Source: Fimicolochytrium jonesii
Taxonomy: Eukaryota
Length of the DNA: 64,000 bases
Assembly: GCF_025526975.1 (NCBI RefSeq)
Contig: NW_026515669.1
Location: forward strand, 868,001-932,000
Reading direction: 5' to 3'
The notes under the pieces are model-generated. The model was not told the origin of the DNA. It did not search any database and saw only the letters and a program-made list of their open reading frames with translations. A program made the position numbers and the translations under genes. Below are positions 1 through 64,000 of this stretch, piece by piece. The number at the start of each line of letters is the position of its first letter. Within the stretch, counting starts at the first letter, position 1.

Positions 1-574
1 CAGCGCACGACATAACCCTTCTTGATCTCCCCATATCCGCCCGCCCGTCCAGTCTTGAGATCTATACATTCCAGTTCCGGGTCCATGTCCTTATTCGCAA
101 CGTTGACTCGTGCGTAGATCAATGTGCCCACTTCCAAATTTGGCCTATTCCTTTTTGTAGCTCCTTCAAAGGCGAGAATGGGAAGAATGGCTCGGTGCGC
201 CGATCCAATGTCTACTGAGAAGGACTCGCCGTGTCGAGCTGCAATTGTTCCTAGGACTGAATCACCTACTGCTGGGACATACTACACGAAGAAAAAACGG
301 TAATGAGCGAGAGTACCCTCCCAAACGACGTGTGAAAAGTCCCAAACACACATACCCGCTTCTGAGTGTTGTCCACCCACCACCTGTTCCCAGCCCCGTG
401 ATGCAGAAGCCCAGCCTTCACCGCCACGAGCTCTCCACCCTCCTGATGCAGACCAGGCCCCACTCGGACTTTCGTGGGTGTAACCCCGCTCGTTGCCTCG
501 ATATTGAGTGGTATCCTGTCGCCGGGAACGACAGGCCTGGGAACTTTCGAGTACGTTTCGGAACCGAGAGCCAT
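1..574 (-). CDS. RRP40: Exosome complex component Rrp40 (S1/KH), 3' part runs off window
   Basis: Exon 574-356 (MALGSETY...WWVDNTQKR) spliced over GT-AG intron 355-282 to YVPAVGDSVLGTIAARHGESFSVDIGS...LAFEGATKRNRPNLEVGTLIYARV, the Rrp40 signature. Confidence 0.93.
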
Positions 575-1043
575 GGCTGTTTGAGACTGGAGCAAATTGT
601 TCGAAAAGTCGAGGCTCGCACTACAAGCACAGAGGTGATTCCAGAGTGTTTCGAGGCCAGGTTAGAAATCTGCCAACGTCAGGGTTGCGTTGCGCGGTTC
701 AGTGTAGTCGATCTATCTAGGTTTACAGAGGATTCTGGGGTTTCTCTGCCAACTCGAAACGTCTTCGAAGCGCGCTGATGGCGCTGACCAGACCACTGGG
801 ATGAAATGACTTACGTTGTGCCAAGCTGCCAAGTTCGCCAGTCGCCAAGGAACATCCAGCCTCATCCAAGCCACAGCAGCCAAGCGATCTGATATCAATA
901 TCAACATCTACTTCAAACGTCAGGACGTACAGAGAATCAGCCGCACATATTTACGGTCGTTTAGGCGGTGGGAGCCCCTGGAACATCACATTCGTCGACC
1001 TCGCACGCCATCACACTTTTGACATCCTTCTTTTCGCTGAACG

Positions 1044-1891
1044 ATGAACGATTCACGACCTCTTCCACCAGGGTAGGTGCAGCATCCATCGCCGACATCA
1101 GAGCTACCTTGGTCTCATTCTTCCCTTCCTAAATGTATACTTAGTTGGATAACCCAATGGGATGCCAACTACCAAAGATATTTCTTCGTCGGTAAGTTGT
1201 CGCGCGTTCTTGCTTAGACTATGCCTCAGAGTTCCGGTTTTAACATACATAACACATCATATCAGATACTAGCACCGGACAATCCTCGTGGAATGATCCC
1301 AGAGGTCCTCTTCCCAACGCTCCAAGCTCGCAATTGCCGCCTGCATACGGCGTTGGAGCCGCAGCTGGAGGACCACCAAACTACTCGCAGCAGGCACCTG
1401 CACAGAACTTTGCCCCTACGCCGGAGCAATACCAATCGTATCAGCAGCAACAGCAGCCCCCGCAGTATCAGCAGAATGTCCCGCCTGGCGGCTCTGACGA
1501 TCGAGGCCTCGGAAAACTGGCTATGGGCGCAGCCGGGATCTACGCGTTATCAAGCGTTTTGAAGCCTCAACACGGTCATTCCGGAGGCGGCCTGGGTGGC
1601 CTGGGCGCCTTGCTGGGCGGGGGAGGCGGTCATGGAGGGGGTGGATATGGTGGCCACGGGTACGGCCATGGACCATCGCATGGTTCTAGCGGGTTCGGCG
1701 GCGGCGGTATGCTTCCCGGCATGGCGCTGGGTATGGGCGGAATGGCTCTCATGGGCGGGATGGGCGGCAGAAAGCACAAACGCTACGGAAGGAAGCACAA
1801 AGGATGGGGCAAGAGCAAGGGTTGGGGAAAGCACAAGGGATGGGGAATGGGAAAATGGAAAGGTGGGAAAGGATTTGGGAAATGGAAGTAG
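1044..1891 (+). CDS. WW-domain protein with Gln/Gly-rich body and Lys/Trp/Gly tail (Wwm1-like architecture)
   Basis: Introns 1073-1144 and 1192-1265 give MNDSRPLPPGWITQWDANYQRYFFVDTSTGQSSWNDPR (WW domain), continuing into ORF 1334-1891. Confidence 0.85.
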
Positions 1892-2413
1892 ACGGACATG
1901 GTTCATTTGGTATTACGTCACCACCGAAAACTGGTCCATGCCTGATAAGGCAACGTGGGGTTTGGCAGCTTTGCCCCAAATTATTCTACGTGCAAACGAC
2001 TAGTAGGCCCGAAATACGGCCTACAAACTACAATTCCCGCAAGATGGTGCCATGTGCGGCAGTTTTAGAGGATGGAAGCATCGCCTCTCGGAACCCCCAC
2101 GTCAATCCCCTCAGGGCCACGCCCGACACCCAAAGCTACCCCGTCAGAAAAGCGAACATATCATCGTGCGAAATACGAGGCCCATATGAACGCTACCGAA
2201 AGAAAAATAGAGTTTGTCCCACGGCAGTTCGGATCCCGAGCTGCCTGCGTTTCAAGGTAAACCGAACACGCAGTATGTATGGATTAAGCGCGCGGACAAG
2301 GATAAGCGGACGCATCGTCGCGATCGACCTTGGCATCAAAAAATTGATGGTCGCCGAACGGCCAGCCAGGGAACATAAAGCTGTGCCTCTTCCAGTTCCA
2401 TGTGGGAAGTGGT

Positions 2414-3162
2414 TCATGGCGGTATCATTGTGGCAAATCGCTTGGTTCCAAGGAAAGACAGAAGGGGATCGTCCTTCGATCCAAAGTTTCGACCATCCCA
2501 TACGCTCTCCTGTGCGTATGCTTCAGTGATGCGACAGAATAGTATAGCATGTCCATCCCGTTCGGATATGTCTTCGATTTCGCATAAAAGATGCGCGACG
2601 GTGCCCTGAATGGCGATCAGTGGCGGATCTTCATCCTCTGTCGGCTCCCATTCTAGTTTCGTGTAGTTAATTTTGCAGATGGGTATTGCAAACTCTTCGA
2701 ATTTGTCCTTGACCTTCCCCGAGCATGATCCAATGGAAAGCACCAGCTCCTCGGATCGTAGCGTCGGAACATTCAGCACTATGCAAATAAGCATAATCGT
2801 TTGGATTTAATATTGCGTCCATCGTAAAAACTCCAGTTGAACTAGTTGTAAAGTTTCGTACCAAAAGTGTTCGTATGCTGCAGGAGAGACCAAGTATGGC
2901 GATTCAAGTTCATCGAACTGACAAAATGACCCTGGTTATCGATCGCCGTCAACCAGGATATCGTCATGACATTCCTCGCCCAAGTTCCCAGCCCATCGCC
3001 AGCCTCCCCTGTCGTCTCGGTCGTGGTCGCTTCCAGTGGAACTCGCGCGCTTACGGTCAGCAGACACACGGGGTTGGGATAGAGCAGCCTTGAGAGCATG
3101 TGCTTTTGCACCGCTATGGCTTTTGTCGCAGTTGAGGGATTGATGAGGGTCGGTTGTGCCAT
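2414..3162 (-). CDS. Flavin reductase-like (FMN-binding split barrel, DIM6/NTAB-type) protein
   Basis: Two exons (intron 2861-2779); motifs LLYPNPVCLLT, NVMTISWLT, VLNVP, IGSCSG..DKF, DGHAILFC. Confidence 0.8.
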
Positions 3163-3345
3163 TGTGTTGCCGTTCCAGAAAGCGTTCCAGGAAAAGCATC
3201 GAGTCCGGAACGCGTCCGAATGCGACCGCTGCCATTGACGTTTGATTTGACGTTCCCCTTCAAATTCACAGCCTGTTCAGAACCCACAGATAGCCCCAGA
3301 AGTCGTCCTCCAGAAGAAAACCTACGATCTTGTAACAACTCCAGC

Positions 3346-4359
3346 ATGAAGCGCGTGCTGATACTCATAGCGGCGCTCCTATCGCTCGCTTCGGTCGCCG
3401 CGAAAGCAGGCAACCATGTGGTTGATCTCACGGACTCCGACCTGGACTCAGAATTGGAAGGACGGGAGTGGGTTGTCGAATTGTAAGTTTGGTCAAGACC
3501 CCTTTAGAATCACTTTTCCGTTCAAAGGGGGGAAATGCACTTTAGGAGGGACGAGCCGAGGTTTCTCACTTCATACCGCAACCTCCTGTAGTTACGCGAA
3601 ATGGTGCGGGGCTTGCCAGCGGTTCACCTCCGAATACGAAAACGCAGCCGCCCAGCTCCACAAGGAACGCCCTGAACTGAGCCTCGGTCGTGTGGATGTA
3701 GATGCGAATCCAGTGGCATCTGCTAGGTTTATGATATCACGGTAGCGTTTCACTTCTCCATAATGGCACGTAGAAGCTCTGAAACTGATTCCCTGATGAC
3801 GTCTATAGGTTACCGACAATTTATCATGTTCTGAATAAGACGGCACGGCCTATGGAAGTTCGACGAACGGCTGCTGATGTGGTGGAATATCTGACTGAAG
3901 AACGGTGGCGGTCGGTGGAGCCCTTGAACGCTTGGTATTCACCCTTCTCTGTGGGCGGCCACATTCTGGGGACGAGTAAGTGGGATACGGGGGGTACGGC
4001 CGGATGGCCATGCATTCATTCTCACCGCATACATCTATAGTTGGAGGGCTTGGATCTCACCTGGTCAACTTTGCGCAAACATTGCGGACTCTGAGGTTTG
4101 GACACCCAACAGTCATGATTGAACTGATATGTATGGGTTTACTCATGCATTTCTGTCGAAAACCCAGGGTCGAGCAATGGGCATATATTGGCGCCGGGGG
4201 CTTCGTGGTAAGCTACACATATCACCGCATGTGTATGCAACTGCTGGACGGTACTCATCAATATCTTCTTATCTGCAGCTCATCTTACTCCTGGGTCGCC
4301 TGTTCGCCGACACACCCACACCAGGACCTCCACGACGCGAAACGAAGAAGTCGAAGTGA
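3346..4359 (+). CDS. ER membrane thioredoxin/PDI-family protein (TMX1-like)
   Basis: Signal peptide MKRVLILIAALLSLASVAA, WVVEF-YAKWCGAC active site, GRVDVD, hydrophobic C-terminal segment, terminal KKSK di-lysine motif; multi-exon. Confidence 0.85.
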
Positions 4360-4812
4360 GGCGTAATCGAATGTACATGAACAGGAATGTGGGCTCCGAG
4401 CGTTGCTTACCGACGGGATGAGCTGAAAAAAAAGCAGTCCACCTCGAATGTTTTATCCATACGTACTCGGTCTGTTACACGAAAACGTTATTATATGTAT
4501 GTAGGAGCCCAGTGCTGCTGGGGGGGGGGGGGGGGGGAAATCATATTTGCCACGTACAGTATAAGCTTTTAAAGAGGTTCGCGGTCACGGACGGAGCCCT
4601 GAGTCATGCATGACGCGCCAAATGGAAGGTGACGTCATGTTCTCCTCGCGTCTCCAGAATCCCGACTCCAAAGGTCTGCGATTTTTTGGGTGGGACTGCA
4701 CCCTAGGAGGAAAAAGGTTTTCGGGTCTGGCAAGGCCCTGCATTGAGTCGCTTGCAAAAGCTCCCCACTCCATAGATAGCTAACTCTGGACAAACTCAGA
4801 AACACGGAAACA

Positions 4813-7800
4813 ATGTCGGAATCAGGAGAAGCCGGTTACAGGGGAACCCGGGAGCAGGAGAAGCCTGTGAGGCCGGCCGGTGGGCTCCTCAACCAACTGT
4901 TAACCGACAACCGAGCCCGCGCACGGCAGAGGCCGGCTCGTCAGGACAGAACCGTCGGTCCTCGGCACTATCGAAAGGACATTATGGTTGATTCGGACGG
5001 GAATATCGATGATCGGGAGAAACTTATCGCTGCCCTCGAAGGCCTCGATGGAGACTGCGAAGAAGTTCGAGAAACGAAACATGGCGAAAACTCGAAAACG
5101 CATTCCTTGGTACCCAGGCCTTATGTGCATAAAACCACCGGGCTCGCACTGGTCCGCACGAACTACTACATTCGAAAATCCAGCAACCGAGAAACGAGAC
5201 CGATGGAGAAACAAAAGCCGTTCCAAGCCCTCAATGCCAAGTTCCATGCGCAGAGCTACGTGAAGAACATCCGCCAGCTGCCGAAGAACAAGCACTTTGT
5301 CATGTTCTTTGTCTGGATCGACTTGCTGGTTGACTGCTTGATGTGCATTGCGTACATCGATCAGATATCCGTGTCTGCCCCTCTCACGGATGTCTCGCCA
5401 TCATGGCTGTTCTTTTCGCGCCCGAGATGGTTGTGGGTTGCATTAGTGGTGTGCAGCGTGTACAACCTGGGATCCTTCTTGACGCGCATTGTCGGCACGG
5501 CAGAGAAACGAAAAGCGCTGTTCTCCGTGGAGCCATTACTCGACCTGTTGACGGCTGTGCCATTCATAGTGAGCTTGTTTCTCCCCAATGGTATGCATGG
5601 TCTGGTGCGTTTGTACCTTCCCTTCCCTGGTGCATTGAACTCATGAACTACACCTCCTATTCTCAGGCCAAAACCTTTACGTGCCATACTTCTTACGGGT
5701 TTGGTACGTCCGTTGGCGTGCTCTCCGAGTGCTAGGAGCACACGCTTCCATCGATTCAGATAGCGGCGCCGTGGCGATCAATCCCGTTCGGCAACAGTTG
5801 ACAAACCTTTTCGTTCTCATTCTGGCGCTCCTCTTCTCGATGATGTGCGCGTTCCAGTGGGCTGAGCTGGCCTTCGCCGGTACAACCTACACAGCCATCG
5901 ACGTTCTGTATTTCTCATTCGTGACCGCTTCCACCATCGGTTATGGAGATATATCACCGTCTCACTGGGTATCGAGGCTGATTACGATTGCCTTCATTGT
6001 GCTTATCCTCACACTGATTCCCGGTCTCATCGGCGACTTCTTGGAGGCGTGGCGACTGAATCAGGACAGTAGTAAGACCTATGTACCTGGCCGGAATCAG
6101 CATATTATTCTCATCGGGAACTTTACCAACGCCAATCGTGTTCAAGACCTTCTAAACGGTTTCCTTGACATACGAAACAACAACTCAACCGACACGCACC
6201 TCATTTTAGTTGGCTCAAAGGAAGCGCCGCGAGCGGTCGAATCTCTGTTGACCCTCCCCTTCTACAAATCATGCACGACCTATATTCAGGGAACGCCGTT
6301 GAATGAAAGCGATTTTAGACGGATGAAATCGAAAGACGCCGCCGCGGCTTTCGTTCTCGCACATCGAAACGCGACCGATTGGTTCGAGGAGGACCAACAC
6401 ACCACCTTGGCGGCGTGGTCCTTCCATATCCATAACCCAAAAGTACCATTGTACGCCGAAGTTCTCCTTCCCGAAACCGCCGCCTTCCAACAGATGGCGC
6501 GGGTCGTCATCTGCGTCGATCAAATCAAACAAGTTCTGATTGCCTATAACTCGCTCTATCCCGGAATGTCGACCTTGATCCTGAACCTCATCTTCCAATC
6601 AAACCCTTCCACTCAGTGCGTCTATCCTTGGGAGTTCCAGTACTCGGACGGCCTCGCCAATGAGATCTACACTGATACTGCAAACCCTATATTCGTGGGT
6701 CGCAGTTTTACGTGGGTCTCGTGGTATCTGTACGTGGAGTTTCAGGTCACTCTTTTCGCCATCAGCCCGGAACCTTCGTCAGCTACCGATGCGGTCCCAG
6801 AACACGGGCGAAACACCCTACCGTCGTGGAACAACGAGCGCGAGTACGCTGCCGGTTCTTTACTGTTGAACCCTGGACGGAACTACAAGATCCAGAAAGG
6901 CGATGTATGTTATTACATTGCCAATGTTCGAGAAGAAGTCGACAGAATAGGGAGAATGACCGCGGAGAACTTGCGGAACTCCTTGAGACAGTATGGGATC
7001 CGTGACGAGTGCCTCGATGTGACGGTCAATATCGACCCGCCAGGCAACGAGGAACGCAAAAGCCAAGCCAATACGCGGCTGAATCAACCGTCCGCAGCTA
7101 CGCTCACGGCGCCGAGTTACAACATCATCAATGCTTCGGACGATGAAAGCGACGAAGACGACCGGAACGGTGCCATGAGAATGAGGAAAACATCCCATGC
7201 GAGCAACCAGCCTGCCACTGCCACTGTATTGAACGGCCCTCCAACTCCACCAGCTCCACCATTGGATGACTGCCACCCAGACCCCATGGTACAGATCAAG
7301 CAGGAGACCTTCCAAGGCCGACCTGAAGCACCTTACACCGCAACCGCATCCGAGCAACCACCCGTTTGCCATCTTCTCCGAATTCAACGAACGAATGTAT
7401 CTGAGTGCCTGGTGGACGACGCCACACACTTGAGGGATCATATCATCGTGTGCGCCGGCGAGCAACCACTCTTCCGCTTCCTCTGCACCCTCCGGTCTGT
7501 CTCCCTATCGTCACAGCATATCCGCGACATCCTCATCGTCGGGCCAAAGAAGCCCTCAGACCAGGAGTTCAGCCATAACCTCGCCGTGTTCCCAGGAATA
7601 TACTACATGGTAGCCGACTGTCGCCGCCGCGACGACATGCTCCGCACCGGCATCGAGTATGCGCGAACGATCTGCATCCTCTCCAAGCCGGAAAACGCGT
7701 TCGCCAACAACCCGGCGCAGAGCCGGTCTTCGGACACAACCTCTGACGACCTCACCACGTCCTTCGCCGACAGCGCGGCCGTGATGACGACCCACGTTGT

Positions 7801-8602
7801 CCACCAGATCCTGGCATCGTGCGGTGTGCCCGTAAACACCCACGCGCAGGACATAGTAGGCGGAGGCGAAAACGGCGATGAATCGCAAGGCATCGTCGGA
7901 CCCGTGAAGCAGCTACACGAGAACCAGCAACAAGACGCGGCGGAGGAGACCCAGCAAGACGACACAATCAAAATGGGCGAGGAGATCGAGATTACCGAGT
8001 TGCACTCCAAACCCGTGCGGGAGACGCCGTATGTGACTCTCGTCACGGAGTTGTTGGATCGGAAAAATATCCGTTTCCTGCATGCTTTGCAATCCGCCGC
8101 GCCTATCATCGACCACCTGCATTCACCCGTGTATGCGGCCGGGTACACCGTCGTGTCTGCCCTCCTGGACAATTTCGTGTATGCGGTGTATCAGAACCCA
8201 GCCATCATCGACATCGTCAAAGCCTTCTGCGGCGATTACAACCCCAGCAATCTCTCCGAGCCCTTCACCCCATCGGCCTCACAGAACGGCGGCAGCCCAA
8301 CCCCAGAATCCGAACCCGACCTCTCCGCCTCCCAACGCAGTTTCCTCAAATTCACACCCATCCCCAACGCATTCAAGGGAAAAACGTACGGCGAGCTCTA
8401 CCGCCACCTCGCGTTTGAGGCCGACACGGAGAAACATGCGAATGGGGCTGCGGTGCCTGATGCGGATCATAGCAGTATCCCTGTGGGGCTGCTCAGGCCG
8501 CCGAACCAGGCGCTGGGTAATTCCTTGCCTTTCGTTTATACCAACCCGGTTCCGTCGCTTGTGCTGCTGCGGGGCGATCAGGTTGCGGTGTTGAGGAATT
8601 AG
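4813..8602 (+). CDS. Slo-family (BK/KCNT-like) potassium channel with two RCK domains
   Basis: ORFs 4813 and 5681 joined by intron 5591-5666; TM helices, pore YFSFVTASTIGYGD, RCK motifs HIILIG, YPGMSTLILNL, YSDGLANEIY, HIIVC, PFVYTNP. Confidence 0.92.
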
Positions 8603-8915
8603 GACTAGCCAATATCTGCATCGGCCGGATGTTTTGGCGAGAGGAGTATCTATTATCATTTAATGCCCCCGAAAACTGTCTCTTTCTGCAACATTAATTT
8701 TGGCTGGACGTAAGAATACATGTTTGTTCGTGTGTATCATACATATGTGTATAGTTTTGATGTAAAATATGTGTCCAACGAGTGGTTTAGAAGAGCGTTT
8801 GAGCGTTGCCCGTTGAAGCGCTGCGACTTGCAAGGACACAAGTGTGCGATGATGAGATTTAGAAAAGGACTACGACGGTTCTATGACAGGCTAAGTCTAC
8901 ATATACAGACGCCGT

Positions 8916-10800
8916 TCAATTCAAGCCCAAAGTCTTCTTAACTTCCTGCACCAACTCCTCGCGCCTAACAATCGTCTCCAACTCCTGCGCATCCCCGCCC
9001 ATCTCCCCACTCTTCACAATCCTCCTCAGCTTCAATATCCCCTGCTCAATCTCCTGCTTGCCAACAATAACCGCCAACGGGATCTGCTCCTTGTGACAGG
9101 CCTCAAACTGCACCGTCAGGTTGCGCGGCTTGACCTTGAACATGGTCTCGGCAGGGACATTGGCGTCCCACAGCTCTGTGCAGATGCGTAAGCGGTCGGC
9201 GAGGAACCCTTCGCCGGCACCGATGACGTAGACTTGTGTGGCAGTGGATTTGATGTCGGCGGCTTTGCGTTGTTGGGAGAGGATGGCGAAGACGCGCTCA
9301 ACGCCGATGCTGACGCCGACACAAGGGATCTTCTTGTTGCCGGAGAACATGCCGACGAGATCGTCGTATCGACCACCGGCGGCGACGGAGCCGACGCCGA
9401 CTGGTTCGCCGTCTGTAAACAGTGAGGTTAGCATACCGTCGTCAGAACTCCCACGTCCGGGCAAGACATGACGCTTACTCTGCATTGTTGGTGAGTCAGT
9501 AATGACAGCCTCGTAAATGACACCCGTGTAGTAGTCCAGTCCTCGTGCAAGACTGAGGTCAAAGGAGACGCGGGGCAGTACGTCCAAAACTTCCAGGTAT
9601 CCCAGCAGAGTCCTCATCTCAGCGATACCAGTCCTTGCATTGGCGTTGCCCGTCAGCTTCTCGTCAGCCTCCAGAGTGTCGCAGAGCTCCTTGGCGCCTA
9701 ACGGACGAATGACATAGTTACAATGTGAATACAAATTTCTAATCGTCTCTGGCCGATTCAAACGATTCTCCTCCCATACCTTTCAGCTTCACGTACTGTC
9801 CTATCCGGTCAGCCACGTCTTCTGCCAGACCCTTCTCCTCCACCATCTCCTTCTTGACATCCGTCCATGACATCTTATCCAGCTTGTCAACAGCAGAAGA
9901 TATCGTGCGGATCTTGTCCGCAGGCACCCCGCAGACTTCAAACATGCCATCCAGAATCTTTCGGTGGTTGATCTTGATGGTAAAGTTTCCAATGTTCAAC
10001 CCTGACAGGATCTCTGACATGACGCGCACAGCCTCGGCATCAGGCACCATGGAGTCGTAGACACCGGCAATGTCGAAATCGCATTGGTAGAACTCTCGCA
10101 TGCGACCCCTGTTCATCGCGGGCTGATCTCTTCGGTAAACTTTCGCAATGTGGTACCTCTTCAAATTGGACACTCCGTTCTCCGCCAAGTACCGTGCAAA
10201 GGGAACGGTAAGGTCATATCTCAGTGAGCACTTTTCGCCTCCCTGGTCTTCCAGATCATAGATCAACTTGCTGTCCTCCCCGTATTTCCCAGAGAGGATC
10301 TCCTTCAGTTCGAAGACCGGGGTGTCAATGGTGACGGCTCCGTGGCGTTTGAATATTTTGATCACTGCTGAGAAAATGTGTTCGCGGATCGCCATGTCCT
10401 TCTCGTTGTAGTCTTTCGTTCCCTACGATCAGAAAATGATTGTCAGATGGTGATGAATGAGGCGGAGCAAAGATATCAATGGATTGCTTGGTGGTTGGAT
10501 GGTCGGATGGTTGAACCATACCCTGCTTGCTTCGCTCGCGACAAGGAGGTTGGACTGGGTGGTTGAGGGGAGTATTGCGCATTTGTCGCAATGTGGTGCT
10601 CGCTTTGCTCGCCAAGATCTGACGCTCGCTGGAGCCGTGGTAAAGGGGTATTGCGGCTTTGGCGCAAGAACTCGCTCCGCTCGCGCTCGTTAACGCTCGC
10701 AAATGCGTTCGCTCGTGAACATACCTTCGGCGTCTTAAGGGTAAAAGTCTTTACTTCGTCGTCAGCAGACTTTCCTTGCTCTGGTGCTGTTGCTGGTAGC

Positions 10801-10843
<43 letters not shown>

Positions 10844-11240
10844 GCCCTGCATTCTCAGCAGCAGGGTTGTTCTCTCCTCCCTTCTTTTTTGGTGGCAACA
10901 GCTCTGTCTTCTTTTTAGAGATCTCCTTCAGTTCCTCGATCCCCTTCATCTCAGCGTCCTTGTCCTTATTCTTCTTTGCCTCTTTGATGCGTACACGGCA
11001 CGCCTCCTCGAGAGTTTTGAGCTCAGCTAGTGCGGCGGCCTTCGTTGCTGGATCGGCCGTCATCTTGGCGTGAGCAGTGGAAGTGTGACGGGACGGTGTT
11101 GTGACTTTGAAGGGCGAAAGTGGGCGGGTGGGATATGCCAGGCCGGATGAAGCAAGCAAGGGAAGTGTAGTGGGAGTACGAAGGCGAGTAGGTACCAAGT
11201 TGCGACGAAGGAGACGTAGGGCGGCAGTCCTGTTGGGCAT
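8916..11240 (-). CDS. HTS1: Histidyl-tRNA synthetase, probably dual cytosolic/mitochondrial
   Basis: LKTPK|GTKDY (intron 10724-10423), [46 protein letters not shown]; in-frame ATGs at 11240 and 11063; 4 exons. Confidence 0.97.
10800..10844 (-). repeat. (CAA)14 CAG coding microsatellite encoding Q15 in the HisRS linker
   Basis: Perfect TTG run 10803-10844 on the + strand. Confidence 0.97.
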
Positions 11241-11351
11241 AAATGAGAGGGCAGCTTTTAGGGGTCCGACTGCCAAAATGGGCACTCCGCATGGACAGAG
11301 TGCAGGGGGGGGAAGGAGCAAGACCCCGTTGACGGAAGTGGCTTGGCGCTG

Positions 11352-11380
11352 TGACTCACCCAATGACTCACTGTGACTCA
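11352..11380. promoter_or_regulatory. Three tandem TGACTCA (Gcn4/CpcA/AP-1-type) sites upstream of HisRS
   Basis: TGACTCA at 11352-11358, 11364-11370 and 11374-11380, in the divergent promoter. Confidence 0.8.
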
Positions 11381-11536
11381 CCAAAAAAACGGCCGGCGTG
11401 CGTGCGGTCGCTTTTGCCTTTCTCCCCTCACGTCGTGAACTTGGAAGTCGGCAAGGCATCAACCCACTCTCGCCAACGACCTCTCAAACTACCCCTTATC
11501 GGTGCTCTCTGTAACGGACGACACTCTCTCACCGAA

Positions 11537-12679
11537 ATGGAGGCGCTACGTATACAGGCCCTCCTGTTAACCGTCTGCGCAGGACTCGCTCTTCTGACTC
11601 CACCGCCAACGGTCGACGCACAAGCGTTGGCGTACTTCCGCTCTGAAAAGTATGTTTTCGGCAACTTGCCGCTAGCAACGGTAACGGCCCTGGGACTGGA
11701 AAACAACGGCTTGATGGTGACGGGAAAAGCGCCAGGGAACCAAACTCAGAACCAAGTATGGATAAGTTACACAAATGCGTCTGCGCCGTTCTTCTGGGCG
11801 TGGACGGGCAACGATACCGCCCAATACTCAGCCATGGGCGTGAAGCACGTCTCGCATCAAACCAACGAAAACTTGTTGTTCCTAGCCCGGGATACTGGGA
11901 TTGAGGTCCTTACCTACTGGTGGTTGAGCCCTCGCCAAACTCCCGACCCGAACCACCCGCCAAGAGTGGTTCCGTTGAACGGCACATCAGGCGCCCTCAC
12001 CTCACTCACGTCGGTGGACGCTGCAGGCGGCGTCTTTGGGAGCGAAAGCGGCCGATTATGGTGGATTCCAGTCGTCCGTCCACTAAGTGCCGACCCACCA
12101 GACGCTGGCAGCAACCTCACGCTTGTCCGCCAATTTGGTGGAACCATTCAATCGCTTTGGGCTTCCGAGACGACCGGCAGCCTGTACGTGGCCGAATGGT
12201 TCAACTCATCAAACAACATCCACAAATATCCAATGTCGCGTGATCCAAAGGACATTCCAGCTACCTCAGTCCCACTCATCTCACTCAACTCCACCTCGTA
12301 TCCCAATCCACCCGCCGACCGGCCCGTCGTCGCATCGATAGCAGCCCACCCAGTAACCGGCGATATCTACGTAGCGCTGCAGGGAGCTGGCGGCGTACTG
12401 GTGTACGATCAGACGGGGAAATTGTGGGGTCAGATTGTGACCACGTTCATCAATGTGGTGGCCTTGGAGATGGATAATGATGGAACGGCGTTGTATATAG
12501 GTGGGGACGATGGGGCGGGGCAAGCCAAGGTGGATTCGCTGAATCTAAAATCGCTGGGCTTGAAGGATAAGGGGGTCGCTGCGCTCGCTCACAGCGGCGG
12601 CGAGTCGAGGGTGCCGTTATCAAGCCCTATTGTGGTTCTGCAGATTCTCAGCGCGGCAATATATGCGTGGGCTCTGTGA
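11537..12679 (+). CDS. Secreted, probably GPI-anchored beta-propeller-like glycoprotein (NHL/SMP-30-like repeats)
   Basis: Signal peptide MEALRIQALLLTVCAGLALL; blades such as GSLYVAE, IAAHPVTGDIYVA, LEMDNDGTALYIG; several N-x-S/T sites; hydrophobic C-terminus; intronless. Confidence 0.65.
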   Translation: MEALRIQALLLTVCAGLALLTPPPTVDAQALAYFRSEKYVFGNLPLATVTALGLENNGLMVTGKAPGNQTQNQVWISYTNASAPFFWAWTGNDTAQYSAMGVKHVSHQTNENLLFLARDTGIEVLTYWWLSPRQTPDPNHPPRVVPLNGTSGALTSLTSVDAAGGVFGSESGRLWWIPVVRPLSADPPDAGSNLTLVRQFGGTIQSLWASETTGSLYVAEWFNSSNNIHKYPMSRDPKDIPATSVPLISLNSTSYPNPPADRPVVASIAAHPVTGDIYVALQGAGGVLVYDQTGKLWGQIVTTFINVVALEMDNDGTALYIGGDDGAGQAKVDSLNLKSLGLKDKGVAALAHSGGESRVPLSSPIVVLQILSAAIYAWAL

Positions 12680-12965
12680 TTCCGCCACACTAGCACCATT
12701 TTGGATGTTCCCTCGGGTCTTTCTACGTAGTTCTCTTATTATTATTCGCTCGTAAGATATGTACATCGTACAATTCCCATGTAATAACAACCCTCAGTAG
12801 TATCAAGCACATTTTAGGCGCAAGTTTGCAATTTCGGCACAGCATTTGAGGATGTCATCGCAACACTTTTGGTGTACCATCTGCGTCTCTGCCCAAATTC
12901 CTGGCCGAACCCACCGTCGGCAAGCCCGTCTACTACTTCTAACCTGCAGGACGGCTACCTCTAAT

Positions 12966-14674
12966 CTATGTAAAAGGGTCCAAACTACACTGAATGCCAA
13001 TCTCCTTCCTCCCCGGCTGCAACCCTCTCGGAAACAACCGCCGCGCAACATCACGAACCGCCCCCTCCCTCTCCATCATCTCCCGAATCTGACTCTTCAC
13101 CACCTCCTCACCCATCATCCCCTCCTTAAGACTCCGATACTGCATCTCAAGCTCCTCAGCCATCAGCTCTTGGTCCCGCCTGAGCACGGCGACCCGCGCA
13201 GCATGCGTACTCTGCAAATTCTCAACCTGCGCCTCATACTGCGCCGTCACATCGGCCATCATCCTATCCAACAAACACGCCTCAGGCTCCTCCGAGTCGT
13301 CAGATGTGGTCGACGCAGCGCTGGAGGATCCACCACTCTCATCCGTTCCCAGCGTCGCCGTATCCTCAAATAATACACTCGACGCAGCCGACATCCCATA
13401 ATCCCGCAAGCCCACCCCGCCCCCCATCGCCGGAAACCTGCTCGAGACCTGCTGCCTCGCCGACCGGCGACCCGCGCTCACCCCCCCAGGTCCATGACGA
13501 GACAATCGCGACTCGCCCTGTGCGATGGCTCGGTCGGCGGTGCGTTTCCGCGGCGGCCCGTGCTGCCGGTCTTCGGTGAGAGCTTTGACGCGGTTGATGT
13601 CTTCCATGATCAGCGCAATTTTTTCTTCGCGTTGGCGGACGGCGCGCTGGAGGAGGAGGATTGTGTCGTCGTTTTTGAGGCGGTCGTCGGTTATGTGTGC
13701 TGTGAGCTGGTTGAGTTGCTCTCCGTTTAGCATAGAATCCTGAACATTTCACAAACAAATGCGCACACGTTCCACATACCTCACTCTCATAAACCCCATG
13801 ACGACGCATTAAAACGTTTTTCCTCGCCAGATTGCCCCTCAATTTCGAAATCGCTGCCGTACGCCGATGACACTCGCGTTTGAGCTCATATATATGCGCA
13901 TTCATGTCTTTCACTTGCGCTATGTGCATTTCTGTCATGATTCCGGTGACCTCGTCCCTATTCTTCTACTCGGGAAAAAGCGGATGGCGATGTGTTCACA
14001 CCCGCACCATTCTTTCATCCAGTAGATTGTAGGTACTCTTACTTACCTGAGCATCGTACAGATGTGCAACAACAGCATCTGCGAATCGCTCCCTATATGC
14101 TCTGCGCACCCGGTCGACCCCGCGTCTCTGCAGCTCGTGAATGTAGCCTGCGCGGCCATCGAAGAAAGCAGTCACGTCGCGATTTGCGGACCGTATCGCC
14201 GTGCGGTATGTCTCGTCGAGCACTTGGCGGGAAATACCCATCGCCTAAAACATTCGCACGGACGTCAACGATCCGCGCCCCATCACTACACTGATCAGAA
14301 AAATGGCCCCCACCAAACCTTCAAACCACCCATACCTTTGTCAAATCCTGAAATCTCCTCTCCGCCTTCTTCACCTCCCCCACCGCCCCCTCCTCCGTCT
14401 GCGTCGGCCGACTCGCCCTAAACAACCTCACATACTCCGTCGTGATATTCCAACATCTCGCCGCAACCTCCTCCAATAATTGAGCCTCCGTCAGCGCCCG
14501 TTGCCGTGATACTAAAATACGCTGCGGCGCTTCGGCATCGTGTTCCTCGACCGCGATGGACGCCGATTTGCCCCGGCTGGCTGCTGCGGGGGAATGGTCC
14601 ACGGGTTTGAGGTCGAAGACGTTGGCGAAGAGTTTGAGGACTTTTGTCTCTTTTAGGTCTGTTTTGGGATCCAT
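12966..14674 (-). CDS. Multi-exon coiled-coil hypothetical protein
   Basis: Four consecutive minus-strand helical ORF segments (MDPKTDLK..., ...ISRQVLDETYR..., ...MTEMHIAQVK..., ...MLNGEQLNQL...) separated by GT-AG intron-like gaps. Confidence 0.6.
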
Positions 14675-15115
14675 TTTTGCGGGTGGGTTGGAGGGTGGGG
14701 ATGTGCATACGATGGCGGAAATCGACACGGGGGATTTTGACTTTTGGACTGTCATTCATCATGTACCAAAGGTCTTCACCGCGCGCTTGCATGTATCATC
14801 GGTCTTCACTTCGGAACTAATTTCAGCAACTCCAGATATTTTCACAACAGCAGAGTATCAGAGTCAACTAAAGACTTCGCATAGAGTTCGATGAGATAGG
14901 ATGTTTTCGCACAAAGGTCCAATTTTGTCCAAGTAGGGTATGCCCATACGGAATATTTACAGCGAATAAGATATCCAATCCACAGACTTCCAAGATCAAA
15001 ATACTTAATAGGGGAGGCAAAGGCGTCTATATGCTACTCCTACTTTGATGGGGACTGAGCCGCTCTATTCATCTTCAGAACAGCAGTTGCGAGTCCCGAG
15101 AAGATTGATCTCTGC

Positions 15116-16189
15116 TCAATCAGTCATTCGAGAACTTGTTCCCGAACTCCCCGTCGAGGTGCAGATCTCAATGTTCAGCCGTGCCGTCATGTCGAATAGT
15201 TCAACCTCGTCCTCGTACCTGAGGAAGGAATCAGTGATGAGGTGTTCCCAAAACATTGCGCGTTTGCCCCTCAAGTATACCTTCTCTTCTTTTCAACCTC
15301 CATCTGGAGCCTCATCTCTCGTTCTTCGACAGCGTTTAAGTTGCTCAGCAGATGCCTAGATTCGGCCGATTCTGATGATGACACAAATGTCGATTCCCCC
15401 CGTCCATGCTGGCCGTCGTTCATTTGCTCTGGATGTCCGTCGGTGGTCTCAGGGCCCCTTCCTCTGGAGAGCGCACGGCCGGTCAAAGTCAGGTATGGTG
15501 GAAGATCCTCTACATTCCGCGGATCACCAACAAGTGCGGCGAGGAGCGGTTAGTGGGATCGAAACACCAATGTGAACTTGTTGACATACCATCTCCCGGG
15601 CGACACATGTTCGTGGTGTGAGCCGCAGGCTGCCTACGTTCATTTACGGCAGTGCGAAGCTCCAACAAGGCAGCGATGTGCTCTCTAGCGTAGGTGATCG
15701 CATACTGGTATTCGCGGCTGTGTGTCAGGCGGATTCGTCAATGCGAGTGCCGTCGAGTGGGTCACGAACTTTGCCGAACGTACAGGATGCACTCCTCTTC
15801 GAGCGCCAAACTAAACGGATCTGTGGATACGGTGGAAAGCTTCCGATTGCTCATAAAGTTGCGAAGCCTGCAGGAGGTGCATTCGTTCAAGCCGAGTGCT
15901 CGAAACGGATACCTAGTCCACGCCCACCCTACCGATGAATATGAACCATCTGCACCTCAATTTTCGCCTGTAGCACCCCAACAGCATCGCGTGCGTCCTC
16001 GACCTTCTTTTTGGAGGCAGTCACTTCTTGTTCGACTGTCAAGGTTGCAAAGAGATGGCGTGGGAAAATTGTACGAAACAAAAGCAAACGGCCAATCCTA
16101 TACTCACGATCTTGCAACTTCTGCTTCAGCGACGGCAAGTCGCGAGTGGCAAGAGGACCACTTACAGCTAGCGCTCGTCCAAAGTCCAT
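15116..16189 (-). CDS. Multi-exon hypothetical coiled-coil protein, exon model tentative
   Basis: Segments MDFGRALA...KQKLQDR, EQEVTASKKKVEDARDAVGVLQAKIE, REYQYAITYAREHIAALLE, NLNAVEEREMRLQMEVEKKR with plausible splice sites. Confidence 0.45.
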
Positions 16190-16412
16190 ATTTGAGTGAC
16201 TTGCTGGTTGAAAGGGGATCGGAACAGGTAGGAACAATGTTAAGGCCATATTATGACCGTGGTCAGCCCCAGGGGTCAGCCCCCAAAAGTGAGAAAGAGT
16301 GAGAAGGAGATGAGAACGCGTTCCGTTTTTCCCAACGGATTTCACGAAGGTCTTTCTAAATGAAAACGCTGTCTGTCGGAGCTCAGCATCAACGCCTTCC
16401 TACAGCTCAGCC

Positions 16413-18838
16413 ATGAGCCAGATTCTGGAGCCTGTAGGCGTTTTAGAAACAGCTCAAAACTTGATCAGCAACGGGCTAGCGTCGTCCGCCGAACTTTTGG
16501 TACGTCTTGTCTGATTCCACACCGCGCTTACGGCGATGATCTCGCGTATTGCTTTTCAACCAAATGGAAGCGACCAGTCAACTCATCACACCCTCTGCAG
16601 CTCAACAGCTTCCTCTCGCTTTCCCCATCGAAAACGCATAACGATGAAGGGCACCTGGTGCAGGCGCAGGCTTCAGTTTTGCTGGCTGACTCGCTCGTGG
16701 AGGGCGGCGAATATCCAAGAGCGTTGGTATGTGGAGTAGGCTTGGAAGTTCGGCACAGCTCAGCACGGCAGGACAGGGGCTCACGCATAGGAATGTTCAG
16801 AAACTATACGAGACAGGTTACCGAGCGCTGTGCAACAGTAGAAACTTCTCAGACGCCCATAGACAGTTTGTGTACGGAGTGAAAGAAAAGCAAGCATATT
16901 GCCATGCGCGCACTGGCCAGCTTTTGGACGCGATAGATGAGATGGAAAAGGTACCGGTGGCCTATCTGACCGTTAAAGCCTGCAAGACTCTCGCGTCGTG
17001 GTATGAGGAGACTCTTCGCTTCGAGTAAGTACGCCAGCGGTTTGAGGAACCATGCAACTAGCCACACGTACTGATATTCTTGATCCTTTGTAGTCAGGCA
17101 AGACAAACATATTTAAATCTATTGCGGTTAGTTACAGCTGTGATCTGGATGTTATGAATGTCTGACGACCTTGCGCGGTACTGATGTCAAATGTCTCGTA
17201 GCAAAGAACCGCTGGCTCTCGAGGCAATGATGGGAGCATTACGACATGGCCACATGCTAGAAGACTTGGCCCAATGCTTGCCTCCATCGCCATGTGGGGA
17301 CTGGTTGAATCGATACATGTTGTGCTATGTGGCGATACGGAGCCATCAATACGAAGGTTAGTGATAACTGGTTAGAGCCAGATTGCCTCCCTTCGACATT
17401 GACCCGATGAACCCTCAGAGGCATTGCTCGAACTTGGGCGGTTGCAAAATGAAGCGCCAATGAATGTTGATGTCATGCTGGCCATGGCAGACTGCTTATT
17501 CAAGAGTGGGGAGACAATGAAGGCACACTATCAATATAAACAAGTAAGTACGACTAGCAAGGGGGTGGATCATGTCGTGGATTATTCACGATGCTTCGTC
17601 ATGCAGATAATGAAACGTGACCATGACGTGGTCAAGCAGATGGATAGATACGCACTGATTCTGAAGCAGAGAGGCGATCGAGAGCAGTTGAAAAAGTACG
17701 TCGCCAGCCACGACCTTGCCGTTGGCCTTCATTCTCTGTTCGCCCAGGTACTGACGGACTTGGCAGGCATGCAAGGACAATGTCGCGGAAGAATCCTACG
17801 AGACCAGAGTCATGGCTGGCCATGGCATGCTGCAGCGAAATGCAGGGCGATATGGACACGGCTCTCAGCTTCGTCGATAGGGCACTGGAATGTAATCGGA
17901 CGTACGCGGAAGCGTGGTTGATGAAAGGTAGGCCTGAGGGATATATCTCCTCGTTCGCCCACAGTACTAACTGCATGTTGTCTATTTCAGCATCACTGTT
18001 GACCGCTGCTGGAAAGTTTGATGAGGCACTACCAGCCTATAAGCGCGCGCAAGCTTACGATGAAACGATAACGAGCTTTGAAGGTATGGCTCAGTCTGGA
18101 ATAGCGATATGCAGTAATTGTATGAACTTGACACCGCTCTGGCTCCCAACAGGACAAGTGGAATGCCATTTACAACAAGCTTCACCAATCGAAGCCCACT
18201 TAGCAGCGCGAGACGCCGCCGTCCGTATGCCACGGCATCCCAAAGCACGAATACTAGTTGGAGGTGTACTGAAAGCCAAAGGCGATCCGGAGAGCAAAAA
18301 GCGAGCAAAGAAAATGTTTGAAGAAGCGTATAGACTCAATCCGCTATGCACCGAGGCGGTGTTGGCGCTGGTGACCACTTTGGAGGAAGAGGAGAATTGG
18401 GAGCGGGCGATTGAGATGTGAGTTTTGCAGCCTCTCGCTGGTGTGCGTGCCACGCCTGATGTCGCGTGCTGACGACCTGTTCTTTCGGCTTTTTCCGAAA
18501 CCAGGCTCAAAGAACACTCTGGGCATATACAAATGGCAACGCTGCACCATCGCTTAGCTGAAATCTATGTCACACGAAAGAACTTCGATGAAGCAATGGA
18601 CCAGTATAACATAGCTCTGAGGTAACGTAACGCACCCCAACAACGTCAATGGCCTTCAGATTTCAGAGGCGCTTTCTCACATGAAACCAACAGAATCGAC
18701 CCACAATTCGAGCCAGCGCTGCGAGGCAACAAACGCCTCCACCGCATACTCGCATCAGGCGGACATACAGATCTCGGCGCGACAGACGAGGAAGACATCG
18801 ATGAACAGGTCGATGAATTATCCAATGGAGACGATTAA
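16413..18838 (+). CDS. APC7: Anaphase-promoting complex subunit 7-like TPR protein
   Basis: Many exons of TPRs; APC7-like segments LISNGLASSAELL, KEPLALEAM, MDRYALILKQ, RPESWLAM, AYRLNPLCTEAVLAL, LHHRLAEIY..FDEAMDQYNIAL, acidic tail. Confidence 0.8.
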
Positions 18839-19299
18839 AAGACAGGAGAATGAGAAAAAGCTTCTGCAATTTTATTGGGAACGGAAAAGAGGGAATAACT
18901 ATCGCTGATGCATGGGTAAAGAGGGGAACGCTGAGAACGGGGGTGGCTGTTTTGTGACAACCTATATATATATATCCCACGAACCACAAGATGCAAATAT
19001 ACAACGATACGAAATTGAGCAGATATACTCAGTGAAGCGAACGATCGATAGTGATGGCAGTAGTCGTGACGCGTCATGTCGACGAAAAGCGCCTTCCAGG
19101 TTGGGTGACTGGGAGTGTCAAGTATGGATATCACTACGATGACGTTGCTTGGGTGGATGACTACGAGTATATTGCGCGGGAAGTTCTGGAGGGTACCGGC
19201 GCCAGCTGGCCGTGAACTTGTGCGCATCTGAAACTGGGAAAATGTCGGCAACGATGCGATGCTGTGGCGGTGGGGGTTGCCGACGACTGGGGTTCCAGA

Positions 19300-20439
19300 C
19301 TATGCGTCGCCGTCGAGATACTCTTCCGTGTCTGGGTCGTTTACCTCCCCTGGACCGACGGGAGCAAGGTGGTGGCCTCGTCGCATGTCGGAACGGATGT
19401 GAAGCTTGATACCTTGACGCGCAAGACACTTTGCCAATTGTGATGATTCTGAGAAAGGGACCATGCATGCAAGTCAGTGTGAGCCCAAATACCACTATTG
19501 TTGATCTCTGCAAGCCAACGGCCCTTCTATCGTACCTGTCATTCCTGGGAAGGTCTTTGGAGGATAAACCGAGATGACCTCCGACACGGCGAATGCCATG
19601 GCCTGTGAGGCATCCTTCGACATGTCATACAGGGAGAACTTGAGGATATATTGGCCAGACGTCCGTATAGATAGATCCGGGAACTGCATCGGAGTGTAAG
19701 TCGAAGGTCAGTCGAGGACGCGTCATGTAAGCCCACACACACACAGACTCCAACTTACAGTGAAGAACAATGCCCTGGTTCCATCGATGTCGGTGAGAAC
19801 ATGGCAAGGACTAACCAAGCTCCCAACTAGTGCGGATACGTATCCTGTCGGTGCCGTGGGTGCGGGATGTGCACTCGCGGGATCCGCATTTTGAGACTGG
19901 TCGGACTTTTTGGCGACCGCAACTGATCCTGGATTCAGGACGACACTCCTCTCTTCCGTTCCGTCGGCCGACCACAACGCGGCGTGGCACACGAGCGATG
20001 TTGCTTGCTTATAACTGAGGTTGATTTCGCCAAAGCACCCAGTGTGAGTAAGCCATGACAACGCGTTGGAAAACGAACGAAGCCACAGAGAGCGAACTTA
20101 CTTCAGGACGGCATGGTCCCCGTCTCTTCTGACTAGTTGCAATATGGGCGCTGGATCTACTGGCCGGTAGTCCTTCGTCCCAAAGCCGCACATGCGAGCC
20201 CGGTTGGGTTGCTGTCGGATGATTAATTCATTGGTTCTGAGAAACAAGACGCTCTGTTAGTCGGATGTATGCGTGAAAGAAAATAATGGCAAGCGCGTCC
20301 CAATACAAAGGGGAATAGGGAAAGAAAAGACTTACATATGCCGCTCGGTTGACTTCCGCCTTGGAGTTAGGGCGGGGACAGCCGTAGGCTGGCCTTCCAA
20401 GGGTTCGACTTTCGCAGGTAACTCCACGGGTGGTTGCAT
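19300..20439 (-). CDS. Velvet-domain transcriptional regulator (short, VelB/VelC-like)
   Basis: Spliced product contains ELIIRQQPNRARMCGFGTKDYRPVDPAPILQL, LVGSLVSP, FPDLSIRTSGQYILKFSL, VYPPKTFPGMTESSQLAKCLARQGIKLHIR; the first motif is missing from the ORF track. Confidence 0.95.
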
Positions 20440-22177
20440 ATGGGTCTCTTTCCGCGGAGGACTTGACGAACGAGACGGGGAAAGAATCTTGAAATGAGTT
20501 GTTGCTTGGAGGGCACGATGGTGCACCAGAGAACTATTCGATAACCAGCGTGTTTGTCGAGACAGTAAAAGCAACCTTCACTATGCCGATAGTATGGCCG
20601 TCAGGAGAACTCAGGCTTTGCGTGACCGTTACTTGAGTACACCACCGTCAGCGTAATACAGTGAGAACGACGGTGGCGTTTAAGAGTGGAAGAGCTCGTT
20701 CCGTGGTTGAACCGTCCGTCTTCTTCTGTGCTTGCTTTGCGTTGGGGGGGTAAATTCTCGCTTGCCGGCCTGGTTGCGAAACCTGCGCGAAGGTGTTGGG
20801 CTGGGTCTTGCAAGACGCTCAACGGTAGACGGGGTGGGTGAAGGGCGGGCGTGCGCGGACGGGACGGGACGAGTCACCCCGGCGAGTCTTGCAGAAGCTT
20901 GCGAGCGAACCACGGGGTTGGGGGGTGGGATATTGAAGTGAGCGATACGTTAAGACGGTGCAGCAACAGAAGACAATAGTAATACCGACAGTTCTGGGCT
21001 TACCCGTAGCACTGGACACTCCGGAAGCGATATCGAGGGAGGAGTGGTGCAAGGCAGAGGAGGGTTGTTTCCAGGGTGCAACGCAGAGGATCTGCCTATG
21101 TGCCCGCGGTGCTGGAAACGGCTCAGCCAGAACTTGGAAGCTTTGCCGCTCCAGACGCCGCTTTGGTTTGCCTCCCCCCATTCTTCCCACGAATCCAGAG
21201 GCGGCGCCCCATGCAGATCCTGCGTCTTCCACGCACTCGGATTCATCCTCGGCTTCCACCCAAGATTTCATAGAAGCGCGTCGGCGTCTTTGTTGGGCCC
21301 ACCTTGTGCCACCCTTTGTCATGCTCGTATGGGCGAGTCCAGCTTGGACTGTCGAGACGGACACTGGATCATACGATTCCTACCAGACGCCATAGAGACG
21401 GTCTGGGTGCGTTTGGGACGAATGCCAGAGTTCACACTTGCAGATCATAGTGTCAAAAAACGGCAACCCTCCGCTCGTTTCTTCCAGGCTCGGGTTGGCG
21501 ACCTCGAAGCTGTCGAGCAAACTCTGATTTCATGAATGACGTGGGTTAAAAGAGTTCGACGGAGGATACCATCGGCACTGAGATTCGAGGGTAAGACGGC
21601 TAGCATTTTTTTTACCAGCTGCTCGGCATCCACGCGACTCGGCGTTGTGGTGTTCAAACTTCACCGTCCCACGGCAAATTTGACGCGTACGCGTGAAAAC
21701 TGTTTTATGAAGAAAATGCCCGGCCCAACGCATCGATCACGAGCCTCTCGAAACCCACTCGGAAGCACTGCCGAAAAAGGAAATCCCAAAAAAGGGGGCA
21801 CGCCCACGATCCATGCTACCCCAAATCCGGGCATGCGCCAGCGAATCGCCGCCCCGACAAATGGCTGCAGGTAATGATGTCTGGCCCCGACCAGCTCATA
21901 TAGACCTACAACGGATCTCGCTCGGATCCGGGAATCCGACACTTCTGGTGGCGGACTGACGGGAGACAGGACGGCAACGCTGTTTCCTGAACCTGGGTTC
22001 AATGCGTCATTGCTATCCCCTTTTCATCAAGCCGAAGGATGTACTGTACAGTACATACTGTACATAGATTGGCGTGCAGTATGTCACAAAAGAGCGTCTA
22101 CCCAGGGAACTATTGTCCATCGGCCAAGGGTTGCTACGATACCCTGATCTATCTCGTATACAGTTCTGATATCGCTG

Positions 22178-25100
22178 CTATTTCGACTTGCGTCTGGAAG
22201 CCCTGGTTTCCTCATCCTTGGATCGACTACTGGCTGCGTCTATGTTGTGCGAGGAGCGCGCGAGGCCATGCTGTTCGCGAGTGGTTGCTTTTATCGCCAA
22301 TACCGCTTTGACGGTTGGAGGCGCCGTCAAAGTCGAGGACGGGTGCATATCGGTCGCAGGCGGTTCGGAAGGAATTGGAGGGACATGGGAGGCGATTCCA
22401 GCTTCTGGCGAGACATTTGATGTGGATATGCTGGACTCAGTTACGGTATGATACGGGGAAGTTCCCCAATGTCCAGCCGCATCACCGGAGTTTGGCCGAG
22501 TTTGCGAATGATTCCTTTTAAGTTTCTCCTCCTGCGTCGCCTGAGTGACGCTGTACTGCGTCGACTCCTTCGTCTCTTTGTTGGAATTGATGGGCAGATG
22601 CTCTTCGACTGTCGCTCGAATGGTATGCACGTTCTCTTCTCGTCTCGATGGAATGTCTGATGTCGCGTGGCTCAAATTCTGCGACGGCGCTTCTTTGGCC
22701 TCCGTGGTGGTCTCCTGCTGATTGGGGTGCACAGGTAGATGGTCGTGGACTGTCTGCCGAATGCTATGCACGTTCTCCTCTCGTCTTGAGACTTCGTCTA
22801 TCGGCTCGTCAACTTCCGGCCGTCCGCTGATGCCTTGCGAATGGCCACCTGGTTGTTTTATCTCAGAGTGCGTCTCTTTTGTCAAAGATGACTTATCTTC
22901 TTTAACAGTACGAGATGGCGGCTGCCGGTAAAGCTGTGGCGGATCTAAAGATGTTTGTGACCTTTCCCGCCGGTTCATCGCCGCTTTCAACTCATCGCAT
23001 CGTGCGCTTAGCTCCCTAGTCTTGTCGCGGACAGAGCCTTCCACGTCTCTCAGACGCTCGAACGTCATCTCAAGTGCATCGTTGACATGCCGTGTGCGTT
23101 CTCGAATCAATGGCTCTATCAGCGTCTGCGCGGTCGCCGTCACGCGAACCAGAGTATTTCGCCGCTCCTCTTCAAATTCGTTTTGCAAAGAGTGAATCGC
23201 CCCCGACACGGAGGTGTTCATGCGAGTAGAGAACGCGCGTAGGTTGTCATCCCATTCGCGGCGTGAGTCCTCCGTCCGGGCAGCCATTCGGTCGTCCGTC
23301 TTTTGCAATATGCGTGACTGCAGAGCGTCCATGCGCATCGCTATCAGCCGTTCCATCTCTTGCAAGCTGCTGTGAGTGGGTAGCGCCGCGATGCTGTTCT
23401 GCAGGTCTGCCAGGTGGTTGATGACTTCGAGCTCGCGTTTCTGCATTCCCACCATTGATACATGTAGGGAGTCTGCTTTGTTCGAGGCGGCTTGTTGCGT
23501 CTGCTCAAGCTGCCGTGCTCGATCTGATAGTGAAGCCAGCTGTTTATGCAGCTTATTTGCATTCTCCGTGGAGGTTGTGTGGTGAGCCTGGACCTGCTTC
23601 AGCTCAGCTTCAAAACAGCTTTGAGCTTTATCCTGGGCAGCAAATTTTTCGTTGAAGGACGACTGCAGCGCAGACATTCCCTTCTCGACCTGTCTGCTCA
23701 CCACATCCTCGATCGCTGACCGTGTCGTACGTGCTGCAAGTTCCTGCTTGAGTGCCTCGAACGTGCGGTCTAACTGCAATGTCTTGACGCGAATCTTTTC
23801 CCGCATTTCCTCGGCTACCTCCGCAGCCGCCGCCGATGCTTTCTTCAAAGTCTCCGCATTCAATTGCTCCATTTCGCCCCGCAACGCCGTGTCTCGTACT
23901 TCCGCACCATCCCGCAGCTGCTCTGCAGTGGTTTGAAGACTTGCAAGTTGTCGGCCGACGGATTCCGTATTCTGCGCGATAGCTTTATCCACGGTCCTGC
24001 AATGAGCATTTATACTACCCAGTTGTGCTTCGACGTCCTGCAGTATACGTGTTTTGACATCGTACACAGATTGACTGGCAGCCTCAGCCTGCTCCTGCAG
24101 CTTTTTCTGCAACTGGTCATCCAGCTTGCTTATTTGAGAGTGGAGTGAGGTGAAAGCCTTGGACGTGTCAGTCGAGAAGTGGAGCCGTTGATTTATCTCC
24201 GCCCGCAAAACCTTCTCGGCAGCATCGATCTGCTGGTGATTTAGTCTCGAAGCTTCCTCCAGAGGCGCCATCCTCGCTTTCAAATACCCCAGCTCGGCCA
24301 GGCTGTACGAGGCTTGAGCATTCACCATGCCCTCCAAGCGCTCAATTGTTTGCGCAATAGTTGACTGAAACTGTGCCGACATCTCCTTTTGGCCAGTCCG
24401 GCTTTCCTGAAAGCCTGCTTCTACCCGTAGCCCCAGGTCCGTGACCCCTCCGACTGCCGCGGCAACATCCTTCTCAACGGCTCGCGTCAGACTGATTCCA
24501 TGCGATACTGCTTTCTCCCAATCCGCCCGGTCGGCCTCGTTCGCGTGGACGATGCTGGTTCGCATACTCTCTAGAGAAGCAGCAGAGTTGTACTCGCTCT
24601 CTGAGATGAGCTTTCGCATCTCGCTAAACATGGCACTGGCTGCCTGATCCCGAAGCCGTGCCTCGTTCTCAATCCGCCTTTCCAGATCTTGAGCAGCAGC
24701 GATCATCTTTTGCTCTACGGAGTTCATCCGAGCATTTACTACATTATGAACCTCGTCGATGGCCGCGTCGTGGGCTTTCGCTAAGCGCATGGCATCTATC
24801 CCTATCTGGGATTCCTGATGCAGATCCAATGCCCGGAATCGTAAATTCTGACCCTGTTCAGTTGTCTGAACCTGGAGCGCTTCAACCTGATAGCGCAAAC
24901 GCGCCATCTGCTCCATTACCGCACGGTATCTATCCGACTCCTCATGTCGCAATATCGTGTCCTGCCTGTCATGCTGGCTTGAATATTGATCCACAAGTCC
25001 GCGGACGGACGACGTCATGATGTGCTCCAGCTTGCTCGCAACTGCGGCCTCAACGTCTCGTGCACGACGGTCAGCATCCGCTGCTATCCGCCCGGCGTTG

Positions 25101-25695
25101 TGTGCTGCGCCCTGTGCAGCCGACAAGAGGTTGGCGAACGCATCAACTTTTGCGCTGAGGCTTGCAATGACACTCTTTCCAGCTTGCAGGTCCGACTCTA
25201 ACGACATGCGCAGGCGGCGCTCGTTCTGCAGCTGCCCTATTTCGTCATTTGTTTTGAGCACCAGCGAAGTCGTTCTGGGAGAGCCTTCAGCCCTTGATGC
25301 GTATGCGGACGAAAAATCTGGCGGGTGCGTAGAGATGGGCGGAAGAGGTGACTTCGGAGGAATGGTATGTTTGCTGTGCTGCTCCCGCTCAGAGTCAGGT
25401 TCAGCTCGCGGCGCCAGCGCCGGCTGTTCTGGCCCATTTGATTGAGGATTCTGTCGGACTCCAAATCCGTAGGCTTTATGGAAGCTATCGATATCATTTT
25501 GTTTCTGGCGAACCTTTCTAGTATGCGATGCACCATGGTCAGTCATTGTATATCCGGATCAAGAGCAACAACGGATCTCTGCTTACACCTTTCTTTTTGC
25601 TCCTGCTGCTGGGCTCGTAAGTAATCCTTCAGTTCGCGGTCCTTTTCATTGCGAGCGCGCTGCCGCTCGTCGATATCGTTCCAGCTGAATGACAT
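22178..25695 (-). CDS. Large coiled-coil protein (~1150 aa) with disordered C-terminus
   Basis: Short first exon MSFSWNDIDERQRARNEK... spliced in frame into the 1122-aa ORF; long heptad-rich helices. Confidence 0.8.
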
Positions 25696-26468
25696 TTTGT
25701 ACAGTATGTTGATCTGAGCACAACTGCAATTTGGGACGCCACATGCAGGTGAATTTTTCGTCATTCGGCTCAAATTGACAGCTCACGTAACTCTAACAGG
25801 AAAGCGACAGCGTGGCTTAAGGGTCGGAAACCAACGGCACTCACTCTGCGCCCACTGCTATTCATTTCTGTGTAATAAATTGAGTCATGAATCTTAATGA
25901 CTGCCAATTTGCCACATGCTGACTGTCCTGCCCTTGAAGGTTTGTCGGTACGTAATTAGTGGTACATCACACCGCATGCAAGCTGTTGTGCGGCATTTGC
26001 GTACCGCGGATGAGTCAGGTCCCAAGACCCAGGAGCCGTCGAATGTGTGCCAGGTCCATGTATCCATAGTACTCCACACCGGAGTATACACACCGGAGTG
26101 CGGTGAGAACTTATCATAGAAGCGAGGTGAAAATAGACATCGATGTAGAGCTACCACAACCTACACGGTGAAGTTCTCGGCAGCTCAATTGACCCCAAGG
26201 TCCTCGCGCACAAATTACGGGTTTCCCGCCTGGAGACGCGCTTACCGAGGCTTTGTGGCAACCTTGGGCGAATTGCCAAAATTGTGCAGGCCTGGGGGTG
26301 TTGTCGGGATCAGTTGAACTGTCGAGGACTCTATACTGTTTCGACCGTAGGGGAAATGTTTATTAAAGAACCTCGGGATGCTTTCCCCCATCCATCGAGG
26401 AGCATGCCGCCGCATAGACCTGCAATCGCACCAGATTCCTGATTCTGCAGATTTCGTCGACTCCAAGG

Positions 26469-28324
26469 ATGCGAGGGATTTCTAACATCCTCGGCCTGGC
26501 TATTGCCATAGCAGTTTTAGCCGTGCAACACGCTGTGCAGGCTGCGCCAACGCCAGCTGTCGCTGCTGGCATTCCGCTTGCATTCACACCCCCTTTGCGT
26601 GCTGAAGGAAGGGATTTCGTGGATGCAGAGAATCGTGTCGTCATCTTGAGAGGGTTCAATGTTGCAGGTATGATGAACTTTGTCAATTGGGTTTCCGAAT
26701 GGTCCGTACCAGAGTCGCTGAACTTTGCTTCTCACTTGCACAGGCCGAGCCAAAATTCCTCCTTTCCGCTCGATTACAGATCCTTCCCAACTGGATCCGC
26801 TCCCAAAATGGGGCGTCAATGCCGTACGATTGCTTTTCACTTGGGAGGCCTATGAAGGAGGAGGTCCAGGAAAAATAGACGATGGATACATGCAATGTGA
26901 GCGAACTGCAAGTTTTCATTAGTCCATTAGAAGACGCACAATTGAGAGCGGATGGACAAACCCGTCAACAGACTACTTGAGCTTGATTGACGAGCTGTAC
27001 AAGCGCGGGATCGCTACTATCGTCGATCTACATCAAGACTCGTGAGTGACCATCCCAAAGTGAATGGTGCGCAAAGGATGGACACTCAAAAGGTCGATTG
27101 ACGGCGCGTCTCTTTCTTTTCAACAGATATTCACGTTGGATAAACGGAGGCTGCGGAGATGGTTTCCCAGAATGGACGAACGGCCCGGATATCACCAAAA
27201 AGCAGCCGAAGAACGACAAATCTTGCTCATCATGGGGCTCAGCACAATACTTGGACGGGAACTTCCACAGTGCATGGTATGCCAAGGAAGGAATGTTGGG
27301 CTCGGTAACGAGGGCCCGCAAGAAATGAGGCTGAACGCGGATCTCTCACACAGGGATTCGTTCTGGAAGAACAAGTATGGCGCAAGGAGCGCATTCCTGG
27401 CCATGTTGAAGCGAGTCGCAACCGCAACCGCGCACCGTCCGGGAGTTATTGGCTTCGACCTCATCAACGAGCCCACCGGTGACGAAATTCCGCAGTTTGT
27501 ACCCTTCTATCGTGATGCCGCGGCCGTTGTCCGCGCGATACATCCGACAACGTTGCTGTTCCTCGAGCCAGCGGGATTGACAGCTAGTGGATTGACCGGG
27601 TCGAAGTTGAATGGAGACGGGCTTCGCGATTTGACCAACATTGTCTATGCGCCACATTTCTGTGAGTATCTCGCATGCTGTTTATCTCCTTGCGCAATAT
27701 AACATCCTAAACTGATCCTCTCCGTGTCCAGATGATCCCACTGCCACAGCGGGGATTTGGCTAGGCGTTCAGCCGGGCCCAACCGTCAAGCGCTATCAGC
27801 AAGAGGCCGCGAAATGGGGTCCCACCATCGCCGTCTCAAATTCAAGCTCCGTCGTCGCCGCCGGGGGCGTGCCCATGCTGGTGGGCGAATTTGGGGCTCC
27901 GGAAGCCAGCGCCAACTACATCCGAGCGTTTTACGACGGTCTTGACGCCAATTTTGCTAGCGCAATGCAATGGCAATTCGAACCTTTGTGGGATGCGGTT
28001 AACAAGGACGGGTGGAATGTCGAGGACTTTAGCGTGTTTGCGTTGAACAAGACCCGCCGGAATTTCGTTCCACGTCCCTATTTGCAGGCTGTGACTGGGA
28101 TCCCCATTCTTTTCACCATCAGTGGAACTACGATCTCCGTTCAATGGACACAGAAACAAGCAACAAGCGAAACCCTCATTCACGTTCCTAATCTCTCGGC
28201 TAGCGCTACGGTCACTTCCACCGGGGCTGTGGCAGCTCAGTGTACGGTCGACGTTGCGGCGCTGAAGGTGCGTTGCAAGTCAACGGGAACGGGCAAGATC
28301 GCCATCAGCATCCAAACGAAGTAG
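26469..28324 (+). CDS. Secreted glycoside hydrolase family 5, endoglycoceramidase-like
   Basis: Signal peptide; RVVILRGFNV, NAVRLLFTWEAYE, IVDLHQD, GDGFPEW, acid/base GFDLINEP, VYAPHFY, nucleophile LVGEFG, C-terminal PRPYLQAVTGIP beta domain; 5 introns. Confidence 0.92.
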
Positions 28325-28415
28325 CCCGACACATACCGCAGTTCACTGCAAAGATGTTCCAGACCTGCTTTAGACCGGCATTCGAATAGTCGTTAGTTTA
28401 CATACATTAGCTGCA

Positions 28416-29123
28416 ATGTTCCTCCTACCATCAAAGCGGCTAGCTACCTGTGTACCGAAGTTTCTGGAATCAACATTCTCTGGAACTGATGCAAAGATTG
28501 ACAGCCGACTTTGGCAAGAACTCCGTGCAGAAGAAGTCCATGCGGGGTCCACAGGTGCTTGTGCCTTGCGGGGCAAGCCAAGCGTAGTCGGTGATCATTA
28601 CGGAGCAGCTAAGGGGAGAAATGTTCTACCAGTGTCTACGGGGGAGATCGAGAACAACAAAGGTCCAGATCTGGATGTGGAAGACTACCTGGGCAATCCT
28701 TCGGCTCCCATCCCCCAAGGGCTAGATAGGGACGGGTTCACCGATGGACTCACAAAACCGTTGGCGAACAAGGTGGAGTTCGGTAACCATTTCAATAATG
28801 GCAAGTTGCCGATAGGCGAGGACGCCAACAGAGGTGCAGCAATCCGGGTCAGGGAGGATTCATCGGTTGAGGGACGGCTAAACGGCTCGCTCAGACGCGA
28901 CAATCCTAACAACGACGGGTTAGCCATCGAGTCTCAATTACGAGCAGATGCCGGACAGATTGGCGCCCGACCCATGGTGCAGCGAACGCAACCTTTGCAG
29001 GTTGTCACGGATAGGATGCCGGTTGTAATCAAGACGAAGAACGTCGAGGCTGTGAATCCACGCTTGGATCCCACCACACGTATAACTACCGATCTTTACC
29101 CGTGGATCAAAGAGAAGTCCTGA
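28416..29123 (+). CDS. Intronless orphan ORF (235 aa), possibly a truncated foreign gene
   Basis: Open 708-nt frame with G/N/D-rich protein-like composition, starting only ~90 nt after the GH5 stop. Confidence 0.45.
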   Translation: MFLLPSKRLATCVPKFLESTFSGTDAKIDSRLWQELRAEEVHAGSTGACALRGKPSVVGDHYGAAKGRNVLPVSTGEIENNKGPDLDVEDYLGNPSAPIPQGLDRDGFTDGLTKPLANKVEFGNHFNNGKLPIGEDANRGAAIRVREDSSVEGRLNGSLRRDNPNNDGLAIESQLRADAGQIGARPMVQRTQPLQVVTDRMPVVIKTKNVEAVNPRLDPTTRITTDLYPWIKEKS

Positions 29124-29295
29124 GAATGCTAGCGTCTACACCGGGTGATGCTTATCCCTTCTGCCGAGCGTTTTGATCTGACTCAATGCGTTCGCTTTTG
29201 ATATCATTTCTATATATATATGTACCAGTAGATTCGGCGAAGCCATGTTTGAAACCATCAGCGACAGGGTAATTCTAGTGATTGGGTGTGTACGT

Positions 29296-29952
29296 TCGAC
29301 GCTGAGTCGGTTCCTCCACGACTAGTATCCCGGAGGAAGTCGTGGGATCCACCTCCCCGCGTGGATCTTCATCCGGTACCCTAATCGACTATCGGCCCGC
29401 GGGAATCCACGGCTTGGTACCACGTAGGTGGATGCTGGATGTACCGTGGTGCCGGCAATTGGAGCCGGTCGTCCATAGGCAGATACCTCGGGTATCTATT
29501 CTCCGAGTATAACTGGGTCCTCGCCGGCAGTGATATCCGGCCGCCCGGTCCCGGCTAGCCGCCGGGTCCCACGCCATGGTCACCCCGACCAATGGTGACG
29601 CCTATGGTGTCCCCGTGGTATGGAGGTCCGGGGCCGGTACGTGCTGCGCCTACCCACCGGTCGGCGACCTGTCCCCGCGTGGGATCGGTGTCATAGGTAC
29701 CCGTGGGACCCGGTGACGGCTCGTGGGATCGTAGACCCACCCAGACGACGATACCGGACCACGTCCATCGGGTCCGGTCGGGAATCGGGCGGCCTCCGAT
29801 CCAGGTTCCCTACGGATCGCAGGGAATATTACCTGAGGTCCAAGGACGACAGGAACGGTAGGGTGGCCGACTGGCTGCCCTACTCGTGCCTCTCCAGTCT
29901 TCACACACGCAAGCGTGATTCCGAGGCACTTACAAGTAAGTACCGGACTGGT
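29296..29952 (+). ncRNA. Putative large structured non-coding RNA or ssDNA element, class unknown
   Basis: More than 15 helices of 5-12 bp found by eye, nested long-range stems, G-T pairs that form only on the + strand, terminal pseudoknot, no credible ORF. Confidence 0.6.
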
Positions 29953-29985
29953 AAAACAATTAGTAAAACAATTAGTAACTGGTAA
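29947..29985 (+). repeat. Tandem 12-mer (GTAAAACAATTA)x2 bracketed by direct repeats ACTGGTAA
   Basis: actggtaaaacaattagtaaaacaattagtaactggtaa read directly. Confidence 0.85.
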
Positions 29986-30557
29986 CATGAAAAGACGGTG
30001 ATTATTGCGCACCAGATTGCGGGTGGCAGCAAATGTTTGCCCACAATAAGAATTTCTGCCAAAACAGGCTTCTTGGGCCGAAAAGAGGGCTAATGGAAAC
30101 CCTCTATTGGGCTGGGCTGTCCGGCACGCTCACTTGGAGTATCAGCGTGTGATGACGTTAGAGGGAGCGAGGGTGGGGGTGATGTGAGAAGGTTGGTCCG
30201 AATTCGTGGGGTGAGCAAACGACGTCGTAGGTGGAGCTGGACGGGAGAGAGAAGGGACATCTGGGCTTGGGATGTCGTGCTAGGGGGAGTAAGTGTGCTG
30301 CTGCCGGCTGTTGCGATGTGTCGTTAGTGGGAAAGAAAAAGTGTAAAGAATCTACTAACAGATTCACGGGTAGGGGGGCGGCGAACGGAACAAGACAGGG
30401 AAACGGACCCCATGGACTCATCTGCCATTCGTACAGCTGTACATTCCATCCCAAGTGTTACTGTACATCCCACAAAAACAAAAGCGTATATGACAAAGGG
30501 CTCCCCCTAAAAGACTTGCAAAACATCCCACATCCCATCCCCATCCTACCCACCACC

Positions 30558-31825
30558 CTAAAACCCATACTTTGCCCTCGTAGCCGCCTTTGTAACCCTT
30601 TTCTGCGCCGCCGCCTCCGCAAGCGCATCCTGCCTCGCCCTTGCATCCACCGCGAGGGCCATGATGGTATGTTTGCGTTTCCCCGCCTTACTCACACCAC
30701 CTCCGTGACCAACTGCTGTGGAGGACCGTTTGGAGGTGTCGGGGGTCCAGTGGGTGTCGATGAGGGAGGATTGGGTTATTTCTGTGATGTTGATTTCGTG
30801 GGAGGAGGTGGAGGGGGTTGAGAGGGCGCGGAGGGCGTCGTGGGGGAGGTTGGAGGGGAGGTTTGGGAATGGGTGGGGGCCGGAGGGGTATGTTTCTGGC
30901 GGGTAGGATTCTACCCCGTATACTTCCGGGGTGTAAGCATATTGAGCGGAGGCGGAGTAGGCGTATTGGGCGGATGCGGAGGGGGTGGTGTATGTGTAGT
31001 CTGCTGATGCGGATGCCGTTGGTTCGTCTTCTGTGTAGGTTGGTGTTGGGTTTGCTGTTCGGAGGGATGTGTGAGTGAGTTTGAGGGTCAGCGAGGGGAT
31101 TGGAGGGGAGAATGTTACGTACATAGTGTGAAGAACTCGTCCGCGCCGATTTCATCCTCGTCATCGACTGGATCGTTGCTTGGAGGCAGCGGTTTGTTTA
31201 TCGTCCCACTTCCACCAGTTGCACCCATGGGCTTGCTCTTATTCTTCTTCGAAAGGGTATATGGTACCATGGGTGTTGATGCGAGGGGAGCCGTGCGTGG
31301 TACTCCTGACGCTGACGCTGACGCCGCCCCTGTTTCGGGTGGAATCCCAACATCACCTCCTCCGGCACTCTTCTTTGGCGGCGGTAATCTACTGAAGAGA
31401 TCTGATACAGCTGACGACGCGGGCTTTCCCTCTCCCACTCCCTTCCCTCCCTTCGTGTCGTCATCCTCATCCTCGTCATCCCCAACACGAGGCAGGTCAA
31501 CATAAATCTTCACCCTCTTCCCTCGTTTCGCGTCGCGGTCTGCAGAGTCGGCGTTTGGTCGTTTTGGTGGGTTGGTGGTGGAGGAGGAGGACGCTGAGCG
31601 GGGCGGCGGGAGAGCTGCGAATAGGTTTTTGGATGGTTGTGGTGGAAGTGCGTTCGTTTGGCGTGAGGATGGAGGAGGGAGGTTTGCGAAGAGGGAGGCT
31701 GGTGGTGGTTTGGACGAGGATGGTTGCTGTTGTTGTTGTGGTAACTCAGGAGTGGGGATATTGTTTGGTTCCGAGTCTGCGTCTGAGTCGGATGAGGAGC
31801 CGTAGTCTAGCGGGACGAGGGACAT
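30558..31825 (-). CDS. PRCC: PRCC-family proline-rich spliceosome-associated protein
   Basis: N-terminal MSLVPLDYGSSSDSD, repeated LF.xLPPP, C-terminal KRKHTIMALA...TRAKYGF; two exons. Confidence 0.88.
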
Positions 31826-32078
31826 TGTGAGCGAGGGAGGGGGGAAGGTATGTACTAGATCTAGAGTGTAATAGCACACGGGTGTTATTCCAGACCAGTG
31901 CTATTCCAACCTGGAATCACCCTGCTGCATAATGCGACAAACGCGCTTCCAATCAAGTTGACCAGGTTTTGGAAGGTCGGATGCGAAGTCCTGACAGATC
32001 CTGCAGAGCCACGATATATACGCTGTAGTATAGACTGCTTATAGGAGTAGTTATCTTCATTGCGATCATCCACGCAAT

Positions 32079-34262
32079 ATGAACGTAGACTCCATTTTCA
32101 AGGTTGACTAAGGGCTAACCATGTTGCCATGAGTGAAACGGTTTGCTGACTTCCGCTTTTTTTGGATGGGAACTAGGTCCCGGCACCGCCTACAAACTTC
32201 ACGAAGAAGCGCAAGCTGCCGTCAACCCCAGACGTGTCCTCACTCAAAAAGTTCAAACCCGATAATGATGAGGAGGACTACCGGGCGGGTTGGGGACCGG
32301 GGAAACTCAACACACCGTCTACCGGCCCCGAAAATGGCGCCGCGCCTGAGGACGACGAAGACGTGAGGTTCTATGGCGAAGGGCTGGACGCTGAACAGAA
32401 GAAGATCTGGGATATAGTCGACGCCGGTGAAGAGGTGACTTTCGCTTCCTGTCCTTATGAGCTAGCGTTTCGGGAAGTGCTGACATTCGTCTGAACCCGA
32501 AGCTTCCGGAAACGATTGATGTGCCGCAACTGAAGCGAATGGTACTGAAGCTCGAGAAGATCGTAAACAAGAACCAGGAGTTCCGAATGAAATATGCAAA
32601 TGACCCGATTAAGTGTGTTTTGGCTAAACCTTGATTCTCTCCTTGTTCACTTCATTGATCGGTCCAATCAGGTTCATAGAATCCGAAGCAGATCTTGACG
32701 AGGAACTGAAAAACATGCAAGCCGCTAGTGCATCCCCGGAAATCTACTCAACTCTAGTCGACCTTGGAACCCACGCTACGGTTTTGAGCTTGCTATCGCA
32801 CGAGAACACGGACATCTCGATTGCAGCGGTGGAGCTTTTAAACGAGTTGACAGATGAAGATCTCGTTGCAGAAGCGTCAGAAGAAGCTGAGGAGGGGATG
32901 AAAGTGTTGGTCAAAGGTCTCATTGATAATGATGCCTTATCGCTGCTGGTACACAACCTACAGCGTTTAAATGAAGAGCAAACGGAAGATAAGCAAGGCG
33001 TTTTCAACACGTTGTCCGTGATCGAGAACTTCATCGCCGTGGACCCCGCCTTGTCAGAAAAGGTCGTTGCCGAGACAACGTTGCTGAATTACATTCTTCA
33101 GCGAATCCGCACGAAAGTATTCGACTCCAACCGGCAGTATGCCACCGAACTTTTGGCCATTCTTTTACAAAGATCACGAGCCAACCGCTTGAAGCTGGGA
33201 GAATTAGGCGGCGTAGACGTTCTTTTGCAAGTTCTTTCTGCTTACAAAAGAAAGGACCCAAAAGATCCGGACGAGATAGAACTCCTGGAGAATGTATTCG
33301 ACGCATTATGCGCGGTGCTGGCCGAACCCGAAGGGAAGGAGCATTTCCTCGAAGGCGAGGGAATGGAGCTGATGCTGTTGATGGTCAAAGAGAAGAAACT
33401 GGCACGCATGCGTGCTTTCAAAGTTTTGTCTCATGCCATGCTTGGGGCCGATGGAGCGAAGTGTTGCGCCCATTTCGTTGAGATTTTCGGACTGCGGACG
33501 TTATTCCCAGCGTTAATGCGCAAAGGTGTCAAGCAGTACAAGAAGACCTACAAAGCCTTCTCGGAAACGGAAGAAGACGAATACTTGGTGACCATCATGG
33601 CGTCGCTATTGAAGAACTTGACACAACTCGATCTGCGTGAACGCTTTATCCTCAAGTTTGTGGGATCGGATATTGAGAAAGTTGATCGGCTCATGGATAT
33701 GCATTTGCAATACTACGCCAGAGTTGCGGCGGCCGATGCCACCATTGCGGAGAGGCAACGATCCCGCGAGGATGAGGACCTGGACGAAGATGAATTGGAG
33801 GCGGCGAAGGAAGAGGATTTCCTAGACAAGTTGACGGCCGGCTTCTTTACACTTCAGCTGTTGGACTTCGTTATTGCTTTTGTTTGTTTCGAAGATGCTT
33901 CCGGCGAGGTATGTGTCTAACCACTTCTCTACCAGTTCAAACCACACGCCTCCATGTGCTGAATCCATTCGATTGCAGGTGCGGAAAAAGGTAACATCGC
34001 GTCTGGAAGGCGCTGGGCAATCCATCGAAACAATAAAGAGCGTACTCAAAGGTGCGTCGCTGTCACTTGTTGTCGGCTGTGCTCACACTTACTCATCAGT
34101 CTTCCTCTGTCAACAGAATATGCCAACAACGTGGGAGAGTCGTCATCACCGAAACCGGCAGAGCCGTCCTCTACTGAGTCCGCTGCTGATGCAACGGAAT
34201 CGTCAGATGCATACGCTCAGCGGGAGCGTGCCATGATAATAGGGGTCATGGAAGCATTATAG
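32079..34262 (+). CDS. CTNNBL1: Beta-catenin-like protein 1 (Prp19 complex)
   Basis: KNQEFRMKYANDPIK|FIESEADLDEE, LLSHENTDISIA, FDSNRQYATELLAILLQ, YKRKDP, ENVFDALC, FLEGEGMELM, GFFTLQLLD. Confidence 0.95.
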
Positions 34263-34454
34263 TCCATAGAAACTCCATCGCAGTAGCATGATCTGAATGG
34301 CTTACGGTCACACACTTTCAAACTTTATTTCAAAATCGAACTGAATATCGTCAACCACACTTGTGGCGAAGAAAAAATCAAAACAAAAACAAGAACATGC
34401 TCTCCATAATCCGTCAACTTCATACAATCCTTTCCAAGTCACGATATGTTTTCC

Positions 34455-37400
34455 TTAGACGCACTTCTTGACAGCGACTTCCTTGCACCTGTTCTTGCCC
34501 GAACCAGAGCAGCGAGTCTCACAAGAGACTCCCGGAGCGACCAGAACGATCGAGTCGGCAACAGTATTACGCCACTGGCTGGCCAAGTCGGAGTTTTTCT
34601 GGCTCGCCTTGTATCCGTAGGGGCAAGCGCACACGTTCTTCTTGTTCACACGCACGCAAGCAGCCGTGTCATCACAGGCAGCAACGTTGCCGTCGGGTTG
34701 GCAGGTGGGGCATTGGAGGGCGAGAGGGGTGGGGCTCACGAGAGGCGAAGAGGTTCTGCTGGCGGGAGTGACCGCGCGAGTCGACGTTGCGGGCTTGGAT
34801 GTAGCGGGCTTGGCCGTGGCGGGCTTCGATGTAGCGGGCTTAGACGTGGCGGGCTTGGATGTACCCTGCGGAGCAGTAGCCTCAGTGGTCGCCGCAGGGC
34901 GCGTGGCGACGACGGTCGAGGTGGCTTGGATAGTTGCAGGCTTGGTCAAAGCGAACGTGGAGCTTCCAATGATAACCGAGGATGCGGCAGGTTCAGCTGG
35001 AGCCTCACTAGTGGCCTCGACGGCATTGGTGCTTTGTGCTGGCTCAACTACGACGGCCTCGGTGGTGGTTTCGGGAGCAGCGGCCGCAGTGGTCTCTCCA
35101 GCGGAAGCCGCCTCGGATGTCTCCCCGGGTACCGCAACGGAGCCAACGGTAGCGGGACCGGGGCGAACGATGGTGGTCTGCGGAACGGGGTTAATGATTA
35201 CAGCTTCGGTGGTAACCTCAGCTTCAGGGATGCTGGTCGCTTCGGCAGCGGGGGGAAGACTAAGGGGACAGAAATGCGTTTGTCAAGAAGAGTCATAATG
35301 TGACCGGTTTTCGGCAAGATGGACTTACTACGTTGCAGTCAAAGGAATTTCCGCTCCGTTTGTAAGAACCGCGTCCGTGGGAATGATCTGAAGAGTGGTT
35401 CCTTCCTCGGCAGCAGCGGTCGTAGGCTCAGGTTGCTCGATAACGACAACGGTAGTTGCGACAGCCACAGGCTCCGTTTCTTCAGGAGAGGAGCCTTCGG
35501 TGGTGGAAGCAAAGACGGGGTTGACGATGATCTCGGTGGTCGTCCCAGGAGCCGGAATCACCTCGGTTGTCTGAGCTGGTACTTCCTCGTTCACCACTGT
35601 GGTCTCTTCAGATGCAGGAGCTGAGAGAGTCGCGGGAATAGGTCCGATGGTGGCGATCGGGAAGGCGGCAGGTGCAGTAGTGTCTTCAGAAGCGACCTCT
35701 TCAGTGGTAGTAGGTGCAGGCTCAACGATGACGATGACTGTAGCGGAGGCAGCAGGTTCGTCGCCGCCGGCAGCAGCGGTGGTTGCGGGTGCAGGTTCGA
35801 GGAGCGTCAAGGTGATGGCACCAGGGATCTGAACGATAGATGTGCCTACAGCAGGTGAACCCTGTTCTCCGGCGGTCGAGGTAGAAGGAGCATCCACGAT
35901 GACGAGAGTCGTCTCCACAGCGGGTGGAGCGCCGTCGGTGGCGGTGACAGTGTTGTAAAAGACGATCGTGGTGTCCTGATCGACCGGGATGGTTGCAGAA
36001 ATCTCAGGAATATAAACGCCATTGGTTGCAGCGGGCTCAATGAAGGTAAGCGTGGTGGCACCGGGTTGAGACGGCACTTCGGGGGCGGATGTCTCCTCGG
36101 CAGCGGCCGTATTTTCAGCGGTGAAGAGCGGGAGGGTGAAGACAGGCACTTCGGCGGAAGCGGTGGGCTCGCTGGTGAAAGGCTCTACGGGGATAGTAAA
36201 CACAGGCTCTTCGGCGGCAGCCGTTGAAGCCGCGGCAATGATGCTCGAAGCACTTGTGAGGGAAATGTTCGGTTAACTACGAATGCATACATACTTCCGT
36301 CGAACGAGCGACGATAACTTACACCTGAGCCGCGTCAGAAATAGCTTCAGTGAAAGCAGCTGCCGCGCTGGAGGCGACCTCAGTGAATTCAGCAGCGGCG
36401 GACGACTCGATAGCAGCAGCCTGAGTTTCAGCAGCGGCAACGATGCTGGTTGCCTCAGCAAAGGCGCTCGATTCACTGGTAGTGAAAGTGTTTACTTAAG
36501 TTGACTGCGACACCTGGTAGAAAGAAGCGGTCAGACAGCGATGCAGAGTCACGTACATGGCAGCGGCAGCGGAGACTGCCTCAGTGAATGCAGCAGCCGC
36601 AGTGGAAGCGACCGCAGCTTCGTCGGTAACCGCGGCGGCCGCGATGCTTGAAGCACTATTTATGGAAGATGTGTGAGTTGAATGAAGTGCTAGCAGCGCC
36701 TTTGCGTCTGACTTACGCTGCAGCAGCACTGGAGACTGCTTCGGTGTAGGCAGCGGCGGCGGATGATTCGATGGCAGCAACTTGAGTGGCGGCCGCAGCA
36801 ACATCGCTGGTGGCTGCCGCAAGAGCGCTCGCTTCACTGGTGACAAACAATGATTTCAGCGTCTGTGCATATAGTATCAGCAAAGCTGCGTCCAGATACA
36901 TGAGACTCACATGGCAGCTGCGGTGGAAACGGCCTCGGTGTAAATGGCAGCCGCGCTCGCGACTACCTCGGTGTACTGTGCGGCCGCTGTAGATTCAGCA
37001 GCTGCAATCTCGGTAGAAGCGGCTGCGGCAATCTCGGTGAGAGCAGCAGCAATTGCGGACGACACTTCAGCATCTGCAGTGGACAATGCAGCAGCAGCAG
37101 CCGAAGACGCAGCGGCAGCAATGGATTGCGTTTCCAGTACAGCACTGTCAAAAACCCCACATAACGGGCACGCGAATAAGGCACATGCTAAATCAAAACA
37201 AGGATAAGCTTCACGCAACTTACGCGTTTGTGGTAGCAGCGACTCCGCCAGCTGGTGCAGCCGTGGGTGCGGCAGGAGACGTGGAGCTAAGCGAAAGAAG
37301 TGGAGTACAATGAGTTGGTTCATTTGAAGACACTCAAGAAAGGTGGCGCAACTTTGACTCACGAGGCCACTGGCGTGCTAGAGCTGGAGGTGGATGCCTC

Positions 37401-37979
37401 CCTCTTACACACATTGAGTGTGTTGACATGGACCTCAGCTAAAGGCCAGCAGGAAGTCGATCAGCTATGTTGAAGATGATAAAGAGTGACCGTCGTAAAG
37501 AGTGGGATACGTACAACAGCGCCTCGAGCTACAGACAGTGTTGCAAACAGTGCCGGGTGATACGTACACACGGCTGCTGCCACGGCTGACTCGCCAGTGG
37601 GTGGCAGTGTTGCCGTTGCGAGCACTAGCCTACATCATATTCACGATGTGTGAGGATGTGGACAGATGGAGCATATAATGTTTGGTCGTCGCCCACATAC
37701 CTTGAATCCATCTCTGCAGGCACAGAAGCCTTTCTCGCCAAGGCTCCTGACACCGGGAGAGATGCAGGTTGTAGTCGCATCACATCGGTTCAAGCCCGAA
37801 GCGGGGTCGCAGTCGGGGCAAGTAGCCTGACGGGGCGTCAAGGCAGGGGCGGCCAACACCGATTGAACTGCACATGCACAGGAGTATAGACAGATGAGAC
37901 CTCAGCCTTGAAGCTCCGTGTACTCTGCATTTCAGAACTCACCAGTGCAGACGGCTACAAGCAGAGAAAAGAACTTCAT
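34455..37979 (-). CDS. Secreted adhesin/mucin-like protein: 8-Cys domain, Ala-rich helical repeats, Thr/Glu/Pro stalk, second 8-Cys domain
   Basis: Signal peptide MKFFSLLVAVCT; N-domain CPDCDP..NRCDATTTC..FCACRDGFKAS..HWR..VYVSPGTVCNTVC; homologous C-domain CPTCQP..CDDTAAC..CACPYGYKAS..QWR..LVAPGVSCETRC..CKEV. Confidence 0.85.
34788..34862 (-). repeat. 15-bp coding tandem repeat, about 5 copies of KPATS/KPATA
   Basis: TSKPATSKPATSKPATAKPATSKPATS in ORF 34455-34949. Confidence 0.9.
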
Positions 37980-39282
37980 GATGCTACCAGCGATGCGAAT
38001 TTGCGGCTACTTAGATTCTGAATACTAGGTATGAACAGATTTCAAGTGAACTTTTCGATCAACGATAAGTCACCGTGAGCCAAAATGTGTTAGGGAACCA
38101 GAAACAGTGAGGGGGGGATGGGACGAGCCTCCCGTTTTATATGCGCCCTCTCATACACTCATTTCAAAAGCTTGCACTGGTTCGGGGCTCGAGGGTAGCA
38201 TTCATTGAGGCGCGGGATGCGCAAAAGTGAAGTATGCTTCGTTCGAGCTGTCAACTTTATATCAACTCTTCCTTGGCCCTCTGATGGCGGAGTTGGAACT
38301 TGATGGCTTATGTAATCAGCTTTCGGGCATTTCGACAGGCGAATTAACGTCATTGGTGCTTTCTCTCTATACTCGAACGTCGTGCATTTGTGACGAGGTG
38401 CTTATTCGGGACAATCGTTCGATCGAAAATGTCTGGCCGGTGCATTCGCCGCTTTTTTTTGGCGAAGCGGAGTTGCTTCTATTGGTGCAGGATGAAAGCA
38501 AGGGATGGTTGAGAGGCGTTAGATGTCCTGCCGCTCTCAGCTCACAACCACGCACTCGGTTGTTTGCCCGTTACAATGAGCCCGGAAGGAACAGCTCAGC
38601 AGGGCTCCTTAGTAGAATGCACATACACATTCTTCCGAAGGAGGAACAATATAATCTACCACGTCAGGCCTTACTGTAAACCCCCACGTTCAGAGCGACT
38701 TGATGAAGGGGGCGAGGCATTGGTGGAATTTTTTGCAGTCAGAATAAATTGTACCCCTGACATACAGACATACAGGGACAGGTTCGGAAGTCCGTCCCGG
38801 CAGGCTCGTCTTTGGATCGTGACAGCATGTGACGTCCAAAAATGAAATCCTCGTTGTTCATCACACATCGATGCAGGTATTACTGATACCTAATCGCTTC
38901 GAAGGCCCGCGAAGATAAAGCAAAGGTAAGCCTACCTACACTACATCATGCCACTAGATGCGTGATGTTTCCAAAATATCCACAACCTACATGCCCCCAA
39001 ACAAAGGCGTAAATACAGGTGGGAGACTACTCTAAGGCAAGACCATTGCTATGCAAATTGTCCAAGCCGGAGGTTGACAGGTGAGCGAGTGGAGGTAAGG
39101 ACCCAAGTCTTGTGGACATCCTGTTGAGCTACGCCATCGACAGAGCTACGGCTTAATCTTAAAGTTCAGCACGTACCGAAAGTCGATGAGAACGGGGCCC
39201 CCAACAATTTGCATTGAAGAAATCTCGATGCATGCACTGCAGTGAATGATGCCAGATCATTCATTGTCCGAACGACTGCGAG

Positions 39283-39648
39283 TTATGTACCTGCACGTCT
39301 AGAACGTTTTTTCGATTCCTGAGTACTTGCAGGGCTAGCTTTCGCTTCCGCTGATACGCTCACCGACTTGTCAACGTATGGTTTCCGTTTCCGCGGTGTC
39401 TCATCATCTTGTGGTGTGGAAGTCGTGCCATTTCCTCCATTTGATGCACCCTTCTCTTGCAGAATCGGTGCTTTGATAGTATCAATCACCTTCGACACCC
39501 CATTCGAGAGCTTTGGAGCGATATGATCGGCGTACGTTGCCAGTTTGTGTCGGGGATATCTCATATTCGTCTTGTATTTGTGATTATATCTTTCTACTTC
39601 TACGCGATCCGGTACTCGAGCTGGCCACCCAAGCACTCGGTGATACAT
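39283..39648 (-). CDS. Possible small orphan basic protein (121 aa from the first ATG) or gene fragment
   Basis: ATG at 39648, TATAAA ~80 nt upstream (39731-39726), PRKRKP and KKRSRR NLS-like motifs; no recognisable family. Confidence 0.3.
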   Translation of the reverse strand: MYHRVLGWPARVPDRVEVERYNHKYKTNMRYPRHKLATYADHIAPKLSNGVSKVIDTIKAPILQEKGASNGGNGTTSTPQDDETPRKRKPYVDKSVSVSAEAKASPASTQESKKRSRRAGT

Positions 39649-39761
39649 TACCTTAGGCCTATTGTGCGCGAGATCGGAAGTAGCCAACGGAGGTCAGATC
39701 GTACTAGTATAGTCTATTCTGGTTGTTTATAGAAAAAGGGTAAGTTTGTGGGTTGGGCCAT

Positions 39762-39859
39762 GGCCGTGGCCGTCCTCCCCCCCCCCCCCCCCCCACCCCC
39801 CGCCTCACCCCCCCCCCCCAGAGGCGTCGCGTCAAACGCGGGAGGGGACGGCCACGGCC
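39762..39859. repeat. Perfect 14-bp inverted repeat enclosing poly-C tracts
   Basis: GGCCGTGGCCGTCC (39762-39775) / GGACGGCCACGGCC (39846-39859); C18 run at 39777-39794 plus further C runs. Confidence 0.9.
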
Positions 39860-40681
39860 CCCGGACGCCATGGACGGCTCGACCTTCGCTAAGACGGTGA
39901 ACATGGTATGCTCACGGATTCCACATGCGCATGCAGCCTGTTGACATTCCCAGAAAAGACCGCTGATGTATTCAACGCAATGTTCTCTCTACAATGATTT
40001 GCCAACTGAACGGAGGCTTGAGAACATCGCACCGTTCGTAAGTGGTCGATTGAGGCGACAGTAGATCGTCAAATTGCGAAGGCTTTTACAGTGTCGGATT
40101 CACGTTGGCCAAGTCCCTTTCACCCGCTAGACTGGACGAATCATGCATAAAGGTACCCGTCCCTGGTAAAAGTAGAGGTATGGACGGAATAGATTGACTC
40201 TACAACTATCGCTTGGAGGCAGTCTGTGCCTTTTCGGCTCTCATTGAAATTGAAGCCTAAGATGAGTCTGAATGTAAATCTACATGCACTTAGCATCTAA
40301 TAAGCTCCATGATAGGCCTGAAGGCACGCCTTGAGAAGGATGGCAAGCACCGTTGAACATGCTGTCAGTTGCTGTCAATGAAGACAGGCGAGCGTGTTCT
40401 CCAGTCCCTCCGTGGCGAAGCAAGAGCGCCGTAATGGTGATGATGCGCCCAACTTCTCCAACTTGCAACTTCGGCAGTGCCAAGGTTCCAAACTTACGTT
40501 GCTCATCGCACATCTGTATCGCACATATATTAGCAGCCTCAGTAGCGCAGGAGACGACGACGTTTATTATAATATCTCGCTATATACCCTCCTGCACCGT
40601 CCGACATCTCATAGAGTATCTGTCACCACCGCTCGCCCCGTAATCTGAGCACGGTACACTTATCTGCGAGCGTAAAACACA

Positions 40682-42380
40682 ATGCCACCTCCTCCACCTC
40701 CGGCACCTCCACCGCCAGCTGCATCGGCTGCGCCCCCAGCACCAAAGCCCACCGACTTGCTAAAGTCCATAGAGAAGGGAACGAGGCTAAAGAAGGTGCA
40801 GACAAATGATCGGAGTTCTCCAATTGTAGATGGTGAGTGCGTTTTTCCAGCAAGCGAATGCGGACCAGGGAGGTCTTAAGAGTGCCATAGCACTCTTAGG
40901 TTCATCTATCCGCACAGAGGGCCGTCGCGCCAGGTCGTGATACCATCAACTAACATTTCTTCCTCTCGGGAATTGCGTTATAGCGGGAAAGCCGACAGGT
41001 GGCGGTGGTCCTGGCGGCGCAAGATCGCCCCCGATGCCTAGACCTCCAGGTGCCGGCGCCTCAAGTGGTGGAGGTGCAGGTCCACAGTTGGGAGGTCTGT
41101 TTGCAGGCGGGATGCCAAAGCTTCGTTCCACCGGTGGCAGAGGCGGAGGGGACTCAGGTGAGATCGCGATAGGGAGGGATTTGGTGGAGACATAGATGTG
41201 GAGAAGGAGCTGACCACATATTGTCCAATTTAGCGCCTGAGCCATCCGTTCCGAAACCACCGAAGCCATCCAATGACTTTACAACTGCCATCGGTTCCCA
41301 TATGCTGAACAAACAAGGACCTCCTCCGACCCCTTCCAGGCCGGGTCTGCCGTCAAAATCAACCTCTCCTCCAAGCATTCCTCGTTCGAGCATCGTTCCA
41401 CCAACTCCTCCTAGGTCATCAGAACCTCCTCCACTTGCTGCTCGAGGTGTTCCGGCTCCGCCGTCACGTGGAGGCCCACCACCGGTTCCAGACCGCTCGA
41501 ATCCGCCACCACCAGCTGCCGCGGCCCCTCCGCCGACCCCTTCTCGACCGCCCACTATAGGGAAAAGTGGCCCACCACCTGCGCCTCCAAGGTCAGGACC
41601 CTCATCTGCACCTGGCAGCGCAGCTGGATCACTGCGTGGCCCACCTCCAGCCCCACCTTCTCGAGGGTCGGTCAAAGACGCTTTCGAAAAGCCTGCTCCT
41701 CCCACGTTCAGCCGTGCAATCCCACCACCCCCAGGAGGATTCGGCGGACTGAAACCCACCGGAGGACTCAATGGAGCTGGGTTTGGCGGCCCAAGACCGT
41801 CCGGCTCAACGGGGAATATTGCCTCATTTGATCGAAGGGAAAGCGACCCGTCGCGCTCACAAACAGAAACCATCGGAAGATGGACATTCAGGACAGATCT
41901 GCCACCTCCGCGGCAATACGCAGGCGGAGCCTCGGAGGCTAATGCCCTCCCAACTAGATTACCCCCAGCCGCTGGAAGCCCGTCCCTGGGAAGGCGCCCA
42001 CCTCCTCCACCACCTCCCGCCAGCCGAAGAGGAAGTGCGGTTCGACCTCCACCACCGCCGGTGAGGAGCAGAGAGGGGTCGGTGGGACAGGCTGCCGAAA
42101 TCACGAAATACGCAGATGACACGCTGCCGAGATTGGAAGCTTCGTTAGAGAGAGCCAAAGCAGACGAGGATTACATGCTCTGCGCCAACTTGAAGAAATA
42201 CATCACAGTAAGTCCCTTGTTCTGTGCGCGACGCCAGCTGATGCCAATTTGCTCATATTTGACTATCGCGTTTATTAGACTCTCACAGATCTGAAAAAGC
42301 GGGCAACGTCCGGAGGTTCGGTCGTGCTGATTCTCGATGAATATCGTACTCTGAAAACCAATCTAGAATCGCTTCTCTGA
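40682..42380 (+). CDS. Verprolin/WIP-family WH2 proline-rich actin regulator
   Basis: MPPPPPP start, WH2 DLLKSIEKGTRLKKVQTNDRSSP, second motif LGGLFAGGMPKLRS, poly-Pro body, WASP-binding-like WTFRTDLPPPRQY; 4 exons. Confidence 0.9.
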
Positions 42381-42676
42381 TAATCTTTGAAAGAAATAAA
42401 CGCGGCGAATGGGTCATATGAATTTTTGATTATGATTATGCATAAATCCACATACACTCATGCAACCCCAGGAGACATGCCGGGTCACTTATCAGACGCC
42501 CGGTCAAAGGTTTATGTTTCTTTGCATTTACAAGGCCTTTATCGACAAGATTTACACGTTGGAATGGACATGAGAGCGTAGTGCGGGCTCTCTGAATACA
42601 AAGGAAAGGTGGAAGAGCTAGTATGGGCTCTTTGAATACAAAACGCAAGGCTCGTTCGCGGCTCGTTTGGTCGATC

Positions 42677-43463
42677 CTACAGCAAATCATTCCAGTAAAA
42701 CGCGACCAACGCGGCGCCGAATGCAATCGCCGCCCGGCCCAGCCCCACATTCGCTGTCCGATGACCACTTGAGGTGTTGGCCGACGGAGGAGGTGTCGCA
42801 GACGCATCGGTAGGCGCAGGAAGGTTGGCCGACGTGATAATGGGGACGGTGCTATTGCCGGCCGGAAGCGGTCCCACGGTCGGGGTAGGCGATATCGTCG
42901 GAGTTTGCTTGTAGGGCAGGTTCTGGGCCTGGACGGCGGCGATGAAATCCGTTTCGAGTTTGTTGAGGGCGTCGGTCAGGGGTTGCACGCTGTTAGTGGC
43001 GTTGGCTGAGGGGAGGAGGTCCATAACCGTCTGCGATTGGATCAAGGGAAAGGTACAGTACAAAAGTAGGTTAGCACTCACATTAAGGGCAACGCATTGA
43101 AAGCTCCGTTCATCAAACTGTGCCGTTGTGACATACCTGAATAGCATCATCAAGCTTAGCAGGGTCCACCCACTGGTTTCCCTTGATCAAACCGACCACT
43201 CTTGCGAACGGCAACCGAACGTCGCTCGACATAGGCAACCCCGTCGCGTTCCACGCAGCCTCCAAAGCCCTGACGTCCTCGCCGAAGGGAGGGTCGAAGA
43301 GACGCGGTTCGTAGGTTGGAGACGCGGTGGAGTTGGACTTGACGGTTTCAACTGGGGCGGCTTTGTCTGTAGGGGTTGCTGGAGCTGCCGTTGCGAGCGA
43401 TAGGCTGCAGGCTAAGAAGCAGAGGGTGAGGAGGGTACTCGGAAAGAAGCGTTCGAGGCGCAT
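42677..43463 (-). CDS. Small secreted, probably GPI-anchored hypothetical protein
   Basis: Signal peptide MRLERFFPSTLLTLCFLACSLSLATA, S/T/P-rich pre-terminal stalk, hydrophobic tail AAIAFGAALVAFYW; at least one intron after DDAIQ. Confidence 0.7.
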
Positions 43464-43992
43464 GATGGGATTATTTGAGTTGTTGGACGTAAGTTTGGTG
43501 GTAATCTAGGTAAAGAATATGCTCTTCAAAAATGAGAGTATGTAAACCTTTGGAAGTATGGAGTTGGTCGTTGACAAGAGTGTCGGAGCTGGGAGCAACG
43601 ACCCCGGCCGCTTTTTATACCCGCCCGAAGTCCCGCGCGCGCGCTTTCAGAGCAGCCTCAACCAATGCCAAGGGTGCAAGGCCAAATGTCCGTCATCCAT
43701 CAACGTAAGCCAACATCTTCCTTCCTTTGGTCGCGAGACCTCCGGGTACGATAAGGGGTTCTAAAAAAACCAAAGCGAATTGTGGAAAGAGGGGTTTCGC
43801 GTCCGTCACGTCAGCAAAGCATGCGCGTCTCCAGGGATTTTATGGGTGGCACAGTAACTTCATTTGTTAATTGCGTGTGTTGAGATTTTCCCAGGCTTTT
43901 CAGCATGAGGCTTTTTGCTCTTTTTCCCACGCTCGCAACATCCTATCGGAGTACCATTGCACTTTGGAACTCAAGTACCAGCCAAGACAAGA

Positions 43993-46900
43993 ATGTGGCC
44001 TCAGTGCACAAAACCTGGGGAAGAGGCCGGGAGGGGCCTGCCTTTGATGCCCCGCTCGACATCCCGACAAGGCGGCTTGTCCAAGCCCTCTTTCTTCAAC
44101 GCGCCATCTTACAGATCGACTCGGGGTCATGAGCACAGCGACTCCGGAAGTGCCAGCAGCTTCTCTCCGCGATCAAATAGGGATGCGTATCCAACACCCT
44201 CCTCGTCGAACCAGATGGTTTTTTCGCCGCCGACGGCCGGTACAGCCCCGACATTCCTAACAACGGCGTCGGAGCGGTCGGTCTTCAACGACTTTAACGC
44301 GTTTGGAAGGCCTAAAGTCAAGGCGTCGAAGTTCCTCGATTCCAACTGCAGTCTTTGGGCTTCGGGGTAACGTTTTGGGTCGGCTTTGTTCACGTGTGGA
44401 TGGGACTCATCTCATATAATTCGTGGGAATTGATCAGAAATGAGCACAACCTGCAACCTCCGATGGCCCCACCGCAAGCTGAGCCGATGGATCTATTTAC
44501 AGGAGACATTGAGCGTGACATTTTGCTCGATGCAGGTATGACCCTCAAGTTTCCCTCAGGTGAGGATCGATCTGGAAGCTTACTCCGATGTACTTGGAGG
44601 CCGATATGGCGACCCTCGGTACTCGGGCTTTGGCTCGTGCATGCCGAGAGATCCTTATTCAGAGCAGATTGCTGAGGTATGAGCCTTTCAGTTTATGCGT
44701 TCTGTGAATGTCCTCTCACATGCTACTCTCTCGGCAGGTACCTTACCAACTCACGGAATGGGACTCGGAAGCGCCACCGGAAGAACCAGAGGATCACCAC
44801 TTCCGGCGCACTCCAAATTTTGGGACTACATCTGAAATGGAGAACCGCTTTATGGCTCCACCAGTGCAGCAGCAATGTGCCTTTCCACTGCTGCCTTCAC
44901 GACAGGCCCTCAAGGAGTTCGTTCCCAAGACCGTCGTCAAACCTCCCGCCGTTCCCAAGGGCGGCAATGATGGACTGACGGTTAATGGCATCCGCTTGAG
45001 GCGTGTTGCTGATCTGCGTATGTATACCTTCCGTCATACGATCAGACCATGTACTCTGTCTTGACTTTGTTACGTAGCGGACAAGTTTCGTAGTCTATTC
45101 AAGTTCCCGTACTTCAACGCTGTCCAATCGGAGTGCTACGATAAAGTATTTTTTTTTCCGTGAGAATGCGCGTTTCTGGTCTGAACCCTCAACCCTCACC
45201 ATCAACCCTCTTCAGGCCTTCTGCACGGACGAAAACCTAGTCGTTAGCGGTAAGATTCGGAATGCATTACCGTACTATAAAACGTAGACACTCATCTTAT
45301 ATTTACTTTCGTCCGACACAGCTCCAACGGGATCTGGAAAAACGTGCATCATGGAGCTCGGTAAGCACCTCAGCGCTCCCAAATCCATTCAAATGACGAA
45401 GGCTCACGATCCTTGAAGCTGTACTCCATCTACTGTCACGGCCGGATGGCGAGAACGCGAAGGTGGTCTATATGGCTCCGACGAAGGTAAAAATGGGGCT
45501 TGTTTGGCCTTCGTCCATATCCGAGTGATCATCGCATTTTGTCGTAGGCTTTGTGTAGCGAGCGAGTTCGAGATTGGCAGCAAAAGTTTCGAACCCTTGG
45601 GATCACGTGTAAGAAAGTTGCATGGTTCATGTGACTCCGCTTCGGCGGTGACTTCAATTCCATCACAGGCAATGAACTTACGGGGGACAGTGACAATCTT
45701 CGAACATGCGAGATACAGCAGAGCAATATCATGTAGGGAATGCTCTGTAGTGTCCTCGATAAAAAGGCAGCGACTGATCTTCCGTAGTGTGACAACCCCT
45801 GAAAAGTGGGACTCGATGACCCGGAAGTGGTAAGATCCCCGTCAAAAGCACTCACTCGTAGTCCAGCGAACGCTAACAACACATTGATAGGCGCGACTAT
45901 AAGAACCTGATGAGCCTCCTCCGTCTTATCATGGTGAGGCGAGTTCCGTGGTCGTCTCGTAGAACAGCAGAGGAGCTGAATGGTGGTTTGCAGATCGACG
46001 AATGCCACACGTTAAACGAACCTGGCCGCGGAGCAACCTTAGAGGTTGTGGTGAGCCGAATGAAGACTGTCAATGCGGAGCTTCGGCGTCAAGGAGGTCC
46101 AAATGGCCAATTGGTGTTGGAGATCCGCTTTCTAGCTGTCTCAGCGACGGTCCCGAACATCATGGACATTGCTGAGTGGTTGAAATCTGCTCATGGCACG
46201 CCAGCACAAGTCAGGCGAGTATTGGACATCAGCTTCCCTTGGTTGTTGTGCAGGAATGCTTACTTTCTCTGCAGGGTATTTGGCGAAGAGTTTCGACCCG
46301 TGCAGCTTCGGAAAGAGGTTCTGGGCTTCTTTGCAAAGTCAGCCAACTATTTCCAGTTCGAAGCAAGTTTGGATTACAAGTAGGTCTTTTCGCATCTGTG
46401 CATTGGCGGGGAGTGACTCAGACTGTGTTTTGCGCCCCTAGATTGATGGAGGTCATCGAGCGATTTTCAGCCAAGAAACCAAGTCTAGTGGTGCGCCCGC
46501 AAGCAATGCAGTCGCGATTGTCTTATTCTTCATTCGATTGACCTGTTTTTCTATCCTAGTTCTGTTCCACGCGAAAATCTGTTACCACATGTGCCGAACG
46601 ACTTGCTAAGGAATGTGTAGAGTTATGCTCCGGATCAAATGGATATGGGCCAATGCACCCATTTGTCAAGACCCGAAACCTATCAGACACTCTGAGGGGA
46701 ATCAAGAACAGAATCACCGACAGGAAGCTAGCCGGTATGATTGATGGCTTTGAGCTTGGAAGCATGGCGCCAACTCATATTTGGCATGCAGAGCTCGTCG
46801 TCCATGGGATTGGTTTTCATCATGGCGGCCTCTCCACGCAAGATCGACAGCTTATCGAGTCCTCCTTCTTGCAAGGGCATATTAGCGTCGTTTGTATGTT

Positions 46901-49900
46901 ACTCATGTTGGGTAAGCACCGGATGATGAGCAATCGCTCACGCAGGAAATTACAGGTGCTACGTCCACCCTAGCGGTCGGGGTCAATCTGCCGGCGCACG
47001 TAGTCATCATCAAAGGCACTATGCAGTATGTCAATAACAATTATGTCAAGTACTCCGAGCTGGATCTTTTGCAGATGTTGGGACGTGCTGGACGGCCACA
47101 GGTACGGGAAGCTCAATTGGCACATATGATTCCCTGCTGACACTGCGTAGTTTGATGATAGCGGGGTTGCTGTCATCATGACGATGAACAACGAAGTGCC
47201 GACGTACCAGGCGATGGTGACAGGGAAACAAGTCATTGAAAGCAGGTTAGCAGTGTCTGAGAATGAGAGTGGATGATTTTGCATTGACAACACCGTTTTC
47301 AGCTTGCACGAGAATCTTATCGAGCATCTCAACTCGGAAGTGGTACTCAATGCGATCAAAAGCGTTCAGTCTGCCAAAGAATGGTCAGTGACAACCGTGG
47401 CTTTCTTGTCCGTCCCTTTTCGATCTAACATCATCGAACAGGCTTCAATCATCTTTCCTATACGGTATGAGTCGCAATATGTGCATGAACTTCACCGCAT
47501 CTTTGATCGCCTTTGTGAACAGTGCGAATGCGAAAGAATCCTGCCTACTACAAGTTGAAGAACTGCTCCAACGTCGAGGGGAAACTCTCAGCGGAGAAAC
47601 GTCTAGAATGTGGGTATGAAACCTGCTCACTTATGTTAATCGCAACTAAAACGTTCCGTATAGCCATATGCCTCAGAGACATCGAGCTGTTGGACAAGCA
47701 CTCCCTGATCACCTTATCCAGATCGACCCAGCATCTACAGACAACAGGTGCCGTGCACATGATCCCAGATTTCAATATGTTTGGTACCTTAACAATATCG
47801 CTTTCCAGAATACGGCCAGGCTATGGCAAAGTACTACATCAAGTACCAGACAGCAGTTACAATTCTCAGCATGAAAGAAAAGGGGACGTTGAAGGATGCA
47901 GTAAGTCTATGTGATGCACATTCAATGAGATGTCGACTCCGTCGCTTATAAGGGTTCATCACAAGCTGGAAACACTATGCAAGGCAGAAGAGTTCAGCGA
48001 CATACGCTTCCGCGGTGATAAAGCGATTTTCAACGCAGTCAACAAGAATCCCGCGATAAGGTACGGTTTCATTGCAAACTTTCAGTTAATCGGTGCTAAA
48101 CTACATCACCTGTGGGCTACAGGTTTCCAGTCAAAGGCAAGGTTACCACCGGAGACCAGAAAGTCAATCTCTTGATACAGGTATGCTCATGTCGCTTCTT
48201 CCCTGACCGTCGTCAAGAACCTCACTAAACCAGTAAGGTCTGCAGTGCAGATTGGCATGCATATCGTTGAGCGACCAGAAAACGTCACATACGCTGAACA
48301 TGGAACAAGCTGCAATCATAAGTGGGGGAAGCAGAATTGCTCGATGTATGTGACATTGCAGTTTTTTCGGCAATACATGTGCTCATCTCAGTTCTTTAAC
48401 AGTTATGGTTGATGTCTTCAAGGCCAAAGGGGACGTAGTCTCGCTACGAAGCGCCACGGATCTGTAGGTCGCTCACAGTCTAATCCTAATACCGACTCCA
48501 TTCTCATCTTGCCCATCCAGATCCCGGTGCTTGGCGGCAAAAACATGGGAGAATTCTCCCCTGCTTTTACAGCAGATCGAGTCGGTTGGACCGGCAATCG
48601 CTAGAATGCTTTCAACCGCAGGCATATCCTCATTTGGGCAGTTGGAGAAGACAGATCCCCGACAGATTGAATATGTAAGGAGTTGGCCGAGTTCTCAGAC
48701 TGATCGCACGTCTCATGCTCTCATCTTCCAGGTGTCGAGTCGGAACCCACCTTTTGGCAACAAGGTACCTGGTTACGACCTTCCCTGAAGTCACTGGGAT
48801 TGCTTAATTCATCGAACCGTTCGCTAGATCCTTGAAGCGGCCCGGGCCTTACCGAAGCTAAAATTGGAAATCACACAGGTAAGGCTTCCAGTATTCCATG
48901 TGCATTTTGAGATTGTCTCATTGCAATCAACCGGGAGTAGTTCAAAGACATGTCGCGGCCCACCGAGATTGAGCTGTACGTGAACGTCAGTCTTCTCAAC
49001 GCAGAAGTGGTAAAGGTCTACGGAAAGAAGGGACCACTGCAAGTCGCCTTCCTCGCCGCGACGTCCGACGGCAATTTGATAGACCATCGTCGACTCTCGT
49101 AAGTAGTGCATCTACTTGCATCGCTGCATTCGATATGCTCTCTCATCAGCGAACAACAGATTGAAGAAAGTGAAAGACGGGGAGTCTTTCCGAGTTCGGG
49201 TGCAACTGGATAATGCTAGACAGCGGATTTCGTGCTCTTTGTTGCCTGAAGACTATGGTTGATACATGAATATCCTGAGTATATCGGCGTGATTGCTGAT
49301 GGTACCTTCCAGTCGGTTTAGATGTGAACAAGGAGATCGTTCCTGACGTGAAAGAGGTGCACTTTCGTAATCTCCGACTGGCGAAATCGAGCGCGGACAG
49401 ATTTCCACCTCGAGGGAGAGGTCAAGAGAAGGTGGGTTTCTTCATTTGTGCTGTCATCACCGTGTACTCGCCCTAACTGGAGCGGTCATTCGTTCTTCCC
49501 AACTTCAGCGCAAACTGCCGGAGTCGAGCAGCTTCCTGACTGACGAAGATGACTTCGGAGATGATTTTGACTTGGACCAGTCCGGCATCTATGAGCTCAT
49601 GGACAATGCGGCCTCGACCTCGACTGATGTCACTCCCACGTGTGCTCCCGGACTGCAGAAGAAAGTTGCCGGTGCCGTTCCTCGTCCTCTGGATTTTCCG
49701 GATAGTGAGGGTAACCAGATGCCAAAGCGTTCACAGATGAGATTGACGGTGCTCAACGTTCGTGGCGTATAGATGAGGACGAGGACAGCATTCCGCCACT
49801 TGCCCCCTTGTTCCCTTTCGCCGATGAGGTTCTGTCAAGCCACAAAATAAAAAAGACCGCCCCGGACAAGAAGCCGTTCACCAAGGATAGCGGCAGCAGT

Positions 49901-51539
49901 ACGAACCTAGCTCCAGGAAATGTTACTTGTGGTCACAAGTGCAAAGATAAGAGCAGGTACTCATTTGTATCTCCTACGCGTTTGCCAGGCACTGTTAGCA
50001 GAGACCAATTTTTCATTCATCTAGTTGCGCGCATGAATGCTGCAAGATCGGTGTGTCGGCCAAAATAGCCAGGAGGCGGAAGGAACCTTCGATGCCATTG
50101 TCGAAGCATGCTCTCACATCCCAAAGGACCTCAGATGAAAGGATTTCGAGCTTGGACGGGGATGATGGACTGATATTGCCTTCTGAGAAGTCATACCAGA
50201 GGGCTGGCGCTCTTTCAGCTGCTCACAACGGTAACGTCTCACCCCAGTCTTGAGCACCGTTTCGCCAAGCTCGAACTTACATGTGTTTTAGGAAGCACAC
50301 AAGACCGCAGTGGAGATGCGCAAATCTCCTCTCGGCGCAGCTTTGCGGTATCAGATGATGAAAGTCAAGGAGAGGACGACCCCAATGAGAATGATCCATA
50401 CAATTTTGCGAACGTCGACAAAGCGCCAAAAAGGAAACGTGTTGCCCAATTTCTCGATTTGGAATCAGGAGGGGACGCCGACGCTCATGCATCTGACTAC
50501 GATGCTGAGTACGAGGGCGAGTTCGACGGCTGGCTGGTTGATGATGACGAAGACGTCAATGAGGATGTCGTTGGCGGCGTCGGGACTCACGATAGTTCAG
50601 AAGACATTTTCCTGCGCGAGGAGCGCGACCTGATGAATTTGCACTGCGAAGATATGGGACAAGGGGCTAAACGCCGCCGCGTCTGTGGTGATGAGGACGA
50701 TGGACAAGGTACGAGGTAGATCAATTCCGGCAGTTTGCTACGTTGAACACTTGCTGATCCGTGGAACGGCTTTACCAGAAGTAACATCCAGTAAGTAGGT
50801 TGATGGCAGGACAGCATTTGGCGTGTTCACTATATTTCTTTTTTTCAGCAAACTTTGGGTTAAGCACATCGCAGTCACAATCAATGGTGACCTTCGACGA
50901 GAGCCAGTATGAAGAGGTGAGTTCTGTTATTCGCCAATGCCACATCGTAGTCGATTTGATCAATGAAAGGGGCCAGCCCGACATCCTTTTGCAGCGATCT
51001 AGCATGGCGCTCACAACAGGCCGTTCGGACCAGGGCAACCGTGATCAGGGCCGTCGGGTTGTTCAGTTTTCGGACATGGGCGCGAATAAGCTCAAAGCCG
51101 CTTCTGATGTGAAACCTGGTTCCGCAGCACAAAAAAATGCAGAAACGCAGGGTGGGAACCGTACTGTAAGTGACTGTAATCCCTGCCTTTTGATCAAATC
51201 CCGACACCTGAACTCTCTTCTCGACTAGCACCAGACGGACGACATGTTGCAAGTTCGCGCATCCTTAAGTCAATGGATCAGTGGACTACGGGCTGAGGAC
51301 CATACAAAGCCGGATCGGCCGGTGCCACCGGAGGAAACGACGATAACAAGCCCGCAAGGAGCGACGGCGGGACATGAGACCAACCCCGATGGGGCCAAAA
51401 CCGGGTACGTAGACATTCGGAGAAGCCGGTTTTCGTGGACTTCATCCCTAACGGTACATGCTACATGCATCTAAAAAGGCCTGAAGCTACCATGACGCAG
51501 CAATTCAGTGTTCGTGACATTTTTGCAGACTTGTTTTGA
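43993..51539 (+). CDS. MER3: Meiotic Ski2-like DNA helicase Mer3/HFM1; start codon uncertain
   Basis: About 30 or more short exons give FPYFNAVQSEC, APTGSGKT, YMAPTKALCSER, VTTPEKWDSMTRKW, IDECH, RGATLEVVVSRMK, SATVPN, GFHHGGL, TSTLAVGVNLPAH, QMLGRAGRPQFD, a Sec63 region and the CGHKCKDK..CAHECCK finger. Confidence 0.95.
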
Positions 51540-52074
51540 TGGGGACCTATTATTCTGACGGTCAGGCGTACGTCTTGTTTATGAAACCTATCTACCTTCT
51601 CTTCATCATGACATGGCAAACAGTAAAGAACTTCGGTGCCCCCCGATTGGATTCCATGTTGTGTTTTATTCTTCTTTGAGTCAAGGCGAAGGAAGACATC
51701 CCTGTGCCACAACCGAACGATCGTCAGCCCTTATCTTTTTCGCGGCCCGCTGATCAGGGATTGTGGCTTCAAATTCACCGTATGAATGCAAGAAGCTTGA
51801 GGCTGAATTTAAAGTGCAGACGCAATCAATCACCCTGTTGAAGGTGGCAGACAATAGGCGCGCAACCAAACCAGAAGTCAGCTTCAACCCCGGAAGAGGT
51901 GTCATCAGGGCAGAAGGATTACCGTATTTTTGGCGGGCAATAAATCGCAACCGACTTACCTTCAGGCAATGTACATGTGACATGCGAATAAAGGCGAAGG
52001 AGATTAGGCGAGCAAACAACGCTTAGCAGATGTCCGAAGGACACTGATGAGCTGGGCTTTACTGAGGTCCTTGC

Positions 52075-52081
52075 ATATAAA
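52075..52081 (+). promoter_or_regulatory. TATA-like element ahead of a long ATG-free leader
   Basis: ATATAAA followed by ~1.08 kb with no + strand ATG (52089-53166). Confidence 0.5.
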
Positions 52082-53166
52082 TGCCATGCGTGTCCTGGAG
52101 CCCTCCGTTTTCCGCAACGTTTCCTTGCGGTCTCGATTTACAGGCACTTGATCAACACAACCTTACTTCTCATCCCAGCCTCCACCCTACAACCCTGACA
52201 CACCAGTATTGAACACACTCATCGTACCCACCCCTGCTTACTGGACCACCTGCTCTTCTGCGTCTACTTAGTTGGTCAACCATCGCCCGACGCATTCGTT
52301 GAGGCTGCCTCGTACATCATTTGGACCTTTGAAAGGAATAGGAACACGGTACACCATTTTGTGTATTTCTTCCGGCCAACATCATCAACATTTCCATATT
52401 CCAAGTGTTGACAGCAAACCGAACGCGGTGTCAATTTTTTCGCCACCTCGTCACTTGACGCCAGCCCCCGGCACAAGCGCACGTCATCTTTGCGTGTTAA
52501 GTTGCAAGCAAGCCCTGCGTTCCGCCGCATTTGGCGCCACCGTTGCCCCGTTAGCAGTCCTGCCATAACGCAGTAGATCTTCGCCATACCTCAAGCCTCA
52601 GGGCAGATATCTTAGCAACCTCCTTGAACCCGTATCTACCATCAAGTTGCAATTGATACCGCCCATACTGCATTAGCCACACCCTGTACGGACCAGTGAC
52701 CGCCGAGCAGCACGTCCAAGTAGAACTCAGTGATCCCGACCCGACTCCCTGCCTGCGATCGCCCCCCACGTCCGGAATACCCGCCCAACCAACAACAACA
52801 GGAGGACCGCCGCAATTGACAGGACGATTTGGTCACGCCGTTTCCCCTTTGGTACGCAGTTCGCTGTCACCCGAGGCCTACATATTTACAGTACTTATTG
52901 GCTCTCATCAAGCACCCCCGCCCCCTCCCCCCCCCCCCCACCTCCACAACAAAATTCCCACCAGCAAAGGAAGGCTGCACTAAAAATCCCTTCCTTACGC
53001 CAATAACCATACCCGCACCCAGGCACAGTACAGCGCAATCGTACAGACCCCTACCATTCAAGGACGACTCGCCGTTCGCATTTCTACGCCGTATACTCTC
53101 ATAAAGCTTCGGCCGGCAGCGGTACAAGCAACGCAAAAGATACCAATTACTTTTTGAATCGATATC

Positions 53167-53505
53167 ATGTCGTCTTCTTACAAGTTCCAACCGGAGGAGC
53201 CCACCGCCAAAAGCAACAGTGGCCTCTCCATTGCCACCTCCTCCCCTATTGACATAAACACTAGCAACTCAGGAAGCGGCGCACTGGCCACTGCCGAGCC
53301 TCACTCGCTGACCGAAAGCCCACCCTCCACTCCTCTCTCGGCTACCGCTCCCGCTGGCGACGAAGGTGAACATCGCACCCGCCGTCGCCGTGGCTCCATG
53401 CAGTACCCTTTCACGGCCGATATGCCCGAGGACGACGACCTCCTCTCCTCCTCTCCTCCCACCAGGAACAGGACCATGAGCATGTACGCGGTTCATGTTG
53501 TATGA
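53167..53505 (+). CDS. Small Ser/Pro-rich disordered protein (112 aa) with basophilic kinase motifs
   Basis: First ATG after the ATG-free leader; C-ending codon bias; RRRRGS and RNRTMS motifs; T-rich 3' flank. Confidence 0.65.
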   Translation: MSSSYKFQPEEPTAKSNSGLSIATSSPIDINTSNSGSGALATAEPHSLTESPPSTPLSATAPAGDEGEHRTRRRRGSMQYPFTADMPEDDDLLSSSPPTRNRTMSMYAVHVV

Positions 53506-53976
53506 ACACGGCTGCATGACGGCGATTCCCGGGGAGCAAAATCTAGATACGCTACTTTCGATGGGAAGGTGTTCGCTTCGGATAGTAGCCCCAAGGGGTC
53601 GACGCGTCTTTGGTCGAGATTAGATGTCTTCCATTTCACCCGGCCTCATTTGCTATTCCATTCTGCATTTGCATGTGTCAGATCGAAGTTCTTCCCTCAA
53701 GTTTTTTTTGGTGCTCGAGTCGGATTCATTGTAGCCATCCCGCTCTTTTTGTGATCTTTTGGTTACCTGTGGCCTTGATTTGCTTCAATTTCAATTTTTT
53801 TGGAATGAGGCTGTGCTCTCCTTTTTTCGTCCTCCAATTTTGCTGTATATATTGTTTTCCAATGAGAAGTGCTTTTGAACGGAACAACATCGCGATTGGT
53901 CAAATGTCGTGATATCCTTCCATTTTTATGTAGATCAAATATGTACAGTCTGTCTTAAAGTCGTTGAAGAGACCAG

Positions 53977-56900
53977 TCAGCGACTCGCTTCGCCTGTTGT
54001 TGGAAGAGGAGCCACGAGCTTCAGAATCCACACCCTGTTCTCCGTCGCCGGCAGGGGGGGCGAAGCTGGATCGGCAATCTTCAAGCCACCGTTCAGAGTG
54101 ATTTTGTAGCAACTTTCCAGCGCAATAGGTTGTGAAAACGGTGGATCAGGAGTGTAATCACGTTTCTCAGATATCGCATCCGTCGCTGAAGCGACTGGGG
54201 GCGCTAGTGTCGCTTCCTGCTTCTTCTTGCCTTTCTTCGAGGTATCACCCAAAGGTGCAGCCGCCGCACCACCCGTCGCGGGAGGAACCGGTGAACCCGC
54301 CGCATGTATCGCAGCGCTGCCCTTCCGAAGAGCCTGGTTGGTGTTAAGTTCACGTGAGGCATCCCTAGTTAGCCCTCTGGGTATGACCTTTTCAACTCGA
54401 ACGCGCACCGCACGTGTAGCGCCAGACTCCACAGTGCCTTCCGTAACGTCGAGCTTGAGGACGTACTGATCAGTCCCTGGTTGAACTGGTGGGGTCTCGA
54501 TTGGTTCGATCTCGTGGTATATTCCGAGCTGGGAGATGTAATCGAGCGTCTCTTCATGTTTGTCGATGACAAAGTCCGCCGGTACGGAGGGCGAAGCCGC
54601 TGCGTTTCCGCCTCGTTTGGATTTTGCTCCCCTCCCTCCTTTCTCCTTCTCTTTGTCCTTCTCTTTGCCAGCTGATTTACCACCTGCGGCAGCTTCGCCG
54701 TCAGCTCCTTCTGCGGTGTTTGGCGTTGCTGATGGCGGCTTCATGTTCACGATGTTGATCTCACGAGGCTCAAGAACCCATCCGCTCTCCACCCGTTGCC
54801 ATTTGCAGGTAACAACACCATATCTCGTCCATTCGTGTTGAACAGGACGCAAATCGTCCAACTCCTGCTTCAGTTTGAAGATCCCACCAGTCTCATCGCC
54901 GCCTCCCATATCGCCTTCCGATCCAAACTGTTCTCCGCTGGCATAAGCGTCCTGCCCGCTGGATTCCCCTTCTCGGGACCGCAGGTTTCGTGACAGATTT
55001 GGTGATGGTGGTGGGACGGTGAGGCCAGAGCGTGCATATTCGTCTTCTTCATCCTCAACGTCAGATTCGGAGGATCGTTCTGCCTCCCCATCAGGATCGT
55101 CCCTAACGGTGCTCAGGCTGGCACGAGCGGTAGTCCTGCCGTCGCCAATTTCAAATTCACGAACAGTTTCTGCAAAGACCAATGGTGGGATGTCCCATTC
55201 CACATCTTTCAATTCGGCGGGTTGAACGTCGTAGCCTACAACCGCGGTCGTGGTGTCCCAGCATCGACCGACCATACGAATCGTATGCAGTGTCTTTGTG
55301 CCATCACCAACATCCGCAGTGCCGTCGACGAGGCCAGGGCATACAACACGGATTCTTGATGAATAATGATCGCTCTCGAATCTCGGCGCAAATTGGATTG
55401 GAATTTCGTGACTGGCGCCCGGCTCAAGATTCGACACGGACGGTGTGGTGGTCGTGAAAGCAAGATAATGCAGTTGTGGCAATTCTTTCTCCGCTGGCGG
55501 CACCTCATCTATGGCCGAAACAGGAATGGCCTCGCTCTTCTTCTTGCTGCCCTTTTCCTTACCACCTTTGGCTGGACGGGCTGGTTCCAGAGCAACGGCT
55601 TCCGGGGCCGTCGGTGGTAGTTTGATCTCTACTGGAGCCATCTCTTCCGCGGCTGCCAGAGCCAGTGCATCTTGCAACTCAGCCTCGTCGGGATCGATAG
55701 CGATTTGGAATGAGACTGGTACCGTTCCAGCGTTCCGGATTTTCAGCATTTGCGTCGCTTGATCGCCGAGACATAAGTCTGCAAATCGAATCAACGGCTC
55801 CGAATCGAGCGCTTTCGGAGACGAGGTTTCCGTGGTCAACTCGGTTGGAGAATCGGTAGGTAGATCTACCCATGCCAATCGTGGCACAACACATTCGCCA
55901 CGCACATACACATGCACCCTGGTGGTGGGAGAGCTTAGTTCCCACCTGGTCAAAGACACTTGTCCTTCGGTCATGGGTATGTATGCAATCTCGACTTTTC
56001 CGGCAGTCCCGGCAGGAATGTGCGTGACTTCCTGTAAGGGTTCGAAAACGGAAGCGGAACGACTGATGGACCTATCATCACTGCCGGTGATGATTGATGC
56101 TGCCCAGTTTGCGCAAGGCTTCAGCTTGATATCGATTCCCGATCCTCCGATATGCAGGTTTTTCAAGGGGATGGACAGAACCTGAAGCACTCCGCGTGGA
56201 ACCTGGCCAAAGTCCAGGAAGCCTGGCGGAGCCTCAAAGACACCTATGTCAGGAGCTTGGCCATCCAGCATGATAGAGGGTGTCATACGGACTGTCGCAT
56301 CTGACGAAATTGGCAAAGGCGGCAGTTGATGCGTGAAATCTGGACTGACGACTTGACATGTCACTTCAAGCCAGATGGTCGTTTCTACAGTTTGTACATC
56401 TGGTACTGAGTCGCTGCTAGCTTGGTTGTCTGCTTTTGGATGAGCGACCCTTCGTCTTCGCGAAATGTGACACGGTATGGAAAGTTGCACCAAATGCGAC
56501 TCCATCGGCGCCTCAGACACCGGGGTACCACTGATGCTCGCCGTCATAACAGCGCTGGACTCCTCCGCGGTGGAGTCTGCAGCTGGGTGCGAGCCTCGTC
56601 GATTCCCACCATTGCTATGAGGTTGTGACGGTGGCGCTAGCAGCGTGATTGCGTCCGTCGAGCTGCCCTTCCTCGAAAGCCGCTCCTTTGCACGAGGCTT
56701 CCCATGATATGGTGGCGATGTTGGTGGACGTAAGCCTCCCTCCTGCGGTGAAGTCGCTCGATGACTTGCTTCCTCTTCCGTCTGCATGATGGTCAGACTC
56801 TTCCTTGCGCCAGCCCTGCTAGGCCGCCTACTACCATTTGTCGGCGACCGGGCTGTCGGCTGGTTGGCGGCGACCGCAGTCCTGATGAGGGGATGGACAG

Positions 56901-59900
56901 CGATTCGAAAATCGGTCCGTCCTTGACGCAGTTGTCCTTCGCTCGGTTCGATTTGGATCAAGCAACGTTCATCTATGATACTATCGATGGGTTGCAGTGC
57001 CTTGTGCTCTCCAAATCGGTAGGTTACTAGATCCTCGCCATCTCCGTTGTTCGGACTTTGGGTGTCGGATCCTTCACTCTCGGTCGGAATCTCGTTCAAT
57101 CTCAATGCCCCGCCTTTAGCCCGTCGCTTGGCAGCCTCCTTTTTCGCTCTTAAAAGGCCTAGCCGCCTCATTTCGGTCAAAGTAAGCTCGCGAAAGAGTG
57201 CGGCCTTCACGGAGCTTGAGCTGCCGAACGCTATAGGTGCGAATTCCACATGGCCGCCCGCGACGGTGTTGTCCTGATCGCTTGTACATTCCTCTGCGAA
57301 GCGGATGACGGGTCTGGTAGCTCTGGCCATGCATGATACTCGAATGCGCGTCTCGTCTTCGTCTTTCCTGTTTCTGCGCCAGGGATGTCCAGCGGTCTCT
57401 TGATTGGATGTGTCGCTTTCAAGCTTTGCGGCATCATCGTCTTTTGTGCTCAGACTTTTGGCGCCATTTGTAATGAAGTCTGCCCAGAAACGTAATTCGC
57501 TCTTTGCGTCGACGCTGTTCCGTATTGCAGATGGTCGGAATGTCAGGCGCACTTCGATGATCTCTGCTGGCTGCAGTTTGAAACTATGCCCTTCCGACAA
57601 CGTCGAATGCGAATGCCAACGTGGCACCGTCCCTTCGGCTTGGTGCTCCGCCGAGCCACCATCGTGCTGCCTAACAAGCTCTACGGTCATCATTTCAGGA
57701 TGCGATGGCACCACTTTGAAATCCCGTTCGAACCAGGAGGAATTGCACACTGCCACTGTCCGGACGGCACCGTTTGTATCGAACACCGAACATGCTCCAA
57801 AATCGAGTTTCCGCGGCTCGACCACCATGTCCCCGCTTGTGGCGGTGCCTCGTATGTGCGTTCGCACCATGTATTCGATTCCTTCGAAATCATATTTCAA
57901 GGTTACAGGTATGTTGAACGGGCGCGGTGCGCAACTCAGAGCGGCGAATGCTGATTGCTTTTCCTGGAATGTAGCGGCAGTGCTCAAACGTTGCTTGTCG
58001 GCGGCTGAGAGTGTGGCTAGAGCCTCAGGAATCGGCGTTACTCGCATCCTCAGCCAAAACTTCTGACTGCAGGGCTGTAGGAAAGCAACGTCTGGCATGA
58101 TATCAACGCGGAGCAACCCGTCTGCGGTCACCCATGTGCGTACGTCACGACCTTCCACCGTCCCCGCCGGCTGTGGTTTGTTGCTCTTTTCATGCAGACT
58201 GGCGCCTTCCATCACATGAACTCGTACTCCAACGCGCCCATGGTTTCGTAACTCGAGCCCTGATCGTGTGCTGTGCCCAGCAACGCACGTACCGACGTCG
58301 AGTACTGCGGGATTGGCCTCCACAGGTGGGGCGATAATGGATGCGGTAAGCGAGAATGTCTGGTCAGGAAGCTCCGACAGGATGCTACCGAGTTCTTGTG
58401 TCATGGTGGTATTCACGCTGTCTGATGTACCAACGGCGCTCCGTTTTAGCGGCGTGAAAGACGCAATGAAGGTGGTAATGTAATTCCCTGGCTTCGCCGA
58501 CAGAGGCGGCGTCAGAGTGACCTGCGCCCATCCAGACGCATATCCCGGCACAACAAGACTTTCAGGCGCGATGCTGAATAGCTCATCGCCCACAGAAGGC
58601 TCGTCTTCGTATTCAGGGTCGTGGCTACCCGCATCGCCGCGACTATCTTCTTCCGCCGCGATCACAGAGCGCACTAGCCGCTTGCAGCTAACGTGCTGGA
58701 ATTCCACCAGCGCGTCCACGATCCCTTCATTCTGAATCTCGATGCGTGCTGTCGCAGTGGATCCAACCAAGCATTGCTTGTTGAATGTCCCCGGTGCAAC
58801 AACAATCTTTGGCGCACACTTTCCTCGACGAACGAAGACAGGTATGCAAAACCGGTTGCCAATCTCAGCTTCAAACCAAATCTTCCCGCTCACTTCTCCA
58901 TAAGACGCATCATTGCTTGGGGAAGATCCATTCAAGCTGTCTGCAGTTCGCGCGCGTACGATGCGCAAACGATGTGGGTCGAATCGTACCACAAGTCCTA
59001 CGGTCCTTCCGGGAGAGAGGCGTCCGGGTAGTGTTACTGGACCTGTCTCCGCAGTTGCCCAATTCACTGAGATACCCTGATCAATCAGCTCATCATCGAG
59101 AGGCAGAAGCTTGAGGGCGTTCCTCATTGTACACGTGTTTGTCAACGCGATGTGCACTTTACGCAAACCTGCATCATTTCCGCTGACAGAATCGTCCGTT
59201 AGCGGCTGACAATCGTAGTCTTTGAATTCAGCAATTGCCGGTACCGGCGTGAACGGTAGTTTGGGCGTAAGGCCCGGGGCGGCCTTCTTTTTCTTGACAT
59301 GGTTCGGTGGTGGAAGACGACGATGAGATGCACGCAATTCTTTTCCTTCGGCTGCTGAAGGTAGCTGATGAAGCTCGTCGCCTGTTTTGTTGGAGTCAAG
59401 ACCGACAGAAGGAGCATTGGCATCGATGAAGCCTGGTGAAGTTGCCTTTGTGGTTGGAAGCGCCGGGAGTGGTGGTTCGATTTGCGGTGTGCCAAGAGAG
59501 CCCGTCCATGGCACTCCGTCGATCTCCGTCACTCGCTCTGACTTGATCCAGTCAACATTCTTCCCTGCGCTCTTATGGCGTCTCGATCGCCTTTCCCTCT
59601 GACTGCCTGGAGGATCGGCAGAGCTCCGTTTCTCCAGGATGACTGCCATCGCCATCACCACATGCACAACCCACGCCTCCTTGTCGCCCGCATTGACATT
59701 TACAGCCCCTGGCGACAATGCATCTGCGTCCGCTAGACCTCCACAGGCATACCAGCGAGATTCCAAAGCTGCGTTTCTACGCCGCAACGCACGCTCCTCG
59801 GATTCTCGTCTCCTGCGGCGGTTTTCATCATCCACTACTTTGCCAAGAATAGATGCTGCCCGGGCATCTCTCTCCTGGTTCCGACGGAAGAGCTCCCGTT

Positions 59901-61418
59901 CGGCGCCGGATATCTTGACTTGCAGGTTCGACAATATTGATGACGCGCCTGACTGTATGGAAGCTGCATCATCATCAAAGTCCGTGGCGATATGTCTCGC
60001 ACGTCGAGTTGCTTTGCGAATACTAGCCGCTGCTTGGGCGACCATATGCAACTTCTCTCCAATTGCTGCCCGCTTGTCCTGCCTACCAGATTTTCGTTCC
60101 GCCTTCTTCCGTCTGAAGTAATTGACTGCAGCTTCCCCTCTTTCGCGTATTCGTTGTCGTTGCTCATCTGTTAGCGCATCAGTCGACTTTTCTGCCACAG
60201 ATTCGCCGTCGTTTGCCCATCCACGGTGATGCCTGTGTTTCCGCCCTTTGTGAGAAAGGCCTGAGCCCCACTCGACCGTTGGGCCCCGTCGAATCTGGTT
60301 GACCGGTTTTTTGACGATACGCACTGCTGCGAATCTGCGGTCTCGCTTCGGACCCGCCCGGTCGGCCGCGAGTATTGCTGAAATATAGCATTGCTGAGCG
60401 TGAACCAGATTGGCTCTCAAAACGTCACAGCTTTGAGATGCCGCCTGCGCGATGTCTTTGGCATGGTTGTATTGGGCGGTGAGGCGTTTGTATTCAGGGA
60501 AAAGGGCCAGCAACGGGTGATGAGGGATGGTAAATGCGTCCAACGAATGGAGTGTTTCGTCGTATTGATTGTCATCTGCTTCCTTTGCCGCCGGGTACGG
60601 AAGTGGAATTTCTTTTGCTTCAACGCCTCCTGTTTGCGGTCGCTGGTGAGCTAAACCCTTGTACCCATGTCGAGTGTGATTGGGAGGATCACAAGTCGGC
60701 CCCTGTTTGTCGACTTGCCGTTGCGATTTTCTTTCCGCGAACCTGCTGATACTCTGCTGTAGTTCACGTATCGTGTTAAGGGTCTTTGTCAGAGCCGCCT
60801 ATACACATACAGAAATGAGCGGAGTTCCATGATTAGGTTGCTATCTCTTTTTTTCGGAAATCTGAAGTAACGGCGAAAGCAACGACATACCCGGTCAGTA
60901 ACGAGTGCCCTCTCGTACTCGGCCAGTTTCATCGCCCATGAAATCACGGTTTCATCTCTCAACACAGCTTCAATTCCTGGGTATGTGATCCCAGTCTCGA
61001 ACAATCTGGCCTCCTCTAGTGCAAATCCTTCTCGTGGGATCCCTTTCACGCTGCTGATCGAATGTAAAGCGGGGGGCAAATCTGGAAAGATGCTGCGGAG
61101 AAAGGACGTATCTCCTTCGTCAAATTGTTCCGCTCCCGCCTCACTATCGTTTTCTTCGTGCCTTGCTTGCTGAGCATCATAGGTGAAGTGATCGTTCAAG
61201 TATCCATTGCTCTCGAAATCGCTCTGGAGCTCCGGATATGCCACGCTATTTCTCGTATGCGCAATCTCGACGGCCCACGGTGTGATCCCTAACACACCAG
61301 CTCCTCGCTCTGCATTTGCTGCACGGCGGAAGTAATGAAGATCCTCCTGATCAAGGAGCTCGGTCTGGGGAAGATGACCCGGGTCTTTCGGGTGGGAAAA
61401 GGTGGCATTCAGACTCAT
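53977..61418 (-). CDS. CFAP74: Cilia/flagella-associated protein 74-like (~2435 aa; coiled-coil N-terminus, tandem ASH/PapD-like domains)
   Basis: Exon 61418-60891 joins in frame (intron 60890-60757) to the 2188-aa ORF; PFTPVPAIAEFKDYD..IALTN..PGRLSPG..VRFDP..FCIPV..KC and repeated LDFG..V.N modules. Confidence 0.78.
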
Positions 61419-61773
61419 GACGGCGGTGGCTTCCGGATGTAGCTACGACGCCGATCTTGATGGGAGGTCGGCTATGAGGGAAGGTATGGAGATGGAGTTT
61501 GCAGAACACTGTATAATGTGTCGCTTCCGTCGCATCAACGAAGAGTAGTAGGACGGAGAGGAAAGTAAGAATCTAAAAAGTTGCGATGATTGACCTCTGT
61601 GCGGTGTCGAATTTTGTCAGAGTTCTCCGACCAATTTATTTGTGACGCGGCGTTTGCACGTGACGGCGCCAACAAGTTCAATCCCCTGAACCGGGTGAAA
61701 GTCAACGAGCCGGTCGCTTCCGTGTGAAGGGTTGTGCATTACCTGCCGGAATCAGCAACTTTGCAACGACAGA

Positions 61774-62341
61774 ATGAGCGGCATCGTCAACATCAACTCG
61801 GCTAACGTGAGTATCGCTCAGGGTATTGCTCAGAGCCTCGTGCTCGGTGTTTTGCGGTTTGGGAAAGCACGAGGATTCGCAACTGCTTCCCACAAAGTAC
61901 TAATTTCGACCCTAAATCGCAGTTGCTCCGCCTGGGAGCTTTGGGCGCAGGCGTTTTCTATGGCTACGCTCACAAGCAAAGCTTGACCGCTTTTGTGCAC
62001 AAGCGTTCCGAAGAGCGTGCCCGTCTCCACAACTTGGACTTGGTCGACGAGGCCAAGATTGCGTTTGAGGCTCAGGAGTCGAGGGAGACCGCCGCACGTG
62101 CTAAGAAGGCTGGATGTAAGTAGACCTGAGTTGATGTTGGACTCGAGGGGAAGGAAGAAATGCCTTTGCACGACTTGAAGTAGCTTGGGAGTCGCTTGTG
62201 TCATATCCTTAGACTAACTTATCCTCCCATCTCATAGTGGCTACCATCGACAACGACTCTTGGAGATACGACGCTGAGCGCTACATGAACTTCTTGCTCT
62301 CTGAAACCGAAGCGGAAGCACCAAAGCCTAAGAAGAAGTAG
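61774..62341 (+). CDS. TIM11: Mitochondrial ATP synthase subunit e (Tim11/Atp21)
   Basis: Three exons: MSGIVNINSAN|LLRLGALGAGVFYGYAHKQSL (GxxxG TM) then a coiled coil ..LVDEAKIAF. Confidence 0.88.
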
Positions 62342-62764
62342 AGAGATTGTAAAAGCTTGTAGCGATAACCATGGATATGCACAACAATACATGAGGAGTA
62401 CTCGACGAAATGAGAGAAAGCCACATGTTGCCTCAGGATAATCTGATCGTAGAGGAAGTTGAAATTTCGCAAACTGGCAGATGGCGAGGTTTCGACTATA
62501 GAGCATGGGACGAGAGCTTTGCATAGAGCGGGGACATTGTCGTTATTCAGTGGCAACGAGATCGAATACGACAACTTCCGAGATTCTGAAGGGTGATGCA
62601 CAAGCAACTCCGAGGTTCGTCTCTCGGTGTGCAGCGAGGACACGCATTCCATTTGATCTTCTCCGGCAGGGTTCCGCAATGCCTGTGTGGAAATTTCAGG
62701 GCCATGCAGTGTATTTTACGCTCTATGGATAGATACATTTGGGTACACAATATGCTTCTCCGAC

Positions 62765-64000
62765 TCACAACAAACCTCCGTACCTACACAACGACGAAAG
62801 CAAAGGTCAGACTGCGCAGTACCGTGCGATATCGAGCGATTTCGAGAAATCGGAGAGGAAACATACCCGAACGTGGCCTTTATGCTGTTCCAGTAGTAGT
62901 TTGTCCAGTTCTTCTCAGTAGAGTCTTTCTCACCGATAGGCACATCTTTCTGAGTCAATTTCAAAACCGTGTTGTCACGCCCCTCCGTCAGGTCCAGGGT
63001 GACGATAGAATGATGTTCCGCTGGCCACTGCTTTTGACGCCACTTCCAGACGATCTTCTTCCCGACAACTACTTCCTCCAGGCTCCCCGAAACATTTCCG
63101 TCAAATAACCTAAAAGTTGATCCGACTTCTCGCCCAATTTCAGCGTTGCCGCGAGACCACGCCTGCACTCTTTGCTTGTCCAATAGGGTTTCGAACACAT
63201 CCCGAGCGGAGGCGACGAATTCAATCGTCTGCGTAATGGTCGTTAAACCACCGACTACCTTTGTGGTGCTGGTGGACTTGGTCTCCGTCGGAGCCACGGG
63301 TTTTGGCTGGTATGTCTTCAGGACAGGGTGGCCCTTCATCTCGTCGGCCGATATGTACACGTCTTTCACGTGGGCTATGACGTGAGAGGATAGAGAAGGT
63401 CAATGCTGTACCGCAAGTTACAGATGCCAGGGCCACTGGCTTACCCTCCAGGAGATCCTTCGAGAAGGAGCTGAGCTTAGCGCGGATCTCGTTCGTCAAC
63501 TCCTTACGAACAGCATCTTTGATGGGCTCCTTCTCCCGGGTGTCGTTGTCCATCGAGATATCGAACTGCAAGCAAAACACGTTTAGATCTCTGGATCACA
63601 TCGCAATATCAACCAAGATCACCCAAAACCTACCACCAGGTCATCCAAGTCGGTGTCATGCATGAATTCCGGAAGCACAATCTTGCCCGCAGCGCTCAAC
63701 CCGTCAAAGTCGCCAACCCAGCCAAGCGTGATGGCCACGTCGAAGATCGTTATCACCTTCCCCTTCCGTTGGTTGACGTCGACATCTCCGGTCACCTCAC
63801 GGACCTCTTCGACGGACACGTTGACGTTGCCCTTTGAGGCCTTGACGCCGGTGAGCCGACCAGTTATGTAAGTTTTGGCCCATGGAAGACAGTTCTTTTC
63901 CACCCAGTGCCTGTGATGGAAGGGGTCAGCTATCGATTAAGCGGAGATACGAGGCAGGAAAGGGTGAATACCAGTTGTTGACGTTCTTCCAGTTTGTGTC
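62765..64000 (-). CDS. AHA1: Hsp90 co-chaperone Aha1, 5' end just outside window
   Basis: NVNNW|HWVEKNC, GDVDVNQRKGKVITIFD, C-terminal AHSA1 domain FRLFDGNVSG..WRQKQWP..NWTNYYWNSIKATFG|YGGLL. Confidence 0.96.

Follow-up and report, generated by a model that had tools for sequence, protein, structure and literature searches.

We analysed a 64,000-nt stretch of the genome of the soil chytrid Fimicolochytrium jonesii (contig NW_026515669.1, positions 868,001 to 932,000; hereafter, the window, in whose numbering all coordinates are given). A structured block was located on the + strand at 29253-29952, at a locus flanked by host genes on both sides. It lies within a 1434-base gap between two convergent stop codons, that of a + strand ORF (29123) and that of the PRCC gene on the - strand (30558). 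The CTNNBL1 gene is found at 32177-34262; its product is 100% identical to a protein of F. jonesii, with the next-closest proteins coming from other Spizellomycetales, and a GH5 hydrolase gene lies farther to the left of the block. Among 38 additional long ORFs scanned, six matched Pfam, all of them ordinary eukaryotic families, and none matched a viral or transposon family.

The upstream ORF is on the same strand as the block and ends 172 bases before 29296, the position from which the element had initially been delimited. Between the two is an AT-richer spacer with a (TA)5 run, which had been noted before and was placed at 29211-29220; it could be a TATA-like promoter for the block or a 3'-end signal of the upstream ORF. 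The sole other (TA)n run of the window (18963-18974) lies 125 bases past a stop codon, which suggests that these runs can be 3'-end signals here, so the (TA)5 run is not necessarily a promoter. The block has a sharp right edge, which coincides with an A-rich 12-base tandem repeat of 2.3 copies (29951-29978), which on the - strand reads as a branch point and an acceptor. Together with a donor, these match the splice consensus on the - strand (30133-29949), with the acceptor falling exactly on that edge. A canonical-looking 73-base intron (GTAAGT ... TACTAACAG) was also seen on the + strand at 30289-30361, opposite the 3' end of PRCC, and may mark an unannotated + strand transcript.

The composition of the block was assessed next to that of the rest of the window. 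As the first-pass annotation had described, the block is GC-rich (63% GC), and every sequence quoted there was present where it had been placed. No AAA or TTT starts from 29253 to 29952; at 701 bases this gap exceeds every other of its kind in the window, the next being 446. A gap of this kind was rare against base shuffles (3 of 2000), though not when dinucleotides were kept (about 10%), because the block is low in AA and TT; it is also low in GpC. The words CGTGG and CCACG occur in 12 copies, compared to 3.3 ± 1.8 in shuffles, with none of 2000 shuffles as high. The block has compositionally sharp edges and contains direct repeats. Three-base periodicity was absent from it (1.9, against 5.6 and 13.1 in coding controls), and a coding relic was rejected on this ground together with stops in every frame and the lack of a Pfam match in the two frames tested. 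ARAGORN detected no tRNA genes.

The upstream ORF, annotated as a protein of 235 aa, proved to be composite. Its 180 C-terminal codons (28581-29123, + strand) belong to a protein family with whole lengths of 670-740 aa, and the frame is open to the family's own C-terminus. Similarity to the family begins abruptly at 28581-28590 and continues to the stop codon, while the 55 in-frame codons that supply the ATG (28416-28580) are not homologous to the family and have a GC3 of 0.44, compared to 0.58-0.63 in host genes. Relative to the 673- and 737-aa cluster members, the ORF lacks ~490-550 residues at its start. Given the abrupt start of similarity, what the window contains is therefore the final quarter of the gene, preceded by 55 unrelated codons. 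Identity of the fragment (tblastn) was 59-60% to P0122 and P0123 and 39-43% to P0124-P0129. Matches other than the ORF itself were few, namely two of 253 candidates and, when a profile was used, six of 3864, all from metagenome sources. These homologue searches covered proteins of 123-510 aa, so that full-length copies elsewhere among the chytrids may have escaped them.

Placement of this family relied on a language-model search, in which P0129, a full-length relative, was nearest to clusters made up of Nucleocytoviricota only (score 0.95-0.96, at a low recognition value of 971). In these nearest clusters, 35-42% of members carried DUF5899. On this sequence evidence the fragment is likely of giant-virus (Nucleocytoviricota) origin. 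The family had no Pfam, PHROG or PDB match, and its predicted structure was unusable (pLDDT 38). It had no confirmed locus in viral contigs and none in phages (tblastn), and among metagenome contigs 0 of 191 and two of 110 candidate stretches were confirmed. The two metagenome loci, L001 and L002, encode relatives with 44-46% identity on compact DNA with long uninterrupted ORFs and 39-41% GC. L001 (43% identical in a separate comparison) is the one relative with downstream DNA; no folded block was present behind its gene, where a 130-base spacer is followed by a convergent ORF.

Folding strength was measured as minimum energy relative to sets of 30 shuffles. The + strand of 29296-29952 folded at -314.8 kcal/mol, with z-scores of -5.4, -4.7, -5.7 and -3.2 against shuffles preserving 2-, 3-, 4- and 5-mers, respectively, and was matched by 0 of 30 shuffles in each set. 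The dense base pairing first noticed by eye is thus borne out. The - strand reached -305.0 kcal/mol (z -2.9, -2.7, -2.2 and -3.0 for the same four sets). The 12 most GC-rich 657-nt windows elsewhere gave z-scores of -1.15 to +2.35 (24 strand folds, nine shuffles each). In 150-base windows on the + strand, z fell below -2 in just four of 26 (29450 and 29750-29999), and therefore most of the folding excess comes from long-range pairing.

The first-pass annotation had also held that wobble pairs work only on the + strand. Within Watson–Crick helices, G-T cells outnumbered A-C cells 18 to 4 and 38 to 17 in a strand-symmetric count. The corresponding differences in shuffles were 1.8 ± 4.2 and 2.4 ± 5.6, which places the block about three standard deviations above them. 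This excess favours the + strand, and the preference claimed earlier holds, although "only" was an overstatement, as several G-U helices are specific to the - strand. The energy gap between the strands (-9.8 kcal/mol) was within the spread of 60 shuffles (-2.6 ± 7.2). Three CUUG loops are read on the - strand of the block, and with DNA parameters both of its strands fold well (z -7.3 and -5.1).

The predicted + strand fold consists of a 5' domain, a main arm and a set of 3' hairpins. The 5' domain (29309-29466) contains hairpins at 29316-45, 29346-67 and 29392-29455 and a telomere-like ACCCTAA of seven bases at 29378. The main multibranched arm (29468-29850) is built from four nested helices with inner branches (29468-74/29844-50, 29485-94/29830-39, 29539-48/29785-94 and 29561-72/29703-14), which had pairing probabilities of 0.96-1.00 in every fold containing the arm, whichever ends were chosen. 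Behind it come an 11-bp hairpin with tandem G-U pairs (29858-29883, p 0.98-1.00) and an H/ACA-like 3' hairpin (29886-29937), with a 7-bp lower stem (29886-92/29923-29), a pocket, an upper stem and an ACA at 29932-34. The latter is the free minimum when 29280-29990 is folded. It competes with another predicted hairpin (29926-29952), which carries the GTAAGT splice-donor consensus on both strands (+ 29936, - 29933). Overall, the last 70 bases of the block have three folds within 0.5 kcal/mol of one another, one of which hides the ACA.

This fold differs in part from the stems named initially. The perfect 12-bp stem 29562-73/29702-13 is in the ensemble (p ≥ 0.9), as are the local hairpins 29346-67, 29753-78 and 29858-83 (p ≥ 0.9); the fourth local hairpin, AGATACC/GGTATCT, is not favoured, and forcing it costs 3 kcal/mol. 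The other three of the four long-range stems had to be given up. They are not in the best fold, and forcing them costs 8 kcal/mol for GTCGTC with 29744-49, 7 kcal/mol for CTGGGT/ACCCAG and 11 kcal/mol for the stem with four G-T pairs, while forcing all of the earlier stems together costs 23 kcal/mol. The GTCGTC at 29468 is better paired with 29844-50, the GTCGTC/GACGAC and CTGGGT/ACCCAG stems overlap at base 29744, and both arms of the four-G-T stem carry one GGTGTC direct repeat.

Comparison with known RNA families yielded nothing specific. Rfam gave no match at gathering score in the 64 kb, in keeping with the initial description of the element as being of no recognisable class. At E ≤ 10 there were only unrelated weak matches, the best inside the block being mir-1231 (18 bits versus 80). 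RNase P/MRP, SRP, spliceosomal snRNA, U3, group I and II introns and riboswitches were rejected for want of an Rfam match, as was a ribozyme-bearing viroid-like RNA or retrozyme (hammerhead, hairpin, HDV-like, twister). Core patterns and an HDV-like descriptor found no ribozyme core inside the block. Several resemblances, judged by eye, were dismissed as chance: a hairpin-ribozyme loop B at 29823, a U1-like ACTTAC, a U3 box A-like ATCATTTCTATA at 29203, an RNase P P4-like helix (29622/29790) and a group II domain VI-like hairpin. An snR30-like m2 at 29252 (29252-29266), an exact match to the heptamer and five bases before an ACA, was likewise put down to chance, being one of six copies in the window.

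Homologues of the block itself were sought at the DNA level. Patterns derived from it hit 0, 19, 2 and at least 120 loci in viral contigs (the last in 37 of 64 parts) and two loci in prokaryote genomes; 145 loci were fetched, and no stretch longer than 26 bases aligned in any of them. With blastn, the block had no match in phages and two in plasmids (E 0.2), and the 64-kb window contains no second copy. The large structured non-coding + strand element proposed initially withstood the folding controls, Rfam at two thresholds and the periodicity test, with the reservation that several of the stems named for it are not favoured. The bacterial RNAs GOLLD, ROOL and OLE (PMC12286853) are likewise large, densely and hierarchically paired and of uncertain function. 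They are defined by covariation, whereas the block has no Rfam match and is known from its predicted fold.

Taking the block and its neighbour together, we tentatively favour, with somewhat less than even confidence, the reading that the block was an independent structured RNA gene in a giant virus of fungi and was captured with the end of the viral gene upstream. A structured end or origin of a virus or mobile element had been among the first suggestions for the element. The likely giant-virus gene fragment ending 172 bases upstream speaks for the viral side of that suggestion, although pattern scans of viral contigs did not find the block itself. Under the captured-gene reading, the chytrid chromosome would have acquired, in one event, a viral piece of roughly 1.4 kb comprising the gene tail and the block. 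One capture is favoured because viral relics are rare, and a host RNA gene is unlikely to lie less than 200 bases from one by chance. In neutral-decay simulations with an assumed indel rate, the 180-codon frame stayed open with a probability of 0.08 at 5% change, and the fold weakened to -294 ± 13 kcal/mol at 5% and -275 ± 13 kcal/mol at 10%. Frame and fold would both be lost quickly in this way, so that a single recent capture explains both, and the piece would be young or still under selection. The dinucleotide skew of the ORF points in the direction of that of the block (r 0.82, rank 45 of 693 overlapping windows), though host windows at 39.3-40.0 kb share the block's skew more strongly than the ORF does. 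The hallmarks of insertion looked for at the ends, a target-site duplication and a clean terminal repeat, were both absent.

As modelled here, + strand transcription would start in the AT-rich spacer near 29210 and run through the block, giving an RNA of about 650-700 bases. Most speculatively, this RNA would have no catalytic core and might serve as a compact scaffold or decoy, its repeated CGUGG/CCACG helices offering a protein many binding sites; targets such as host RNA-silencing or double-strand-RNA-sensing proteins are conceivable at the same level of speculation. A more ambitious version, in which the block represents a new large ornate RNA class of fungal giant viruses, captured and then kept folded and expressed by host selection, possibly with H/ACA-type maturation through the 3' hairpin and ACA, seems distinctly unlikely to us.

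Relics of giant viruses have been reported from this group of fungi. F. jonesii JEL569 is reported to carry a lone giant-virus major capsid gene among host genes, and Mycodnaviridae relics are described from chytrids (PMC13533422). The present locus is similar in that one viral-like gene piece sits among host genes; it differs in that the gene is another one and truncated, and that the donor can be placed only near Nucleocytoviricota clusters. The words "hairpin", "inverted repeat" and "non-coding" are absent from the main text of that paper, and we found no described RNA of a fungal giant virus in the open-access literature. Mimivirus has 33 annotated "uncharacterized probable non-coding RNA genes" (PMC3058096). 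Like the block, these occupy protein-free, gene-sized gaps and have no assigned function, and they belong to a Nucleocytoviricota genome. They are, however, defined by transcripts in an AT-rich virus, whereas the block has 63% GC, lies in a host chromosome and is known from DNA alone. If viral, the block would suggest that the fungal giant viruses described recently possess a non-coding RNA gene. Such RNA genes could then be carried into host chromosomes and would go unnoticed in relic surveys that rely on protein markers. Were it made by the host instead, the block would be an orphan RNA of large size from a branch of the fungi for which we found no telomerase RNA described in the open-access literature. 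In either case, the locus sits in a cultured species.

Two host readings make use of the 3' end of the fold. An orphan H/ACA RNA made by host polymerase II, ending at 29937 and lying beside the viral fragment by chance, is unlikely, though it retains a modest share of the probability. It would guide or chaperone an RNA target and follow the snR30 order of a 5' leader, a giant 5' hairpin, an H box, an internal hairpin, a 3' hairpin and an ACA plus three bases. An ANANNA (ACAGGA, 29849-54) does stand directly behind the main arm and before the internal hairpin, but its first two bases are predicted to be paired. In H/ACA RNAs, the ACA of the 3' hairpin lies 14-16 bases below the pocket and three bases from the end; here it lies 13-14 bases from the upper stem of a hairpin with a 7-bp lower stem and a pocket. 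Just 12 of 1872 ACA sites on both strands of the window passed a descriptor for this arrangement, but the descriptor was written after the block had been seen, and the near-equal folds of the last 70 bases weaken the match further. Yeast snR30/U17 (PMC7601244), at 606 nt, has its parts in the same order as the long 5' hairpin, H-like box, internal hairpin, pocketed 3' hairpin and ACA predicted here. Identity with snR30/U17 was nevertheless rejected on the motifs given in PMC7601244 and PMC2664660: no copy of m1 (AUAUUCCUA) exists in 29124-30560, and the sole m2 (AAACCAU) of that interval stands upstream, at 29252, outside the 3' hairpin and five rather than seven bases before an ACA. The 3' hairpin thus has neither; only the 5-base complement of rm1 (AUUCC) is present, on the wrong side of the pocket. 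There is no Rfam snoRNA match, and the predicted loops are just 29% A. A chytrid telomerase RNA in the animal-like order of 5' template domain, long arm and H/ACA end would account for the same 3' hairpin and for ACCCTAA at 29378, unpaired or weakly paired within a closed 5' domain; we consider it the least probable of the readings weighed. No chytrid telomerase RNA was found described in the open-access literature, and the chytrid names searched in the TeloBase supplement (PMC10767889) were not present there. The block recalls vertebrate and fungal telomerase RNAs (PMC4993307, PMC12506658) in what may be a 5' domain bearing a C-rich single strand, and those of vertebrates also in a possible H/ACA end. 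Yet the longest (CCCTAA)n match in the block is seven bases, whereas a template typically holds 1.5-2 repeats (PMC4993307) and Batrachochytrium telomeres are TTAGGG (PMC11797018); TACCCTA would suit a 5-base TAGGG repeat with two alignment bases. The U/A-rich pseudoknot and Sm site of telomerase RNAs (PMC4993307, PMC12506658) are lacking as well. With no UUU or AAA on either strand, the block offers no U/A run on which the U-A.U triple helix (PMC12506658) could form. No two unpaired segments of the 5' domain pair over five bases or more, the only 5-bp pseudoknot match lies inside the arm, no hairpin of the size of P6.1, which belongs to the CR4/5 junction, was seen by eye at the predicted junctions, and the block has no Sm site.

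Three further readings were weighed. A non-autonomous mobile element, SINE-like or a palindromic repeat, inserted at a (TA)n run or itself carrying the viral fragment, is improbable. Its fold would serve recognition by a reverse transcriptase or transposase, and the sharp compositional edges, the internal direct repeats, the short tandem repeat at the 3' edge and a polymerase-III B-box match at 29294 would fit. B-box matches are common, with 26 in the window, and no A box occurs in 29124-30560. As neither a second copy in the window nor, at the ends, a duplication or clean terminal repeat was detected, a SINE, MITE or solo LTR is not supported, the B box being its only feature. A stand-alone polymerase III gene is also unlikely, since no T4 run occurs on the + strand until 30599. 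We give a small chance to a cis-acting structure controlling splicing or stability from within a neighbour's UTR or intron, either a 3' UTR belonging to the + strand ORF or, on the - strand, a 3' extension joined to PRCC by splicing. The position between convergent stop codons 1434 bases apart agrees with it, as do the GTAAGT on both strands within one hairpin, the - strand donor at 30133 with a branch point and an acceptor ending at 29949, and the three - strand CUUG loops. The G-T bias, however, favours the + strand over a PRCC-strand UTR, and the branch-point match sits within the tandem repeat. The 660 bases of nested long-range pairing are also far more than fungal UTR elements are known to need. 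Finally, the block could be a viral DNA-level element that never becomes RNA, such as a single-stranded origin or a genome end with repeated CGTGG protein sites, for which we see a very small chance. The 12 CGTGG/CCACG copies and the good folds of both strands with DNA parameters are in its favour; the branched long-range fold with no long palindrome and the strand bias of the G-T pairs are not.

Some minor features were recorded in the window and on the metagenome contigs. At 39760-39856, a GC-rich hairpin of ~17 bp surrounds long runs of C, which read as G on the - strand, and contains the word CCGTGG/CCACGG, as in the block; the fold of the 651 bases around it was no better than that of shuffles (z -1.1). 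The L001 contig ends in ~62-base tandem repeats (3290-3540). Its - strand has a 639-aa ORF beside the viral-like gene (1281-3200) with no significant Pfam match, whose C-terminal part shows by eye an R..SxS..E pattern that we take to be reminiscent of ADP-ribosyltransferases. The compact L002 contig that carries the viral-like gene also encodes a glutamine synthetase catalytic domain (3-326, + strand).
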